The notes under the pieces were generated by a model. It was not told the DNA's origin. It searched no databases and saw nothing but the letters and a program-made list of their open reading frames with translations. 64,000 nt of DNA from assembly GCA_964573095.1 (NCBI GenBank), contig CAZNIK010000002.1, positions 71,230-135,229 on the forward strand, read 5' to 3'. This DNA comes from an uncultured Candidatus Saccharibacteria bacterium. GTDB taxonomy: Bacteria; Patescibacteriota; Saccharimonadia; Saccharimonadales; 2-12-FULL-41-12. Positions within the stretch are counted from its first letter, which is position 1. The number at the start of each line of letters is the position of its first letter. The position numbers were made by a program, and so were the translations under genes. Positions 1 through 64,000 of this stretch are shown here, one piece after another.

Positions 1-3000
1 GGTGGCAGGGTGGTTATGTATTTAAACTCACCGCTGGTTAGTGTCGATCGCGGGTTAAAGACTGGTGGCGACAGATACACTTCGGGGCTAAAGTTAAAGA
101 TCTCGGCGGCTTTGCTGTCATTGGCCAGTTCTCTTGCTGCCGAATCGCGCAGGGTGTGTCCAGTACGGTTCAGCACCACTCTTTGAGCAATAAAGGCGCC
201 GTTGACTCGCAGTTGTTTGTCGTTTCCTTCAGCGCCACAATCACTAAACAGCTGCGAACTGTTTGGCGCCACACCAACGCCAGTCGCGCAGGTGTAAATT
301 ATTCCCTTTTTGCCGGCGTCATTTGGTTGGGCAATATAGAGCCCATCAAGAGTTGTCACAGAATTGGCAATGTAGATATTGCCCTTTACCACCAGCGTAA
401 AGTTGGGTATCTCGTTCGTTGCGTTGTATTGATCCTTATAGGTAATGTTGCTGGCGATGAACACATCCCCCTCGACGTACATGGTGTGGCGCTTGCCGTA
501 GCCAGACATGCCATTGAGCATTACTGAGCCAGTGGTACCTGGATTTATTTTAGACTGACCTTCGTCAGCAATCAGCTGGTTATTAAGATCAACCGACCCC
601 CCGTTCGTATTAATAATTGTTTTCCAATTGGTGACGTTATCAGACTTTTTGCTGTTGTCTGGGTACTGCGTCTCCCGGTAGTAATCTGGCTTGCACCAGC
701 CGTCACCACTCATATTACCGCCCAGCAATGGACCATAGCCAGCGTCCGACACGGTAGGCGGCTCAGTATTGGCAAACGTCAAACCTCTTGGCTGCTCGGG
801 CGGTTGTGTTCTTAGTGCCGCACTCGGAAAACCACTTATGGCGCCCAGCGCCATGGCAGCCAACTGCACGCCAGAGCCACTCTTGGTTCCCAAGTCGCCG
901 ATCGGCCGGGTGTAGGTCTTGATGAAAGCATTGTTGTCGCTACAGCTTGTCCCAAAGCCACCACCAGCCGTCACGTCCGCCCCATACGCCCTCACATACG
1001 GCTTATTCGCCACTCGTTGGCAGTCCTCTTTTTCGGCTGAGCCGCCATCGGCATCTGGAATTGTTTGCTGGAATGGTCCTGCCCAGCCTTTGGCTGGCGA
1101 GACCACTATCTTACCGCAGTATTCATCGCCCAAAGTCGGAGTATTTGTCGGTCCACTCATGGTGCCACTAAAATCGCCGATTGTTTCGGGGGTGCTTTGA
1201 GTAGGTACAAGCAAGGTGCCGTTTTTTGTTAGTGTGCGTACCGTATTTGCCTGAATCAGCCAACCGCTGTTTTTGGCACTGAAGTTAAAGTTGGCCTGGT
1301 TTGGACTTTCGTCATCTGGAACCAGCTCAACAGTTGCAGTCGGCGTAATCTCAAACCGCTTGAAGGTGTCGACATTTACCCCTGCACCACTGTTACAAGA
1401 CGGGCCTAGACCAAATATATTATAGTAATCCGGGTACATACTCAAGTTATATCTCTGAACAGTATCTGGTGCATCAAGTGCAAACTCTAATATCTGTGTA
1501 GTCTCGCCTCTATCTAAGCGCGTATCGCTTTTATCTAGATCTTGTAACCATTTATGAGTCAAATGCCATCCCGACCCAGACTGGGTTGTTAAGGAAAGTT
1601 GACCGAAACCACCCCAAGTTGTATATGGCAAGTCGCCGTCTCCAGTATTGGTAACGGTGGTTCTTACAGTAAACGGCTTGCCAGCTTCTACACCAACCCC
1701 GCCAATCGTGTTAACTATTTGCATGGTGCAAGTTGCCACAAAACATTGAAGACCAAGATTTGCGGTACTTTCTGTGCTCACCTGGTATTCCCACCCAGGA
1801 CCACCAGATTTACGTGACCACTTTTCTACTACCATAATTCTATCTTTGTATGTGGGATCTGGGTAATCTATGGTCACAGTTTTTGCTTCGTCAGTATAGT
1901 TTCGATAGGTTGAGTTATAGGCAGTATTTATCGGTGTTTGCAGCGTGTGGTCCGCGCTAGGTATGCTTTTCCAATAGTTCCCGGTAGTAAAGCCTGGGTT
2001 TGATTGTGTTGGTGTAAACGCGCCAACCGTCGGAGTCGTCGGACCACCAAAATTATTATGGTTTTTATTACCCCTCATAACAGTAAATCTATAGGTTGAA
2101 TTCGGCGAAAGAATTCGAACGCTTTGCTCACATCCATTGGTACCAGTGCATCCATTTACGGTGAAGGTTCTTGACGTTGTCACATCGTTCGAGCTATCTG
2201 GGTTACCGTCTTGGTCAATGTTCACAATCGTTAACCGAAACTCTCTGGTTGGAGAATTTTCCAACAACTGGCTTAGGTTCACCGGCTTTACCATAAAATC
2301 ATGCCCAGGAGGATAACCCTTTGTTTCAGAAATTCCATAATACTTGGTCGCGAGCCCATTACCACTCGGAACTGGATTAAAATTATTCCAATTACCGTTC
2401 GTGGTTTTATATTGCAGCCTCACGTCTACTTTATTGCCTGTTTTGTCGGGGTCAACAGCCCAACCCTTTATATAGGTGCACTTCACTTCAGTAATCTCGC
2501 CAACAGGCTTCTGATCGCACTTAAATTGATCGAGTAGGGTAAACTCGCTAAAAGGAAGCCACATCTGAACTCCGTTGCCTTTTGATACATCACTCCACGC
2601 CCACGTACTCTTATCTCCCCTTTTAAAATTTACTTGCGTTTGGCGGTATTGATCATTGTCCCCCATCGCATCCTTTACAACAACTGAGGTGTATGTAGGG
2701 GAGGAATAAACAAAACCCATCTGCTTATTCATAACTGGATCGTTTCTGATATATTGATTCCTTGCATTAGGACCATTATCGGCATCAAACCACCTTAAAT
2801 AAACAGCTTGATTGGCCGGTGACTCACAGTCAGTTTTAAACTGAAAATCATAACCAGAATATTGTTGCGCGTTTGGGCCGGCAATAAGAGCCGAGGGACT
2901 TGCACCCTTCCAGTTGTAGTCGATTGAGTCACCGTTTAACTTAGTAGTAAGTTGAGCGTACGGCCCTTTTTGCGTTCCAACACCGCTAAACCCGTTGTAG

Positions 3001-3641
3001 TTATCAGAGTCACCAAGCAGAGGATTGTTCAACAGCGTTGTGTCTACTTCCTTTTGAGTTACATACCCTGGGGTAAGAGAAACGGTATATAACCTCACAT
3101 TGTTAAGTCCATTGTTCACCTGCAGATAGAGATCAAAATAGCGAACATTACTTGGATACCGCGGATCGCTTCTCAGCTGTGATTTTGGTATTGTTCTCGT
3201 TTGATTTCCGCCACAATTCGCACTTGTAAAATTTCTCCTATTGCCAGAATTTCCACCATTTATTATAGAAAATCCAGATGATCCTGGCGTACATCCCGCG
3301 AAAAATATTTGAACCACAACATTCTGTGCTGGATCAACGCTATTTCCGTTATTGACATCAATCAAGTTGGACTGTGGATACCCGCCCGGACCATCAAAAA
3401 AATAGAAAAACCGAATTGTTGATTGCGGCGACTCTAGGTGGCTACCCGGATTGGTTGGGCTAGGGTCATAGTTTGACAAAGCCGTGTAAAGCTCCTGGCT
3501 GCCATTGTTGAGACTACGCGGAAAATAGTTGGTAATGCTGCTTGCATCTACCTTACCCCCGCCACTAAAAAAAGCCGTCATGCACAGCAGTAAATATAGG
3601 ACGATTAATAATTTGCGATTACGTAAAGATGTCGCGCTCAA
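1..3641 (-). CDS. Very large exported protein, C-terminus beyond the window edge (at least 1213 open codons); no recognisable catalytic motif
   Basis: Absent from the supplied ORF track because it has no stop inside the window. Hand reverse-complement and translation from TTG at 3641 down to position 3 is stop-free; phase re-checked at 3431, 2579, 1439 and 20. GGAGGGG Shine-Dalgarno (3649-3655) lies 7 nt upstream of the TTG. The TTG overlaps the TGA of the upstream gene (TTGA). N-terminus LSATSLRNRKLLIVLYLLLCMTAFFSGGG has a basic n-region and a hydrophobic h-region. Track ORFs at 156-2537 are short plus-strand antisense shadows. Confidence 0.85.
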   Translation of the reverse strand, partial: MSATSLRNRKLLIVLYLLLCMTAFFSGGGKVDASSITNYFPRSLNNGSQELYTALSNYDPSPTNPGSHLESPQSTIRFFYFFDGPGGYPQSNLIDVNNGNSVDPAQNVVVQIFFAGCTPGSSGFSIINGGNSGNRRNFTSANCGGNQTRTIPKSQLRSDPRYPSNVRYFDLYLQVNNGLNNVRLYTVSLTPGYVTQKEVDTTLLNNPLLGDSDNYNGFSGVGTQKGPYAQLTTKLNGDSIDYNWKGASPSALIAGPNAQQYSGYDFQFKTDCESPANQAVYLRWFDADNGPNARNQYIRNDPVMNKQMGFVYSSPTYTSVVVKDAMGDNDQYRQTQVNFKRGDKSTWAWSDVSKGNGVQMWLPFSEFTLLDQFKCDQKPVGEITEVKCTYIKGWAVDPDKTGNKVDVRLQYKTTNGNWNNFNPVPSGNGLATKYYGISETKGYPPGHDFMVKPVNLSQLLENSPTREFRLTIVNIDQDGNPDSSNDVTTSRTFTVNGCTGTNGCEQSVRILSPNSTYRFTVMRGNKNHNNFGGPTTPTVGAFTPTQSNPGFTTGNYWKSIPSADHTLQTPINTAYNSTYRNYTDEAKTVTIDYPDPTYKDRIMVVEKWSRKSGGPGWEYQVSTESTANLGLQCFVATCTMQIVNTIGGVGVEAGKPFTVRTTVTNTGDGDLPYTTWGGFGQLSLTTQSGSGWHLTHKWLQDLDKSDTRLDRGETTQILEFALDAPDTVQRYNLSMYPDYYNIFGLGPSCNSGAGVNVDTFKRFEITPTATVELVPDDESPNQANFNFSAKNSGWLIQANTVRTLTKNGTLLVPTQSTPETIGDFSGTMSGPTNTPTLGDEYCGKIVVSPAKGWAGPFQQTIPDADGGSAEKEDCQRVANKPYVRAYGADVTAGGGFGTSCSDNNAFIKTYTRPIGDLGTKSGSGVQLAAMALGAISGFPSAALRTQPPEQPRGLTFANTEPPTVSDAGYGPLLGGNMSGDGWCKPDYYRETQYPDNSKKSDNVTNWKTIINTNGGSVDLNNQLIADEGQSKINPGTTGSVMLNGMSGYGKRHTMYVEGDVFIASNITYKDQYNATNEIPNFTLVVKGNIYIANSVTTLDGLYIAQPNDAGKKGIIYTCATGVGVAPNSSQLFSDCGAEGNDKQLRVNGAFIAQRVVLNRTGHTLRDSAARELANDSKAAEIFNFSPEVYLSPPVFNPRSTLTSGEFKYITTLP

Positions 3642-4096
3642 TCGATTACCCCTCCAGCATCATTAATCAACATTTTTTTCTTAAGATTGGTAGCTGACTC
3701 AGCCTTTGCGCGGTTATTTTGTGATTGATAAATCGCAATAGCTTTATCCATCCACACCGTGCCCTCAGCTCTGTTTCCTTTGGCGTAGTAATAGCTCGCT
3801 ATTTGAGTTGCGGTGTCCGCTTGCTGATTTTTGTTTTTAAGAAAGTCGAACTTTTCCTTTGCCTTGGTTATTGCCAACTCATAGTTGTTAGCCTCAGCTG
3901 CAAGCGCTCCTTCATCGCTAAGTTTTGCAATTTTATCGACATTTTGCCCATCGTTGTCTTTTTGTTTCGTAAAAAATACCAACAAAAACACGATAGTAAC
4001 TATAAAGATTACTATCGAAAGCAAGAAGAGTGTTGTGTTTTTTTTCAGTCGTATTGCTTTGATTTTCATTATTGATTTACGTTTTACGAGCAACAA
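3638..4096 (-). CDS. Small membrane-anchored protein with TPR-like helical domain (hypothetical)
   Basis: Track ORF, 152 aa. Basic N-terminus followed by one hydrophobic helix (LFLLSIVIFIVTIVFLLVFF). C-terminal part has TPR-like helices (IASYYYAKGNRAEGTVWMDKAIAIYQ). Start uncertain (TTG 4096 or ATG 4069). Its TGA overlaps the TTG start of the giant ORF. Confidence 0.6.
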   Translation of the reverse strand: MLLVKRKSIMKIKAIRLKKNTTLFLLSIVIFIVTIVFLLVFFTKQKDNDGQNVDKIAKLSDEGALAAEANNYELAITKAKEKFDFLKNKNQQADTATQIASYYYAKGNRAEGTVWMDKAIAIYQSQNNRAKAESATNLKKKMLINDAGGVID

Positions 4097-4119
4097 ATAC
4101 CTATACCGCTCATGATTAC

Positions 4120-4148
4120 ACTATAAACCAATGTCAGCTATTGATCAA
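4120..4148 (-). promoter_or_regulatory. Sigma-70-like promoter TTGATC-17-TATAGT upstream of the TPR/giant-ORF pair
   Basis: Minus strand reads ttgatc(4148-4143)-17 nt-tatagt(4125-4120). An ATG (4113) follows 6 nt later and opens only a 9-codon ORF (MSGIGICCS). Confidence 0.45.
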
Positions 4149-4161
4149 AGCTACTGTTAGG

Positions 4162-4183
4162 GTGTTTGTCTTTTGTCAAACAC
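4162..4183. other. 7-bp hairpin (GTGTTTG/CAAACAC) between the 4218-5009 gene and the downstream promoter
   Basis: gtgtttg-tcttttgt-caaacac seen directly. The T-run (4191-4198) is on the plus strand only, so it is a non-canonical terminator for the minus-strand gene. Confidence 0.3.
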
Positions 4184-4217
4184 TGAGTTGCTTTTTTTGT
4201 TTCTATTAAAAGTAATC

Positions 4218-5009
4218 CTATTTAATGCAGGGTATATAGTCATAGATTCCAGATGTTGCTGCCCAGGTCTTTCTTTTGCCGCCATTAGATTTTAATGGCA
4301 CTGCAGTTGTGTACTTCATCTGTACAATCTCGTTTCGCAACTCACAGTTTGATTTGGTTCCGTAAAGGGGAAGGGTGGTTGATGCGCTAAAGTTGTTTTT
4401 ACTTGAAAGAGGCAGTTCGCCAATTGGAGTGTTTCTCACCATCTTCGATCTTTCAGACGCTTTGCTTACCGCCCAAACTTTTACCGTTAAGTCACCAAGC
4501 GCTTCGCAGTACGGGTTTTCTTGAAAATCTTCCGATTCTGCCCAGATTTTTACCTTGGTTTTCTGCTTATTAGCAAACCAGATTTTCCTGTGCTGCTGGC
4601 TAGTTTGTAGAGCAATGGCCTGCCCACAATCGATATAAACTTCTTCAGGCACCCCATTGTCAAAATAACCTTCTGGAAACTTACTCAAATCAAAGCTCGA
4701 AAGTAGTGGACGTTTTTTGGTCGTTGCTGGCTTAGTATTTGCGCCTGCAAGGTTAATACCTGTCTGAGGCAGAGTTACCTTTGTTGCAACTTCTCTGGCG
4801 AGGGCTGAATCTGTTCCGAGGGGTCCCTCTGCTCGGTCTGCCATTGCTGCACCGGTGAGTGCCAAGGTGGCACCAGCAATCGCACCGACTTTTCTCGCAG
4901 CATTGTGCAGAGAATTAAATTGTTCGTGCTGCTGAGTAGCTAGTTGTGGTTCAAAATGGGCAATTGGTGATTGCTCTAGTAATTGCATTCTTGGGTCTTG
5001 TTCTGGCAT
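4218..5009 (-). CDS. Exported/anchored hypothetical protein
   Basis: Track ORF, 263 aa. Hydrophobic A/G-rich segment (KVGAIAGATLALTGAAMA) after a roughly 38-aa N-terminal region. Four Cys in the C-terminal domain. GGGAG lies 11 nt upstream of the ATG. Confidence 0.6.
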   Translation of the reverse strand: MPEQDPRMQLLEQSPIAHFEPQLATQQHEQFNSLHNAARKVGAIAGATLALTGAAMADRAEGPLGTDSALAREVATKVTLPQTGINLAGANTKPATTKKRPLLSSFDLSKFPEGYFDNGVPEEVYIDCGQAIALQTSQQHRKIWFANKQKTKVKIWAESEDFQENPYCEALGDLTVKVWAVSKASERSKMVRNTPIGELPLSSKNNFSASTTLPLYGTKSNCELRNEIVQMKYTTAVPLKSNGGKRKTWAATSGIYDYIPCIK

Positions 5010-5104
5010 TTTCTTATGCTCCCTAAATAACTTATGTTATTCACTAAACATAGTTATACCAAATAAATCGACCTCTGTAAATTGCTTATGCTAATAAAAC
5101 CCCA

Positions 5105-5458
5105 AAAACTTCTTAACTACTTCCGACCAACTTTAACTTTTTCCCCACAAAAAATACACCCAACCACCTTTGTTGGGCGAAAACTACTACTTTGCCAGGG
5201 TGGAAATTAGTGCTGGCTTGAGATAGGAAAACTGCAGATACTAACTAGTTGTTTTGTTTAAGAATGTTCACGAACAGCTCGCATATAAAGTTTGGCAAGC
5301 AAAGTTAGTTGGTCACCCCAAGTGTGTTTGCCCTCATCAACCTTCACAGAGATAAAGCTATCTTGACCCTTTAGATCGTAGATGTGTTGCAAGGCAGGTT
5401 CAATACTCTCGGGTTTGGCAATAGATGTATCAGCTCCATAGCCAACAACTAGCCTGCC
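5105..5458. repeat. Direct repeat copy 1 (354 bp): 3' end of the hydrolase gene plus its downstream region
   Basis: Base-by-base comparison with 6450-6803 (offset 1345 bp) gives 352/354 identical. Mismatches are at 5441/6786 and 5446/6791. Confidence 0.95.
5148..5179 (-). terminator. Intrinsic terminator of the hydrolase gene
   Basis: Minus strand reads cgcccaac-aaaggtg-gttgggtg followed by tattttttg: an 8-bp stem with one G-U pair, a 7-nt loop and a T-run. Confidence 0.7.
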
Positions 5459-6298
5459 GACAGTACCCTCTTCAAGTATGTCTAAAACCCGAGATTCAAA
5501 AACATCATTTCCTAGACCTTTATACATTGCTAAGTTAAGCGGGTTTGTTGCCGAGACACCAAAACGTGTAAAGTCCACCAAGCCCAATCCGAGCGCTGTT
5601 TTTTGCGCAGCCAAGCCTGTAGCAGCAACTGCTTTTTTAAGGTCTTTTGCGCCCGCCTTTGAGAAATCTTGTGCTAGCTTTGCGATGCTACGATCTTCGA
5701 CACCTGCTGGATCGCCAGCAGCTACTGCCTCGACGTCTAGGCTGGCTGAATACCCCGACCGAGCACCAGCCAAAGCCATGTCAGCTCCTTGAGAAAAGCC
5801 GAATAATGCAACCCGTCCAACTTCTTTTTCGGTCACTGCATGCAGTAATTCTCTAGCAGCCGGTCCAAGTTCGCCCGCCTTTAGCGCTTCCCGCTCTACC
5901 TTGGTTAAGTTAAGTGAACTTCCTCCAATGCCTGGACTTGCGAGCATGATAACTGGCTTCAGCTTACCTTCCGCATCGCAGACTGCTGTCTGTTTTGCTA
6001 CCTCCCGAACAAACTCTGCACGCACCAACATATTCGGCGTCGCAGCATTTGCAAATGGATTAAAGATAACCAGAGCGTCTGTCGTCGAATATTCACTAGG
6101 GTTGTCACCCTTTAGCACCGCGAAGGCAACGCCATTTTCTGAATGCTCAACACTCTGCTTAAGGGTGTCGATAAGTTGTTTAGGGTCCTTTTGATTTAGT
6201 TCGTGAAGCGCCCGCTCAAATGGCTCTTCGAGATCAGAACCAGGAAGCCATACTTCCGTTGGGACTATAGTTGCTGTAGATGCTTCTGGGTTATTCAT
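5258..6298 (-). CDS. Alpha/beta-hydrolase-fold protein (putative serine hydrolase)
   Basis: Track ORF, 346 aa. Nucleophile-elbow GxSxG (FGFSQGADMALAG) and a C-terminal His (GKHTWGD). No signal peptide. Similar layout to the 18566-19708 product. Confidence 0.7.
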   Translation of the reverse strand: MNNPEASTATIVPTEVWLPGSDLEEPFERALHELNQKDPKQLIDTLKQSVEHSENGVAFAVLKGDNPSEYSTTDALVIFNPFANAATPNMLVRAEFVREVAKQTAVCDAEGKLKPVIMLASPGIGGSSLNLTKVEREALKAGELGPAARELLHAVTEKEVGRVALFGFSQGADMALAGARSGYSASLDVEAVAAGDPAGVEDRSIAKLAQDFSKAGAKDLKKAVAATGLAAQKTALGLGLVDFTRFGVSATNPLNLAMYKGLGNDVFESRVLDILEEGTVGRLVVGYGADTSIAKPESIEPALQHIYDLKGQDSFISVKVDEGKHTWGDQLTLLAKLYMRAVREHS

Positions 6299-6339
6299 GA
6301 TTAGTTTTAGCTACTTCAAGTGGTGGTTTTACTTGACTA

Positions 6340-6368
6340 ACAATAGCACAAGTTGTGCTATTTTGCAA
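6340..6368 (-). promoter_or_regulatory. Putative hydrolase promoter TTGCAA-17-TATTGT with a 9-bp perfect palindrome in the spacer
   Basis: -35 ttgcaa at 6363-6368 and -10 tattgt at 6340-6345 (minus strand). Palindrome AATAGCACA-agt-TGTGCTATT at 6342-6362. Confidence 0.4.
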
Positions 6369-6492
6369 GTATTTGTTCCACGTTCTTTGGTGTTCCGTGC
6401 AACTTCGCGTCATTTGCGGCCAGGGTTTTATTTATGTTCAGAGTATTACAAAACTTCTTAACTACTTCCGACCAACTTTAACTTTTTCCCCA

Positions 6493-6524
6493 CAAAAAAT
6501 ACACCCAACCACCTTTGTTGGGCG
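6493..6524 (-). terminator. Duplicated copy of the hydrolase terminator
   Basis: Identical to 5148-5179, inside repeat copy 2. Confidence 0.6.
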
Positions 6525-6602
6525 AAAACTACTACTTTGCCAGGGTGGAAATTAGTGCTGGCTTGAGATAGGAAAACTGCAGATACTAACTAGTTGTTTT
6601 GT

Positions 6603-6803
6603 TTAAGAATGTTCACGAACAGCTCGCATATAAAGTTTGGCAAGCAAAGTTAGTTGGTCACCCCAAGTGTGTTTGCCCTCATCAACCTTCACAGAGATAA
6701 AGCTATCTTGACCCTTTAGATCGTAGATGTGTTGCAAGGCAGGTTCAATACTCTCGGGTTTGGCAATAGATGTATCAGCTCCATAACCAATAACTAGCCT
6801 GCC
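6603..6803 (-). pseudogene. 3'-terminal fragment (last 67 codons) of the alpha/beta-hydrolase gene
   Basis: Track ORF 6603-6809 translates to ...GRLVIGYGADTSIAKPESIEPALQHIYDLKGQDSFISVKVDEGKHTWGDQLTLLAKLYMRAVREHS. This is identical to the C-terminus of 5258-6298 except for V to I. It has no N-terminal 280 aa and no GxSxG. Confidence 0.85.
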
Positions 6804-6839
6804 TTGCAATTTTTATCAACAATTAAATGTACATGAGGA

Positions 6840-6845
6840 TATAAT
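6840..6845 (+). promoter_or_regulatory. Perfect TATAAT -10 box 6 nt upstream of the hicB-like ATG (leaderless layout)
   Basis: tataat at 6840-6845, atattc, then ATG at 6852. No convincing -35. Confidence 0.4.
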
Positions 6846-6851
6846 ATATTC

Positions 6852-7058
6852 ATGAAAAATCAATATTTTAATGCTGTTATCACAGAAGAAGATGGTGAAT
6901 ACGTTGCCCTTAACCCGGATACAGGAATTGCAAGTCAAGGAAAAGATGTTAATGAATCACTGGCCAACCTTCGAGAAGCTTTACTGCTATATTTTGAAGA
7001 AGTTGGAAGCACTGAAAACCTTTCGCACCAATCCTTCCTAACGACCTCTACTCTTTAA
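6852..7058 (+). CDS. hicB: HicB-family (UPF0150-type) antitoxin-like protein, no intact HicA partner
   Basis: 68 aa. AVITEEDGEYVALNPDTGIASQGKDVNESLANLREALLLYFEE matches the short HicB N-terminal domain pattern (xVIEKDEDGxYVAxxPDLPGCxTQGxTxEEAxxNxxEAIxLYLE). Confidence 0.75.
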   Translation: MKNQYFNAVITEEDGEYVALNPDTGIASQGKDVNESLANLREALLLYFEEVGSTENLSHQSFLTTSTL

Positions 7059-7111
7059 GATCTATGCCAATAAGCGGTAGACACTAAAGATTTGGGATTA
7101 TAAACAGAGTT

Positions 7112-7153
7112 TTGCCTTAAAGTTACTCTAAGGGTATACTTATAGAGTAACTT
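7112..7153 (+). promoter_or_regulatory. phd-doc promoter TTGCCT-17-TATACT, bracketed by an 11-bp perfect inverted repeat (probable Phd/Doc operator)
   Basis: -35 at 7112-7117 and -10 at 7135-7140. Inverted repeat aagttactcta (7120-7130) and tagagtaactt (7143-7153) flanks the -10. Confidence 0.5.
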
Positions 7154-7168
7154 GACAGGAATAACACT

Positions 7169-7384
7169 ATGACAATTATCGGTTTGAAAGAACTACGACA
7201 AAATGCGACTGAAATCGCAGAACGCGCCCAGAAAGGCGAAAGGTTTACAGTGGTAAAGCGGTCAAAGCCTGTATTTACTATTTCGCCCCCGGAAGAGGCT
7301 TCTGATTTAGAAGCCACAAAAATATGGGCAGATAACTACATTAAAGAGAATAAACCCCTACTCAATTCGCTTTCTAAAAAATGA
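7169..7384 (+). CDS. phd: Phd/YefM-family antitoxin
   Basis: 71 aa. MTIIGLKELRQNATEIAERAQKGERFTVVKRSKPVFTISP is the typical Phd/YefM N-terminus. ATGA overlap with doc. Confidence 0.8.
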   Translation: MTIIGLKELRQNATEIAERAQKGERFTVVKRSKPVFTISPPEEASDLEATKIWADNYIKENKPLLNSLSKK

Positions 7385-7779
7385 GTTTAGCAAAAATAGA
7401 CGTGGATGAGATCATGCTCATTCACGATGCAATTATTGATACAACTGGGGGAAGTAAGGGCGTGCGAGAAGCTGGCTTGCTTGAGTCAATCTGTAAAACC
7501 CCCTTTGGTAACTATTTTGGACAAGAACTTTATCCAGACCTTTTTCTAAAGGCGGCCGTTATAATGAACTCTCTTATAAATTTTCATGTTTTTTTGGATG
7601 GAAACAAGCGCACCGCCATAGCTGTTATGGAGTATTTTCTATTTAAAAACGGCTACGAATTTACTAAATCAGAGGTAGAAAAAGAAAAATTTGTCCTTTC
7701 TGCTGCGACCACCAACCCGGATTTGGCGGACATATCTCAGTGGATAAAAAAGAATGCCAGGAAGAAGGGCGGCAAATGA
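7381..7779 (+). CDS. doc: Doc toxin (Fic-fold kinase, death-on-curing family)
   Basis: 132 aa. Fic/Doc motif HVFLDGNKRTA (HxFxDGNKR). Confidence 0.9.
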   Translation: MSLAKIDVDEIMLIHDAIIDTTGGSKGVREAGLLESICKTPFGNYFGQELYPDLFLKAAVIMNSLINFHVFLDGNKRTAIAVMEYFLFKNGYEFTKSEVEKEKFVLSAATTNPDLADISQWIKKNARKKGGK

Positions 7780-8855
7780 GTCTTTCGATTGCCATTGTTG
7801 GGCTGCCGAACGTCGGTAAGTCTACCCTTTTTAACGCGTTGACCGATAACAACATTCTCGCCGCCAATTATCCGTTTGCAACCATTGAGCCAAATACTGG
7901 TGTCGTACCAATTCCCGACGGTCGACTGTTTGCACTCCAAAAAATCTATAACGCCAAAAAAGTTGTGCCTGCAACAGTTACCTTTGTCGATGTTGCTGGC
8001 TTGGTTGCCGGTGCCAGCCAGGGCGAGGGCTTGGGCAACCAGTTTTTGAGTCATATCCGAACCACCAACGCCATTTGCCAAGTCGTGCGGACATTTCACG
8101 ACGATGACGTGGTGCATGTAGAAAACCAAACGAACCCACTAAAAGATATTGAGGTGGTCAACACCGAACTGGTGCTGGCCGATCTTCAAACTGTTGAAAA
8201 ATGGTTGCCCAAATTAGAAAAAGAAGCCCGGGCCAACCCAAAACTTCGCCTTGTTGTGGACCATCTGCAAAAAATCCACCGCAGCCTTGACCAAGGTGTT
8301 CCCTTGTCAAAAAATCCAGAGCTGCTGGACGATGAACTGATTGCAGACTTACAACTGCTAACTGCAAAACCAGTGATGTATTTGTTTAATGTCGACGAGG
8401 AAACGCTCGGTAATAAAGATCGCCAGGCAGAATTGTCAAAGCTGGTGGCCCCCAACCAAGCCTTGTTTGTGTGTGCCAAGTTAGAAAATGAGCTGAAAGA
8501 TTTAGCCGAATCTGACCGTCATGAGTTGCTCGAGAGTTACGGGGTTCAACGGTCTGGCCTGGACCAAGTTGTTCATTCGGCGTACGACATCTTGGGCTTG
8601 CAAAGTTATCTCACGGCGGGAGAAAAAGAAGTGCGGGCCTGGACCATACCAAAAGGCGCCACGGCACCGCAAGCAGCGGGAGTAATCCATAGCGACTTTG
8701 AGCGAGGATTTATCTCGGCTCAAATTATGAACTACGACGATCTTGTGGCGGCTGGTTCTGAGGCGGCTGCCAAGTCGCAGGGCAAAGTCCGTACCGAAGG
8801 AAAAACCTACGTCATGCAACCGGGAGACGTTGTCGAGTTTCGTTTTAACACATAG
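7776..8855 (+). CDS. ychF: Ribosome-binding ATPase YchF (Obg-family)
   Basis: MSLSIAIVGLPNVGKSTLFNALT P-loop and a full-length YchF-like sequence. The track start at 7740 adds 12 non-conserved residues. ATG 7776 overlaps the doc TGA (ATGA). Confidence 0.95.
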   Translation: MSLSIAIVGLPNVGKSTLFNALTDNNILAANYPFATIEPNTGVVPIPDGRLFALQKIYNAKKVVPATVTFVDVAGLVAGASQGEGLGNQFLSHIRTTNAICQVVRTFHDDDVVHVENQTNPLKDIEVVNTELVLADLQTVEKWLPKLEKEARANPKLRLVVDHLQKIHRSLDQGVPLSKNPELLDDELIADLQLLTAKPVMYLFNVDEETLGNKDRQAELSKLVAPNQALFVCAKLENELKDLAESDRHELLESYGVQRSGLDQVVHSAYDILGLQSYLTAGEKEVRAWTIPKGATAPQAAGVIHSDFERGFISAQIMNYDDLVAAGSEAAAKSQGKVRTEGKTYVMQPGDVVEFRFNT

Positions 8856-8893
8856 GACTTTTCCACTTTTCCGAAAATATGAGCAATATTTAC

Positions 8894-8923
8894 TTGACAT
8901 TCTCAAGTATTTTTCGCTACACT
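8894..8923 (+). promoter_or_regulatory. Promoter TTGACA-18-TACACT, 10 nt before the ABC ATPase ATG (near-leaderless)
   Basis: ttgaca at 8894-8899, tacact at 8918-8923, ATG at 8934. No SD in between. Confidence 0.5.
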
Positions 8924-8933
8924 TTTTAGATAA

Positions 8934-9686
8934 ATGTCCGCGCTGAAAGTAAATAAACTCGCCAAAACCTACCCTTCGGGAACCAAGGCCCTCAAAGGCA
9001 TTGATCTTAACATTGCCGATGGGTCATTTTTTGGCTTGCTCGGACCAAATGGTGCTGGAAAGTCTACGTTGATCCACTGTATTATGGGGCTCGCCCTTCC
9101 CACCGCTGGAAAAGCTGAAGTTTTTGGGCACGACGTGGTAAAAGATTATCGACAAGCCCGCGCCACCGTCGGCCTCGCCCCTCAAGAAATTAATCTGGAT
9201 TGGTTTTTGACCGTCGAGGAAACGCTGGATTACCACGGCGGCTACTATGGCATGCCAAAAAAGCAACGCCGGGAGCGAATAGAGGAGCTGCTCGAGACTT
9301 TTTCTTTGACCGACAAACGAAAAGTGAATAGCCGACTGCTCTCTGGTGGCATGAAGCGCCGGGTTATTTTGGCACGGGCCATGATGCACCGACCAAAAAT
9401 GCTTATCTTGGACGAACCAACTGCCGGTGTCGACGTCGAGCTCCGACTAGAACTTTGGCAATACATGAAAAAGGTCAACCAAGAAGGCACAACCATACTT
9501 TTGACCACCCACTACATTGAAGAGGCCGAACAGCTTTGTGATAATTTGGCGCTTATTAACAATGGCAAAATCATCAAAACCGGAACCAGCGACGACCTAA
9601 AAAAGACCTACAAGAAGAAAACTCTCGAAGACGTGTACTTGCACCTCATTGGCCGTGACGAACTGACAAGGAGTGTCGAGGTATGA
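8934..9686 (+). CDS. ABC transporter ATP-binding protein (ABC-2/DrrA-like)
   Basis: Walker A GPNGAGKST, signature LSGGMKRR, Walker B LILDEPTAGVD. Confidence 0.9.
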   Translation: MSALKVNKLAKTYPSGTKALKGIDLNIADGSFFGLLGPNGAGKSTLIHCIMGLALPTAGKAEVFGHDVVKDYRQARATVGLAPQEINLDWFLTVEETLDYHGGYYGMPKKQRRERIEELLETFSLTDKRKVNSRLLSGGMKRRVILARAMMHRPKMLILDEPTAGVDVELRLELWQYMKKVNQEGTTILLTTHYIEEAEQLCDNLALINNGKIIKTGTSDDLKKTYKKKTLEDVYLHLIGRDELTRSVEV

Positions 9687-10471
9687 TGAAAGAAATGACC
9701 CGCAAACAGTCATGGATGGGTTTTTGGACGGTACTGCGCCGAGAAATGACTCGTTTTTGGATAATTAAGCGTCAAACCATTCTTGGTCCCTTGCTCGAAA
9801 CCTACCTATATATCAGCGTGTTTGGGGCGGCACTTGGCAGTCGGATAAAAGAGTTGGATGGCTATAGCTACATTATTTTTATTATTCCTGGCCTGCTGAT
9901 GATGACGTTTGCGATTAATATGTTTTCTAACAATGCATCGTCTTTGATGCAACAAAAAATTCAGCGCGCCATCGATGACCAGCTGGCTTCGCCCGTCTCG
10001 AACAGCCAACTTCTGGGCGCATTTGCACTGGGAGGATTTATTCGAGCATCGCTGATTGTAGCAATTACCTATACAACTGCGTGGATCCTGATTGACGATT
10101 TACCAATGGTTCACCCCTGGTTATTTCTGCTCAGCATGGGCCTTATTGGGTTGTTCTTTTCGATGGCGGGTGTGTTGGTTGGCTTGCGCTCAGAAAAGTT
10201 TGACGACCTCAGTTTTTATCAGACATTTGTGCTGCAACCACTGATATTTTTGGGCGGAATTTTTTACTCGGCTTCCTTGCTGCCCGAACCATTCCATACG
10301 CTGATACAAATAAATCCCTTGTACTACATGATCAATACGGTTCGCTACGCCATGCTCGGCAGCGCAGACGTTCAGCCACTGATTTCACTTAGCGCGGTCG
10401 GGATTGCCGGGCTAATTTTGCTTGCAATCAACTACAAGCTCTTTAACCGCGGCTACAAACTACGAGTTTAA
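9683..10471 (+). CDS. ABC-2 type transporter permease
   Basis: 262 aa with about 6 hydrophobic helices. ATGA-coupled to the ATPase gene. Confidence 0.8.
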   Translation: MMKEMTRKQSWMGFWTVLRREMTRFWIIKRQTILGPLLETYLYISVFGAALGSRIKELDGYSYIIFIIPGLLMMTFAINMFSNNASSLMQQKIQRAIDDQLASPVSNSQLLGAFALGGFIRASLIVAITYTTAWILIDDLPMVHPWLFLLSMGLIGLFFSMAGVLVGLRSEKFDDLSFYQTFVLQPLIFLGGIFYSASLLPEPFHTLIQINPLYYMINTVRYAMLGSADVQPLISLSAVGIAGLILLAINYKLFNRGYKLRV

Positions 10472-11430
10472 GGCAGTAAAGCTTGATCGACCGTGTGCGC
10501 AACGCTGGCAACGTCGCTCCAGCTAGCGTTTTCACTCATGATGACCACGACGTATTTCGCCGAGTTGTGCGTCACCACCGCCACGTCGTGTTTCACCGGA
10601 CCATCTTCGCCAGTTTTGTTTCCAACCAAACATTCTTCGCCGCAACCCGTCGGTATGCCCATCCGAAGTTTTTGGCCATACAGGCCGTCAAAGATCAGAC
10701 GACGAGCCTTGTCGCTGAGAATCTGGGCATTCTGAAGTCGGTAGATTAGATCGCCAACTTCGCGAGCAGTGGTTTGTTGGGCCGAGCTGCCGATCTTGGT
10801 TTTTGTAAACCCAACGTTTTGGTTATATTTGTCGATATATTGCCAACCAACGTAGTTTCCGACCGCTTCTCCGCAAAGGTTGTCAGAAACTCGTATCATG
10901 GCCGTCACGCAGTCGTTAATAGTGTGGGCTCCTAGGCGACTGTTCCAGTTTTTGGCTGGTAGTTTGTTTTCTAGCGGTGGTAGCAAAAATAATTTGTAGA
11001 GGCTGGCGGACTGCATTCGGTCGTCGGCATTAATGCTGACCATTCTCTCGGAATTTAAGTCACGAATAAACACCGACCATTTTTGATTTTTGGGCATTGA
11101 TTTTAGCTGTGATTGGACAAATCGAGACATCGACTCGTCTTCTCGGGCTTGTTTTGGTGCTTGCACAAGGTTGGTCTGCTCCGATAGCTGCTCTTTTTGA
11201 GTAATTGCTGACCCTAGTCCATCAGTTCGTTGCAAAGGTGACGCGTTGAGTTTTTGGTACACACCAAAAGCCCCGGCGGAAACAATACACACCGCCAGGA
11301 AACCACGAGCTACAGCCAGCAGGCTGGGGCGCCGCTTGGCATACACCACGCCTGCTGAGTGTTGATAATATCGAATGCGTGGGCCAATTGCGCCACGATT
11401 TTTAGTTTTCATTTTTATCTCACAAAGCAA
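10468..11430 (-). CDS. Membrane-anchored serine hydrolase, class-A beta-lactamase/PBP-like fold
   Basis: SxxK (SLYK), SDN (RVSDNLC) and KTG (GNKTGED) motifs in the correct order. N-terminal TM helix. The start may be ATG 11412. Confidence 0.7.
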   Translation of the reverse strand: MLCEIKMKTKNRGAIGPRIRYYQHSAGVVYAKRRPSLLAVARGFLAVCIVSAGAFGVYQKLNASPLQRTDGLGSAITQKEQLSEQTNLVQAPKQAREDESMSRFVQSQLKSMPKNQKWSVFIRDLNSERMVSINADDRMQSASLYKLFLLPPLENKLPAKNWNSRLGAHTINDCVTAMIRVSDNLCGEAVGNYVGWQYIDKYNQNVGFTKTKIGSSAQQTTAREVGDLIYRLQNAQILSDKARRLIFDGLYGQKLRMGIPTGCGEECLVGNKTGEDGPVKHDVAVVTHNSAKYVVVIMSENASWSDVASVAHTVDQALLP

Positions 11431-11587
11431 CCCGCTTTTTTGCGAATCGGCTTATTTTATTTTTGGTAAGTCTTTTTGGCTTTTTGCGTGTCTCTACCTA
11501 AAAACCTATCACAGACAAAGCATACTTTGCAAGAAGTTTTTTATGTATACAAACTTATTTGATTGAATTGATTATTTTTGTGCGAAG

Positions 11588-12238
11588 CTACCAGCTGTAT
11601 ACAATATTTTTCATAATCTCCACCACTGTTTTGTGGTCTGGAATTGTATTGTCATCATAATAATGGTCGGTCCCAAAATAATTCTCTAAAATTGATAAAC
11701 AAAATATTTGATCAGCCAGAATATGCATGCGGTCGGTTGCAGCAATGCTGGCAAGTGGCGTCGCGACGACGATTTTGCGAACCGCAATAGGCTTTAAATA
11801 GTCTGCGGCCACGTCGAGCGACATACCCGTCCCTAGCCCATCAGACACCAAAATCACGGCGTGCCGCTTGAGTAGAGCGCGTTTTATTTCGCCATCTTTA
11901 CCAATAATGCGGTTAATCTTTTGGAAGGCTTCCAAACTCGCCTGGTCAATAACAGAGTGATAGTCCGTCTTAAAGCTCTCGAGTTGACCGGGAGATAAAT
12001 GTGATCCATAGGTTAAGCCTTGGGTGCTCATGGTTGCGATCGGCGAGGGGTCTTCTGGAATTCGAATATCTTCGGTGGCCAGTAAAAAAAGTGCGCTATG
12101 AAGCTGTTTGGCGATTTCTGCGCCAACTACTACTGCGCCTTCGTTGAGTGCCAAGACCACATTGTTTTCCTTGGCCAGCTCGGTCATTTTTTCTGCCAGC
12201 AATGCCCCGGCCTGCGTTCGGTCTTTAAAATACTGCAT
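11588..12238 (-). CDS. Predicted phosphoribosyltransferase
   Basis: 216 aa. PRPP-binding type motif VILVSDGLGTGMS. Confidence 0.7.
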   Translation of the reverse strand: MQYFKDRTQAGALLAEKMTELAKENNVVLALNEGAVVVGAEIAKQLHSALFLLATEDIRIPEDPSPIATMSTQGLTYGSHLSPGQLESFKTDYHSVIDQASLEAFQKINRIIGKDGEIKRALLKRHAVILVSDGLGTGMSLDVAADYLKPIAVRKIVVATPLASIAATDRMHILADQIFCLSILENYFGTDHYYDDNTIPDHKTVVEIMKNIVYSW

Positions 12239-12253
12239 GAGTTTCTAAAACCA

Positions 12254-12262
12254 AGTGTAGCA
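12254..12262 (-). promoter_or_regulatory. Extended -10 element TGcTACACT, 15 nt upstream of the phosphoribosyltransferase ATG
   Basis: Minus strand reads tgctacact. It lies just downstream of the tlyA stop. No SD. Confidence 0.35.
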
Positions 12263-12273
12263 AACCCCCGCCG

Positions 12274-12993
12274 TTATTTGAGCAAAGTGAGTACATAGAA
12301 CCGCTCGGTGTTTCCTTTTTCTCCAGATACTTTGCTGTCGGCTTTGTCACGAATTTTGTAAATATCTTTTACCCAGGCCTCGAACTCCTTAAACACCGCT
12401 CGACGAAGTGACTCATTTTTGATCACTCCCTTGTGTTTGGTCTGCTCGCCAACTTCAAACTGGGGTTTTACCATCGCCACCACAACCGTCTGAACAGAGA
12501 TAAGTTCCGGGAGATGACGCAGAATTTCTCTAATACTAATAAAAGACACGTCGATAAGCACCACATCGACAGGTGCCGAGGTGTGCTTGACCTCACGGAT
12601 ATCAGTTTGTTCATGGAGCTCAATGCGTAAGTCTGATCGCAGCGTTGGGTGTAATTGATTGGTACCGACATCGACGGCAATCACCTTCTTTGCCCCGTTT
12701 AGAAGCGCAAACTGAGTAAAGCCTCCTGTGCTGCTGCCCACATCGAGTACGGTTTTGTCGGTAAAATCCAAGCGCAAGCTATCTGCCACCGACGCCAGCT
12801 TGAGCCCGGCCCGCGATACATACTGGGTCGCGACGTCTACACGAATTTCTGCCTGCGGCTGCACAAAAATACCCGGCTTGGTCGCCACTTGTCCATTAAG
12901 TCTTACTTTTCCGAGGCGAACATAACTTTCGGCCTGGCTACGCGTGCGAACCAACCCGCGCTGCACCATTAACGCATCGAGCCGAGCTTTCAT
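12274..12993 (-). CDS. tlyA: TlyA-family 16S/23S rRNA (cytidine-2'-O)-methyltransferase
   Basis: S4-like N-terminus (MKARLDALMVQRGLVRTRSQAESYVRLGKVRLNG) and SAM motif VLDVGSSTGGFT. The track start at 13041 overlaps efp, so ATG 12993 is preferred. Confidence 0.85.
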   Translation of the reverse strand: MKARLDALMVQRGLVRTRSQAESYVRLGKVRLNGQVATKPGIFVQPQAEIRVDVATQYVSRAGLKLASVADSLRLDFTDKTVLDVGSSTGGFTQFALLNGAKKVIAVDVGTNQLHPTLRSDLRIELHEQTDIREVKHTSAPVDVVLIDVSFISIREILRHLPELISVQTVVVAMVKPQFEVGEQTKHKGVIKNESLRRAVFKEFEAWVKDIYKIRDKADSKVSGEKGNTERFYVLTLLK

Positions 12994-12997
12994 TGAC

Positions 12998-13564
12998 CTA
13001 ATCCTTTTTGCGTTCACGATACGCACCCGTCGTCGTATCAACGCTTATCACATCGCCAGTTTTAATAAAAGCTGGCACTTTGACAATTGCCCCCGTTTCT
13101 AAAGTTGCGTCCTTGGTAATCGAGGAGCTGGTGTCGCCCTTGACGGCATCTTCGGCATACGTCACCTCGAGATAGACATTTTTGGGCAGTTCAACGTTAA
13201 TAATTTGGTTGTTAAAGATTTGAACTTGAACTCTATCGCCATCCCTCAGATATGCGTGTTGATCGCCAACAATCTCCTCGGCCACCTCGTGCTGCTCAAA
13301 ATTTTCTTCGTTCATAAAGTAAAAAGTCGAACCCTCACGATACAAATACTGGGCGTTGGCATTGGTCACGTCAGCCGAGTCTAGTTGATCATTGCCCTTA
13401 AAAGTTTTGTCGAGCACCCGACCGTCAATAAGGCTTTTGATCTTCACGTTGACGATTGAACCGCCACGCCCCATAACCTTTTGACCATATTCAATTACTC
13501 GATATGGCGTGCCTTCGAGTTGAAAGATGGTACCTTTTTTTAGTTCGGTAATAGAAAATGCCAT
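12998..13564 (-). CDS. efp: Elongation factor P
   Basis: MAFSITELKKGTIFQLEGTPYRVIEYGQKVMGRGGS... aligns gap-free to E. coli EF-P. The track start at 13618 adds 18 residues. Confidence 0.95.
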   Translation of the reverse strand: MAFSITELKKGTIFQLEGTPYRVIEYGQKVMGRGGSIVNVKIKSLIDGRVLDKTFKGNDQLDSADVTNANAQYLYREGSTFYFMNEENFEQHEVAEEIVGDQHAYLRDGDRVQVQIFNNQIINVELPKNVYLEVTYAEDAVKGDTSSSITKDATLETGAIVKVPAFIKTGDVISVDTTTGAYRERKKD

Positions 13565-13572
13565 AAAAAAAT

Positions 13573-13890
13573 TTAGTAAGGATAAAACTCTCGGACCTTC
13601 CCGCTTAGTTCTATACAATCTTTCATGAACCTGTCAGTGTGCCGGAAATCCATAATTTGGTCGCCATGACCGCGAATTTGACCCAACGCACCCATAACAC
13701 CTTGAATTCTTTGCTCGATGTTGATCCTGTGTCGCTTTACCTTGACATCAGTCACCAACTGCTCAATTTCTTTGAGCAACTGCCGACCATAAGGGTGCTG
13801 GGCATCATCAATCAGATCGTGAATGTGATCTCTCAATCTGTCGACACGCTGGACAATCTCCAAATGATCCTTGCTCATCGTACTTACCAT
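13573..13890 (-). CDS. Hypothetical helical protein
   Basis: Track ORF, 105 aa. Sits in an operon position between rpsR and efp. No motif recognised. Confidence 0.5.
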   Translation of the reverse strand: MVSTMSKDHLEIVQRVDRLRDHIHDLIDDAQHPYGRQLLKEIEQLVTDVKVKRHRINIEQRIQGVMGALGQIRGHGDQIMDFRHTDRFMKDCIELSGKVREFYPY

Positions 13891-13934
13891 GTTAGTACCA
13901 AAGTGATGAAATGAAAACTTTCTCGGTGGTAGGC

Positions 13935-14138
13935 TTAGTTGTGCGCCACGAACGGCAACAGTGCGAGATGTCGCGCTCGCTTGATCGCTCGCGCGAGTCG
14001 CTTTTGCTCCGTCTCGCTTAGGCCGGTTTTTTTTCTGGTCTCGATTTGTCCATATTGATTGACGTAGCGCTGCAAGGTTTTTACGTCCTTGTAGTCAAAA
14101 TACGGTACATCGATTCGGTGCTTAAAAATTTTTGCCAT
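13935..14138 (-). CDS. rpsR: 30S ribosomal protein S18
   Basis: 67 aa. ...[42 protein letters not shown]. Confidence 0.95.
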
Positions 14139-14223
14139 AAATTTCGGTTTACTCCATTAGTTAATTATTATTCAAGTCCTCACGCTCGTTTGGAATATCA
14201 AACAAGCTGTAGACTTATTTTTA

Positions 14224-14682
14224 CTAAAACGGGATGTCATCAAGGTTGATTGGTTCGTCGCCAATGTCTTCGACCACAACGTCTTTTTTCTTTTTTGTGC
14301 TTTTTGTCGGTTCAACGTCAGCTTGAGCTGAACTAGAACTATCGGTCTCGCCTCGGCTGCCCAAAAATGTAACATCTTGAGCGTTTACTTCGACTTTGCT
14401 TCTTTTTTGACCATCTTGTTCCCATGAACGACTCTGCAGGCGACCGCTAACCAACACTGGTCGGCCTTTTGTAACATACTGTGCTACTCGTTCACCAAGT
14501 GGCCCCCACGCAACAACATCAATGTAGTCAACCGCCTCTTGCCACTCACCGTCACTGCCTTTGTAGCTTCGGTTGAGTGCAAGACTAAACGTACATACAC
14601 TTTGTCCACTTGGAATTTGTCGTAACTCTGGGTCTCTCGTAAGATTGCCCATGAGTATTACTTGATTAAAGCTTCGTGCCAT
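14224..14682 (-). CDS. ssb: Single-stranded DNA-binding protein
   Basis: OB-fold N-terminus (NQVILMGNLTRDPELR) and acidic C-terminal tip DDIPF. Confidence 0.95.
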   Translation of the reverse strand: MARSFNQVILMGNLTRDPELRQIPSGQSVCTFSLALNRSYKGSDGEWQEAVDYIDVVAWGPLGERVAQYVTKGRPVLVSGRLQSRSWEQDGQKRSKVEVNAQDVTFLGSRGETDSSSSAQADVEPTKSTKKKKDVVVEDIGDEPINLDDIPF

Positions 14683-14704
14683 TGTAGTAATCCCCTCTTA
14701 ATTC

Positions 14705-15082
14705 TTACTCTTCTTCAGTTGCTTCATCTGATTTTTCACCCCTCACCGCCGCCTTTTTGGCCTTTTCTTCACGAATAGCTTCGGCCTTGGCAATTGCTTT
14801 TAGATCTGGTCGGCTGACAAGATAACGTATAACCTCGTCAGTGATATTTAGTGTTGTCTCCACTTTTTTTACTGCCTCTGGCGGCAATTCTGCCGTATAA
14901 AAAACATAGACCGCGTAGTCGTGCTTTTGAATCTGATAAGCCAGCTTCTTTTTGCCCCAATTATCAGTCTTAAGGACCTTGCCACCATTATCTTTGATGA
15001 TTTTGTCGATTTTTTTTGAAACTTTTTCCAGATCTGCTTCCGAGTCTGGATGGAAAAGTATTGCTACTTCATATTGATTCAA
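14705..15082 (-). CDS. rpsF: 30S ribosomal protein S6
   Basis: MNQYEVAILFHPD... with an acidic C-terminal tail. Canonical rpsF-ssb-rpsR order. Confidence 0.9.
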   Translation of the reverse strand: MNQYEVAILFHPDSEADLEKVSKKIDKIIKDNGGKVLKTDNWGKKKLAYQIQKHDYAVYVFYTAELPPEAVKKVETTLNITDEVIRYLVSRPDLKAIAKAEAIREEKAKKAAVRGEKSDEATEEE

Positions 15083-15164
15083 AGAATCCTCCTTTGGTTA
15101 CTGCCCATACGCTGTCGTGCCAGTCTTTTGGCACCGCTATGAACTGAGTTATTAGTGGTGCCTA

Positions 15165-15395
15165 TTATACGTTAGTTACCCCTGTTTGTAAAGCGTTGAG
15201 TTGTTTTGTCACGTTGTTTCGAAAATAGCCAAAGGCATAGGCTTTTACCATCTTGCGGGCAACTTCGTGGAACGTAAAGGTGCGATCATCTGGAATGAGA
15301 CCTTCCTTTTTATACACTCGGTGCTTGTTGTGCAGCTCAACCTCATTGACGCTGTCGCTAAGCGCAATTGAAAGCATCGATTGGGCCATTTTCAT
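15165..15395 (-). CDS. Hypothetical small protein
   Basis: Track ORF, 76 aa, 2 nt downstream of the 15398-15958 gene. No motif recognised. Confidence 0.4.
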   Translation of the reverse strand: MKMAQSMLSIALSDSVNEVELHNKHRVYKKEGLIPDDRTFTFHEVARKMVKAYAFGYFRNNVTKQLNALQTGVTNV

Positions 15396-15397
15396 TT

Positions 15398-15958
15398 TTA
15401 TTCGTGCTCGGTGTTGCGGCTCAGAAATTCGTCGATATCAAACTGATCAACGATATGTTCGAGTCCCTTTTTGGTCGCAAAATGAGAGATAAACTTGCTG
15501 ACTTTCTGCTTTGATTCAACCCGAGTTGCACTGGCAATCCTCTGATGCTGCCGATCATTTAGATCTACTTCCACCCACTCTGTGTCGTTTGAAATTTTGA
15601 GGGCTTTTCTTGGCATTAGCCCCGCCGCCGCAATGACGGTAAGCCGAAACTTCTCATCTTCATCATAAGGAAGAACTGGCCCATCAAAAATCCTATGATA
15701 GCCAAGATGGTGAACACCGTATGGCACCCGTTGTATTCGCGACTTTCTGAGTGCAATGCCCCCAGTATCTTGAAGATATGGATGACTTTCCCTATGAAAG
15801 GCGTGGTGCCTATCTGGATGTCTAAAATTTAAAAGAGCTCCGTCTTCACGGAGCTCTTCTGGAAGGATCGGCAGCGGCAATCCTGTCATCTCACATACCG
15901 GAGTGATGGTTTCTGCCGCCACAATTTGTCCTTCCTTTTTGCAGTGTTTGTTACACAT
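15398..15958 (-). CDS. Hypothetical His-rich protein
   Basis: Track ORF, 186 aa. AGGAG lies 9 nt upstream of the ATG. His-rich stretch FRHPDRHHAFHRESHP...VHHLGYHRIF. No family recognised. Confidence 0.55.
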   Translation of the reverse strand: MCNKHCKKEGQIVAAETITPVCEMTGLPLPILPEELREDGALLNFRHPDRHHAFHRESHPYLQDTGGIALRKSRIQRVPYGVHHLGYHRIFDGPVLPYDEDEKFRLTVIAAAGLMPRKALKISNDTEWVEVDLNDRQHQRIASATRVESKQKVSKFISHFATKKGLEHIVDQFDIDEFLSRNTEHE

Positions 15959-16220
15959 TTTAATATGCTCCTGAACAAAATTTTTGTCAACGTATACGCT
16001 TGGTTTTTTGTATTTTAATCTTCGCTTTTTATGGCATCAGTTAGCAAAATTTCGAACTAAGGCCTGCGGCCTACACCTGACGGACCAGTGTATTTCTATC
16101 TATAATCTGCCAAAAAACAATCCATATGAATAGCAATGTTGCACTAAGCACAACAAAAAATGATTCTACATATTGAACACCAAATTGAACCCTAATTATT
16201 TGGTAATTGTGGTTGGCGCT

Positions 16221-18425
16221 TTACTTGGTCCCAAGTTGGTGGCTAGAATCGTCGTCCGGCATGTCGTCGTATACTTCGTCTCCTGGACTCGAAACGTCTC
16301 CCCCAAATACATCATCCATGCTACTGACCAACACTTCGCGGGGACGCGCACCGTCGGCTGGACCTACAATTCCCTGCTCTTCCATGCTTTCTATCAATCT
16401 CGCTGCTCGGGCATAGCCAACGCGCAGACGACGCTGCAGCAAGCTCGTGCTGGCTTTGCGGCCATCAATAACAACCTTAACTGCATCCCGAAACAAATCG
16501 TCATCCCCATCAGCCCCCGAATCGACGACAATCCCACCCTTACCGTTAAGTTGCACTGGCATGCTCACCACTTCTTCGTCGTACATTGGCGGACGTTGCT
16601 CTCGAATAAAATCAGTTATTTTGGCTGTTTCATCCTCGCCAATAAATGCGGCTTGCACGCGCTTTGGCTTTGGCATTGAGGCGTTGATGTAGAGCATGTC
16701 ACCAAGCCCTAGTAACTTTTCTGCGCCGCTTTGGTCCAAAATAATTCTCGATTCGACCTCTTGCGACACCGTAAAAGAAATGCGCGCCGGAATGTTTGCC
16801 TTAATAAGTCCCGTAATAACCGTCACACGCGGACTCTGCGTAGCCAGAATAAGGTGAATGCCTGCCGCTCGCGCTTTTTGAGCCAGCCGGACAACCAAGG
16901 CCTCGACGTCTCGCGCCGCCATCATCATCAGATCAGCCAGTTCATCAATCACAATCACAATGTACGGCATGCTATCTTGATCTTTTAAGTTGTTATACTC
17001 GGCAATATTGCGCTTCCCAACGCCCGCCATTGTTCGCAAACGTCGTTCCATTTCGGCGACTGCCCATTTTAGAGCACTAATACATTTTTCGGGCTCATTG
17101 ATAACCGGTGTCAGAAGGTGCGGTAGATCGTTGTAGGGAGTAAGTTCGACTTGTTTCGGGTCAATAAGAATCAGTTTTAGATCGGACGGCGAGTTACGGA
17201 ACAAAAAACTGGTGAGAATATCGTTAATCATGACCGACTTACCGGATCCAGTTTGACCCGCGACAAGCAGGTGGGGCATTTTGGCCAAGTCCCCAACCAT
17301 TGGTTTCCCAACAATATCTTTCCCAATAACAAAACTAAGTGGACCCGTTGACGCCGACCACTCGGGTGAGCTTACCACGCTACTCATCCGCACAATTGCC
17401 GGCTTGAAGTTCGGCACCTCGATACCCACCAAACGCTTGCCTGGTATTGGGGCTTCGATTCGAATGGAGTGTGCCGCAAGATCAAGTGCCAAATTGTTCT
17501 CGAGGGCAGTTATTTTTGTCAGTTTTACCCCGGTTGGCGGTTTCAGCGTGTACTGGGTGACTCTTGGCCCGACGTTTGCCCCTTCCATGTCGACTGGAAT
17601 ATTAAAGTTGGCAAATGTTTCACGAATCGCAACCGCATTGCCCTCGACATCACCCGCGTCGGCTTTTTCTTGTTTCTGATTGAGTAAATTTACATCGGGA
17701 AATTTCCAATCTGGATCGCTGGCTGTGGTCAGCGCCTGGTGATTTTCTGCCGCCGTGAGTTTTGCCGCCGTATTCTTAAGTGTCGACAAGCGCGGCGCTT
17801 CTTCTCCTGTGCTTCGCTCCATCGGCACACCCTCGTTTAGCTTAAACGAGCCCTTTGCTTTGAGCGTTTCTAGGTCGCTGTCTTCTTGCTTTTTGCGACT
17901 AAAAATATCGCCAACCTTAAGTAACACCTTTGGCGAAATGCCAAACGATAACATAAACGTCAGCATCGCTACGACTGCAAATAACAAGCTCGCCGGAATA
18001 GTATTGAGTGCTTGAAGCACAATTCCGCCCACTAATTCGCCGGCATGCCCACCATTTCCACCGCTTAATTCAGCTGTCGAATCCTTTTGCGCAAACGCCA
18101 CGTGGAACAACACGCTCATCGAGATGACAAACGTAGTCATACTTACCAACTTGCCAAGCGGTATCTGTCTGTCTTCGCTCTTAAATTTATGAACGCCAAA
18201 ATAAAATAGCGCCAGAGATGTAAAATAGGCCGCCCAGCCAAGTGTCCAGTACACCCCATTAAACATATTGACTGGCAATGGGCCACCCGCCCCAAAGCCA
18301 CCAATCAAAAGAAAAACCGCCAGAAGCATTAATACAATTGCGCCCGCCAGAGGCCAAAATGTGGATTCACTTTTGGCTTCTTTGTGTGCGACTTTTTTCT
18401 TTGACTGCTTTTTCTTTTTTGCCAT
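16221..18425 (-). CDS. ftsK: DNA translocase FtsK/SpoIIIE
   Basis: N-terminal TM helices, Walker A GQTGSGKS and a C-terminal gamma-like wHTH (TSLLQRRLRVGYARAARLIESMEEQGIV). Start taken at ATG 18425 (MAKKKK); the track uses TTG 18440. Confidence 0.95.
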   Translation of the reverse strand: MAKKKKQSKKKVAHKEAKSESTFWPLAGAIVLMLLAVFLLIGGFGAGGPLPVNMFNGVYWTLGWAAYFTSLALFYFGVHKFKSEDRQIPLGKLVSMTTFVISMSVLFHVAFAQKDSTAELSGGNGGHAGELVGGIVLQALNTIPASLLFAVVAMLTFMLSFGISPKVLLKVGDIFSRKKQEDSDLETLKAKGSFKLNEGVPMERSTGEEAPRLSTLKNTAAKLTAAENHQALTTASDPDWKFPDVNLLNQKQEKADAGDVEGNAVAIRETFANFNIPVDMEGANVGPRVTQYTLKPPTGVKLTKITALENNLALDLAAHSIRIEAPIPGKRLVGIEVPNFKPAIVRMSSVVSSPEWSASTGPLSFVIGKDIVGKPMVGDLAKMPHLLVAGQTGSGKSVMINDILTSFLFRNSPSDLKLILIDPKQVELTPYNDLPHLLTPVINEPEKCISALKWAVAEMERRLRTMAGVGKRNIAEYNNLKDQDSMPYIVIVIDELADLMMMAARDVEALVVRLAQKARAAGIHLILATQSPRVTVITGLIKANIPARISFTVSQEVESRIILDQSGAEKLLGLGDMLYINASMPKPKRVQAAFIGEDETAKITDFIREQRPPMYDEEVVSMPVQLNGKGGIVVDSGADGDDDLFRDAVKVVIDGRKASTSLLQRRLRVGYARAARLIESMEEQGIVGPADGARPREVLVSSMDDVFGGDVSSPGDEVYDDMPDDDSSHQLGTK

Positions 18426-18492
18426 CGTAATTTCTACCAATTCATTGTACGATCTTCGGTGATAGAAGTACAGAACTTATCATGATACGTTA

Positions 18493-18521
18493 ATTGTAGC
18501 ACAATTTACTACAAAAGTCAA
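18493..18521 (-). promoter_or_regulatory. Near-consensus promoter TTGACT-17-(TGc)TACAAT upstream of ftsK
   Basis: Minus strand reads ttgact(18521-18516)-17 nt-tacaat(18498-18493), with TG at -15/-14. Confidence 0.6.
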
Positions 18522-18565
18522 TCGCCAAACGGTTAATCGACTTCCTAATAGAATTGCTGGTTTTC

Positions 18566-19708
18566 TTATTTAATAATTTCTTTGGTTAGCGCCCCCACTT
18601 TTGTTGGATAAGCGCTGGTAAAGTAGTGAGTTGCCTCGGGCACGTGAATAACTTTTACTCGTTCGATAAAATCACCTTCTACATCGGTAAATATCGCTAA
18701 TCTTGCCAAGTAATCAGCGGCGTTCTGCCAGGTACTGCCCCGCACTAACTCAGAATTGTTTGGACTCACATAGGTTAGTTTCGCTTCTGATAGTCGGCTC
18801 ATGGCCGATGCGATGTCTGTTGAAAGACCTTCTTGTTTGGCCATAGCCCTCGGTAACTGCCAAAACTTTTGAGTAATGGCCCGATTCCGGTGAAGTTGAG
18901 CGCCAAGAGTTTTTGGCCCCACCATCTCTTCCCACTCTTCCGGCGTATCAAAATTATCATGTGGTCTTAGATATGGGTCCTCGCTGGCTGCGGCGAATTT
19001 TGGAGCATGCCTAACTAGCTCTTTAACCATTCTGCGACCGAGCTTACGCGCTCCAAAAGCTGACTGCCCGGGTGGATCGATTACTCCCAGCCTCTCGACA
19101 TTATCAACAGCACTGCTACGACCAATGCCCAGAGCATAACGACCCCCCGTTGACGTCCCCATGTAGACGCGAGGATAGTGATTTTCGGCAGCGAGGGCAC
19201 GGCTAATAATTGCGCCCGCTTTGTCAAATTCCCCTGTCGCGAGCGTATGCTCCATAACTTTTGATGGTAGCTTATCCGAAAAACCCGACCCTGGATTATC
19301 GATAATCACAAAAGGTGTTTCGGGACTCATAGCCGCCGCTACAGCAAACTCTCGCCTGTTTCCGCCATTCGTTTCCATTGACGATGTCCAGGTGGTAATA
19401 ATTGCCGTTAATTTTTCGGGGTTTGTTCTTAGTTGATCTTGGTTAGCCCAATAGGTCGAGACTCGGTTTTCCGTAACTGGATCTTCTAAAACCTCCCGGC
19501 TATCCAGAAAATGGCCATAATTATCTAGAAACCTGGCGTGATCAATTGTTGGTTCATCGAGTGCAAGCTTCCATCTATTTTGAATAATTGGCAACTCTAG
19601 ATCATTTGGGTTAATGCCATGTGCGTAGGTGTCAACAAACGTCGTCAGATCAACATTCAATGGCTCCCTATTAAGATATCCGTAATCAATAGCTTCTCGC
19701 GAACTCAT
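18566..19708 (-). CDS. Alpha/beta-hydrolase-fold protein, distant paralogue of 5258-6298
   Basis: 380 aa. GxSxG (MGTSTGGRYALG), an upstream DNPGSGFS segment and a C-terminal His (EATHYF). The motif order matches the 5258-6298 product. Confidence 0.7.
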   Translation of the reverse strand: MSSREAIDYGYLNREPLNVDLTTFVDTYAHGINPNDLELPIIQNRWKLALDEPTIDHARFLDNYGHFLDSREVLEDPVTENRVSTYWANQDQLRTNPEKLTAIITTWTSSMETNGGNRREFAVAAAMSPETPFVIIDNPGSGFSDKLPSKVMEHTLATGEFDKAGAIISRALAAENHYPRVYMGTSTGGRYALGIGRSSAVDNVERLGVIDPPGQSAFGARKLGRRMVKELVRHAPKFAAASEDPYLRPHDNFDTPEEWEEMVGPKTLGAQLHRNRAITQKFWQLPRAMAKQEGLSTDIASAMSRLSEAKLTYVSPNNSELVRGSTWQNAADYLARLAIFTDVEGDFIERVKVIHVPEATHYFTSAYPTKVGALTKEIIK

Positions 19709-19716
19709 ATAGATAT

Positions 19717-19745
19717 ACTATACTATTTCTACATAGTTTTGTCAA
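19717..19745 (-). promoter_or_regulatory. Consensus-like promoter TTGACA-17-TATAGT, 8 nt before ATG 19708 (leaderless)
   Basis: Minus strand reads ttgaca(19745-19740)-17 nt-tatagt(19722-19717)-atatctat-ATG. Confidence 0.6.
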
Positions 19746-19779
19746 TGATTATGCTTGGGGTGAGCCTACCTAGGCAAAT

Positions 19780-21822
19780 TTAGTCTGTTCGGGCGTCTTG
19801 GTTGAGCAGCTTGGAGCGCATTTGGGCAAATCGTTTCTGCATATCAGCGGCTTGTTCTTCTGGCGTTGGGGCTTTTTTGCCATTTGGCGGGGCCGCACTC
19901 CTCGATTGAAGCTGTTTTCCGCCGACGACGTTTACAACTGGAATAACAATCGGACTTCTGCCGGTTTGTTCGTACAAAAAGTGGGTGACGTGTTCCTTGA
20001 GCTCTATCTTGAACCTATCAAGATCGACTCGCTTAAAGCGCTGAGAGACAGCTCGTTTTAGTTCAATTCTAAAAGCATTCATCAGTTCTTCTTGACCCTT
20101 CATATATATAAAGCCTCGACTAATAATGTCTGGGCTGGTCATGAGTTGGCCAGTTTTTTTATCGACCGTAAGCACAACGGCTACAAGGCCTTCGTTTGCC
20201 AGCATAAGTCGATCTTTGACCACAACATTGCTGACGATGGCGCCAGTCTGGTCAACCAGGATTGTACCGGAAGGTACGCGTCCCAAAATCTCCATCTTGC
20301 CGCCACCGATGCCGATAACATCACCGTTCTCGGCATTGAGTGTTCGGGCTCGAGGTATTCCCTCTTCGACCGCGAGCTCGATGTGGCGCTGCTTTACTCT
20401 ATAAGCACCGTAAATCGGTACAAAGAATTCTGGTCGAGTCATAGTAATCATCTCTTTGAACTCATCTTGACTGGCATGACCTGATACGTGCAGAGGGCCA
20501 GCACCATCGATGCCATGAGTCTCGTGACGGTACACATGCACACCTTTTCGCATAAGGTCGTCGACCATATTGCCAACGAGAGCGTCGTTGCCTGATTCTG
20601 GGATTGGCGTCGAACTGAGTACGACCGTATCTTGGGGTTTCAGCTTTATATGTTTGTGATCACCGCTCGCCATACGTTGTAGAGCTGAGTTAGGCTCTCC
20701 CTGCGAACCTGTACAAACTACCACGACATCTTGGTCTTTGAGCGTCGGGACTGTCGCGATCGGGACAATAGTGCCCTTTGGTATCTTCACAAAACCATAC
20801 CGGACGGCCATCTCGAGAGTACTCACGAGACTTCTGCCGTCGAGGGCAATCCGCTTGTTGTGGTGAACAGCGGCATTGATGATCATCTGAATACGGTTGA
20901 TATTGGTCGAGAACATCGCCATAAAGGTTCGCCCTGGGGCTTGCTCCATGATGTCAACAAAGCTTTGTTCGATAGTACTTTCGCTCGGCGTTCTGCCAGG
21001 CCTTTCACAGGTAGTACTTTCGCTCAGCAACGCCAATACGCCCTCCTTACCCAGTTCTAGCAGTCTTTCGGTGTCAGTTTTTTCATGGTCAAGTGGATTG
21101 GGATCGAGTCGAAAGTCGCCAGTGTTAATAATTCGGCCGACAGGCGTATCGAGCACCACGCAGGTGCTTCCTGGTATTGAGTGCGTGACCCGTACGAGCT
21201 CGACAAAAAATTCACCAATTTTTAGTCGCTCGTGAGTGTCTTCGTTGAGCATAACAGTTTTTAGCTCAAAGCCTTCAGGCATTGGCAGACCAAAATTCTC
21301 GAATATTTCTTCGACGCGGCCGATAGTAAACTTGCTACCATAAATTGGTGCTGGATATAGTGGCACTATGTGCGGTAAGCCGCCAATGTGATCAAGGTGA
21401 CCGTGAGTGATAATATAGGCCTTTAATTTGTGTTTTATGGTTTCAAGATAAGCCATATCCGAAATCCCGTAATTGATGCCTGGCAGGTCAACACCTAGGT
21501 CACTGCCGCAATCGATGACGACTGCATCGTTTTTATATTCGACAATTAGGCAGTTTTTTGAGCCACCGCCGTCCATACCACCAAGACCAATAACTTTTAG
21601 CTTGGGACTATCGTCGATAAAGTTTGCCCGAACCCCTGGTTCGTTGGTTGCATTTTCGGCAGTCAAATATTGGCTCGCGATTCGATGCGCATCTTCGGCT
21701 GTCCGTTTCTGGGCTCGAATTGCGGCTCCGCGACTTACTGAACGGCCGTTCATTGGCGAACTATTGCCGTTGTTCTGGGCACCATTCTTTGGTTTTGATT
21801 TGTTTGGTTGATTGTTCTTCAT
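19780..21822 (-). CDS. rnj: Ribonuclease J
   Basis: Metallo-beta-lactamase motif HGHLDHIGG and a beta-CASP-like body. Has a basic, low-complexity N-terminal extension of about 70 aa and a C-terminal tail. Confidence 0.9.
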   Translation of the reverse strand: MKNNQPNKSKPKNGAQNNGNSSPMNGRSVSRGAAIRAQKRTAEDAHRIASQYLTAENATNEPGVRANFIDDSPKLKVIGLGGMDGGGSKNCLIVEYKNDAVVIDCGSDLGVDLPGINYGISDMAYLETIKHKLKAYIITHGHLDHIGGLPHIVPLYPAPIYGSKFTIGRVEEIFENFGLPMPEGFELKTVMLNEDTHERLKIGEFFVELVRVTHSIPGSTCVVLDTPVGRIINTGDFRLDPNPLDHEKTDTERLLELGKEGVLALLSESTTCERPGRTPSESTIEQSFVDIMEQAPGRTFMAMFSTNINRIQMIINAAVHHNKRIALDGRSLVSTLEMAVRYGFVKIPKGTIVPIATVPTLKDQDVVVVCTGSQGEPNSALQRMASGDHKHIKLKPQDTVVLSSTPIPESGNDALVGNMVDDLMRKGVHVYRHETHGIDGAGPLHVSGHASQDEFKEMITMTRPEFFVPIYGAYRVKQRHIELAVEEGIPRARTLNAENGDVIGIGGGKMEILGRVPSGTILVDQTGAIVSNVVVKDRLMLANEGLVAVVLTVDKKTGQLMTSPDIISRGFIYMKGQEELMNAFRIELKRAVSQRFKRVDLDRFKIELKEHVTHFLYEQTGRSPIVIPVVNVVGGKQLQSRSAAPPNGKKAPTPEEQAADMQKRFAQMRSKLLNQDARTD

Positions 21823-21837
21823 TTGTGAGGTTTTCTC

Positions 21838-22434
21838 CTATTTAGTAGTTTCAATTTGATTAATAATTTCTGGTAGTAACGAGAAGTCTTCAAACAAGGT
21901 TGTTTTTAGTCCCCCGTTATAGAGCGCAGCTGCGGGATGAAACAACGGAAGTATGACAACTTTTCGATCACCAAGCGTAATTCGTTTTGGTTGACCGTGA
22001 ATTTCACTTATCCGTCGACCAGGAAGAAAATATTCCATACTATGTCTTCCTAGTGTGGCAATAATTATCGGTTGAATAACGTTGAGTTCTTGGATAAGAA
22101 ATGGCCAAAATGCCCGCTTTTCCTCTGGCAACGGATCTCGATTCCCTGGGGGCCGATATTTAACGATGTTGGTAATGTAGACATCGTCCCGCTTTAGGTT
22201 GACCGTCTGCAGCATTTCATCAAGCAACTTCCCGGCCGCCCCAACGAAAGGTGCGCCTTGAAGGTCTTCGTTTTTACCGGGGGCTTCACCAATAAATACC
22301 AGTTTCGCTTTTGAATTTCCATGGCCCATCACCAACTGCGTTGCAGATTGAGCCAAATCTGGACAGATATTACTTGCGACAATATCTGCCTTGATCTGAT
22401 CAAGCTTTTTTGTGGTGCTTTTTGCTTCTGACAT
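21838..22434 (-). CDS. udg: Family-4-type uracil-DNA glycosylase
   Basis: GEAPGKNEDLQGAPFVGAAGKLLD and ITNIVKYRPP motifs. Confidence 0.85.
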   Translation of the reverse strand: MSEAKSTTKKLDQIKADIVASNICPDLAQSATQLVMGHGNSKAKLVFIGEAPGKNEDLQGAPFVGAAGKLLDEMLQTVNLKRDDVYITNIVKYRPPGNRDPLPEEKRAFWPFLIQELNVIQPIIIATLGRHSMEYFLPGRRISEIHGQPKRITLGDRKVVILPLFHPAAALYNGGLKTTLFEDFSLLPEIINQIETTK

Positions 22435-22645
22435 GTGGTTTGTGAACTAATTTGGTGTGGCGATGGAACAAACGGACGATATTACTAATTACCCCCACAA
22501 AGAGCACAATGGCCAGCGCATATTGCCAAAGGCTTCCGGTGTCGATTGCCCGGCTGACTATCACATAAAAAAGCAGAAACTCAACCACTGCAAAAGTGCC
22601 ATAACCTAGCGGGGTCGCATGAAAATCGTTAATATCTCTAAGCAC
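22400..22645 (-). CDS. Small two-helix membrane protein (hypothetical)
   Basis: Track ORF, 81 aa. Two hydrophobic helices and a basic tail. Overlaps the pnp stop by 8 nt and the udg start by 35 nt. Confidence 0.4.
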   Translation of the reverse strand: MLRDINDFHATPLGYGTFAVVEFLLFYVIVSRAIDTGSLWQYALAIVLFVGVISNIVRLFHRHTKLVHKPHVRSKKHHKKA

Positions 22646-24767
22646 CGTTTTCCCTTTTGGCTTCTTTCATACTGAGTTGAAGCCGGCCTTTTTCGTCGAT
22701 GGCAACCAGTTTCACGTCGACCAAATCTCCCTCTTTGACAACGTCACCTGGTTTTTCAACTCGCTCGTCCCTCATTGCACTTACGTGCACAAGGCCGTCT
22801 TTGCCTGGCAAAATTTCAACGAAGGCACCAAAGTCGAGTACGCTAACCACTTTTGCGCCTTTGTAAATCTTTCCTACCTCAGGTTCTTCGGTTAACCGCT
22901 GAACCCATGCGATGGCGGCGTCAATGCTCGTTTTATCGGGGCTTGCAATCATGACGGTGCCGTCGTCTTTAATGTCAATCTCGGCACCGGTCTCAGCAAT
23001 TATCTTATTAATTGTCTCGCCGCCCTTACCGATGACTTCCCTAATTTTTTCGGGATTGATCTTGATCGCCTCTACTCGCGGCGCAAACGGACTGAGCTCG
23101 ATGTTCGGCTTGGGAATGGTCTCTAGCATGTGTTTTAGAATATGATCCCTGCCAAGCTTTGCTTTTAGGAGCGCTTCTTTCAAAACTGACACTGGCAAAC
23201 CGTGAACTTTCATGTCCATCTGAAGCGCGGTGATGCCCTTGGTCGTGCCGGTTGCCTTAAAGTCCATATCACCCGCAAAATCTTCAGCATCAGCGATATC
23301 CGACAAAATTATTGCCCTATCTCCATCAAGCATCAAGCCCATTGCAATACCACTTACTGGCGCTTTTAGGGGCACACCGGCGTCCATCAGCGCGAGGGTT
23401 GATGAGCAAGTTGCTGCCATTGAAGTACTTCCGTTTTGGCTCATGATCTCTGTAACCGAACGAATGGTGTACGGAAATTCGGCTTCATCTGGCAACACTG
23501 CGTCTAAGGCTCTTTCGGCCAAATAGCCGTGTCCGATCTCGCGTCGACCAGGACTTCCAAGGCGACGCACTTCACCAACAGTGTAGCCCGGTGCGTTGTA
23601 ATGATGAAGATATCGACGCTCGGCGTCACGCTCCATGGTATCCACCAGCTGCACATAGCTAAGTGGTGCAAGAGTAACCACATTGAGAGCTTGGGTCATT
23701 CCTCGAGTAAAGAGGCTTGATCCATGCGCCCTCGGCAAAAACCCGACTTCACTTTCGAGTGATCGAATTTCATCGAGCGCTCTACCGTCTGGGCGAGTGC
23801 CACTTTCGACAATGTGTTTGCGAACGTCTTTGTGGAGCGCAAGCGTAAAAGCGTCGTCATATTCTTGACGAAGCGCTTTATAATCTTCCTCTCCAACTTC
23901 AGTCTCAAAGTGATCGTGCATACCCTGGCGAAGATCTGCCACGAGCTGATTTCGCTCTGGATATGGTGCGTGAAGATTTTTGCCTAATTTACCGTCTACC
24001 CACGAATCAACGGTGGCCTGGATTTTTTCATCGGGAAGACTCAACTCAAACTCACGCTTTGCAACACCAACTTTCTTGGCAAGCTCGTTTTGAAGCGTAA
24101 TTGCAGGCTGCATAGCATGGTGGGCGTACTCAATTGCGTCAGCCACCTGCTCTTCGCTGACTTCCTGGGCACCCGCCTCGACCATCATTACACCGCGCTG
24201 CGTGCCGGCAACCACAAGATCTAAAGGACTTTTTTCGAGTGCCTCTGGTGTCATAAAGGCCCGAAAGTCATCATTCTCAATTCCGATTCGGAGTCCAGCA
24301 ACCGGACCCTCAAAAGGAGCGCCCGTCATCACAAACGCCGCACTCATAGCGATCATCGCAATCATATCTGGCCGAAACGTCGGATCCATACTTAGAATCG
24401 TCGCGACGCCTTGGGCCTCATGACGATAGCCCTTCGGCCAAAGCGGCCGAATTGGTCGATCTATAAGCCGACCAATTAATATTGCATCGTCACTTGGACG
24501 ACCCTCGCGCTTGATAAACCGACTGCCGCTGATTTTTCCTGCGGCATACATTTTTTCTTCGTAGTCGATGCTTAAGGGGAAATAATCAAATCCCTCTAAT
24601 TTTTGAGTACCGACCATGGCCGTACCCAAAACGACGGTCTCGCCGTAGCGAGCAATGACGCTCGCACTCGTCCGAAACCCAACTCGGCCGACTTCAAGCG
24701 TGAGCGTTTTCCCACAAAAATCAGTCGAAACGCTTATGATGTCCTTACCTATGATGTTTTTTGCCAT
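22638..24767 (-). CDS. pnp: Polyribonucleotide nucleotidyltransferase (PNPase)
   Basis: 709 aa with two RNase PH domains, KH and S1. Confidence 0.97.
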   Translation of the reverse strand: MAKNIIGKDIISVSTDFCGKTLTLEVGRVGFRTSASVIARYGETVVLGTAMVGTQKLEGFDYFPLSIDYEEKMYAAGKISGSRFIKREGRPSDDAILIGRLIDRPIRPLWPKGYRHEAQGVATILSMDPTFRPDMIAMIAMSAAFVMTGAPFEGPVAGLRIGIENDDFRAFMTPEALEKSPLDLVVAGTQRGVMMVEAGAQEVSEEQVADAIEYAHHAMQPAITLQNELAKKVGVAKREFELSLPDEKIQATVDSWVDGKLGKNLHAPYPERNQLVADLRQGMHDHFETEVGEEDYKALRQEYDDAFTLALHKDVRKHIVESGTRPDGRALDEIRSLESEVGFLPRAHGSSLFTRGMTQALNVVTLAPLSYVQLVDTMERDAERRYLHHYNAPGYTVGEVRRLGSPGRREIGHGYLAERALDAVLPDEAEFPYTIRSVTEIMSQNGSTSMAATCSSTLALMDAGVPLKAPVSGIAMGLMLDGDRAIILSDIADAEDFAGDMDFKATGTTKGITALQMDMKVHGLPVSVLKEALLKAKLGRDHILKHMLETIPKPNIELSPFAPRVEAIKINPEKIREVIGKGGETINKIIAETGAEIDIKDDGTVMIASPDKTSIDAAIAWVQRLTEEPEVGKIYKGAKVVSVLDFGAFVEILPGKDGLVHVSAMRDERVEKPGDVVKEGDLVDVKLVAIDEKGRLQLSMKEAKRENGA

Positions 24768-24949
24768 TTCTCGTCCTTTTCCTCGTCGACTCGATTCAAA
24801 TATACACTTAGTAGTATATCTGTAGATCGATCCGACGAATTTTGTTATTAAAAGAGAGCTTTCTCTTTGTTGTTTAACTCTCTGGTTTTAGGACAATTCG
24901 GGGTGCGTTTGCAAAGAATTGTACAAAACGAGAGACTTAAAGAAAAATA

Positions 24950-25216
24950 TTACCTGCGAATGCCTAACTTTTTAATTAGCTCAAGATACGCCTGGCTATC
25001 CTTGGATGCAATATACTTTAGCAGCCGTTTTCGCTTACCAACCATCTGCAGCAACCCTCGTCGGGCCATGTGATCTTTTTTGTTGACCTTAAGGTGTTCA
25101 GTCAGCTCAACGATCCGGGCAGTCAAAATAGCCACCTGCACTTCTGGTGAGCCAGTATCCTTCTTATTGTCACCAAGATCGGCCACAATTTCCTGCTTTT
25201 TCTCTGTAGATATCAT
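24950..25216 (-). CDS. rpsO: 30S ribosomal protein S15
   Basis: [11 protein letters not shown]...[36 protein letters not shown]. The track start at 25246 adds 10 residues. Confidence 0.95.
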
Positions 25217-25228
25217 TCGTTGAACACA

Positions 25229-25237
25229 ATTGTAGCA
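25229..25237 (-). promoter_or_regulatory. Extended -10 TGcTACAAT, 12 nt upstream of the rpsO ATG
   Basis: Minus strand reads tgctacaat. Back-to-back with the purA promoter. Confidence 0.5.
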
Positions 25238-25288
25238 CAACTTCATCTGTTAGGCAAGTGTTTGTTGTTCGATAGTATTTGCTTACGC

Positions 25289-25318
25289 TTGCACTTTGCA
25301 ATGGATGTCATTTACTAT
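25289..25318 (+). promoter_or_regulatory. Promoter TTGCAC-18-TACTAT, 9 nt before the purA ATG (leaderless)
   Basis: ttgcac at 25289-25294, tactat at 25313-25318, ATG at 25328. Confidence 0.5.
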
Positions 25319-25327
25319 TACGCCGTA

Positions 25328-26623
25328 ATGTCTATCACAGTACTTGTGGGCGAGCAAAGAGGCGACGAGGGCAAGGGGCGCTTTGTTGACTTGCTCATGC
25401 CCGAATATGAAATTGGTGCCAGGTTTAATGGTGGCGATAACGCTGGCCACACCGTTGTAGTTGATGACTGTGTCTACAAGCTACATGGCCTCCCTACCTC
25501 AATAGTTCATCCTAATAAAAAAAGTGTCATGGGTGAAGGTGTGGTGATTAATCCACTTAATTTGGTCAAAGAAATTGACACTTTGCGAGAACAGGGTGTA
25601 CATATTGGTTGCGACAACCTATTGATAAGCTCAAGTGCTCATCTTATACAACCAAGCCATATTTCTGAAGATGAAATACGAGAGTCTGGCGATGACGCTC
25701 AAGGAAGCACTAAGTCGGGTATAGCGCCGGTGTATGGCCATAAAGCTTATCGCGACCGCGAAAGTATCAGAGCGGAACATATTAATAATAACCCACAGAA
25801 AATATTTGAAGTGGTAGAGAGAGGTTTGCTAAATCAAAGGCATTTACGTGTTGAGGAATGGCAAACAGCAATAGATGAAGAGGCCGTAGCATACGATTAT
25901 GTTGAAGCGGCTCAGAGATTAGGTGAATTCGTTACCGACACATGCTTGTTTTTAAATAGAGAGCTTGAACTAGGCAAAAAGGTGCTTGCAGAGGGCGCCC
26001 AAGCATTTCTACTGGACATAGACCAGGGTATGTACCCATTTGTGACTTCTTCATCAACAATTGCAGGTGGAGCATCCCCTGGACTTGGGGTGTCAACAAA
26101 AGCAATTGATAGAGTTGTTGGGATTTCAAAGGCTATTCAATCACATGTAGGAGGTGGGCCATTTGTGACAGAGATAAATGACCCGCGAGTTCTTGCACGA
26201 ATACACGGCGATATGACTACAGTAGATGCAGAAAGAGGAACAACTACCGGCAGAACTAGACGATTGGGCTTTCTCGATCTTCCTGGTATACGACGCGCTC
26301 AGATGATCAATGAAACAGATGAAATGGCTCTCACAAAGCTTGACTGGGTACCCCGCTTTGGTGACACTATCCCGGTTTGCGTTGCATATGAACGAAAAGG
26401 TAAAACATTAGAATTTTCCCCCAACGCTGCTTATAAGCTAGAGGAGTCTACTCCAATATATGAAGAATTACCTAATTGGCGAAGAGATATATCTGATGTT
26501 CGTAAGTTCAAAGACCTGCCAAAGCCCGCAAAAAGATATGTCAAATATCTCGAAGAGATGACTGGTGTTCCTATATCGATGCTTGGCGTTGGCCCAGAAC
26601 GCGATCAAGTCGTCATTCGATGA
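25328..26623 (+). CDS. purA: Adenylosuccinate synthetase
   Basis: MSITVLVGEQRGDEGKGR (GDEGKG P-loop). The track start at 25220 adds 36 non-conserved residues that overlap the promoter. Confidence 0.95.
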   Translation: MSITVLVGEQRGDEGKGRFVDLLMPEYEIGARFNGGDNAGHTVVVDDCVYKLHGLPTSIVHPNKKSVMGEGVVINPLNLVKEIDTLREQGVHIGCDNLLISSSAHLIQPSHISEDEIRESGDDAQGSTKSGIAPVYGHKAYRDRESIRAEHINNNPQKIFEVVERGLLNQRHLRVEEWQTAIDEEAVAYDYVEAAQRLGEFVTDTCLFLNRELELGKKVLAEGAQAFLLDIDQGMYPFVTSSSTIAGGASPGLGVSTKAIDRVVGISKAIQSHVGGGPFVTEINDPRVLARIHGDMTTVDAERGTTTGRTRRLGFLDLPGIRRAQMINETDEMALTKLDWVPRFGDTIPVCVAYERKGKTLEFSPNAAYKLEESTPIYEELPNWRRDISDVRKFKDLPKPAKRYVKYLEEMTGVPISMLGVGPERDQVVIR

Positions 26624-28105
26624 TCATTTTTCTTGAACATCGTGTACATGAGACTCGGCAAGTCCAGCATTAGTGATCCTCATAAATCGAGTATTTTTAC
26701 GATGATCTTCGATGTTTGAGGCGCCCACATATGCCAAGCTCTTTCTTAACGCTTTGATATAGCCCTCAACCAACGGCACCACCGAACCTTTGTAGGGAAC
26801 ATATGCCTCAACCCCCTCTGGAAGTGGATCTTCCATTCCTGGTGCACCGTAGCGCATTTTGGCCGCACGACTATCTCTAATTGCAGCCGCCGAACCCATT
26901 CCGCGATAGCCTTTTACGCGGCTGCCATTTTTAAGTTCAATTACTTTTCCTGGTGCCTCATCGGTACCAGCAAGCATATTTCCCATCATGACCGAGTGTG
27001 CGCCAGCCGCAATAGCGATTGAAATGTCGCCTGGATAGCGCAGACCACCATCGGCACAAATCGGCACGTCCATGCCCCTTATCGCCTTTGCGGAGTTATA
27101 TACGGCAGTAACCTGGGGCGTACCAATACCGGTGACAGTTCTGGTTGTACATATAGTTCCAGGTCCTTGGCCATTTTTCACGCCGTGTGCTCCCATATCT
27201 ACAAGCAATCTTGCAGACGAGCCCTCCGAGATGTTACCAATCATAATATCAGTGCTAGAAAGCTCTTCCCTTGCTTGCTTGAGAGTCGACTGGGCATATT
27301 TCGAGTCGCCCATTGCTGAATCAAAAACGGCGACGTCAAGATACTTTTCCATACTCTTTATTATGTCAATCGACTCCTCGCTCGTTGGGAATGCCGCAGC
27401 CACAATTAGTCGTCCCTTTTGATCAACGTTGTAGTTTTGCGGGTTTCCTTCAATCACCCTCTGAACGTCAGACAGAATATACATTCCAGAAAGTCCTCCT
27501 GCCTCAGTGACAAGCGGGAGTGTTTTCTTCTTATGTAAGCGCATAATGCTGTAGGCTTCCTCGATTGAAGTGTGTTCTGGAGCCGAGACAACATCCCGCA
27601 GTGGAGTCATTGCATCCGAAACCAACGTGGACCGGTCGCTAAATATCTCAAAGTCATTTTGCGTTAATATACCGACCAGCTTATGATTTTCATCTTCTAC
27701 TGGAAATGTACTAAACTCAAATTGCTTTTTATCCTTTTCTTCCAGCACCATCGATAAGGTTTGCGTGTCTCGAACGGTGACTGGTTTCTCGATAAGTCCA
27801 TTGAGGTGCAGTTTTACACGCCGCACCTCTTCTCGCTGTCGTTCTGGTTCCATACCAGCATGAATCACACCTAAACCACCGAGTTTTGCCATCGCAATAG
27901 CCATCGAGGATTCTGTGACAGTGTCCATCGCTGCACTGACCAGCGGAACTTTGAGCTCTACATTTTTGGTGAACTGGCTGCGAATACTTACCTCTGTCTG
28001 ATCATAATCACTTGCCGCCGTCCGGAGTCGTACGTCATCGAAAGTAAGTGCAAGACCTACACTGTTGTGGTATTCAAAAAAATCATCTTTGCTTAACTCT
28101 GCCAT
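26624..28105 (-). CDS. guaB: IMP dehydrogenase (with CBS pair)
   Basis: GGLGVIH and catalytic loop GPGTICTTR. 493 aa. Confidence 0.95.
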   Translation of the reverse strand: MAELSKDDFFEYHNSVGLALTFDDVRLRTAASDYDQTEVSIRSQFTKNVELKVPLVSAAMDTVTESSMAIAMAKLGGLGVIHAGMEPERQREEVRRVKLHLNGLIEKPVTVRDTQTLSMVLEEKDKKQFEFSTFPVEDENHKLVGILTQNDFEIFSDRSTLVSDAMTPLRDVVSAPEHTSIEEAYSIMRLHKKKTLPLVTEAGGLSGMYILSDVQRVIEGNPQNYNVDQKGRLIVAAAFPTSEESIDIIKSMEKYLDVAVFDSAMGDSKYAQSTLKQAREELSSTDIMIGNISEGSSARLLVDMGAHGVKNGQGPGTICTTRTVTGIGTPQVTAVYNSAKAIRGMDVPICADGGLRYPGDISIAIAAGAHSVMMGNMLAGTDEAPGKVIELKNGSRVKGYRGMGSAAAIRDSRAAKMRYGAPGMEDPLPEGVEAYVPYKGSVVPLVEGYIKALRKSLAYVGASNIEDHRKNTRFMRITNAGLAESHVHDVQEK

Positions 28106-28179
28106 TTTCGCCCTCCAAAAGTGTTAGAAGTTGTATACCACGATAGCACACCACCAAATCTAGCAGCAACGATAAGCAC

Positions 28180-28857
28180 TTACGGTTCACGTATGTCTTG
28201 GGTGGTAATTTCTTGGGGTAATTTTGCGGTGCTAATTGTAAAAGACCCCACAGAAACACGACGAAGTTCCGACAAATAGGCCCCCGTGCCGAGCTTATCG
28301 CCGATGTCTCGAACAAGGCTCCTCACATAGGTTCCGCTGCCGACATTTGCGACAAAGGATACCATGGGATAATCGTATTTCTGCATCACAATTTCGTGTA
28401 TTGTGACAGTCCTGGGTTCAAGTTTTGGCTCTATCCCCTCACGAGCCAATTTATACGCCCGTTTTCCATCAATTTTGATAGCAGAAAACGCGGGCGGAAC
28501 TTGTTCAATCGCCCCCACAAACTGTGCGACGGTATCTTTTATCTGCATTTCAGTAGGCGTATGGGTGGAGACTTGAGTTTTTTGGCCTTCTTCGTCGCCG
28601 GTGGTGCTGGTTTCGCCCAGTTTCATGGTCACTTCGTAGGTTTTATCCAGTTTCGAAAACTCTTGTGCCCGCTTGCAGTACGAACCAACAACCACAATCA
28701 TGAGTCCCGTCGCGAGCGGATCAAGCGTTCCCGTGTGCCCAACCTTAATCTTTTTTCCAGTTCGGGTTTTTAGCAAGCCTCGAATCTTGGCCACCACATC
28801 AAACGACGTCCATTCTCTTGGTTTATCAATAAGGAGTATTCCGTCAACAGCATCCAC
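28180..28857 (-). CDS. truB: tRNA pseudouridine(55) synthase
   Basis: GILLIDKPREWTSFDVV...GHTGTLDPLATGLM (catalytic Asp motif). Confidence 0.9.
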   Translation of the reverse strand: MDAVDGILLIDKPREWTSFDVVAKIRGLLKTRTGKKIKVGHTGTLDPLATGLMIVVVGSYCKRAQEFSKLDKTYEVTMKLGETSTTGDEEGQKTQVSTHTPTEMQIKDTVAQFVGAIEQVPPAFSAIKIDGKRAYKLAREGIEPKLEPRTVTIHEIVMQKYDYPMVSFVANVGSGTYVRSLVRDIGDKLGTGAYLSELRRVSVGSFTISTAKLPQEITTQDIREP

Positions 28858-28865
28858 GAGGTGGA

Positions 28866-30443
28866 TTATACACCAGGCGGAGTCATTGGAGGCGGCACCG
28901 GTGGTGGTGGCCCAATCGGTGCACTACTATGATTATTCTCTTCCGAGCCGTCGCTTTTTTCCTCGTGACCAAGATCAAGGTTCACTGGATTTGCCCCAAG
29001 CGCTTCTATTGGTTCCGGTTTGTATTCATCAACTGCTGCAACCGCGCGTTGTACTGCATCGCGTGCGTTTTCGGGAGCTGGGGGTGGTACATAGGCATTT
29101 TCGATCGCTTGCAGCGTTGGTGGCTGTGGCTCAACCGGCTCGGCGCGGGTATGCGGACTATCGACCGCCTCCTCTATTTCCGAAAGGGTTTTGTCTGATG
29201 CGTCTGGGGTATTGAACTCAGAAATTATCGGCTCCTCGGGTGGGGTTACTTCTTTGGGTTCGGGTAATGGATCGCGACTAAGAATCTGATTGTTACTTGG
29301 AGTTGGAGCGCTCAAAGGGTCAGTCGATCCAGTGTATTGCTGATACTCTGGGATGCTGTTGGCCGTCAGCTGTCCGCCGAGACGAGGTGGCTCAGAAATG
29401 ATACTCGGACTGTCATGATTCACCGCTTCGCTCTTGGGCGCTTCATCTATTACTTCGTCACTCGAAGGCACCTCTTCGCTCAACGGCTGCAACGTGCCAG
29501 ATTCGTCGATCTTGATGTTATCGTCAAGAGCTGGCGGAGGATCATTGCTATGATCAATCTCGATAGTGCCATCTTCGTTGTTTTGAGCAGTCTCAGCATT
29601 GGTTTCCGTCATTTCTTGAGGTGGAGCTGGGGGTTCTTCTAACTTGCTCGCAATGAGTTGGGTGCTTGCACCGGCTGACATGAGGGTACCAGCCACGCTC
29701 ATCGTATGGGGGTTAGATCGTTCATTGCGAAATCGGTCGGTTTCGGCAACGATTCCGGTAAGAAAGGCTGTTGCAATCTGAGCATCTAATAGATCGGCGC
29801 CTATTTCTGCGACCAAGTCACTGATCATTTCTGACAGACTACTTGCCGAGCTATCCAACCAGTTAATCGAGCCAAGTTCTGAGCCCGGCAGAGTATTAAC
29901 AGATATGACTGTGGCGTCATGAAGTATTCGTCCGTGAGACACAATTGCTTTATCGAGATCATTTTTTTCTTTTACCCCGATTGCGACCACCGCATCGACG
30001 TTAAAGTCGCCTTGACTAAAATCAAAGTCTTTTTCAGAAATACTTGTTTTGTAGGGAGTAATAAAGATTTTTACGACGTTATCTTCGACTTTGTAGCGTA
30101 GTTTGTCGGCTTTGGCTTTATCAAGGGAAATAATAAAATCGCGCAGACTATCAGTATTTTTTTCTAAGGTGTTCTCTGGTTTGAGAAATTCAAGCGTTGA
30201 CGGCGGCTCTCCACTAAACACCGCGGTGGCGTGCTTATTTAATTTGTTGAGCGCCAACGTTAGGCCAATACAGGCCGACAATTGATCAACTGAAGGGTTA
30301 TTGCTGACCGTAACAAGAACATTGTTCGCTGAACGAATTCGTTCAGCTACTTGAGAAAACTGATCTTGATTTGGGGTGTTATCTGGCTGCATTTTATTTG
30401 CATTTTTTATTTTTGATGCTGAATCTGTGACTAACAGTATCAT
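28866..30443 (-). CDS. NrnA/DHH-family homologue with degenerate catalytic motifs and a long Pro/Glu-rich C-terminal tail
   Basis: WLDSSASSLSEMISDL and TGIVAETDRF align with B. subtilis NrnA (WVDTSASSVSEMIYEL, AGIVGDTGRF; from memory). The DHH position reads NTL and DPD reads SVD. Residues from about 265 to 525 are low complexity. Lies upstream of truB, as nrnA often does. Confidence 0.75.
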   Translation of the reverse strand: MILLVTDSASKIKNANKMQPDNTPNQDQFSQVAERIRSANNVLVTVSNNPSVDQLSACIGLTLALNKLNKHATAVFSGEPPSTLEFLKPENTLEKNTDSLRDFIISLDKAKADKLRYKVEDNVVKIFITPYKTSISEKDFDFSQGDFNVDAVVAIGVKEKNDLDKAIVSHGRILHDATVISVNTLPGSELGSINWLDSSASSLSEMISDLVAEIGADLLDAQIATAFLTGIVAETDRFRNERSNPHTMSVAGTLMSAGASTQLIASKLEEPPAPPQEMTETNAETAQNNEDGTIEIDHSNDPPPALDDNIKIDESGTLQPLSEEVPSSDEVIDEAPKSEAVNHDSPSIISEPPRLGGQLTANSIPEYQQYTGSTDPLSAPTPSNNQILSRDPLPEPKEVTPPEEPIISEFNTPDASDKTLSEIEEAVDSPHTRAEPVEPQPPTLQAIENAYVPPPAPENARDAVQRAVAAVDEYKPEPIEALGANPVNLDLGHEEKSDGSEENNHSSAPIGPPPPVPPPMTPPGV

Positions 30444-30483
30444 AAGCGGAAAGAAAAGTCCAGAGGTTTTTCATCGGTGATAC

Positions 30484-30512
30484 TTTACAGATAACACTTT
30501 TCAAGCTATAGT
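30484..30512 (+). promoter_or_regulatory. Promoter TTTACA-17-TATAGT for rpsT
   Basis: tttaca at 30484-30489 and tatagt at 30507-30512. Leader of about 55 nt. Confidence 0.5.
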
Positions 30513-30572
30513 AGGACTTCGAATCATTGATAACTGTTAGTTAATAGAATAAGGAACTACCCTTTAAGAGCT

Positions 30573-30929
30573 ATGCCAATAATTAAGTCTGCAAAAAAAC
30601 GAGTTCGTACTGCTGAAAAAGCAGCTGTTCGCAATGTCAAAACCAAGCGAAACGTAAAAACTGCAGTTAAGACGTTCCAAAAAGCTGCGGCCTCGGGAAG
30701 CAAACAAGCCAGCCAAGCGCTTCGTGATGCACAAAGTGCAATTGACATGGCCTACAAGAAGAACGTAATACACAAAAACAAGGCCGCACGAAAGAAAAGT
30801 CAACTCGCAAAAGTCGCAAAAGCCAATGCAACCAACAACAACGCCAAAGTTGTAACCAAAAAAACAGCTACCAAGAAAACTGCTACGAAAAAACCCGTAG
30901 TAAAAAAGAAGCCGGCTGCAAAAAAATAG
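30573..30929 (+). CDS. rpsT: 30S ribosomal protein S20 with a Lys-rich C-terminal extension
   Basis: MPIIKSAKKRVRTAEKAAVRN... The tail is KKTATKKTATKKPVVKKKPAAKK. Confidence 0.9.
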   Translation: MPIIKSAKKRVRTAEKAAVRNVKTKRNVKTAVKTFQKAAASGSKQASQALRDAQSAIDMAYKKNVIHKNKAARKKSQLAKVAKANATNNNAKVVTKKTATKKTATKKPVVKKKPAAKK

Positions 30930-30946
30930 CCTTTGGCTCTAAACCC

Positions 30947-30979
30947 ATCACAAACCGTCCTTTGCGTGCGGTTTGTGAT
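30947..30979. terminator. 11-bp perfect hairpin between convergent rpsT and holA (possible terminator, no T-run)
   Basis: atcacaaaccg-tcctttgcgtg-cggtttgtgat. Confidence 0.35.
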
Positions 30980-31034
30980 ACCTTAACACCTTAATTTATG
31001 TGACTTTTTTACGCGATCGTGTAAATTCGTCGCA

Positions 31035-31958
31035 TTATTTTGTCAGAGATACGATAAAAAAACGCAAAGCGTCATCAAAATTGATGGTCTTCGTTTTGGA
31101 ATTAACGTCAATGTCCCTTAAAAGATGAAGTGTGTCACTGACTTTCTGGACACCCATTTTTTTGGCAATAGACTGACTTTTTTGTACGGCATACGGATTG
31201 AGGCCAGCATCCTTTGCAATCCCCTCAGCCCGTGCATCTTTTGGCGCCCGCGCAACAAGCGAAACAATATGCATTTGCCAAACCAACATTGCGAAAATCG
31301 CTTGTGGTTCAACTTTTTGGGCGCGTTGCGAAGCATAGATTTCGATTGCACGATCAATGCGTCCCGAAAACGCATTATCAATAAGGTTAAAAATCGTAGC
31401 AGTGGGAGTTTCTTCAGTAAGATTTTCGATAGTTTGCCTAGAAATTTCTGGGCTGTATGCAACAAGTTTATCAATTTCGAGCGCAACTTTGGTTTGATTT
31501 AAGCCCACTCTTTCGACAAGGTAGCGTGCATTGCTGGCGGTTATTTTGCCGCTTTTTTCGGTCACAGTGCCTTGCACCCACGCGACGAGAGCAGCTTGGT
31601 CAAGTTCGTTATATTCACAAAAACCAGCTTGCTGCTTGAGGAGTTTGTAGTAGCTACCCCGCTTATCGACTTTTGGTTCTACAATTATCAAATCTGTGGT
31701 GTCATTTAGTTTACGAAAGAGTATCTCTGCGTCGTCAGCTGGAGAAGGGGTTGAGCTCAAGCCAAAAACAACAACCATTTTTCGCGAGGTTAAAAAAGGA
31801 AGCGATTCTACTGCACCAACAACCTGCTCAAAGCTCACTTCGGAGGCGTCAATCCTCTCAAGCCCAAGCTCGGTATGGGCTTTCACAAACTCACGAACCA
31901 TATTGTCGAGCTCGGCTTTCAACCCAAACCAGTTTGTCCCTACAAGTACTTTGATCAT
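31035..31958 (-). CDS. holA: DNA polymerase III delta subunit
   Basis: 307 aa. Delta-like N-terminal pattern (…SLPFLTSRKMVVVFGL…) and matching size. Weak family signal. Confidence 0.65.
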   Translation of the reverse strand: MIKVLVGTNWFGLKAELDNMVREFVKAHTELGLERIDASEVSFEQVVGAVESLPFLTSRKMVVVFGLSSTPSPADDAEILFRKLNDTTDLIIVEPKVDKRGSYYKLLKQQAGFCEYNELDQAALVAWVQGTVTEKSGKITASNARYLVERVGLNQTKVALEIDKLVAYSPEISRQTIENLTEETPTATIFNLIDNAFSGRIDRAIEIYASQRAQKVEPQAIFAMLVWQMHIVSLVARAPKDARAEGIAKDAGLNPYAVQKSQSIAKKMGVQKVSDTLHLLRDIDVNSKTKTINFDDALRFFIVSLTK

Positions 31959-32834
31959 CTAGCGTCGAGTTCCTTTTTGGCAGTTAGGACAGATGTGCGT
32001 ACCGCGGCCCGCCACCCGAATTTTTTCAATCGTCGTACCGCACCTTGGGCATGGCAAACGTTCCCGGCGAAAGACTCTGGCAAAGTTCATGTAGCTTCCT
32101 TTTTTACCCTCTGCATTCACGTAATTCCTATCCGTTGAGCCACCTTTTCTTATTGCCAAACGAAGCACAAAAAGAAGTTCTTTATATAGTACCGCGAATT
32201 GGGCATCGGTTATATCCCGTACAAGAATGCTCGGGTGGATTTTTGCTGCCCAAAGACTCTCGTCAGCATAAATATTTCCCACGCCAGCAAGAATTGATTG
32301 ATCAAGTAGCACCGATTTGATATTGCTGTTTTTGCGTCTTCTGACTCGGCCTGCAAAGACGCTTGCGGTAAACGCAGCAGAAAGTGGCTCTGGGCCAAGT
32401 TTTGTAAAAAAATCCAGGTTTTCAACCTCGCTCGTTGGCACCAAACGCACCCAGCCAAATTTTCGTTGGTCATTAAAAAATAGTGTGCCCTTATCGAGAA
32501 CAAAAATTACTCGCGTTGAGGCATCCGGCAAATTTCCTGTCAATGAATTGGTCGGGTGTCCTGCCCCAAATCGCTTATCTTCCCCTACATACACCAGCTG
32601 GCCGGTCATCTTCAGATGGATTACCAACGAATAGTGGCTATCAAGATCGATAATAATTACCTTCGCGCGCCGCCGAATATTCGTAATCGTCGCCCCAACC
32701 AAAAACGCACGAACATCCGCCTGTGTATTTGGAAATGATTTGGGCCAATCATTCGTAACTTCTGCAATTTGATGCCCCACCAATACACCAAGAAGCCCAC
32801 GACGAACAGTCTCAACTTCTGGTAGCTCCGGCAT
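31959..32834 (-). CDS. mutM: Formamidopyrimidine-DNA glycosylase
   Basis: MPELPEVETVRRGL N-terminus and C-terminal zinc finger CPRCGTTIEKIRVAGRGTHICPNCQ. The track start at 32876 adds 14 residues. Confidence 0.9.
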   Translation of the reverse strand: MPELPEVETVRRGLLGVLVGHQIAEVTNDWPKSFPNTQADVRAFLVGATITNIRRRAKVIIIDLDSHYSLVIHLKMTGQLVYVGEDKRFGAGHPTNSLTGNLPDASTRVIFVLDKGTLFFNDQRKFGWVRLVPTSEVENLDFFTKLGPEPLSAAFTASVFAGRVRRRKNSNIKSVLLDQSILAGVGNIYADESLWAAKIHPSILVRDITDAQFAVLYKELLFVLRLAIRKGGSTDRNYVNAEGKKGSYMNFARVFRRERLPCPRCGTTIEKIRVAGRGTHICPNCQKGTRR

Positions 32835-32858
32835 GATAAGTATTATAAGGTAGATGGT

Positions 32859-33098
32859 ATGAGTAGCAGCATTCACGACATATTATCGACAAAGGACTTT
32901 TCTGAACCTCCCGAACTTCAACAAATAAAAACCTTTGTCGAAAACGCAGTTGGGATAACTCCCCTAATATCCGTCACCACAAGTTCGTTCATCGTCAGTC
33001 TGCCAAGCGCCTCAGCCGCGGGAGCGCTTAGGACACAGATAAATATTCTTCAAAACCAACTCAAAACCAATAAGCGCGTTGTGCTACGCATCCGTTAA
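32859..33098 (+). CDS. Hypothetical small protein
   Basis: Track ORF, 79 aa. No motif recognised. Confidence 0.4.
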   Translation: MSSSIHDILSTKDFSEPPELQQIKTFVENAVGITPLISVTTSSFIVSLPSASAAGALRTQINILQNQLKTNKRVVLRIR

Positions 33099-33604
33099 TT
33101 GTTAGCTAAGTGCTTCAGATACTCTTTCATAGTACTAATAAAACCACCAGTATAAAGCTGTGGATTAATCTGCATATCTTCTGCAAGCTCGGCAACGTCA
33201 TAAAGTTCAAGTTTCTTTACCTCTTCGTTGGGTACAAACTCCCATGCGCTCGGGGCAGAAATAAGATACACACCGAAGATATGAATACAGACCCCTTCGT
33301 CGGAATAGAGTGATTCTGTAATCTTTTCTAGCTCTACTCCTGTAATCCCTATTTCTTCTTCCATCTCACGCAACGCAGCCGCACGGTAGTCCTCTCCCGC
33401 AGACACATGCCCACCCACCGTATGATCAAAGAGCCCACCGTCATCCACCCTAACTTGAACCCACAATTTTTTCGTTTTGGGATCGACAACGAATACAGCT
33501 GCACATCTGTGGGGTATCATTTTTTGGTGCGCTTCTTGTTTGGTGGTAAGCTCACCAGTGGGGTTATCTGATCGATCCACAACATCAAAATATTCAACAC
33601 TCAT
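33095..33604 (-). CDS. Nudix hydrolase
   Basis: Nudix box GGHVSAGEDYRAAALREMEEEIGI. Confidence 0.85.
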   Translation of the reverse strand: MSVEYFDVVDRSDNPTGELTTKQEAHQKMIPHRCAAVFVVDPKTKKLWVQVRVDDGGLFDHTVGGHVSAGEDYRAAALREMEEEIGITGVELEKITESLYSDEGVCIHIFGVYLISAPSAWEFVPNEEVKKLELYDVAELAEDMQINPQLYTGGFISTMKEYLKHLANN

Positions 33605-36255
33605 AGCTCACCCCAGTTTTTGCCTATGCTCGTATCAACTGTCAGCTTAACTGAAAGTTTGTATACCCCCTCCATGATTTCCTTGAGATTACGAGCAATT
33701 TCATCAGCCTCGTGTTCTGGGCATTCTACCAAAATTGAGTCGTGGATTTGAAGCAGTTGGTGTGCATTGTCTTGAGTGTCTAAATATTCTTGCACTCGAA
33801 TCATCGCCAACTTCATTAAGTCAGCTTCTGTACCTTGAATTGGCATGTTAATCGCAGCCCGCTCGGCCGCTTGGCGAACCATATAATTTGACGAGTTTAT
33901 GTCTGGCATCGGCCGTCTTCTGCCCAGTAGCGTCTCGACATAGCCTTGTTCGTGCGCCATCTTTTTGAGAGTATTCATGTAGTCAAGAAGAGGTTTTCTT
34001 AGCTCAAAATACTTATCGATAAAATCTTTGGCAGCGACAAACGTCATACCAGTTGCGGCACTTAACCCGTGGGGGCTCATACCATATAAAATGCCAAAAT
34101 TGATGACTTTTGCATCTCTTCGCATCGTTTTTGTGACATCCTCCGGTTCGCGACCATACACTTGTGCGGCAGTTGCCGTATGCACATCGATGTCTCGATT
34201 AAACATATCAATCAATTCTTTGTCGTCAGCCAAAACCGCAGCCAAGCGCAGCTCAAATTGGCTATAGTCGGCACCAATAAATACCTTGCCCGGACCCGCA
34301 ATAAACGCTGTTCGTATATGATTACCTAGCTCAGTGCGAACTGGAATGTTTTGCAAATTCGGATCATTGGAACTCAACCTACCTGTTTGGGCAATTGTAA
34401 GACTATACGTCGTATGAACACGACCGTCTTTATCGACTTGCTTTGGAAGAGTTTCGACGTAGGTGCTCATTAATTTTGTCACTTCTCGATACTGGCTAAT
34501 GAGCTCGATAATGGGGTGCTGAGAACGTAATTTGTCCAATTCACTCGCTGCAGTAGAGTACCCCGTTTTACCCTTTTTTATCCCTTGTGTCGACAGCCCA
34601 AGTTTTTCAAATAACACAACTGACAGCTGCGATGGACTCGCAATATTAAACTCTTGGTCGGCAAACCCATAAATCTGTTGTTCAAGGTCACTTATGGTGT
34701 CACGCAGTTCCTGCTCAAAGCGTGCCAAATACTTACTATCAAGCAAAATACCGCGGTATTCCATTTCTGCGAGTATCGGAATAACCGGCCACTCTAGCGT
34801 CTCCGCAAGATCGTGCAGCTTGGGTATCTCACGCAACTTTTCCGACTGCGTTTTGTGAAGAGAGCGAATGACGGCGATGATTTGCGGAAGTTGCTGCAGA
34901 TACTCTTCCGGCGGCAGGTGATCGAGCCCGGGCCCTTCATAATCGAGATCTATTTGGGCAATTTCGGTAAGTGACTGTTCTCGGCGGAGACTATCAAGCA
35001 GAAACCCACCCACCAAAATGTCGTGTCCCACACCTTGAAAATCAAGCCCCAACGAATACACGACTTGAATATCAGACTTAATATCATATCCGATTTTTCT
35101 TATGGTTCCCTCAGAACATATCTTCCGCAAGGCGTTCGTCAAACTTTTGCGGTCTAGCGTCGTAAGATCAAACGCGTAGACCTTTGTTTCATCTGGACTC
35201 AGCGCCAGATACATTGAGCCCTCGCCGTGTTTTCCGGTTGCGTAGCTGTGGACTACATACTCTTTCGACTCTAGCTTGAGTGATGACAGTTTTTTCTCAT
35301 TATCAATAATCTCAAGTGCCGGCAGCATAACATCAGAGCTGTGGCTCGGATAATCAACCCGGTCCACCGAAACGCTCATGACCTCTGGAAGTTGTCGTGC
35401 AAGCGACCTAAACTCGAGTTTTTTAAGTAAAGACAAAATCTTTTCTGGATCAACCTGGCGCCCATCAATCTCTTTAAGATTTAGCTTGATTGGCGCATTA
35501 GTCCAAATTTTTGCAAGCTCTTTACTCATGTATGCAGATTTTTTGCCTTCAATTAGCTTTTGTTTTGCACTTCCAGAAATAAGCTCAATATTCTCATATA
35601 CACCGTCCAGCGTCTTGTAGTCTTGAAGCAACTTAATGGCTGTTTTTTCTCCGACTCCAGGAACACCGGGAATATTATCCGAACTGTCACCTTTCAGTGC
35701 CTTAAGGTCGAGGAATTGTTCCGGATCCAAGCCATATTTTTCCGTAAAACTCTCTGGATGATACAGTTCGATGTTACTCAAACCTTTTTTTAGCGCGTAA
35801 ACATGAGTTAGCGGCCCAACACACTGAAGCGCATCAAGATCTGATGTTACCAGCTGCACCTCAATATCCTTTTTATTTGCCTGCTCTGCTAACGCCCCCA
35901 TAATGTCATCAGCCTCGTAGTCATCGAGCTCATACAGCGGCCAACCAAATGCCTCTAGCAGCTCATGGAGAATAGGAATTTGTTCATAAAAGTCGGGTGG
36001 AGGCGGTTTACGACCAGCTTTATACTCTGGATAGATGGCCAAACGACTCCGAATATTTGTTTTTGGCTTGTCCCACGCAACGCACACATAATCGGGCTTA
36101 AGGCGCTTGATCACCTCTAGCGCCATCACCGCAAATCCAAAAACCCCACCGGTTGGTGTACCGTCTTTGGTGCTAAGATTTGGCATCGCGTAGTAGCCGC
36201 GATAAAACACGCTTTTACCGTCAATAATCGCAAACTTCTTGCGCGCCTCCGCCAT
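33601..36255 (-). CDS. polA: DNA polymerase I
   Basis: 884 aa with 5' nuclease, 3'-5' exo-like and family-A polymerase domains (…RRDAKVINFGILYGMS…, …QIHDSILVE…). Confidence 0.97.
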   Translation of the reverse strand: MAEARKKFAIIDGKSVFYRGYYAMPNLSTKDGTPTGGVFGFAVMALEVIKRLKPDYVCVAWDKPKTNIRSRLAIYPEYKAGRKPPPPDFYEQIPILHELLEAFGWPLYELDDYEADDIMGALAEQANKKDIEVQLVTSDLDALQCVGPLTHVYALKKGLSNIELYHPESFTEKYGLDPEQFLDLKALKGDSSDNIPGVPGVGEKTAIKLLQDYKTLDGVYENIELISGSAKQKLIEGKKSAYMSKELAKIWTNAPIKLNLKEIDGRQVDPEKILSLLKKLEFRSLARQLPEVMSVSVDRVDYPSHSSDVMLPALEIIDNEKKLSSLKLESKEYVVHSYATGKHGEGSMYLALSPDETKVYAFDLTTLDRKSLTNALRKICSEGTIRKIGYDIKSDIQVVYSLGLDFQGVGHDILVGGFLLDSLRREQSLTEIAQIDLDYEGPGLDHLPPEEYLQQLPQIIAVIRSLHKTQSEKLREIPKLHDLAETLEWPVIPILAEMEYRGILLDSKYLARFEQELRDTISDLEQQIYGFADQEFNIASPSQLSVVLFEKLGLSTQGIKKGKTGYSTAASELDKLRSQHPIIELISQYREVTKLMSTYVETLPKQVDKDGRVHTTYSLTIAQTGRLSSNDPNLQNIPVRTELGNHIRTAFIAGPGKVFIGADYSQFELRLAAVLADDKELIDMFNRDIDVHTATAAQVYGREPEDVTKTMRRDAKVINFGILYGMSPHGLSAATGMTFVAAKDFIDKYFELRKPLLDYMNTLKKMAHEQGYVETLLGRRRPMPDINSSNYMVRQAAERAAINMPIQGTEADLMKLAMIRVQEYLDTQDNAHQLLQIHDSILVECPEHEADEIARNLKEIMEGVYKLSVKLTVDTSIGKNWGEL

Positions 36256-36261
36256 AGAGGT

Positions 36262-36267
36262 AGTATA
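36262..36267 (-). promoter_or_regulatory. -10 box TATACT, 6 nt before the polA ATG (leaderless layout)
   Basis: Minus strand reads tatact-acctct-ATG(36255). Confidence 0.45.
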
Positions 36268-36311
36268 AACCTTTTTGAATCATTCACCACAAAGGTATCT
36301 TCTTTGCTTTT

Positions 36312-36320
36312 TGCTACAAT
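36312..36320 (+). promoter_or_regulatory. Extended -10 TGcTACAAT, 9 nt before ATG 36330 (leaderless)
   Basis: tgctacaat at 36312-36320, agcgttgga, then ATG. Divergent from the polA promoter. Confidence 0.55.
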
Positions 36321-36329
36321 AGCGTTGGA

Positions 36330-36905
36330 ATGAATCAAAATTATGTGATTGCGCTTGTTGGCATGCCTGGAGCTGGAAAAAGTGTATGCGTAGAATACTT
36401 AGAGTCTCATAAGAAGTGGCCATCGGTGTATTTTGGCGGCGTTACACTCGATGAGTTAAAAGATAGAAAAATGGAAATTAATCCAGATAATGAACAGTTC
36501 ATCCGTGAAGATCTTAGAAAGCAATACGGGAATGGTATTTACGCCGAGCGAATAATAAATAAGCTCGAAAAACTATTTGACCAAGACAAAAAAGTTGTCG
36601 TTGCAGATGGTTTGTATAGCTGGACCGAGTACAAAATTTTTAAAGAAATGTACGGCGACAGGGCCATCGTCATTGCTATTACGGCTCCAAAGCAATTACG
36701 TCATCAACGATTGTCGACACGAAAAACTAGACCCTTAACTGCCGAAGAAGTAACAAAAAGAGATTACGCTGAGATCGAGAATATCGAGAAGGGCGGGCCC
36801 ATTGCCAACGCCGATTACACGCTCGTAAACGACAAGAACAAAGAAAAGCTCCTAAAAGACCTAGGCGATTTGATTTTGGTACTTGATTTACCAGGGACAC
36901 ACTGA
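36330..36905 (+). CDS. P-loop nucleotide/nucleoside kinase (CoaE/UPF0200-like)
   Basis: Walker A VGMPGAGKS near the N-terminus. 191 aa, a small kinase-like size. Confidence 0.6.
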   Translation: MNQNYVIALVGMPGAGKSVCVEYLESHKKWPSVYFGGVTLDELKDRKMEINPDNEQFIREDLRKQYGNGIYAERIINKLEKLFDQDKKVVVADGLYSWTEYKIFKEMYGDRAIVIAITAPKQLRHQRLSTRKTRPLTAEEVTKRDYAEIENIEKGGPIANADYTLVNDKNKEKLLKDLGDLILVLDLPGTH

Positions 36906-37409
36906 GGTTTCTGTACCTTCTTGAATCTCTTGTGTCCCCCATGCCAGTGAGTGCTTTGTCCAGTATTCCCTGCTGTTTGGTGCTTCATTGGGCTGACCAG
37001 GAAACGGCGGTGAGGGCTCACCGGCTAAAGTGTCACCTGGACTAACAAAAGCACTAAGAAGTTCATAGTTACCATTTGGCTGTCTTTTGAGCGCAAGAGT
37101 TACAAACCTACTCGGCTGAGAACTTTTAGACTTATTAAAAGGCGTGTACTCGTCTCGATTTTTCCGCTTCGCATACACAATAATGTCGCTCGGTTCGTTT
37201 ACCACACCATCTGTGTTGCCAACAACTCTTCCCATGTCTGTCTCAAATTCCATAACCTCACCTTGAATATCGGTTTTTCCAATAACTTCTATTGCAAGAC
37301 TTTTGAGCTGCGGTGTATCGGCAATGTGGGTCGCGGCATGGGACTCAACTGGATCATAATAGACCTTCACGCCGTTTCTTGAAGTAGCTAAGAATTCTTG
37401 CTCTGTCAT
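36888..37409 (-). CDS. Hypothetical protein
   Basis: Track ORF, 173 aa. No motif recognised. The leaderless-type promoter directly upstream supports the start. Confidence 0.55.
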   Translation of the reverse strand: MTEQEFLATSRNGVKVYYDPVESHAATHIADTPQLKSLAIEVIGKTDIQGEVMEFETDMGRVVGNTDGVVNEPSDIIVYAKRKNRDEYTPFNKSKSSQPSRFVTLALKRQPNGNYELLSAFVSPGDTLAGEPSPPFPGQPNEAPNSREYWTKHSLAWGTQEIQEGTETSVCPW

Positions 37410-37415
37410 GCCACA

Positions 37416-37424
37416 AGAATACCA
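37416..37424 (-). promoter_or_regulatory. Extended -10 TGgTATTCT, 6 nt before ATG 37409 (leaderless)
   Basis: Minus strand reads tggtattct-tgtggc-ATG. Confidence 0.5.
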
Positions 37425-37471
37425 AACTATTCATAATCGAACCTCCAGCACCCCTTTGACAGAACACTTCT

Positions 37472-37560
37472 GGGTTTGGACTTGCAAAACAGATTGGGGC
37501 GAGGACTGTCTGAGCAAAGCGAGTTCCGCAGAACCAGTCTGGTTTTGCTTGTTCAAACCC
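37472..37560. other. Long imperfect hairpin of about 26 bp (possible sRNA, terminator or insulator)
   Basis: gggtttggacttgcaaaacagattgg (37472-37497) pairs with ccagtctggttttgcttgttcaaaccc (37534-37560). There are 2 mismatches, 2 G-U pairs and 1 bulge. The apical region is 36 nt. Confidence 0.45.
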
Positions 37561-37598
37561 TAAAGCAGCTTATGGCAATTGGGGCGGTCTTTTTTGCG

Positions 37599-37626
37599 TA
37601 CTTTTTGTGACTGCTGACAAAAAGTA
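37599..37626. other. 10-bp perfect A/T-rich hairpin
   Basis: tactttttgt-gactgctg-acaaaaagta. A second small hairpin, ggtgt-gaa-acacc, lies at 37637-37649. Confidence 0.4.
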
Positions 37627-37656
37627 GGTCGGTAGAGGTGTGAAACACCGCTGAAA

Positions 37657-37992
37657 CTAATCTTTCCAGCTATGTCCCAGTTCGGGTAGTAATAGCCAAA
37701 TATTTACGGTCGTGTTACTCAGCTTTTTCTGCATGAAGTCTTGGATTTTTAGACATATTTCATCCTGCTTTTCGACACGCGACCTAAATGCATGGGCAGT
37801 TACTTCCACCTCGATTTCGGCAAGCATGCCACCCCCGGATGATCGAACAACTCGTACACTTACTTCGTCCGTGCCAAGCTTTATATCCTCATTTGAAAGC
37901 AACTCCGCAATAAACTCTTTTGTTTCTGGAATCAGAGACTTCAATTGGTCTTGCTGACTGTCATGTTCGTAGAAAATATTTACAGTTGGCAT
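37657..37992 (-). CDS. Tautomerase-superfamily-like small protein
   Basis: 111 aa. Starts MPTVNIFY (Pro-1) and has a 4-OT-like beta-alpha-beta pattern (…KEFIAELL…VSVRVV…). Weak call. Confidence 0.45.
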   Translation of the reverse strand: MPTVNIFYEHDSQQDQLKSLIPETKEFIAELLSNEDIKLGTDEVSVRVVRSSGGGMLAEIEVEVTAHAFRSRVEKQDEICLKIQDFMQKKLSNTTVNIWLLLPELGHSWKD

Positions 37993-37997
37993 ACTAA

Positions 37998-39095
37998 CTA
38001 TTTTATATAATCCTGTAGTTTCTTTGCGTCTTTATGCTTTCGCAGTTTTGCGAGCGCCTTGGCCTCGATTTGTCGAATTCTTTCCCTGGTAACACTAAAT
38101 TCTTGTCCGACTTCTTCGAGGGTATGAGACTTGCCGTCCTCTAAGCCAAAACGAAGTTTTAATATTTTTTGTTCGCGCTCTGTAAGCCCAGAAAGCATAT
38201 CCGTTACGTGCTCTTTGAGAAGCTGCCCAGTTGCGGATTCCTCGGGGCTGACGGTGTCTTCGTCTTCAATAAAATCACCAAGTACGCTGTCCTCTTCGTC
38301 ATCACGCACACTGGCATCAAGTGAATGAATATCTTGTTTGATCTTCATAATGTGCTCAACTTTTTCGACATCCATCTCCATGGCCTTGGCAATTTCCTCG
38401 TTGGAGGGTTCTCGATTAAGTTCTTGGGTCAAACGTCTTTGAGTTCGAAGTAATTTGTTAATCGTTTCGAACATATGCACCGGTATGCGAATCACTCGAG
38501 CTTGGTCAGCAATGGCGCGAGTAATAGCTTGACGAATCCACCAGGTCGCGTAGGTTGAAAACTTAAAACCCTTGTCTGGATCAAACTTTTCTACTGCCCG
38601 GAGTAGTCCAGTATTTCCCTCTTGAATGAGATCAAGCAAGTCGAGTCCACGACCGACATACCTCTTGGCGATGCTCACAACAAGACGCATATTTGCCTCT
38701 GCCATTTTATCCTTTGCGTCTTTGTCACCAGCGACCACCCGTTTTGCAAGTGCAAGTTCCTCGTCGGCTTTAAGTAGTGGAATTTTGCCAATCTCCCGAA
38801 GATAAAGTCGGACAGAATCATCTGCAATATCGTTCATGTAATCTTTATCTTCTAAAACAACTTCCTCGTCTCCTTCACCCGCCCAGACGTCACTCGTGCC
38901 AGTGTCGCCGACTCCCGATATTTGGATACTGGCTTCGGCGAGCTCGGTATATAGCGCATCAAGCACCTCGGCATTCTCTGGTGTCTCCGGAATTCCAGCA
39001 AAGATTGCTTCTTGATCTATCTTGCCGTCTTTCTTTGCTTGGGCAAACAAAGCTTTTTTTACTTCAATAATTGCGTCTTTTGGGTCTTCAGCCAT
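37998..39095 (-). CDS. rpoD: RNA polymerase sigma factor RpoD
   Basis: Regions 2-4 are present (…[19 protein letters not shown]…, …[24 protein letters not shown]…). Confidence 0.95.
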
Positions 39096-40908
39096 TCTTT
39101 TCCTTCACTCTATTTAATAATTGATCTAGCTCTCTTGCGCGCTCAAGCAAGACAGTCGCGTCTTTCCCGGTCGCTTGCTCGAGTTCGCTCGATATTTTTG
39201 TTTTTTGTTCTTTTACGAAATAATCGATTACTTTGGCTCGGAGTCGCGCCGCCTCATATTGAAGCTCTAACGTATCGACAGTGCCATATAGTTCTTCAAA
39301 CTGTAATGAGACTATTTTAACATAATCTTGATAATTTTGCAGCAGCGGTTGTTCATCGTCTTCTTGCGGCGAGTCTTTTTTTGTTACAGGATCTTTTGTC
39401 ATGTGCTGCTGAATTTCTTTTAGATCCCCATCAAATTCTGGATGAGTTTTGAGGAATACCAACAGCTGTTTGGCGTGAGTATTGTGCAGCATTTCGGGCT
39501 CGATCATGTCCAAATAGCCTCTCGTTCCAGGTAGCATCAGAGCCATTCCGAGCAAGTGGTCACCCGTCCGAATGGCTTCTGGATTTGTCGAATCCGGTTT
39601 TTGTGTTCCTGGCTTTGTTTTTTTAAGAACTTTGGCCGACCCGAATTCACTTTTTTTCAGTTTGGCTCGGAGCGAATCTGGGTGTACTTCAAGAATCGAC
39701 GCAAGTTCTTGGACGTAGTGATCTTGCTCTACGGTGTCTTGGAGTGTTCGAACAACCCGAAGCGTTATATCACTAAACTGACGTTTGCCCGCGCCCGTAG
39801 ACAAATCGAGTCTGGTTTTATAGACCGATATCAGCCATTCGAGTGCATAACTATGCTTAGAAAGTATGTTTTTCCAAAGCGAGGGATCCTGCTGTATTAA
39901 TTCATCAGGATCCTTCCCGGAAGGAATTGTAATGATGCTTAGCTCAACCCCCACTTTGCTCGCAATCGGTATGGCTCTTTCAGTCGCAGCTAATCCGGCT
40001 TGATCTTGATCAAATGCCAGTCGAATGTCGGGTGTAAGTCTACCGAGTGTTTTTAGCTGATACTCTGTAAGGGCTGTACCAGCCGTTGCCACTACGTGAG
40101 AAACACCAGCTTGATGAGACGCAATAACATCAAGGTTGCCCTCTACCAGCACACAAAATTTTTCGCGCTGGATAGCCTTTTTTGCCAGATGCAAACCATA
40201 GATGTGACGACTCTTGTCATATAGAACAGTGCTTGGGGTGTTGATGTATTTTGGCGCCTGCGCGGAATCTTGAAGAAGTCGCGCCGTAAACCCAACAACT
40301 CGCCCAAACGAATCCATTAAAGGAATCATTATCCTGCCCCGAAACATATCCGCTTGCCCGCCGCGTCTTTCGGCAACCAAACCAACGGATTTCATTTCTG
40401 CAACGCTATAGCCTTTTTTTGCAAGATAATCCTTGAGTGCTGTGCCACCATCCGGGCTGTAGCCAAGTTTAAATTCAATAATTGTAGACTTGTCGAATTG
40501 TCTTTTTTTTCGCACATACTCAAGCGCTGCTTGATTCGCACTTAACTGAAACTGATAAAACGTAGCCGCCACATCAAGCAACTCATGCAATCGTTCTTTG
40601 TTTGGGCCCTTGGTTTTTTTATTCTGAAATTGCTCTAATTCGATGCCGGCTTTTCGAGCAAGAAGCTCCAAAGCTCCCCGAAAATCAAGCCCTTCGCTTT
40701 CCATTACAAAGCTAAAAACATCCCCGCCCTTTCCAGAACTAAAGTCATGCCAAATTTGTTTTTCTGGACTCACCACAAAACTTGGAGTTTTCTCATTCGT
40801 AAACGGACTCAAACCCTTGTAGTTCTTACCAGCTCGCTTTAATTGAACATACTCGGATATCACATCCTCAATGCTTAGTCGCGCCTTTATTTCAGAAACT
40901 GCATCCAT
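39088..40908 (-). CDS. dnaG: DNA primase
   Basis: NEKTPSF motif, TOPRIM (…[10 protein letters not shown]…) and a C-terminal helical domain. Overlaps rpoD by 8 nt, the classic dnaG-rpoD order. Confidence 0.93.
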
Positions 40909-41020
40909 CTTACGAAAAACTCTATTTCCCTTATGCCGACGAACGCCCTTGGTGAATGTAGCGAAACATTATGTCAAATCACAACGCCTTGCACGCTCGT
41001 TAGCTCTCTTTACATTATTT

Positions 41021-41055
41021 AAGTATCAAGTATCAAACAGTAAGTATCAAGAATA
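41021..41055. repeat. Tandem heptamer repeat (AAGTATC x3 plus 2 degenerate units) in the divergent dnaG/41098 intergenic region
   Basis: aagtatc aagtatc aaacagt aagtatc aagaata, read directly. It lies 27-61 bp upstream of the 41082-41090 promoter element. Confidence 0.8.
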
Positions 41056-41081
41056 AGCACTACTACCTGGCCAGCTTAACC

Positions 41082-41090
41082 TGCTAGAAT
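41082..41090 (+). promoter_or_regulatory. Extended -10 TGcTAGAAT, 7 nt before ATG 41098 (leaderless)
   Basis: tgctagaat at 41082-41090. The first ATG (41092) is only 1 nt downstream, so the second ATG (41098) is the likelier start. Confidence 0.5.
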
Positions 41091-41097
41091 AATGCTT

Positions 41098-41811
41098 ATG
41101 CAACCCGACAGCGCAAATCCAGACCCATATGGGTTTATTGTGAACAACCCCCCCAAACCACCCAGAAAAAACCCTTTTGCAGGTCTTACCACCAAGATGA
41201 GAATTATCGTAATTGTGGGCGGTCTAGTTGTGGTGCTTATTTTCGGCATGCTGTTGTCGTCGCTCTTCAATCAAGGGTCAAAAGCCCAGACCCAACGAAT
41301 GATCGATGTGGCAACGATTCAATCCGAGATTGTCCGAGTCTCTACAATTGCCGAAAAGGAGGTTCGATCTTCCAGTACTTTGGATTACGCCAGCACCACC
41401 CGTTTATCGGTTCAATCCAGTCAAGTAGAGCTTGCCAAGAAGCTGGATAAGCGGGGGGTTGGCCAAAAAAAGCTCGCGAAACTCCAAGAACAGGCCAAAA
41501 ATCAAAAAAGTGATCAAGCGCTAGACGAAGCCAAGTCAAGCAATCGATACGACGAAACCTACCTAAAAATAATCAACGAGGCCTTGAGCAACTACCAAAA
41601 ATCACTGGTTGCGGCTTCGGGTGGTGCCTCAAAGAGCGAAAACCAAATCTTGCGTACCGCGTGGGAGGGTGTTGAGACACTGAAAAAGAATGATCCCGCC
41701 GCTTCTGGAGATCCCAGGGACATACAGATCGATAAATCAAAACCAGAGGAAGACACGCCGAAAAGCTCAATTATCGACAACGACCTCGGCTCGAGCCCAG
41801 ATGAAGAGTAG
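41098..41811 (+). CDS. Single-pass membrane protein (hypothetical)
   Basis: Track ORF 41092-41811. One TM helix (MRIIVIVGGLVVVLIFGMLLSSLF) and a coiled, charged C-terminal part. Confidence 0.55.
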   Translation: MQPDSANPDPYGFIVNNPPKPPRKNPFAGLTTKMRIIVIVGGLVVVLIFGMLLSSLFNQGSKAQTQRMIDVATIQSEIVRVSTIAEKEVRSSSTLDYASTTRLSVQSSQVELAKKLDKRGVGQKKLAKLQEQAKNQKSDQALDEAKSSNRYDETYLKIINEALSNYQKSLVAASGGASKSENQILRTAWEGVETLKKNDPAASGDPRDIQIDKSKPEEDTPKSSIIDNDLGSSPDEE

Positions 41812-41817
41812 CAAAAA

Positions 41818-42135
41818 CTATTTCGTCACAAGATCATAACTGTGCCGTATCAAGCCTTGCACTTCTTCCCACGGCAACTGTCCACTTAAAACAATGGTAT
41901 TCCAGTGTTTTTTGTTTAGATGATACCCCGGCATTACCGTCTCGTACTTTTCTCGAAGTATTTCAGAAAGTGCGGGGTCACATTTTAGACTAATCCTCGT
42001 AGGACTACTCTTCTCGGGAATGAGCGCAAACATCTTTCCATGCGCTTTATAGACTGCTACATCCTCGCCAAAGGGGTATTCTAATACCGAATTGGGCATT
42101 GAAAGGACATAGGCTTCGACTGTTTTATGATCCAT
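41818..42135 (-). CDS. MmcQ/YjbR-family protein
   Basis: 105 aa. …YKAHGKMFALI…PGYHLNKKHWNTIVL… is typical of the YjbR family. Confidence 0.75.
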   Translation of the reverse strand: MDHKTVEAYVLSMPNSVLEYPFGEDVAVYKAHGKMFALIPEKSSPTRISLKCDPALSEILREKYETVMPGYHLNKKHWNTIVLSGQLPWEEVQGLIRHSYDLVTK

Positions 42136-42204
42136 AGTAAAAATAATAGCTTACCTAGTGTTGTTTTGAATATACGGTGTCTTTTTCAAATACATTTCGG
42201 GTGG

Positions 42205-42600
42205 CTACAGCTGGCGCTCGACTTGTGTGACAATTGTTGTCGCGTCAGTATTGGCAGTTTGATAGCGAATGCCAGTTTTTCTCAACGCAGCCAGGCAATT
42301 CTTTATTTCGTTGGCAGAGAATGGCGCCAGGTCTGGAGCAATCCCGTTGAGTCCGTGTTTTAGCTTGTCCCCCGCAGTGCCGTGCTCATCAGAATCAATT
42401 TTTCCATCTGCAAGATACACCAGACCACATATACCAATCGCTACGCTCTTGTGGCGTTCTTCGATCATGCCTGCAGGCAACACAGCATCATGTATCTGTT
42501 CAAACTCTTTTCTCATATCCTGTAGTATGCGGGGAATTATTAAAATACGCAAGCGATATTTCACATAATTTGTCAAAATCATATCTGTTAGCCTTATCAT
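42205..42600 (-). CDS. Hypothetical protein (weak TerB-like ADGxxxxxE motif)
   Basis: Track ORF, 131 aa. LADGKIDSDEH motif. The start may be internal (MRKEFEQ). Confidence 0.45.
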   Translation of the reverse strand: MIRLTDMILTNYVKYRLRILIIPRILQDMRKEFEQIHDAVLPAGMIEERHKSVAIGICGLVYLADGKIDSDEHGTAGDKLKHGLNGIAPDLAPFSANEIKNCLAALRKTGIRYQTANTDATTIVTQVERQL

Positions 42601-42604
42601 TGTA

Positions 42605-42633
42605 TTGACATTTATACTATTTTGTAGTATATT
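42605..42633 (+). promoter_or_regulatory. Promoter TTGACA-17-TATATT for the 42672 gene (SD-led)
   Basis: ttgaca at 42605-42610 and tatatt at 42628-42633. AAGGAAA lies 7 nt before the ATG. Confidence 0.6.
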
Positions 42634-42671
42634 GTAATCATCCTAAAACAACATAAAAAAGGAAATAAACA

Positions 42672-42950
42672 ATGACAACTCCAGAAGTTCACGAAATCAA
42701 CGATCCTGGTGAACCTATTGGCCCAGAAGGCACCGCAGGAATGCACGCCCACTTCGAGGATATTAAGGATAGAAATCAACTGCCGCATAATAAAATTCGT
42801 GCGGCTCGCCTCGCTGGACTTCAGGCATTGCGACTGCAGGCGTTACAAAATGCAGATGTAGCAGTGGTAAGAAAAGAGGACATAGAAAAAATCCAAAGTG
42901 ATGCCGCTGTAAATGCAGCGAATGCGATTCCTAAAGAAAAAATGCACTAA
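42672..42950 (+). CDS. Hypothetical small protein
   Basis: Track ORF, 92 aa, with a strong promoter and an SD. No motif recognised. Confidence 0.5.
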   Translation: MTTPEVHEINDPGEPIGPEGTAGMHAHFEDIKDRNQLPHNKIRAARLAGLQALRLQALQNADVAVVRKEDIEKIQSDAAVNAANAIPKEKMH

Positions 42951-43501
42951 TTTTTCTTAAACCACTCTAGGTAGTACTGTAGCTCGGCAATGCTGGCTTG
43001 AATGTCGTCGAAGGCACGATGCACTTCCCGCTTGGCAAATGTAACCCCAAACTTTGTGTTCATGAGTATTTTAAACGAGCTAACGTCGAGCATTCGATAA
43101 TGGAGTAGTTGCTCGACTTCCGGCCACAGTTCGCGAATAAAGGTGCGGTCGTTATGAATAGAATTTCCGGCCAATATTGCTGGTTCTTCACCGAATTGGG
43201 CGGAGATAAACCCAACCACCTCGTGGATAACTTCTTTTTCGTTTCGCCCAATCGTGTTAATTCGCTCGATTAGACCGCTCTGGGCGTGCTGGGCTTTTGA
43301 CCATTCATTCATGTTAGCCAAAACATCGCTGGGTTGGGCGATTACTGCCTCGTAGCTGGCAAGAGTTTTAAATTCAAAATCTGTCACCTCTATTGCTACT
43401 TCGAGTATTTTGTCGTGCGCTGGATCAAGGCCAGTCATTTCAAGATCAATCCACAGTAACTTGGTGGGAGCCAGTGATTTATCTATGGTCGCTTTTGACA
43501 T
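42947..43501 (-). CDS. orn: Oligoribonuclease (DEDDh)
   Basis: LLWIDLEMTGLDPAHDKILEVA (exo I), …GNSIHNDRTFI…, …HRAFDDIQASI…. Confidence 0.9.
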   Translation of the reverse strand: MSKATIDKSLAPTKLLWIDLEMTGLDPAHDKILEVAIEVTDFEFKTLASYEAVIAQPSDVLANMNEWSKAQHAQSGLIERINTIGRNEKEVIHEVVGFISAQFGEEPAILAGNSIHNDRTFIRELWPEVEQLLHYRMLDVSSFKILMNTKFGVTFAKREVHRAFDDIQASIAELQYYLEWFKKN

Positions 43502-43518
43502 ATCTAACAGTATACACG

Positions 43519-43527
43519 TGCTACACT
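43519..43527 (+). promoter_or_regulatory. Extended -10 TGcTACACT, 7 nt before ATG 43535 (leaderless)
   Basis: tgctacact-gactgct-ATG. Confidence 0.55.
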
Positions 43528-43534
43528 GACTGCT

Positions 43535-44281
43535 ATGAAAAGAAGCCTATTGATCATACTCGGCGTATTGATCTTGGTCAGTCTTTTGACTGCTATTATC
43601 TTTCGACAAAAAGCTGCTGCCCCCGAGAACAAAAAAGTAACCCAAACTACAAAAGCAGAGATAAAAGAAACCCCACCGGCTACAACTGCCCCTCAAGCGA
43701 AACCAGTTCCTGCGTTTAATAAACAAGCCTACTCGCAGACTGACCCAAACAGTATATGGGTGATTGTGAATAAAAAACGCCCTCTTCCAGACGGCTATAT
43801 ACCCAGCGCTATATCTTCATCTGGACTCAGAGGCGAAGCCAGCAATGCACTCCAATCACTTAGAGCTGACTCTGCTAAACAGGGAGCAGCATTGAGTATT
43901 CTTAGCGCATACCGTTCACAGGCTACCCAAGCAAGCACGTATGGTGCGTACGTCGCCAAGGACGGTGCAGCAAAAGCCGACACCTACAGCGCCCGTCCAA
44001 GGCATAGCGAGCATCAAACTGGCTTGGCTGTAGATGTTGGAAACGGCGTCTGCAACCTAGAACTTTGCTTCGGCAATACGAACGCCGGAAAATGGTTAGC
44101 AAATAACGCTCATGTATATGGATTTGTAATCCGCTACCCAGCAGGCAAAGAATCAATTACCGGCTACCAATATGAACCTTGGCACCTAAGGTATGTTGGC
44201 AAAGAGTTAGCAAGTGAGATATTCAAATCCAAGCAAACCCTCGAAGAATTCTTCGGCCTGCCCGCCGCCCCGAGTTACTGA
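43535..44281 (+). CDS. VanY-type D-alanyl-D-alanine carboxypeptidase (M15B), membrane anchored
   Basis: SEHQTGLAVDV and EPWHLRY metal/catalytic motifs, plus an N-terminal TM helix. Confidence 0.85.
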   Translation: MKRSLLIILGVLILVSLLTAIIFRQKAAAPENKKVTQTTKAEIKETPPATTAPQAKPVPAFNKQAYSQTDPNSIWVIVNKKRPLPDGYIPSAISSSGLRGEASNALQSLRADSAKQGAALSILSAYRSQATQASTYGAYVAKDGAAKADTYSARPRHSEHQTGLAVDVGNGVCNLELCFGNTNAGKWLANNAHVYGFVIRYPAGKESITGYQYEPWHLRYVGKELASEIFKSKQTLEEFFGLPAAPSY

Positions 44282-44697
44282 TTTTTTGCGACAAACGCCA
44301 GACAGCCTGAGTTAATGCAATATCGTTTCCCGCCAGGTTGATCATGCGCATCGTCAAAAACATGTCCCAGATGACCTCCACACTTTTTGCAGAGTACTTC
44401 GACCCGCCGCATGCCGTGCGAAATATCATCTTTTAGCGCTACGCTATTAGAGCGAGCAACATCGTAAAAGCTCGGCCAGCCGGTGCCCGAGTCAAATTTA
44501 TGATCACTCATAAACAAATCAGCGTTGCAGGCAACACATCTGTAGACACCCTTTTCCTTATTGTCTACATAGGTGCCGCTAAAAGGCGCTTCGGTTCCCT
44601 TCGCCCGCAAAATTCGAAATTGTTCTGGTGTAAGACGAGCTTTCCAGTCTTTCTCGGAAAGTTGCACTTGTCTATTTATCTTTCTCGAGTCGATCAA
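44275..44697 (-). CDS. msrB: Peptide-methionine (R)-S-oxide reductase
   Basis: GTGWPSF, two CxxC pairs, and catalytic RYCINS. Confidence 0.95.
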   Translation of the reverse strand: MIDSRKINRQVQLSEKDWKARLTPEQFRILRAKGTEAPFSGTYVDNKEKGVYRCVACNADLFMSDHKFDSGTGWPSFYDVARSNSVALKDDISHGMRRVEVLCKKCGGHLGHVFDDAHDQPGGKRYCINSGCLAFVAKNQ

Positions 44698-45085
44698 GCT
44701 TCAGATACTTGAAGATCAGAAACAGAATGACGAGTACCGCGACAAAGCTAATGAACACGTTCAGAAACGCCCCGTAGGTAAATATTGCTGATTTTTCGCC
44801 CACAGTGACGGTCAGTTTTTTCGAGACTAGGTCACCCTGTCCTGGAAGAATAAGCCCCAAAAGGGGGTTAATAAAACTCAGCGTAATCGAGTCAACTAAA
44901 ACTTTCGCCTGTGCACCCAATACAAAACCGATCGCCAAACCAACCACACCTTGACCTCTAATAAAATCTGCAAAGCCCTTTAGCGGGTGGACGGGCGCAA
45001 CAGTATTCACGGTTTTGGTCATTTTTCGAACAACTTTTTTGGCTCGTTTGCGTGTTTTTTGGGGTGGGGTGGGTGTTTCTGCCAT
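44672..45085 (-). CDS. mscL: Large-conductance mechanosensitive channel, with a basic N-terminal extension
   Basis: LKGFADFIRGQGVVGLAIGFVLG. AAGGAG SD lies 8 nt upstream of ATG 45085. Confidence 0.9.
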   Translation of the reverse strand: MAETPTPPQKTRKRAKKVVRKMTKTVNTVAPVHPLKGFADFIRGQGVVGLAIGFVLGAQAKVLVDSITLSFINPLLGLILPGQGDLVSKKLTVTVGEKSAIFTYGAFLNVFISFVAVLVILFLIFKYLKLDRLEKDK

Positions 45086-45097
45086 AGAAGATTCTCC

Positions 45098-45745
45098 TTA
45101 TTTAGTTATAATACCCTGCTTTAATATAGATTCAACGTCTTTGGCGGTTTTCGCAACAGCCGTCGGATTATACTGCTTTAGCAAAGAAACATCTTGGATT
45201 CCCCAAGCAACCGCAATACTATTTACGTCAGCTTTGGTCGCCGCCTCGATATCCCGTACTTCGTCACCAATCATCCACACCTGCGTTCTGTCGTAGCGTT
45301 TTTGCCATACAAGCTTATTGATACTCGTGGCCTTGCCGAATATTGCTGGCCGCTTTAACACCGTAACCATATGGTCGATGCCGTAACGAGCTAGAACCTG
45401 GTGAATAGTTTTTGTACTATTTGCGCTTAGAATGTAGATATGCCATCCGTCTTGATGCAATTTTGCGATAACTGGCTTCACACCAGGAAATAGCTTTATT
45501 TGATCACGAACTTCATAGAGCCGATTTCTGCCCTCTTTCATTAAACCCGGCAGTTGCCACGGTCTCACCCCCACCCACTTTAAGGCACTTGCCAAAGTTC
45601 CAGTGCGAAGTTCTTTGTATCTTTCGTCGGTGAGCGCCGGCCAACCGCGACTTGCGGCAGCCTCGCCGTACAACTTTTTGATCAACTCCTCGATATCTGC
45701 AAGTGTTCCGTCGAAGTCAAAAATAACAGCTCTTTGCGTCTTCAT
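45098..45745 (-). CDS. HAD-family hydrolase (phosphatase)
   Basis: Motif I VIFDFDGTLAD and motif IV MIGDEVRD. Confidence 0.8.
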   Translation of the reverse strand: MKTQRAVIFDFDGTLADIEELIKKLYGEAAASRGWPALTDERYKELRTGTLASALKWVGVRPWQLPGLMKEGRNRLYEVRDQIKLFPGVKPVIAKLHQDGWHIYILSANSTKTIHQVLARYGIDHMVTVLKRPAIFGKATSINKLVWQKRYDRTQVWMIGDEVRDIEAATKADVNSIAVAWGIQDVSLLKQYNPTAVAKTAKDVESILKQGIITK

Positions 45746-45747
45746 AG

Positions 45748-47424
45748 CTACATTTTCTCCGGTTTTGGCATACCAAGGATATCAAGAGCATGGGACAACA
45801 TGGCTTCGTAGGCAAACACCAGTCCCAAACGAGTTTCCGAACGAGGATGATCAATAACTCGATTGTTTTCATAAAAACGATTAAACACCTGGCACGTCTC
45901 AAAAATATAGTTACATATATGATGCGGCGAGTAATCCTCGAGTGCGAGCGCGAAGACCTCAGGGTAGATACTCAGTTGTCTCGCCAGACTCCGCTCTCCC
46001 GGTTCAAGAGCCTCTTCTTGGAGACGAAAATCAGACGGTCGTTTTGTGTTGGATGCGGCCTTTCGAATAATACTTCGGGCGCGCACCAAGGCATACTGAA
46101 CATAAGGTCCGCTGTTCCCTTCTTGGCTTACCGACTCTTTGGGATCATACGAAATATCACCGCCGATTCTATTTTTTAAGAACGAGTATCGAACTGCTCC
46201 CAGAATAACTTTTTGGTCATCTGTGCCGGCCGCTTTCTTGGCAGCCAAAAGCACGTCTTCGGAAGTGATGATATTGCCTTCACGACTGCTCATTTTGCGG
46301 CCATCTGAGAAGTTAATCCGCCCATGAGTGTGGTGTATGGTTTTGTGTACGAGCTCGGGCTCAAATTGCTCAACACTCTTCAGCACAACTGCCAGGTGAT
46401 CTTTTTGGGCAACATCGGTGATGATAAACGAAATATCGTAATGATAGTCTTTATTTTTTTCCTGGATTAAACCAACGTCTTTTCCGGCGTAGGTGGGTAG
46501 ACCTTCGCTACTCACAAACACTTGGGTAAAAAGGCCATGCTTTTCGCCTCGAAAAATAATTGCACCATCTGACGTTTCGTACACATCCCCGACGTGCGCT
46601 TTTACCGTTGCGAGGCCACTCTCTGCCACTTCACTTTCTGGATAGTACTTTTCAAATGGTTTCACGGCTAATTCTTTGTAGAGCTGATCAAAGCCTTCGT
46701 AGCTCCATTTTCGACACGTCCAATATATTTGGGCAAATGCAGATTGATGGTCTTTTTCCTCATGAAGCGCATAAATTCTCTTGTTAATATTCATTATCTC
46801 CTGGGCTGCCGCTTTATCGGTTTCATACGCCGTAGTGCCCTCTACGTAGCACTGGCTGATCCAGGCTGCACGTTCGACGGCGAGAATGTCATCAAGCTTT
46901 TGCGGCAATTCTCCGCCCAATTTACCCAAAATACTCCACATCGCTCTTGCAACATGCAACCCCACATCACCGCCAAAATTAACTCTATGAACTACGCCTC
47001 CCCCAACTTCTAAGATATTTGCAACCGCATCGCCCACAAGGGTGGTGTACAAATGACCGGCATGAAGTACCTTGAAAGGATTTGGGTCAGAATACTCCGC
47101 CACAATGACCTTACCCTCAAGAGGACGATGTAGCTTAGTTGCTTCTGTGGCTGCCAAAAAAATGGTCGAATCCGCGAGCGCGACATTAATAAATCCCGGA
47201 CCCGCGACAGACAGTAACAATGTTTCATCATACGACTTCAGTTTATCTTTTATCTGTTCTGCGACTGTCAGCGGAGGAATGCCAACTTTACTCGAAAGCT
47301 GCAAAGCTATGTTGGTTGCAAAGTCTCCGTGTTGTTCCTCGGTGCGCGTAAAAACTGGACTTGTCTTTTCTTGATACAACTCATTGGCTGCTCGGGCAGC
47401 CAGCTCGGCTAACTTCTCTATCAT
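45748..47424 (-). CDS. argS: Arginine--tRNA ligase
   Basis: 558 aa. HAGH (HIGH-type) motif and an ArgRS-like anticodon-binding C-terminus ending …M. Confidence 0.95.
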   Translation of the reverse strand: MIEKLAELAARAANELYQEKTSPVFTRTEEQHGDFATNIALQLSSKVGIPPLTVAEQIKDKLKSYDETLLLSVAGPGFINVALADSTIFLAATEATKLHRPLEGKVIVAEYSDPNPFKVLHAGHLYTTLVGDAVANILEVGGGVVHRVNFGGDVGLHVARAMWSILGKLGGELPQKLDDILAVERAAWISQCYVEGTTAYETDKAAAQEIMNINKRIYALHEEKDHQSAFAQIYWTCRKWSYEGFDQLYKELAVKPFEKYYPESEVAESGLATVKAHVGDVYETSDGAIIFRGEKHGLFTQVFVSSEGLPTYAGKDVGLIQEKNKDYHYDISFIITDVAQKDHLAVVLKSVEQFEPELVHKTIHHTHGRINFSDGRKMSSREGNIITSEDVLLAAKKAAGTDDQKVILGAVRYSFLKNRIGGDISYDPKESVSQEGNSGPYVQYALVRARSIIRKAASNTKRPSDFRLQEEALEPGERSLARQLSIYPEVFALALEDYSPHHICNYIFETCQVFNRFYENNRVIDHPRSETRLGLVFAYEAMLSHALDILGMPKPEKM

Positions 47425-47440
47425 CTTAATTTAAAGTATA

Positions 47441-48112
47441 TCAGCTTCGTCGCGAGGAAAGATCTAGTGCCCACCAAATTACAAGATACAGCACAAAGAG
47501 TACCCCAAAAAAAGTAAGTGTCGTGAGATAGGTATCTCCATGATTCGCTGGATTTAGAAAACTGTCAGAAACATCAAACAACAGGCCAGCTGGACGAAGT
47601 AGCAAATCCCAACTGTTCCACCTGCTAAATCTGCCGAGATAGATCGCAAAGCTACATACCAAGAATATTGCACCGACAAACATCCACACCTGCGACGGAC
47701 GAAGTCTTTTTTCGAGCTGTTTGTGAACCATAACTACACTTGTGTAGCCGAGCACCAACCCGCTCAGCACAAAACTCTGGAGCATGATTGTGTCATACAC
47801 CAGACTCGCCTCATAATTGGGCTTTAGATGGACCAGGTCGGTAATCAAATAGAAGCTGTTTGGTAGAAATGCTATCCACAAAAATGTAAGTAGCAATTGC
47901 TGCCAATGAAGCCACCCATGTCGACGTATTCGGATAACTAGCCACCATGCAATGAGGGGTGCAATCGCGGCCAGCAGAATGTTCCAGATCAAAAAAAGGT
48001 AGCGTGTGCTGTCAGTTGCAAAATACCGGCCTACAAGCAATGACACGCTGATTATACAAAGCAATGACAGGCTGATGACAAAGCGGGTTTTAGGTCGAAG
48101 TTGCTTCATCAT
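47441..48112 (-). CDS. Multi-pass membrane protein, DUF1361-like
   Basis: 223 aa. FLPNSFYLITDLVHL resembles the DUF1361 signature (from memory). Confidence 0.6.
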   Translation of the reverse strand: MMKQLRPKTRFVISLSLLCIISVSLLVGRYFATDSTRYLFLIWNILLAAIAPLIAWWLVIRIRRHGWLHWQQLLLTFLWIAFLPNSFYLITDLVHLKPNYEASLVYDTIMLQSFVLSGLVLGYTSVVMVHKQLEKRLRPSQVWMFVGAIFLVCSFAIYLGRFSRWNSWDLLLRPAGLLFDVSDSFLNPANHGDTYLTTLTFFGVLFVLYLVIWWALDLSSRRS

Positions 48113-48134
48113 AACGAATCTTATTTGTGAATGG

Positions 48135-49172
48135 TCACCCGAGCTCGGCTTTGAATTTCTCGATTAAATCAACAGGGGTGGGATTCAGTCCGTTCAACAA
48201 CGCCAGGTAGAGACTCACAAAGTCGCCAAAAGCGGTGCCCCAGAGGAGTTGTTTTAATACGGTGTCACCCGATAACGAGACCGTGTTCGGTTCGGCTCGT
48301 TTGCCACTCAACATTCTTGCGCTCAACTCAAACCGCTTCGAGATTCGTTCGTGATCAAAACTGCTACGAAGGTCGATTATTTTATACGGTTTGTCGACAG
48401 GATGAGAAGACCAACCAAGAAACTCGTTATGATTAAACTCTGGGTATTGATTACACCAAGCCACGTTCTTGGCATTCTCGTTAAAGCTTATTTTCCACTT
48501 GTAGGCTACGGGAAATGTAAGAACGCTGCCATATACGACTGGACTCGAACCCATTAACTCGAGTGCAAGCTTTTTGGCCGCATTATTAGTTGTTGGCACA
48601 TCTGGCCGCCAGGCATCCACTTCTGTGCTCAGCCACTGCGCAGCTTCATGAAGTTCTTTGATTCTTCCTTGGGGAATGCACGCAGCTGGCTCAAGAATCT
48701 GAAGCAAGGCCGCCAAATTATAAAAAACAGCCATTCTGGGCTGAAAGTTACCGGGCAGAACAAATAAGGAATAGCCTTTTTCGGTTGCGATTTCTTTAAG
48801 TCGACCACCCGCGCACACGACCACAATCTGACAACCCTTTTCCTCAGCAGCCATCAAGGCAGAAATTGTTTCCTCGGTATTGCCAGAATAGCTTGATGCA
48901 ATAAATAGGGTGTGTGCATTTATATACTCTGGCAAATCATAGTTTCGGACTATTTCAAAAGGTTTTGTGGTTCGTGCCCACGCCCTCACATACTCCGCAG
49001 CGAGCGCCGATCCGCCCATGCCACCAACAACAACATTTTGAATACTCTCAACGGAAGGTTGATACGCGACCGAGTAGTCTTGTGTGAGTTGTTGCCACTG
49101 TTTTTGCGCCACACCAAGAGCATCTTGTGCATCACGCTCGTGAATCATCTTAAGATCGTCTAGTACTGACAC
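48135..49172 (-). CDS. Bifunctional phosphoglucose/phosphomannose isomerase (SIS family)
   Basis: GGMGGSA and SYSGNTEET SIS motifs. GTG start preceded by GGGGGA. Confidence 0.75.
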   Translation of the reverse strand: MSVLDDLKMIHERDAQDALGVAQKQWQQLTQDYSVAYQPSVESIQNVVVGGMGGSALAAEYVRAWARTTKPFEIVRNYDLPEYINAHTLFIASSYSGNTEETISALMAAEEKGCQIVVVCAGGRLKEIATEKGYSLFVLPGNFQPRMAVFYNLAALLQILEPAACIPQGRIKELHEAAQWLSTEVDAWRPDVPTTNNAAKKLALELMGSSPVVYGSVLTFPVAYKWKISFNENAKNVAWCNQYPEFNHNEFLGWSSHPVDKPYKIIDLRSSFDHERISKRFELSARMLSGKRAEPNTVSLSGDTVLKQLLWGTAFGDFVSLYLALLNGLNPTPVDLIEKFKAELG

Positions 49173-49318
49173 GATGTTCCCCCGTTTTATTTATTTGCTA
49201 TATATACTATCTACAAAGCCGAACAGTGAATCAAGGGGCACACTCAATAAACACATAAACCAAAGCTCACACGGCCACAGGTGGCTTGATGGTTGTAAAT
49301 CTACTCACATCGAACCAC

Positions 49319-49630
49319 CTAACGCGTTCGTGGCACGACTCCGTAGAGCCTTGCAAGCGTTTGATTCATGCTTTTGATCTCTTGTTGGAGCACGATCATT
49401 TGTGACTCAAGGGCCAAGATCTTGCGCCATATTTGGTCCTTCTGGGCATTTGATTGTCGTATTTGGGCTTGATTTTCTAAGTGCAAAGCGTTGATCGTAG
49501 AAAGTATTCTGTCTCGGGCGCTATCTGCAGCCGTTTGAACGTCATACTTGGTCACAAGCCTTTCAATAATTTTGTTTCTGGCGTCTTGGGTAACGCTCAT
49601 TAAATCTTGTCTTGTCATTGCGGCTAGCAT
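49319..49630 (-). CDS. Hypothetical coiled-coil protein
   Basis: Track ORF, 103 aa. Strong SD AGAGGAGGG lies 7 nt upstream. Confidence 0.5.
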   Translation of the reverse strand: MLAAMTRQDLMSVTQDARNKIIERLVTKYDVQTAADSARDRILSTINALHLENQAQIRQSNAQKDQIWRKILALESQMIVLQQEIKSMNQTLARLYGVVPRTR

Positions 49631-49965
49631 TTGATTCCCTCCTCTTTTGCCTACCTTTTGGTCGTGCGTGTATACGTTAGAGAAGTTTTTGTATTCGTTG
49701 CCTAGCGGGCAAACCTCCTTTCTTTGTTACGTTTCCAAGAAAAAAGACTTGGCACAACGTATTTCCATATCTGTACGCTGATCCAAGCCTTATTTGCGCA
49801 TTCGTTGATGGTTGCAACCGAGCTTTACATCAATAATAAAGCTTGGTCTTTGCGCTCCCAAAGAATTACCCCAGTGTTCACCTTTATTAGGTAACGCTTT
49901 GTACTTCTATTTATGCACGAGATGAACGACGCAGTCAATCCTAGTAATTTTTGAGATTTATGTCG

Positions 49966-50385
49966 CTACAGCCCCTCGTCACCGGTACGAGGTAGGGCTT
50001 GATTGTCGTCCCCAAGAACTGGGGTTGAGGGTGTTGTGGGAGTCGCTTGTGTCGGTGGGGCAGCTTGTCGTGGTTGGTTCGTGCTCGTCGAGCTAGTCGC
50101 GCCACCTCCAGAGGTGTTGGCTTTTGATTGGCTGCTTTCTGTTTGAGGATTGTTGGTCTGGGCTTGTTGAGATGTCGTAGTGCCTTTATCGTTTTCGTCA
50201 TTAATTTGCCGATAAATCCACCTGCCGCCAAAAAATAACGCCAATATTATGACGAGCGTCACAACAAACGATAGGACACCAAGCAAAATGGCAACGCCTG
50301 GTTTTCTTGCTTTTGGCACATAATGCGCATCAACGTCTTTGATGTCGTAAGATTTTTTTCGCCTAAATCGATCAAATATCGCCAT
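49966..50385 (-). CDS. Single-pass membrane protein with a Ser/Thr/Pro/Gln-rich ectodomain ending ...LPRTGDEGL
   Basis: Start taken at ATG 50385 (MAIFDRFRRKK), with GGGAG 5 nt upstream. The track start at 50454 would run through the groEL terminator. Confidence 0.55.
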   Translation of the reverse strand: MAIFDRFRRKKSYDIKDVDAHYVPKARKPGVAILLGVLSFVVTLVIILALFFGGRWIYRQINDENDKGTTTSQQAQTNNPQTESSQSKANTSGGGATSSTSTNQPRQAAPPTQATPTTPSTPVLGDDNQALPRTGDEGL

Positions 50386-50443
50386 TCCAGCTCCCTTTAC
50401 ATGTGTAATGATACCCAATATTCCAGTTATATGCACAAGCGAA

Positions 50444-50475
50444 AACGCCCCCAAAAGAGGGCGTTCTTGTTTTTG
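50444..50475. terminator. Intrinsic terminator downstream of groEL (hairpin with T-runs on both strands)
   Basis: aacgccc-ccaaaaga-gggcgtt. Minus-strand RNA continues UUUUCGCUU; the plus strand continues cttgttttt. Confidence 0.5.
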
Positions 50476-50496
50476 GGCTAGATTTTTGGCTCTAAG

Positions 50497-52137
50497 CTAA
50501 AATCCCATACCACCACCCATGTCGGGTACAGCAGGCGCAGCAGGTGTCTTTTCGGGAACTTCCACCACCAGTGCACCCATTGTCATGGCGGTACCTGCAA
50601 TTGACACTGCATTTTGGATTGCTTCACGGGTAACAGCAACTGGGTCAACGATGCCCGCGGTTTTTAGATCAACAAGCTTTGTCGGATCATTCACATCAAT
50701 TCCCTGCCCGCTCTTACCTTTTCGAATCTGGGGTATCCACTCATCTGGATTAATGCCAGAGTTCTCAAGCAAAATTCGAAATGGTTTTTCGAGGGCGTTT
50801 TGAAGAATTACACCACCAGTGAGCATTGACCCTTCTCCTTTTAGCTTGAGTGAGGCCAAACCAAGCAATGTCACCCCCCCACCAGGAACAATTCCTTCGC
50901 TCAGAGCAGCTTTTACCGCTGCCACGGCGTCGTCGACGCGAAACTTTTTCTCTTCTATCTCTGTTTCGGTCGCCCCACCAACCTTGATAACTGCGACTTT
51001 GCCCGAAAGCGAAGCCCGGCGCTTTTCCAAATTTTCTCGATCATACTCGCTCGTCGAAGCCTTTGCCTGCGCATTGATCTGCTCAATTCGAGCCTTGACT
51101 TCGGTTGGACTTCCCGCGCCTTCGATAATCGTTGTTTCATCTTTCGTCACAATAACTTTACGGGCGCTACCGATAACACCAAGCTCTGCGTTATCAAAGT
51201 TGCCACCAAGATCCTCGGTGATGACCTCGGCCCCGGTAAGAATGGCAATGTCTTGCAAAATTTCTTTGCGACGATCACCAAATGCCGGAGCTTTTACCGC
51301 AACTGCGTTAAATGCACCCTTTAGCTTATTGAGAATAAGGGTGCCCAACACCTCAGCTTCAACGTCTTCGGCAATAATAACCAGGTCTTTCTTACCCGCT
51401 TGCGCGAGCTTCTCTAGTAGTGGCAAAAACTCTTGCGCCGAAGAGATTTTTTTGTCGGTAATCAATATGGCTGGCTTTTCGTAGACTGCCTCCATGCGAG
51501 TCGCGTCAGTGACCATGTAAGGACTCACAAACCCGCGGTCCATAGTAAAACCTTCAACCACCTCGCTTTCGAGATCCAAGCCTTGGCCTTCTTCGACAGT
51601 AACCACGCCGTCTTTGCCAACTTTATCAATTACATCAGCGATCAAACTGCCAATTTCGCTATCTCCAGCAGAAATTGTGGCAACTTCAGCAACTCGAGAC
51701 TTCTTGCCCTTAATGTCTTCAGCGAGTCCACTTAGTTCCGCAAGCGCATCGTGTGCGGCCTGCTCGAGTCCTTTTCGAAGCAACATAGGATTGTGGCCAG
51801 CTGCGATGAGCTTGTTCGCCTCGTTCAAAATGTGATACGTCAAGACCGTAACGGTTGTCGTGCCATCACCGGCAACATCGTTCATTTTGTTGGCGGCTTG
51901 CTTTATTAGTTCAGCTCCAACTTTATATCCGAGTGTTTCATCGTCAACATCAGCGATATCAACACCCTTTGCAACCGTCACCCCGTCATGCGTAACCGTA
52001 GGATTGCCGTAGCTCTTGCTGATAACAACGTTGCGCCCCTTCGGACCCATCGTCGTCTTTACCGCGTTATAAAGAACTTCTGCCCCACCAAGCACTCGTT
52101 TTCGTGCGTCTTCGTCGTAAAACACTTTTTTGGCCAT
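50497..52137 (-). CDS. groL: Chaperonin GroEL
   Basis: 546 aa. …GPKGRNVV…, …AGDGTTT…, C-terminal GGMGF. Confidence 0.98.
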   Translation of the reverse strand: MAKKVFYDEDARKRVLGGAEVLYNAVKTTMGPKGRNVVISKSYGNPTVTHDGVTVAKGVDIADVDDETLGYKVGAELIKQAANKMNDVAGDGTTTVTVLTYHILNEANKLIAAGHNPMLLRKGLEQAAHDALAELSGLAEDIKGKKSRVAEVATISAGDSEIGSLIADVIDKVGKDGVVTVEEGQGLDLESEVVEGFTMDRGFVSPYMVTDATRMEAVYEKPAILITDKKISSAQEFLPLLEKLAQAGKKDLVIIAEDVEAEVLGTLILNKLKGAFNAVAVKAPAFGDRRKEILQDIAILTGAEVITEDLGGNFDNAELGVIGSARKVIVTKDETTIIEGAGSPTEVKARIEQINAQAKASTSEYDRENLEKRRASLSGKVAVIKVGGATETEIEEKKFRVDDAVAAVKAALSEGIVPGGGVTLLGLASLKLKGEGSMLTGGVILQNALEKPFRILLENSGINPDEWIPQIRKGKSGQGIDVNDPTKLVDLKTAGIVDPVAVTREAIQNAVSIAGTAMTMGALVVEVPEKTPAAPAVPDMGGGMGF

Positions 52138-52176
52138 AATTTGTCTCCCTTCAATTATTTCAGTCTTGTTGCAGGG

Positions 52177-52470
52177 CTACTTTACAGTAGCGAGTACATC
52201 TTCTTCACGAACAAGTATGTAGTCTTTATCGCCTACCTTGACGTCGGTTGTGCTGTAGCTTTTGTATACTATTCGATCGCCAACCTTGAGCGTCATTGGT
52301 ACGCGCTCGTTGTCATCTCCGACTTTTCCAGGCCCGACTGCAACTACCCTTGCAATTTTTGGCTTTTCGGTTGCGCTGTCGGGTATATAAAGCCCACTGG
52401 TTGTTTTGTTACTTGCTTGCTCCGCTTCGGCGACTACATAGTCTGAGAGCGGCGATATACTTGCTGCCAT
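52177..52470 (-). CDS. groS: Co-chaperonin GroES
   Basis: 97 aa. Sits upstream of groEL. GAGGGAGG SD. Confidence 0.95.
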   Translation of the reverse strand: MAASISPLSDYVVAEAEQASNKTTSGLYIPDSATEKPKIARVVAVGPGKVGDDNERVPMTLKVGDRIVYKSYSTTDVKVGDKDYILVREEDVLATVK

Positions 52471-52534
52471 TTCTGACCTCCCTCAATTATTTTCGTGTTG
52501 CGCTGCTGCAATCTCGCAAATCTACACCAGCGAT

Positions 52535-52561
52535 CTGGCACTCACTATAGACGAGTGCCAG
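52535..52561. promoter_or_regulatory. CIRCE-like inverted repeat (HrcA operator variant)
   Basis: CTGGCACTC-N9-GAGTGCCAG compared with consensus TTAGCACTC-N9-GAGTGCTAA. Located in the groES leader/promoter. Confidence 0.75.
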
Positions 52562-52573
52562 CAGACCTGTCAA
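52544..52573 (-). promoter_or_regulatory. groESL promoter TTGACA-18-TATAGT overlapping CIRCE
   Basis: Minus strand reads ttgaca(52573-52568)-18 nt-tatagt(52549-52544). Confidence 0.6.
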
Positions 52574-52585
52574 TAGATATTGCTG

Positions 52586-53644
52586 CTACGGAGCAGTGTC
52601 AACTTCGCTGGCCACATAGTTTTCGTGACCATAAGTACGATAGGTTTCAACGACCCCTACTACACTTTCGTACACCGCATCTTGAATAGCTTCTGGCGCA
52701 CACATCCACTGCTCTAGATACCTATCTCCGAGCGCCTCAACAACATCAAAGGCTCGCCAAGGCTCTCGCGAAAAAAAGCCACGTTTTTCGAGTGAATCAA
52801 GGAACATACCCAGGTCCGCTGTAGCTGTATACATTGCTTCAACTGGATCAGTTAAATCAACATAAGCTGAGGTTTCAAAGTCAATCATACTCGTTGAGCC
52901 ATCTGGTTTTTGGACAATATTCTTGATTTTGGCATCACCGTGTCGTCCAATCGTAGTATTAAACCTCCCAAGCGCCGCGACTGCTCTGTCCGCCGCCACG
53001 ATGTTCTCTTGATTAAATCCAAGCGGCCAAGGAGCGTTATCCATCGACACTGCAGAATCCTCGTAATAGGTAAGAAGCAGTATGTCGTTTTGAACAGCAC
53101 GTGATTTTGATTCGGGAATTACCGGAGGCGCGACCACAACTGCAATTGGCTGAAAAGCAATTTCACCATTTTTATGTTGCTGTTGGCTCATTTTTACCTC
53201 TTTTATCACTCGCTCAAACCTATCCGAAAAATCTCTTTTAAACGAACCTTTTACCACCACCGGTATTTGTGTATCCTCTTCATTGTTTGAATTTTCGTAA
53301 CTCACTGTCAAAAGGCCCGGCAACACGGCATGTGCCGCATCTACCTTTCCGCTCAAAGCTTTCGGGTTCACATCAAAATCAACACCCTCAATCTCGGTAT
53401 ACCTATCAAGGCCGACTACGTCTGTCTCGAATAGGTATATGCCCACTGCCTCTTTTACGTCGTTGGCAGAATGTACCAACTCAAACCCAAATGTATTTCC
53501 GTCACCATCGACATGTTCGCCAACCAAACTCGCAATTGCAATAACCCGCGCGTAGTCTTCTCTGTGTGTGCTGGGCAGATTAGGGTTAGCGCAGTTTTCT
53601 AGAAACAATTCTTCATGTTCAGAAAGTGAGCCAGTTATTTCCAT
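52586..53644 (-). CDS. Protein-kinase-like fold phosphotransferase (APH/choline-kinase-like)
   Basis: 352 aa. Catalytic-loop-like HGDAKIKN (HGDxxxxN) followed by MIDFETS (DFG-equivalent). Candidate beta3 Lys in VVVKGSF. Confidence 0.6.
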   Translation of the reverse strand: MEITGSLSEHEELFLENCANPNLPSTHREDYARVIAIASLVGEHVDGDGNTFGFELVHSANDVKEAVGIYLFETDVVGLDRYTEIEGVDFDVNPKALSGKVDAAHAVLPGLLTVSYENSNNEEDTQIPVVVKGSFKRDFSDRFERVIKEVKMSQQQHKNGEIAFQPIAVVVAPPVIPESKSRAVQNDILLLTYYEDSAVSMDNAPWPLGFNQENIVAADRAVAALGRFNTTIGRHGDAKIKNIVQKPDGSTSMIDFETSAYVDLTDPVEAMYTATADLGMFLDSLEKRGFFSREPWRAFDVVEALGDRYLEQWMCAPEAIQDAVYESVVGVVETYRTYGHENYVASEVDTAP

Positions 53645-53646
53645 AT

Positions 53647-54252
53647 CTAGTCCTCCGCCGAGGATTCGGATATTGAATTCTCGAACTTTTTTACCGCTTC
53701 CCTATTTACCTCATCGTTTTCTAAAAGCCGACTAAGGACTTCAACTAGTTCAGATTTTTTTTGTGTCTCTTGTGTTTTGTTGAGCTTGGTAATTTTGTTA
53801 GGTGGCGCAATAAATATGTCTAAATCTGGCGTGATTCCAATTCCAGTCCACGATAAATTCTCGTCAAACCCCAGCCCTTGGTCTTTTAGATCATTAATGT
53901 AGTCTGAAACAGTCTTGATAATTTTCAACTTTTCTCCAGACCACGCCTCAGTACCACTCAACACACTTTTTGCGTTTCTTGTACCGCTTGGGAGTTGCAT
54001 GTATCCCAATTCACCTTCGATGGTCGGTTTCAACACATTCCAGCCAGCAAGATTTGCGACTCGATTTTCATTACCAGCCAATTTCCAGGCATATATCCGT
54101 TCCTGGCCGACCATGACTTCTTTCTGGTCTTCGCCAACTCTTAAACTGAACATTGGTGGCACCACTTCACTTAAAGACAAGTCCCCTAGTTCTTTTACGG
54201 TTTTGACAAAACTTGATGATTCGTTTCTAGGCGGATAGTTAATTTCTTTCAT
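53647..54252 (-). CDS. Hypothetical protein, co-oriented 2 nt upstream of the kinase-like gene
   Basis: Track ORF, 201 aa. No motif recognised. Confidence 0.5.
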   Translation of the reverse strand: MKEINYPPRNESSSFVKTVKELGDLSLSEVVPPMFSLRVGEDQKEVMVGQERIYAWKLAGNENRVANLAGWNVLKPTIEGELGYMQLPSGTRNAKSVLSGTEAWSGEKLKIIKTVSDYINDLKDQGLGFDENLSWTGIGITPDLDIFIAPPNKITKLNKTQETQKKSELVEVLSRLLENDEVNREAVKKFENSISESSAED

Positions 54253-54296
54253 GCTTTGTTTGTATTATACCATTATATCTACTTCTGCGCAAGTTA

Positions 54297-55595
54297 TTAT
54301 TCTTTCAAAAGCTGTCTTGCTATTTCTCGTTCATCCCAAGGCATTTTTTTGCCACCCATATTGCGGTAGTCTTGGTGTCCTAGGCCAGTGAGCAATACGA
54401 CATCCCTTGCCTCGGCCTCCCCAAGCGCCTGTTGGATCGCCTTTTTGCGATCATCAAAGACTTGTGTCTTCTCTGCTGCCCCCGCACGATCAATTCCATG
54501 AAAGACAGCACTACGTATGGCAGCCGGATTTTCGGTGTACGTCTCGTCATCAGTTAGATAAATCGCATCGGCGTGCTTTGCGACAACTTCTCCCATCAAT
54601 GGACGTTTATCTTTGTCTCGATCTCCAGTGGCCCCAAACACAATTCTTACCTTGCCTTTGGTGGTTAGCCGAAGTGCCGTCAGCACTTTCAGAAGCGCAT
54701 CTGGAGTATACGCATAGTCAACCAGCACCAAAAAGGGCTGGCCACCATCAATTGCCTCCATGCGCCCTGGCACAACTGCTAGATTGGCGATTCCCTGCTT
54801 TACCTCTGTTATATCAAGTCCCAAGCTTTGTCCAACACCAATGGCCGCCAGTGCATTGTAGACGTTAAATTCTCCAACCAATGTGGTATAAAAATGTACC
54901 GTCTTTTCCCCAATTCGAACGCTAAAATTAGACCCCGCTGTGTTCACATGGCACGCCGAGAGCTCCAGGGTCGAGCCAGGGGCTTTGCCGTAAGAAAGCA
55001 CAGTTCCTAGAGCGTGATTTTTATAGTAGTCATACCATTGATCGTCGACGTTCAGTATTGAAAACTCGGGCCGAAAACGTGGTCCAAACAACAAAGCCTT
55101 GGCTGCCGCGTATCGCTCCATAGTTTTGTGGTAATCCAGATGATCTTGCGTAAGATTTGTCATCACCGACACCTCAACAGGTATCCCATCGAGTCGGTGT
55201 TGGTCCAGCGCAATGCTGGTTGCCTCAATAACTACAAAGTCGACGCTTGCTCGCTTGGCGCGAGAAAAGAATTTTTGCACATCTGCCTGCCCCGCCACCG
55301 TCATATGGGAGCGATTTGGTGATTGCACGCCTTCGATTTCGTAGTAGGCGGTTGTGTAGACCGCCACGGAATAGCCGCTGGCTTTCAGCATTTCTGAGAT
55401 GTAGCTACAGGTGGTAGTTTTTCCATTGGTTCCCGTGACCGCAATTACACGCATTTTTCTCGCTGGAAAGCCGTATCGAGTCTGCCACACAACCCCTCGC
55501 GTTTTTCGGTAGCCCTGCTCAACGCCTCGAAGCGTCTTGCCTTTTACAATCTTTCGTACGATTTTTCTTGGGGTATCGCTCATAGTTCCTATCAT
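54297..55595 (-). CDS. murE: Mur ligase family protein, MurE-like, with a short N-terminal domain
   Basis: P-loop VTGTNGKTTT, GATGDRDKDKRPLMG (MurE-type) and LTDDETYTENP (compare TSDNPR). Only about 50 aa precede the P-loop. Confidence 0.7.
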   Translation of the reverse strand: MIGTMSDTPRKIVRKIVKGKTLRGVEQGYRKTRGVVWQTRYGFPARKMRVIAVTGTNGKTTTCSYISEMLKASGYSVAVYTTAYYEIEGVQSPNRSHMTVAGQADVQKFFSRAKRASVDFVVIEATSIALDQHRLDGIPVEVSVMTNLTQDHLDYHKTMERYAAAKALLFGPRFRPEFSILNVDDQWYDYYKNHALGTVLSYGKAPGSTLELSACHVNTAGSNFSVRIGEKTVHFYTTLVGEFNVYNALAAIGVGQSLGLDITEVKQGIANLAVVPGRMEAIDGGQPFLVLVDYAYTPDALLKVLTALRLTTKGKVRIVFGATGDRDKDKRPLMGEVVAKHADAIYLTDDETYTENPAAIRSAVFHGIDRAGAAEKTQVFDDRKKAIQQALGEAEARDVVLLTGLGHQDYRNMGGKKMPWDEREIARQLLKE

Positions 55596-55602
55596 ATCAG
55601 TT

Positions 55603-55611
55603 TGCTATGCT
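55603..55611 (+). promoter_or_regulatory. Extended -10 TGcTATGCT, 8 nt before the tsaD ATG 55620 (leaderless)
   Basis: tgctatgct-gtaaacag-ATG. The track TTG start at 55602 lies inside this element. Confidence 0.5.
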
Positions 55612-55619
55612 GTAAACAG

Positions 55620-56681
55620 ATGAAAATTTTAGGTATTGAAAGTAGTTGCGACGAAACCGCCGCCGCTGTAGTCGAAAATGGCCACACCCTCCTCGGTAAC
55701 GAGGTCGCCAGCAGTATTGACCTCCATAAGGCCTACGGCGGTGTGGTACCAGAAATTGCGGCAAGAAGCCATATTGAAGTCATCAATCCTTTGATAGATG
55801 CGGCGTTAGCAACTGCGAACACTGACTGGTCTGATGTTGATGGTATTGCCGTCACATACGGACCAGGACTAGGCGGAAGTTTGCTTGTTGGCGTTCTCAC
55901 CGCTCGAACCTACGCAATCACAAAAAAAATACCACTTTACGCTGTGAACCACGTGCAGGCCCATCCGTTTGCGACATTCTTAACAGATACCTTGCTTCCT
56001 AATTATCGTTTGTCGGCCTCACCACCATCCTTTCCTCTGTTGGCACTGATTGTCAGTGGTGGCCACAGCCAGCTGGTACTCTTTACTACTCCATTCCAAT
56101 ATCGTGTGCTCGGAAAAACGCGCGATGATGCCGTTGGCGAAGCCTTTGACAAAGTTGCTAAAATTTTGGGTCTTCCCTACCCAGGTGGACCAAGCGTCAG
56201 CCAAAGGGCGCTAGATGGCAATCCCAGAACGTATCAACTGCCGGTTGCACAGCTTGATTCCCCATATGACTTTAGCTTTTCTGGACTAAAAACAGCCGTT
56301 TTAAGGACGCTCCAAGCCGAAGCTGGGAAAAGCTATGATTTCCCTAGCACTAAGCTCTCAGAGCTCCTCAATGCGTCACAAATAGCAAATATGGCAGCGA
56401 GCTTTCAGTACACTGCCGTCAAAACTCTTGTGCAGACTACCAAAAAGGCCGTCTCTACCTTCGGTCCGGCCAGCATTGTTGTCGCTGGTGGGGTAGCCGC
56501 CAACCAAGAACTGCGACATCAATTAAACCAGGCGTTCGCTCTTCAGCCAATCTATCCAGACATCAAACTGTGCACTGACAATGCAGCGATGATTGCGACC
56601 TTAGGTTGTCTCATGAGGCAACACCGCAAACCACCGGTTGACCCTTACTCTCTAGAGGCATTGCCCAACCTCAGTATGTAA
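55620..56681 (+). CDS. tsaD: tRNA N6-adenosine threonylcarbamoyltransferase
   Basis: MKILGIESSCDETAAAV and metal site HVQAH. Confidence 0.93.
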   Translation: MKILGIESSCDETAAAVVENGHTLLGNEVASSIDLHKAYGGVVPEIAARSHIEVINPLIDAALATANTDWSDVDGIAVTYGPGLGGSLLVGVLTARTYAITKKIPLYAVNHVQAHPFATFLTDTLLPNYRLSASPPSFPLLALIVSGGHSQLVLFTTPFQYRVLGKTRDDAVGEAFDKVAKILGLPYPGGPSVSQRALDGNPRTYQLPVAQLDSPYDFSFSGLKTAVLRTLQAEAGKSYDFPSTKLSELLNASQIANMAASFQYTAVKTLVQTTKKAVSTFGPASIVVAGGVAANQELRHQLNQAFALQPIYPDIKLCTDNAAMIATLGCLMRQHRKPPVDPYSLEALPNLSM

Positions 56682-56747
56682 AACCTAGCTTTGACATATT
56701 TCACGTGAAAAGCAAATTCAAGATTGATGCTGAATTTTTTACAGAGG

Positions 56748-56756
56748 TGGTATACT
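56748..56756 (+). promoter_or_regulatory. Extended -10 TGgTATACT, 9 nt before the valS ATG 56766 (leaderless)
   Basis: tggtatact-gctacgtac-ATG. Confidence 0.55.
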
Positions 56757-56765
56757 GCTACGTAC

Positions 56766-59336
56766 ATGAGTCTTGCGAAATCCTACGATCCAGGCCAACA
56801 CGAAGCTGCAATCTATGCGCTTTGGGAGAAAAGCGGTGCCTTCCTGCCAGAACACCGAGGCAGCGATGAGTACTACAGTATTGTCATGCCGCCGCCAAAT
56901 GCGAATGCTGATATTCATATTGGCTATGCCTTAACCGCAGCTCTCGAAGACATCCCCGCTCGGTACCATCGCATGAAAGGCAAGGCAACCTTGTTGTTAC
57001 CAGGCGCCGACCACGCTGGCTTTGAAACCCAGTCGGTATATGAAAAACATCTCGCCAAGGAAGGGAAGAGCCGCTTCGATTTTTCGCGAGCCGAGCTCTA
57101 TAGCCAAATATGGGATTTCGTGGCGCAAAACAAAGCCAGCTTTGAGACCCAAATACGAAGTCTTGGGGTAAGCGCCGATTGGACACGTTTTACCTTTACG
57201 CTCGATAAAAAAATCGTTGATACGGCTTATCAAACGTTCAAGAAGATGTGGGACGAAGGGCTAATTTACAGAGGTGAACGATTAGTAAATTATTGCACCT
57301 TTCACGGCACGGGCTTTGCCGATATTGAGGTCGAATACCGTGAGCAACAGGGAAGTATGTGGAGCCTTCGTTATCCGCTGACAGACGGCAGCGGGGAAGT
57401 GGTCGTCGCAACGACCCGCCCAGAAACAATGCTGGGAGATGTTGCGGTTGCCGTTCATCCCAAAGATGCTCGCTACAGTCAATTCATTGGAAAAACCGTA
57501 AAACTCCCACTAACACACCGTGAACTACCAATACTTGCCGATGAGTTTGTCGATCAGAGCTTTGGTACAGGTGCTGTAAAAATTACACCGGCTCACGATG
57601 TAAATGATTTTGAGGTTGCCGAACGGCATGATTTGCCGAAGCTATCAGTGATAAACCATGACGGCACACTCAACCATAACGTTCCAGAGCAATATCAAGG
57701 TCTCACAGTAAAAGAAGCCCGCAAAAAAGTGCTAACTGATTTAAAAGAACAGGGATGGTTAGTGGACACAAAGGACCACACCAACAGTGTTGGACACTGC
57801 TATAAATGTGGCACTGTAATCGAACCACTCCTAAAAGAACAATGGTTTATCAACATGGAGCCTTTGGCAAAGAACGCGATCGACGCGCTCACTTCCAAGA
57901 AAATTACGTTTTATCCCCACAGCAAAATGAACCAGCTGATTCGCTATCTCGAGGGCTTGCGCGACTGGAATATTAGCCGACAAATTGCGTGGGGGATCCC
58001 AATCCCGGCATTTCAAAACGTCGACGACCCCGAGGACTGGGTTTTTGACACTCGCGTTGATGACGCAATTTTACAGATAGATGGCAAGACCTATCGGCGG
58101 GACACTGATGTGTTTGACACCTGGTTTTCAAGTTCAAGTTGGCCATATGCAACACTTGATTTTCCCGATGGCTCTGACTTCGCAACATTATATCCTCTTA
58201 GCCTCATGGAAACCGGGGGCGAAATTCTCTACCCCTGGGTTAGCCGCATGATAATGCTTGGCTTGTACGCGACAAACAAGGTCCCGTTCAAAGAAGTGTA
58301 CATCCATGGCTACGTGATGGCAGAGGACGGCTCAAAGATGAGTAAGTCTATAGGAAACGTGGTCGATCCGCTGCCAATAGTTCAAAAATATGGATCAGAT
58401 GCACTGCGAATGGGTATTATTTCTGGTCGCTCTCCAGCTGTAAATAGGGGCTATGACCCAAGAAAAGTTGAAGATGCCAGAAACTTTGCAAATAAACTCT
58501 GGAACATCGCCCGCTTCGTCGAAAGTGCAGTCGGCACGTCGCTCCAACCAAATGTTATTCCGCACCCGACATCAGTTGCTGACCACTGGGTATTGGAGCG
58601 ACTCAACACATCCACAACACAAATTAGTTCCCATATTGAAAAGTATCGTTTTTCTGAGGCGTATGAGCTGTTGTACCACCTTGTATGGGACGAGATAGCC
58701 GATTGGTATGTAGAGTTCAGCAAAACAAATGTCAACGACTCAGTACTCGCATATACGTTGATGAGTACTCTCACTATCGCACACCCATTTGCACCATTTG
58801 TTACCGAAGCAATTTGGCAAAAACTATTTACTACCGACGGTGTGCTAGCCACACACTCCTGGCCAAGCGCCGTTCCTGTCGACCCTAAAAAAGCCAAAGA
58901 GTTTGAAGCAATACGTCGACTGGTAAGTGAGATCCGTCAGATTAAAACACTCACTCTCTCGAACGGGGGACAACTATACTTTGAATCGTCACGCTTGATA
59001 GAAAACAACGTCGAAACAATTACGCGCTTGGCCCGACTGCGGGCTGTCAAAGAAGCACAGCAGGGCAGGGGAGTTGCCTTAACAAAAACTGATGAGCGGT
59101 GTTGGCTCGAAATTGACACCAAAAAAATTCACGAGTTTCTACGGTCGCAAGCAGATCGTCAGCAGGATTTACAGCAAAAAATTTCGCACCTAGAAGTCCG
59201 GCTACACAATAAAAGCTATCTGCAAAAAGCACCGAAGCACCTTGTCGCTGAAAGTCGTGCCCAACTCGATAACCTCACGCAAGAACTTGAGACCGTAACT
59301 ACCCAGATTAATCAGTTTTCACAAAAAAGCAGTTAG
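56766..59336 (+). CDS. valS: Valine--tRNA ligase
   Basis: PPPNANADIHIGYAL (HIGH region), KMSKS and a C-terminal coiled coil. The track start at 56724 adds 14 residues. Confidence 0.97.
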   Translation: MSLAKSYDPGQHEAAIYALWEKSGAFLPEHRGSDEYYSIVMPPPNANADIHIGYALTAALEDIPARYHRMKGKATLLLPGADHAGFETQSVYEKHLAKEGKSRFDFSRAELYSQIWDFVAQNKASFETQIRSLGVSADWTRFTFTLDKKIVDTAYQTFKKMWDEGLIYRGERLVNYCTFHGTGFADIEVEYREQQGSMWSLRYPLTDGSGEVVVATTRPETMLGDVAVAVHPKDARYSQFIGKTVKLPLTHRELPILADEFVDQSFGTGAVKITPAHDVNDFEVAERHDLPKLSVINHDGTLNHNVPEQYQGLTVKEARKKVLTDLKEQGWLVDTKDHTNSVGHCYKCGTVIEPLLKEQWFINMEPLAKNAIDALTSKKITFYPHSKMNQLIRYLEGLRDWNISRQIAWGIPIPAFQNVDDPEDWVFDTRVDDAILQIDGKTYRRDTDVFDTWFSSSSWPYATLDFPDGSDFATLYPLSLMETGGEILYPWVSRMIMLGLYATNKVPFKEVYIHGYVMAEDGSKMSKSIGNVVDPLPIVQKYGSDALRMGIISGRSPAVNRGYDPRKVEDARNFANKLWNIARFVESAVGTSLQPNVIPHPTSVADHWVLERLNTSTTQISSHIEKYRFSEAYELLYHLVWDEIADWYVEFSKTNVNDSVLAYTLMSTLTIAHPFAPFVTEAIWQKLFTTDGVLATHSWPSAVPVDPKKAKEFEAIRRLVSEIRQIKTLTLSNGGQLYFESSRLIENNVETITRLARLRAVKEAQQGRGVALTKTDERCWLEIDTKKIHEFLRSQADRQQDLQQKISHLEVRLHNKSYLQKAPKHLVAESRAQLDNLTQELETVTTQINQFSQKSS

Positions 59337-59785
59337 TAGTTATACCAACGTGCAAAATCCATCTTAAACCGTTTTTGAGGCTTCGCCCCGTAAAAATTTC
59401 TTACTTTATTCCCCGGAATAAAACACAGCGCAATCACTGCAACGATAGCTATCAAGCGAAATAACTCCACCTCAAGCAATCTTTCAAGTATTAACAGTGA
59501 TGCGACTGCAATAATCCACAAACTGCCGCGGGAGCCAAAGTCATGTACTCTTCTAATAATCAACGATGCCATCATAACCACGTAGGGTATTGCAATGGCC
59601 ACTCCCGCCAAAAAAGTAAAGCCGGTAATTACTATGCTGTCACCGACTTTGGGCGCAACAATGCCAATGAGCGCCACTGGAACCAAAATCACAAACATCA
59701 CTACCAGTGCAGTTATGGTTGCAACCGATGATGCGACAAAAAAAGATCTTCTGTCGAGTCGGCCTTTTACAAGATTTGAATACAT
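59333..59785 (-). CDS. DUF805-family membrane protein
   Basis: 150 aa. RRVHDFGSRGSLW resembles the DUF805 RRLHDxxxSGW motif. Several TM helices. Confidence 0.7.
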   Translation of the reverse strand: MYSNLVKGRLDRRSFFVASSVATITALVVMFVILVPVALIGIVAPKVGDSIVITGFTFLAGVAIAIPYVVMMASLIIRRVHDFGSRGSLWIIAVASLLILERLLEVELFRLIAIVAVIALCFIPGNKVRNFYGAKPQKRFKMDFARWYNY

Positions 59786-59813
59786 TACAGCTATATTAGA
59801 CCCTAGAAGCTAA

Positions 59814-60674
59814 TTAATAGGCAAGAATCTCTTTGACTCGCTCCACGGAATTTGATGGCTGATAGTCATCAAACCAGACAACTTTCCAGCCAGCACGCTC
59901 GGCACCCATAAGATTCGCCCGAGAGTCATCAATAAGAAGTATTTCCGATGCTTCGACTCCGGCTTTTGCTTGGGCAATTTCGAATATTTTTGGCTCTGGT
60001 TTTATGGCTCTCACCATCGATGAATCAATGATTGTATCGTAGCTTATGTTCGGAAGCGTGCCGTTCGAAATCATCGTTTCGATAAGTCCCGGCATGATGT
60101 TGCTGAGTAGCCCCACTTTGTAGTGCTCAGCAGCCCACAGCAGCAGCTCTTTTGACTCCGAAATTGGGTCGATCGCGGCAAGATAGTACGAAGACCAGTC
60201 AAATGTGGGCGTTTCGAATTGCTTTGCGAGCACGGTGTTAAATTCTTCAATCGGCAAGTCACCGCGACAAACTGCGTCATTGTAGTGCCAATAGGTCGTT
60301 TCCACGATGTCGGGGTTTACGCCAACATCTTTGGCAATCTTGCCAAACGCTTGATGGAAAAACCGCACCAAGCAGCCGTTGATATCGAAATACACAAATG
60401 ACACGCCCGACTTAGAAATTTTCTTTGAGCGGTGGAGTGTCGTCGCACCCAAAAGTTCATCAACAGTAGTTCCGAGTACCGCTGCAATCTGTTGAACGGT
60501 AAAGATTGACGGTGATTTTATTGCTCCCCGCTCAATTTTTGCGAGCGTCGAGTAGCTTAGGCCAGATTTTTGACACAGTTCCTGCTGGGTAAAACCGGCG
60601 TCTTTTCGCGCCTGCTGCAGACGCCTGCCTAAGCTTTTTTCTTGCATAGCTCTCTTAATCCCTCCCTCGTTCAC
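59814..60674 (-). CDS. XRE-family HTH domain fused to a HAD-like hydrolase domain
   Basis: HTH LGRRLQQARKDAGFTQQELCQKSGLSYSTLAKIERG. HAD-like motif I reads FDINGCL (DxN rather than DxD), motif II LLSN and motif IV LIDDS. The start may be ATG 60647 (MQEKS). Confidence 0.75.
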   Translation of the reverse strand: MNEGGIKRAMQEKSLGRRLQQARKDAGFTQQELCQKSGLSYSTLAKIERGAIKSPSIFTVQQIAAVLGTTVDELLGATTLHRSKKISKSGVSFVYFDINGCLVRFFHQAFGKIAKDVGVNPDIVETTYWHYNDAVCRGDLPIEEFNTVLAKQFETPTFDWSSYYLAAIDPISESKELLLWAAEHYKVGLLSNIMPGLIETMISNGTLPNISYDTIIDSSMVRAIKPEPKIFEIAQAKAGVEASEILLIDDSRANLMGAERAGWKVVWFDDYQPSNSVERVKEILAY

Positions 60675-60777
60675 AACTACTTACTGTCTGGCAAAACCAC
60701 CAACTTTGAAGACAAAAACTATGGCCATATCATACCAGTTTTTCGGTAAATAATGCGAAGAAACTAGTAAAATTACG

Positions 60778-60963
60778 CTAGCCTTCCGTGAAAGAAGCAA
60801 CCATTATCATAACGGTTACCCCGACCACAAACGCAAATAGTGCAGCAATCGCAGTCAGAATCAACGATGCCCGAGCATTATTTCCTGTTCGTTGCATGGT
60901 CTTGCTGTACGTCCATGCGCCCACCCCCAGCGCCAGAAACAGTCCTACTACGACGTTACTCAT
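60778..60963 (-). CDS. Small two-helix membrane protein (hypothetical)
   Basis: Track ORF, 61 aa, with two hydrophobic helices. Confidence 0.4.
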   Translation of the reverse strand: MSNVVVGLFLALGVGAWTYSKTMQRTGNNARASLILTAIAALFAFVVGVTVMIMVASFTEG

Positions 60964-60978
60964 TCACCCTAGTATAGC

Positions 60979-60987
60979 TGATATAGT
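60979..60987 (+). promoter_or_regulatory. Extended -10 TGaTATAGT, 9 nt before ATG 60997 (leaderless)
   Basis: tgatatagt-ctataaggt-ATG. Confidence 0.55.
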
Positions 60988-60996
60988 CTATAAGGT

Positions 60997-61983
60997 ATGG
61001 CTAGTTTACGAACCACACTCAGCTATCTCTGCATTTCTCTGGCAGCAATATGTGCGCTTATTGCCGCCTCGCTTTATGCCTTTTACTCGACATTTAATGC
61101 GAGCGCAATAGAGGGGGTTTTGGACGAGAAAAATATATATTCCAAGGTGGTGCCCTCAATAATTTCTGCCGCCAACACGGTTGAAACCCAAAACAAAATC
61201 GGTAATATACCACTAAACGAACCTTGGGTGCTCGACATCGCAAACAAGGCCTTTGATCAATCAACAATGAAAACAGCCACTACTGCAATAGTAGATGGAA
61301 CGTTTCGTTGGCTAGAAGGCAAAGCCCCTTCGCCGGACTTCCGCGTAGATCTTGGCCCCAATAAACAACTACTTGCAGACAGCGTAGGAGAATACGTGAC
61401 GAACCGAAGCCAAAATCTACCAATTTGCACCCTAAAAGACCTCCAGAATCTCCCACCAGATATAAGCGTCTACTCTTCGCCGTGTCGCCCATCGTTCATT
61501 TCGCCTCAGCAAACCGGTCAAATTGCTCGAACCCAAATATTGACCAATCAAGACATATTAAAAGACCCGGTGCTAAACCCTTCAAGTGTCAATGACTCTA
61601 CAAACGGCTCAGTATTTGACGCACTCTCTCCGCTTCGTGTGCTTTTGAGCAACAAGGGAGCGTTTCTAGGCGGGTTTATCACACTCACGCTAGTTTTTGT
61701 GGTCGTGGGGGTAATGCTGGCAAAAAGCCGCTCTGTAGCGCTTAAACGCGTAAGTATATCGCTTTCGATTGCGGCAGTGAGTATTGCAGCCACAATGGGG
61801 TTTTCTGCACTGTTTATCCGCCAAATGACACAGAGTAACAGTGGCAATCAATTTTTTAGCGATATCGTGGCCCCCGTGGTTAGCGGATTGACACACATTA
61901 TGATAACCAGCTACATAATTGCTTTTGCGGTCTTTCTCACTCTTTCTGGGGTATGTTACGGACTATACCGTTTCCGAAAATAG
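60997..61983 (+). CDS. Multi-pass membrane protein (hypothetical)
   Basis: Track ORF, 328 aa. N-terminal TM helix, a soluble loop of about 190 aa, and C-terminal TM helices. Confidence 0.6.
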   Translation: MASLRTTLSYLCISLAAICALIAASLYAFYSTFNASAIEGVLDEKNIYSKVVPSIISAANTVETQNKIGNIPLNEPWVLDIANKAFDQSTMKTATTAIVDGTFRWLEGKAPSPDFRVDLGPNKQLLADSVGEYVTNRSQNLPICTLKDLQNLPPDISVYSSPCRPSFISPQQTGQIARTQILTNQDILKDPVLNPSSVNDSTNGSVFDALSPLRVLLSNKGAFLGGFITLTLVFVVVGVMLAKSRSVALKRVSISLSIAAVSIAATMGFSALFIRQMTQSNSGNQFFSDIVAPVVSGLTHIMITSYIIAFAVFLTLSGVCYGLYRFRK

Positions 61984-61988
61984 GAGCC

Positions 61989-62080
61989 TGGCGGAGAGAC
62001 AGGGATTCGAACCCTGGGTACCGGTTGCCCGGCACACTGCTTTTCGAGAGCAGCGCCTTCAACCACTCGGCCATCTCTCC
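61989..62080 (-). tRNA. tRNA-Ser (anticodon CGA), CCA encoded
   Basis: Hand-folded cloverleaf. Acceptor GGAGAGA/TCTCTCC. D arm GCCGAGTGGTTGAAGGC. Anticodon arm CTGCT-CTCGAAA-AGCAG. Long variable arm CCGG-GCAA-CCGG. T arm CAGGG-TTCGAAT-CCCTG. Discriminator G followed by CCA. 92 nt. Confidence 0.95.
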
Positions 62081-62204
62081 ATCTTAGACGTAGTATACCG
62101 AATTTGAGATATTGTGAATAAAACGTTCCGAAATCGTAAAATGTTTGGCACAATAGTGCTTGAAGAAGGTGGCGGGAAAAGCCTAATGACTCTGGTCGTT
62201 CACC

Positions 62205-63092
62205 ATGATACAAACACTCGAATCTCCAATAATAGAAACCTATATATCCCACGTTGGACAGATTGACAGCGAGCAAAAGTGGCCGTATGCACACGATCAA
62301 CTGACCGATCTTTCCCAGCGATTTGGCAGAGTTTGTGTCGAGTCGGCAGAACAACGCGTGGTACCCGATATGACGCATCTCCGTAGAATTTTAGGAATCA
62401 TGTATGACGATGCAACTGAGCGTGATTATTTGAGAGACCGGGCAAAAATGCTCGAAATAAGTACTGGGCTGCTTGACGGCGGCACCAACCCTAATCTTTT
62501 ATTGCAAACCCAAAAGGCGCTCCAAAAAGAAACCGCCCTGCAGCTAGAAAAAAATCTGGAGTACATGAATCATCGCTCGGACTACGTCAAGGGCCACATC
62601 AAAGGACGTGTTGCCGAATTGGTTACTCTGGGGTCAATTAACTTCCTCGAGGATCCCAATTTTGTGGCAATTCCTGCCCTGCCGCATCACGATCAAAATC
62701 CAAAACCGAGCAATAGTTATGATGTGCTACTTTTGTATCAAAAGCGGGGGAAGCCTTCGGCGCAACAGATTCAAGTCAAGTTTAAGTGCCAAAATTTTTG
62801 CGACCGGCCCTTGGTGCAGCCCCACAAAAACAATGACCAAAGAAAGTACAATCACCGTATTGCAATCGTGTCTGGGCACTGCGACATCGGCATGAACCCC
62901 CAAGACCTCAGTTACGGCGATATGCTTGCACGCTCAACACTCAAACCAGAAACGATCACCAACAATGAATTTGATAAGCTTTTCTCGATCGGCAATAGCT
63001 TAATAAAAACTCTTACCGGCGCCAATTTGAAAGACCGACTTGGGCGAACAACATTAGGTTCGACGAACTGGAGAAAGACGCGTGGCGAATAA
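62205..63092 (+). CDS. Hypothetical protein with a PD-(D/E)xK-nuclease-like motif arrangement
   Basis: Track ORF, 295 aa. GRVAELVTLGSINFL ... SYDVLLLYQKRGKPSAQQIQVKFK gives E138, D173 and Q190-x-K192, reminiscent of restriction-endonuclease-fold cores. No SD and no clear promoter. Confidence 0.5.
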   Translation: MIQTLESPIIETYISHVGQIDSEQKWPYAHDQLTDLSQRFGRVCVESAEQRVVPDMTHLRRILGIMYDDATERDYLRDRAKMLEISTGLLDGGTNPNLLLQTQKALQKETALQLEKNLEYMNHRSDYVKGHIKGRVAELVTLGSINFLEDPNFVAIPALPHHDQNPKPSNSYDVLLLYQKRGKPSAQQIQVKFKCQNFCDRPLVQPHKNNDQRKYNHRIAIVSGHCDIGMNPQDLSYGDMLARSTLKPETITNNEFDKLFSIGNSLIKTLTGANLKDRLGRTTLGSTNWRKTRGE

Positions 63093-63270
63093 CAAAGAAA
63101 GCTTCGAGCTTAGTTCGGACGAAGATCACAAGTTACTGTTAGTATCCGACCAAAATGAATTGGTTGACCTACACAAATATGAGGCTCGAGTGTGGGAGTT
63201 CACCAAAAGTGCTGTCTTCAATCATGTCGAAATTGGTGGCGGTAAAAGGGGAGACGGCGTAAAAGATTGA
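63082..63270 (+). CDS. Hypothetical 62-codon ORF, possibly the N-terminal part of a TGA-interrupted gene
   Basis: GTG start with GGAG 8 nt upstream. Overlaps the upstream ORF by 11 nt. Ends in TGA at 63268-63270, in frame with the next ORF. Confidence 0.4.
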   Translation: MANNKESFELSSDEDHKLLLVSDQNELVDLHKYEARVWEFTKSAVFNHVEIGGGKRGDGVKD

Positions 63271-63837
63271 GTGTTTCTAAAAGATCCCCGTATTTTTTCC
63301 GTCCTCCGCGAGCTAGGCTACCGTGCCACTCAAGAATTTAACCCTAGCAAAAAACAGATCGCCGCCTACAATTCAGAAACAAACACCACTTCGGATCGAA
63401 ACTGGGGACTGTTCGTATTAGAAAAATATGAATATCTCGTTGAGCCACTACGAATAAATTGCTCCAAAGACGACAAAGCAGAGATGCAAGCGACAGATGC
63501 GTCGCAGGACTGGGATGTACCAAGCTGGAAGCCGGTTGAATATTCTCTTCGGGTTGATGGCCAAAACGAGATAGTATTGAATTCCCGATTTACGGAGATT
63601 AAACGATACCGAGAGTATCCGTTTTTGGACCATATTTTATACAAAGAGCACAAAGAAGATCCCGACTATCGAGTGAGGTTTGGTTGTGAAGAAGAGATGG
63701 AAGAGATGGACAGTTTGGGATTCACGGTCATGTATCTGCCTCCAGACGAGAATTTGTACACGCTGTACCGAGACAATGAAGTGAACATTCTCCGAAAAGA
63801 CCTTGACGCTTCGGAGAACTCTCCACCACAAGACTAG
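63271..63837 (+). CDS. Hypothetical 188-codon ORF, same frame as 63082-63270
   Basis: The track starts it at the GTG immediately after the TGA. No SD within 5-10 nt, and no internal Met until codon 71. Confidence 0.5.
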   Translation: MFLKDPRIFSVLRELGYRATQEFNPSKKQIAAYNSETNTTSDRNWGLFVLEKYEYLVEPLRINCSKDDKAEMQATDASQDWDVPSWKPVEYSLRVDGQNEIVLNSRFTEIKRYREYPFLDHILYKEHKEDPDYRVRFGCEEEMEEMDSLGFTVMYLPPDENLYTLYRDNEVNILRKDLDASENSPPQD

Positions 63838-63854
63838 TGCGCTACAATGGTCAT

Positions 63855-64000
63855 ATGGCAATAATTGTTATGCTTGGCTGGTGGTATAGCCGTGGCTGGA
63901 TGTGGCTCATCAAAGACACCAAAAATGGCCTTGACTATATCGGCTCCACTTTTGCGGTTCGAGTGCTATTGAAGACTTGGCTTTCACCGTGGAAGCAAAT
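63855..64000 (+). CDS. Partial CDS (N-terminus only), hypothetical membrane-associated protein
   Basis: ATG at 63855 opens MAIIVMLGWWYSRGWMWLIKDTKNGLDYIGSTFAVRVLLKTWLSPWKQ..., which runs off the right edge. Not in the track because it has no stop. Confidence 0.5.
   Translation, partial: MAIIVMLGWWYSRGWMWLIKDTKNGLDYIGSTFAVRVLLKTWLSPWKQ

Follow-up and report, generated by a model that had tools for sequence, protein, structure and literature searches.

The hydrolase gene and the toxin-antitoxin island

The locus studied here lies in a window of 64 kb, by which we mean the whole stretch of DNA analysed, from an uncultured Candidatus Saccharibacteria bacterium. Its elements follow one another in the order left flank (L), repeat copy A, unique segment B, repeat copy A′, a hicB-like gene with a hicA remnant, phd, doc and ychF. 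L is a conserved gene for a 263-aa protein (positions 4218-5009, minus strand), which adjoins the single repeat copy in the deletion allele described below. Copy A (5105-5458) comprises codons 281-346 of an alpha/beta-fold hydrolase gene, the stop codon and 153 nt of 3′ DNA with a predicted terminator. Segment B (5459-6449, minus strand) contributes codons 1-280, the promoter and 85 nt upstream of the -35 box. Together, A and B form a 1345-nt unit that represents a complete hydrolase transcription unit of promoter, open reading frame and terminator, and it is exactly this unit that the deletion allele misses. In copy A′ (6450-6803), a 3′ fragment of the hydrolase gene stands as an orphan, together with a second copy of the terminator.

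The intact hydrolase gene (5258-6298, minus strand) encodes 346 aa with a GFSQG nucleophile elbow at S169. In an alignment of 21 sequences, S169 and D196, both encoded by the unique segment B, are nearly invariant, as is the GFSQG motif among the aligned homologues, and H325, encoded by the repeated part, is invariant. No Pfam family was matched above threshold; the best candidate was Abhydrolase_2 (E = 0.073; 13 bits vs. a cut-off of 23), whose weak match covers the GFSQG elbow. A profile search of the PDB gave no match below E = 0.36 and a few esterase matches at E = 0.9. An AlphaFold2 model derived from the 21 aligned sequences reached a pLDDT of 88.5 and was matched by Foldseek to solved alpha/beta hydrolases, including esterases, HsaD and haloperoxidases, with a probability of 1.00 and an E value of approximately 1e-8. 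The modelled core fold, the GxSxG elbow and the C-terminal His of an alpha/beta hydrolase are all present. At the level of the fold, the model supports the gene product being a hydrolase, as a preceding sequence-only reading of this DNA had named it; the name is backed without a Pfam match. Approximately 90 homologues of the hydrolase were found, and the few that carry an organism name belong to the Saccharimonadales or Saccharibacteria. These names and the gene context assign the window to the Saccharimonadales.

The hexamers of the putative promoter (TTGCAA-17-TGcTATTGT; 6340-6368, minus strand) are conserved in the two related contigs L003 and L004, and segment B therefore holds the gene's own promoter. 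Just 3′ of the gene, a terminator-like hairpin with a T-run is located at 5147-5179 (minus strand). Its 8-bp stem includes five G-C pairs and is followed by TATTTTTTGT; with a folding energy of -22 kcal/mol (z = -3.3), this G+C-rich hairpin and the adjacent U-run are predicted to act as an intrinsic terminator. The identical copy in A′ (6492-6524, minus strand) has the cassette promoter region on one side and the hydrolase promoter on the other. A functional terminator upstream of the intact hydrolase promoter had been proposed before; its position relative to the conserved promoter holds, and its function is a prediction. The fragment in A′ forms a 68-codon open reading frame (6603-6809, minus strand), in which TTG-CAA from the cassette side precedes 66 duplicated codons without the Ser nucleophile. 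Because S169 and D196 are encoded in the unique part and H325 in the repeat, the fragment alone cannot be an enzyme, and the reading frame is presumably non-functional.

Copy A′ is truncated by a hicB-like (DUF7387) cassette (6804-7107, plus strand) with its own promoter, in which the HicB-like gene, identified by its family match, occupies 6852-7058 (plus strand) and is followed by a 40-nt hicA remnant (7064-7103). The hicB-like gene has no hicA partner in the window; hicA is intact in contigs L006 and L007. The sequence-only reading had regarded the DNA at which the second copy ends as unrelated and AT-rich; it is indeed unrelated to the repeat, but its identity as the promoter end of a hicB/hicA cassette had been missed. 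Next to it, the phd-doc module (7108-7779, plus strand) contains the intact and overlapping genes phd (7169-7384; PF02604) and doc (7381-7779; PF02661), an adjacent pair with the family matches of a type II toxin-antitoxin system. The stop codon of doc overlaps the start of ychF (7776-8855, plus strand), a conserved gene that flanks the variable island on its right.

A contig of a metagenome-assembled genome, L029, is 82-86% identical to the window at the nucleotide level and carries a different island. It follows the window through L to approximately position 5098, continues with relB-yafQ and phd, and then enters ychF directly. Its phd is 83% identical to window positions 7108-7386; hydrolase, doc and hicB were all missing from its island. 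The location of phd upstream of ychF is, judged from this comparison, older than the species. Since both the state of hicA and the content of L029 differ between relatives, the stretch from L to ychF can be regarded as a hot spot of toxin-antitoxin turnover. The L029 island and the repeat have borders no more than approximately 6 nt apart. This could point to a site-specific hot spot at 5099-5105, an idea that was set aside, given that such a coincidence is expected by chance about 1 in 6 times in a usable spacer of approximately 70 nt.

The repeat pair, independent contigs and the deletion allele

The direct repeat is identical at 352 of 354 positions between 5105-5458 and 6450-6803, with an offset of 1345 nt and with mismatches at 5441 (G)/6786 (A) and 5446 (C)/6791 (T). 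Identity, offset and mismatch positions noted in the sequence-only reading were borne out by base-by-base comparison, as were the roughly 150 bp of downstream DNA per copy, here 153 nt including the terminator-like hairpin. The 67 codons counted there per copy have to be corrected to 66 codons plus the stop, the repeat starting at codon 281. At both sides of the match, identity drops sharply. A self-BLASTN of the window confirmed the repeat and, at E < 1e-6, returned it as the sole long repeat in the 64 kb. The exactness of the match and the lack of any other repeat at this threshold exclude a chance origin. A target-site duplication of a transposon or insertion sequence was also rejected: with 354 nt, the repeats are far too long, they flank the hydrolase gene, and a transposase is missing. 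Neither the list of open reading frames nor the family search revealed a transposase between 4200 and 8900. Two complete copies of the unit, as left by a simple tandem duplication, are not present, as A′ ends after 354 of the 1345 nt. The novel joint of unit end to unit start, however, is found at 6449|6450, where DNA from upstream of the promoter meets the start of A; it is common to the window and to contigs L001, L014 and L015.

Independent assemblies were used to assess whether the architecture is real. Contig L014 (JGI 3300045398; 11.5 kb, 98.1% identity), from a lineage diverged by approximately 2%, reads ychF-doc-phd-hicB-fragment-hydrolase-next gene and holds its own 354-nt repeat pair with the same junctions as the window. 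L015 contains, in one contig, 75 nt of A′, the 6449|6450 joint, B, A and L, and L016 and L017 run from B through the whole of A into L. The Logan contig L001 corresponds exactly to window positions 5105-6479, i.e. to the 1345-nt unit joined into a loop through a 30-nt terminal overlap, which is how a k = 31 assembly graph renders a loop bracketed by repeats. Contigs from at least eight other datasets (L002, L008, L010/L020, L011, L013/L025, L022, L024 and L026) break exactly at the repeat borders, with ends k-1 or k nt from the border or from the first distinguishing SNP: L011 and L013 end 30 nt and L010 ends 141 nt into A, L008 and L025 end at 6450, L002 and L022 begin at 6756, 30 nt before the first A′-specific SNP, L020 begins 141 nt before this SNP, and L024 and L026 end at their own first distinguishing sites. 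Contig branching at 5105 arises only from the B|A′ joint, which must therefore be present in the reads of several datasets. A further JGI contig with a truncated hydrolase variant, L028, was discarded as a third junction because it is chimeric, with G+C-rich foreign DNA, B and an inverted piece. As far as the assemblies show, and with the physical linkage of L, A, B, A′ and the toxin-antitoxin genes resting on the assemblers, the A-B-A′ arrangement exists as a genuine allele and is shared by more than one of the species' lineages. The mis-assembly considered in the sequence-only reading is contradicted by L014 spanning the locus, by the B|A′ junction in L015 and by the contig breaks at the repeat borders.

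Six contigs (L005, L006, L007, L009, L012 and L018) read from L through A′ into hicB without B. Three of these, L005, L009 and L012, are 100% identical to the window except for the missing 1345 nt, L006 and L007 share 98.4% identity with it and have an intact hicA, and L018 belongs to an L014-like lineage and carries four L014-type SNPs. The deletion contigs have the A′ alleles at 5441 and 5446. With one repeat copy left and the intervening DNA missing, the deletion allele is the product that would be expected from homologous recombination between A and A′. It occurs on three lineage backgrounds, each with its own lineage markers, a distribution that may fit either recurrent deletion or exchange by recombination. 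The markers of L018 are compatible with either direction of the presence/absence change.

Probable concerted evolution of the repeat copies

Copies A and A′ differ at two positions within the window and at two positions within L014, and at five to seven positions between the lineages. Both L014 copies carry four SNPs at 5327, 5336, 5345 and 5351, all synonymous and at third codon positions, that the window lineage lacks in A as well as in A′. The paralogous copies are thus closer to each other than to their orthologues and share lineage-specific substitutions, as is typical of concerted evolution, although the interiors of the copies may have been collapsed by the assembler. All differences within a genome are located no more than 20 nt from a repeat border (5441 and 5446 in the window, 5124 and 5457 in L014), a clustering of four sites that has a probability of (40/354)^4, or approximately 2e-4, on a uniform expectation. 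This pattern fits gene conversion, whose tracts require flanking homology on either side.

Short-read assemblers can collapse the interiors of repeats, which results in apparent identity and in differences only near the borders. Three of the four synonymous SNPs, however, are no more than 127 nt away from the right border, so that the largest k used should connect them with the unique flank, and L020 links a window-type A′ interior to the cassette; the k values of 127 for L014 and 141 for L020 were deduced from the end positions of the contigs. Codon 285 provides additional information on the exchange between copies. It encodes Val in most orthologues and in the intact gene of the window, and Ile in the fragment of the window and in the intact gene of L014; A′ of L024 carries the Val allele. 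Val and Ile therefore move between the copy types, and the two mismatches near the junction do not simply reflect decay of the fragment, an interpretation for which the Ile in the intact L014 gene and the Val allele in the L024 fragment leave no clear basis. The sequence-only reading had also called the duplication recent. The same junctions in lineages approximately 2% apart speak against this, and the near-identity of A and A′ appears to be better explained by homogenisation than by youth. Given that the L014 lineage has four SNPs of its own in both copies, the high identity of the copies does not date the event.

Origin of the locus, known systems and significance

In the two relatives L003 and L004, whose hydrolase is approximately 72% identical at the amino acid level, ychF and the hydrolase gene are divergent neighbours. 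No toxin-antitoxin genes lie between them, and a search for a second hydrolase fragment in these contigs found none. The ancestral state is accordingly likely to have been ychF beside the hydrolase gene, without toxin-antitoxin genes or fragment. Among the contigs found, there is no strain of the species with an intact hydrolase gene that is free of the hicBA cassette. GTDB-representative genomes yielded nothing in a scan with the hydrolase protein or with the 30-nt B|A′ junction. A JGI metagenome collection had no match to the hydrolase protein or to the 30-nt pattern 6420-6449; this pattern is present in L014, so the collection scanned excludes the samples analysed here. A literature search for such a structure in Saccharibacteria returned nothing specific.

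The explanation that we consider the most probable overall, and in which we have reasonable though not full confidence, combines a variable island, repeat-mediated gene loss, homogenisation of the copies and a cassette-first origin. Homologous recombination between the 354-nt direct repeats would delete the hydrolase gene and recurrently give rise to the deletion allele. Non-reciprocal exchange, by gene conversion or unequal sister exchange, would keep the interiors of the copies identical, with sites within approximately 20 nt of the border escaping. As Saccharibacteria are naturally competent (PMC10633639), re-acquisition of the gene is feasible: the uptake of DNA from gene-bearing cells, followed by an ordinary double crossover, could restore the hydrolase in deletion strains. 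Given loss through the repeat and restoration by uptake, the population would hold a presence/absence polymorphism of the hydrolase gene. The origin of the arrangement would take two illegitimate joints, 6449|5105 and the fusion of codon 281 to the cassette, the latter replacing codons 1-280 and the DNA upstream. In the order that we prefer, the cassette would have truncated a single-copy gene, resulting in a deletion-type allele, and the segment of A′ and the toxin-antitoxin genes would subsequently have been placed next to an intact gene, ychF/phd serving as the homologous anchor on one side. The sequence-only description of the locus as a partial tandem duplication or recombination scar is consequently right with regard to a scar, which has an A-B-A′ geometry, but a simple duplication is not sufficient, since the insertion of a cassette is needed as well.

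Two rival explanations were weighed against this reconstruction. The locus might be an assembly artefact, in which a deletion-type chromosome and a separate hydrolase-bearing molecule or strain were threaded into one path. The graph of A-B-A′ is identical to that of a deletion-type chromosome accompanied by the separate 1345 nt as a circle or tandem multimer, L001 is a closed loop of 1345 nt, and deletion-type contigs do exist at 100% identity. Nevertheless, the B|A′ junction is needed in several datasets, with L008, L010, L011, L013 and L025 branching at 5105, the path from B through A into L seen in L014, L015, L016 and L017 would not exist under a circle plus deletion, and it is implausible that a 1.3-kb circle that does not replicate would be about as abundant as a chromosome in many samples; we regard an artefact as the most improbable of the explanations considered. 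Only marginally better placed, and still very improbable, is a partial tandem duplication of 5105-6449 that arose recently and in this strain alone, with subsequent truncation of the second copy. The offset of 1345 nt, the identity of 99.4% and the abrupt borders resemble a young duplication, and one allele may have been spread recently by recombination; the identical junctions, however, are found in many datasets and in a lineage diverged by approximately 2%, and an identity of 98% disfavours L014 and L015 being the same physical strain.

The order of events is less settled. A complete tandem duplication of 1345 nt could have come first, with hicBA then replacing codons 1-280 and the promoter of the second copy, and all deletion-type alleles would represent later collapses. 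Every step of this scheme takes place within one lineage, a cassette insertion would be neutral owing to the redundancy, the offset matches the length of the unit, and the deletion alleles are the exact collapse product predicted. Full tandem duplications are unstable, however, so the second event must have followed quickly; no contig with two full copies is among those found, and the contigs with the ancestral, hicA-intact cassette (L006 and L007) are of the deletion type only. We therefore slightly prefer the cassette-first order, because full tandem duplications are short-lived and the only hicA-intact contigs are of the deletion type, and view duplication-first as possible but the less probable order. 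In an ancestor of the type L-A-B-hicBA-phd, a double template switch, back from 6449 to 5105, through a copy of A and forward to 6804, could have generated the locus in one step. Such a single event would account for A′ lying exactly between B and the cassette. No 6449|6804 junction, however, was present among the 10 places shown of 21 contigs bearing the hicB-like gene, and all deletion alleles would then necessarily be secondary, which renders this route improbable.

With regard to the cassette-first scheme and the dynamics that we propose for the locus, related phenomena are known from other bacteria. RecA-dependent deletion and duplication between direct repeats, with tandem duplication and collapse, have been described for Salmonella and E. 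coli. The locus resembles these cases in that a gene is bracketed by direct repeats of a few hundred nt, a precise deletion allele has one hybrid copy, and both states are polymorphic in the population. In contrast to RecA-dependent duplications, the second copy breaks off after 354 nt at a toxin-antitoxin cassette, and the structure persists across lineages, while such duplications are transient; the likeness is one of architecture alone. Concerted evolution by gene conversion is known for tufA/tufB, for rRNA operons and for conversion between pseudogenes and genes. As in tufA/tufB, copies within a genome are closer than orthologues, and leftover differences lie at the edges of homology. Here, however, a gene is paired with a presumably non-functional fragment over a very short tract, and concerted evolution is read from metagenome assemblies instead of phased genomes.

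Homology-facilitated illegitimate recombination is established for the naturally transformable Acinetobacter and Streptococcus pneumoniae. The cassette with the remnant of its neighbour, ychF/phd as the anchor and 6449|6450 as the illegitimate joint would correspond to this process. As in these bacteria, the host group is naturally competent (PMC10633639), but the homology-facilitated route is, in contrast to the cases described there, a proposal from sequence. The island itself is similar to chromosomal type II toxin-antitoxin islands, with Pfam-level assignments of Phd, Doc/Fic, DUF7387 (HicB-like), HicA, RelB and YafQ. Common features are the compact modules with their own promoters, a content that varies between relatives and the decay of toxins; no integrase, attC site or transposase is visible beside the cassettes here.

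An unlikely, though interesting, reading would see in the addiction module and the orphan fragment the two parts of a primitive variation system for the hydrolase. If this were the case, phd-doc and hic would be costly to lose, and the hydrolase would be gained or lost only beside the cassettes, via the repeat. The enzyme would be subject to a population-level on/off switch in the vicinity of a gene for a hypervariable protein and of type IV pilus genes, and gene conversion would carry sequence variants, Val/Ile at codon 285 among them, from the silent fragment into the expressed gene.

The phenomena observed are all of known kinds, namely repeat-mediated deletion polymorphism, gene conversion and turnover of a toxin-antitoxin island, and no new mechanism is involved. 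What is new is a well-supported natural example in a bacterium of the CPR. A single locus shows repeat-mediated gene loss, homogenisation of repeat copies and toxin-antitoxin cassette turnover in an uncultivated CPR bacterium. The polymorphism flags the hydrolase as dispensable or conditionally useful, and the locus could serve as a marker for recombination and for the dynamics of gene presence and absence in Saccharibacteria populations.

Promoter elements at the hydrolase gene and its fragment

A perfect palindrome, AATAGCACAA-G-TTGTGCTATT, lies at positions 6342-6362 of the window, where it occupies the spacer of the hydrolase promoter and overlaps the -10 box. The palindrome looks like an operator, and no obvious conservation of it was seen in the relatives L003 and L004. 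A further promoter-like site (TTAAAA-17-TATATT, 6843-6871, minus strand) is directed into the 68-codon ORF of the hydrolase 3' fragment. If this predicted promoter is active, its transcript would end at the duplicated terminator (6524-6492), ahead of the hydrolase promoter.

Toxin-antitoxin genes next to the repeat

Only a 40-nt remnant of the hicA toxin gene is present in the window (7064-7103), which is short of approximately 165-170 nt in comparison with L006 and L007, two contigs carrying the deletion allele in which hicA is complete (69 aa). Since hicA is mostly deleted, the HicB-like gene at 6852-7058 is an orphan antitoxin. In the MAG contig L029, two genes, one for a relB-like antitoxin and one for a YafQ/ParE-like toxin (L029 6065-6604), stand where the window has the hydrolase. 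The homology of the left block of L029 to the window stops at a distance of approximately 6 nt from the repeat A border. In the window, the doc stop codon and the start of ychF share the bases ATGA (7776-7779). L029 lacks doc, and its phd stop codon has a corresponding overlap with the start of ychF (L029 7001-7004). The transcription of ychF seems to be coupled to that of whichever toxin-antitoxin gene precedes it.

Variation and probable exchange within the species

The JGI 3300045377 contig L028 (1448 nt) is chimeric, with 404 nt of foreign G+C-rich DNA joined near window position 6442, followed by segment B and by an inverted piece that joins at a 9-nt inverted repeat (CTCGGGTTT / AAACCCGAG); the contig probably arose as an artefact of assembly or amplification. 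The 263-aa gene, whose product gave no match in a Pfam comparison and differs in length among strains (238-270 aa), jumps to approximately 37 SNPs per 200 nt against the JGI contig L014 in its N-terminal part (4800-5009, minus strand), while the adjoining DNA differs by only about 1%; deeper into the gene, the alignment is lost. This divergence could stem from diversifying selection or from replacement of a gene segment. Divergence from L014 is also mosaic across 7800-15100, with 4-5% at 8000-9700, zero at 9800-11000 and patches beyond. In GCA_041907465.1, the identity to the window is 100% on the left side of the repeat (L010) but falls to 98.4% on the right side (L020). Together, the mosaic and this left/right difference suggest that homologous exchange is frequent inside the species.
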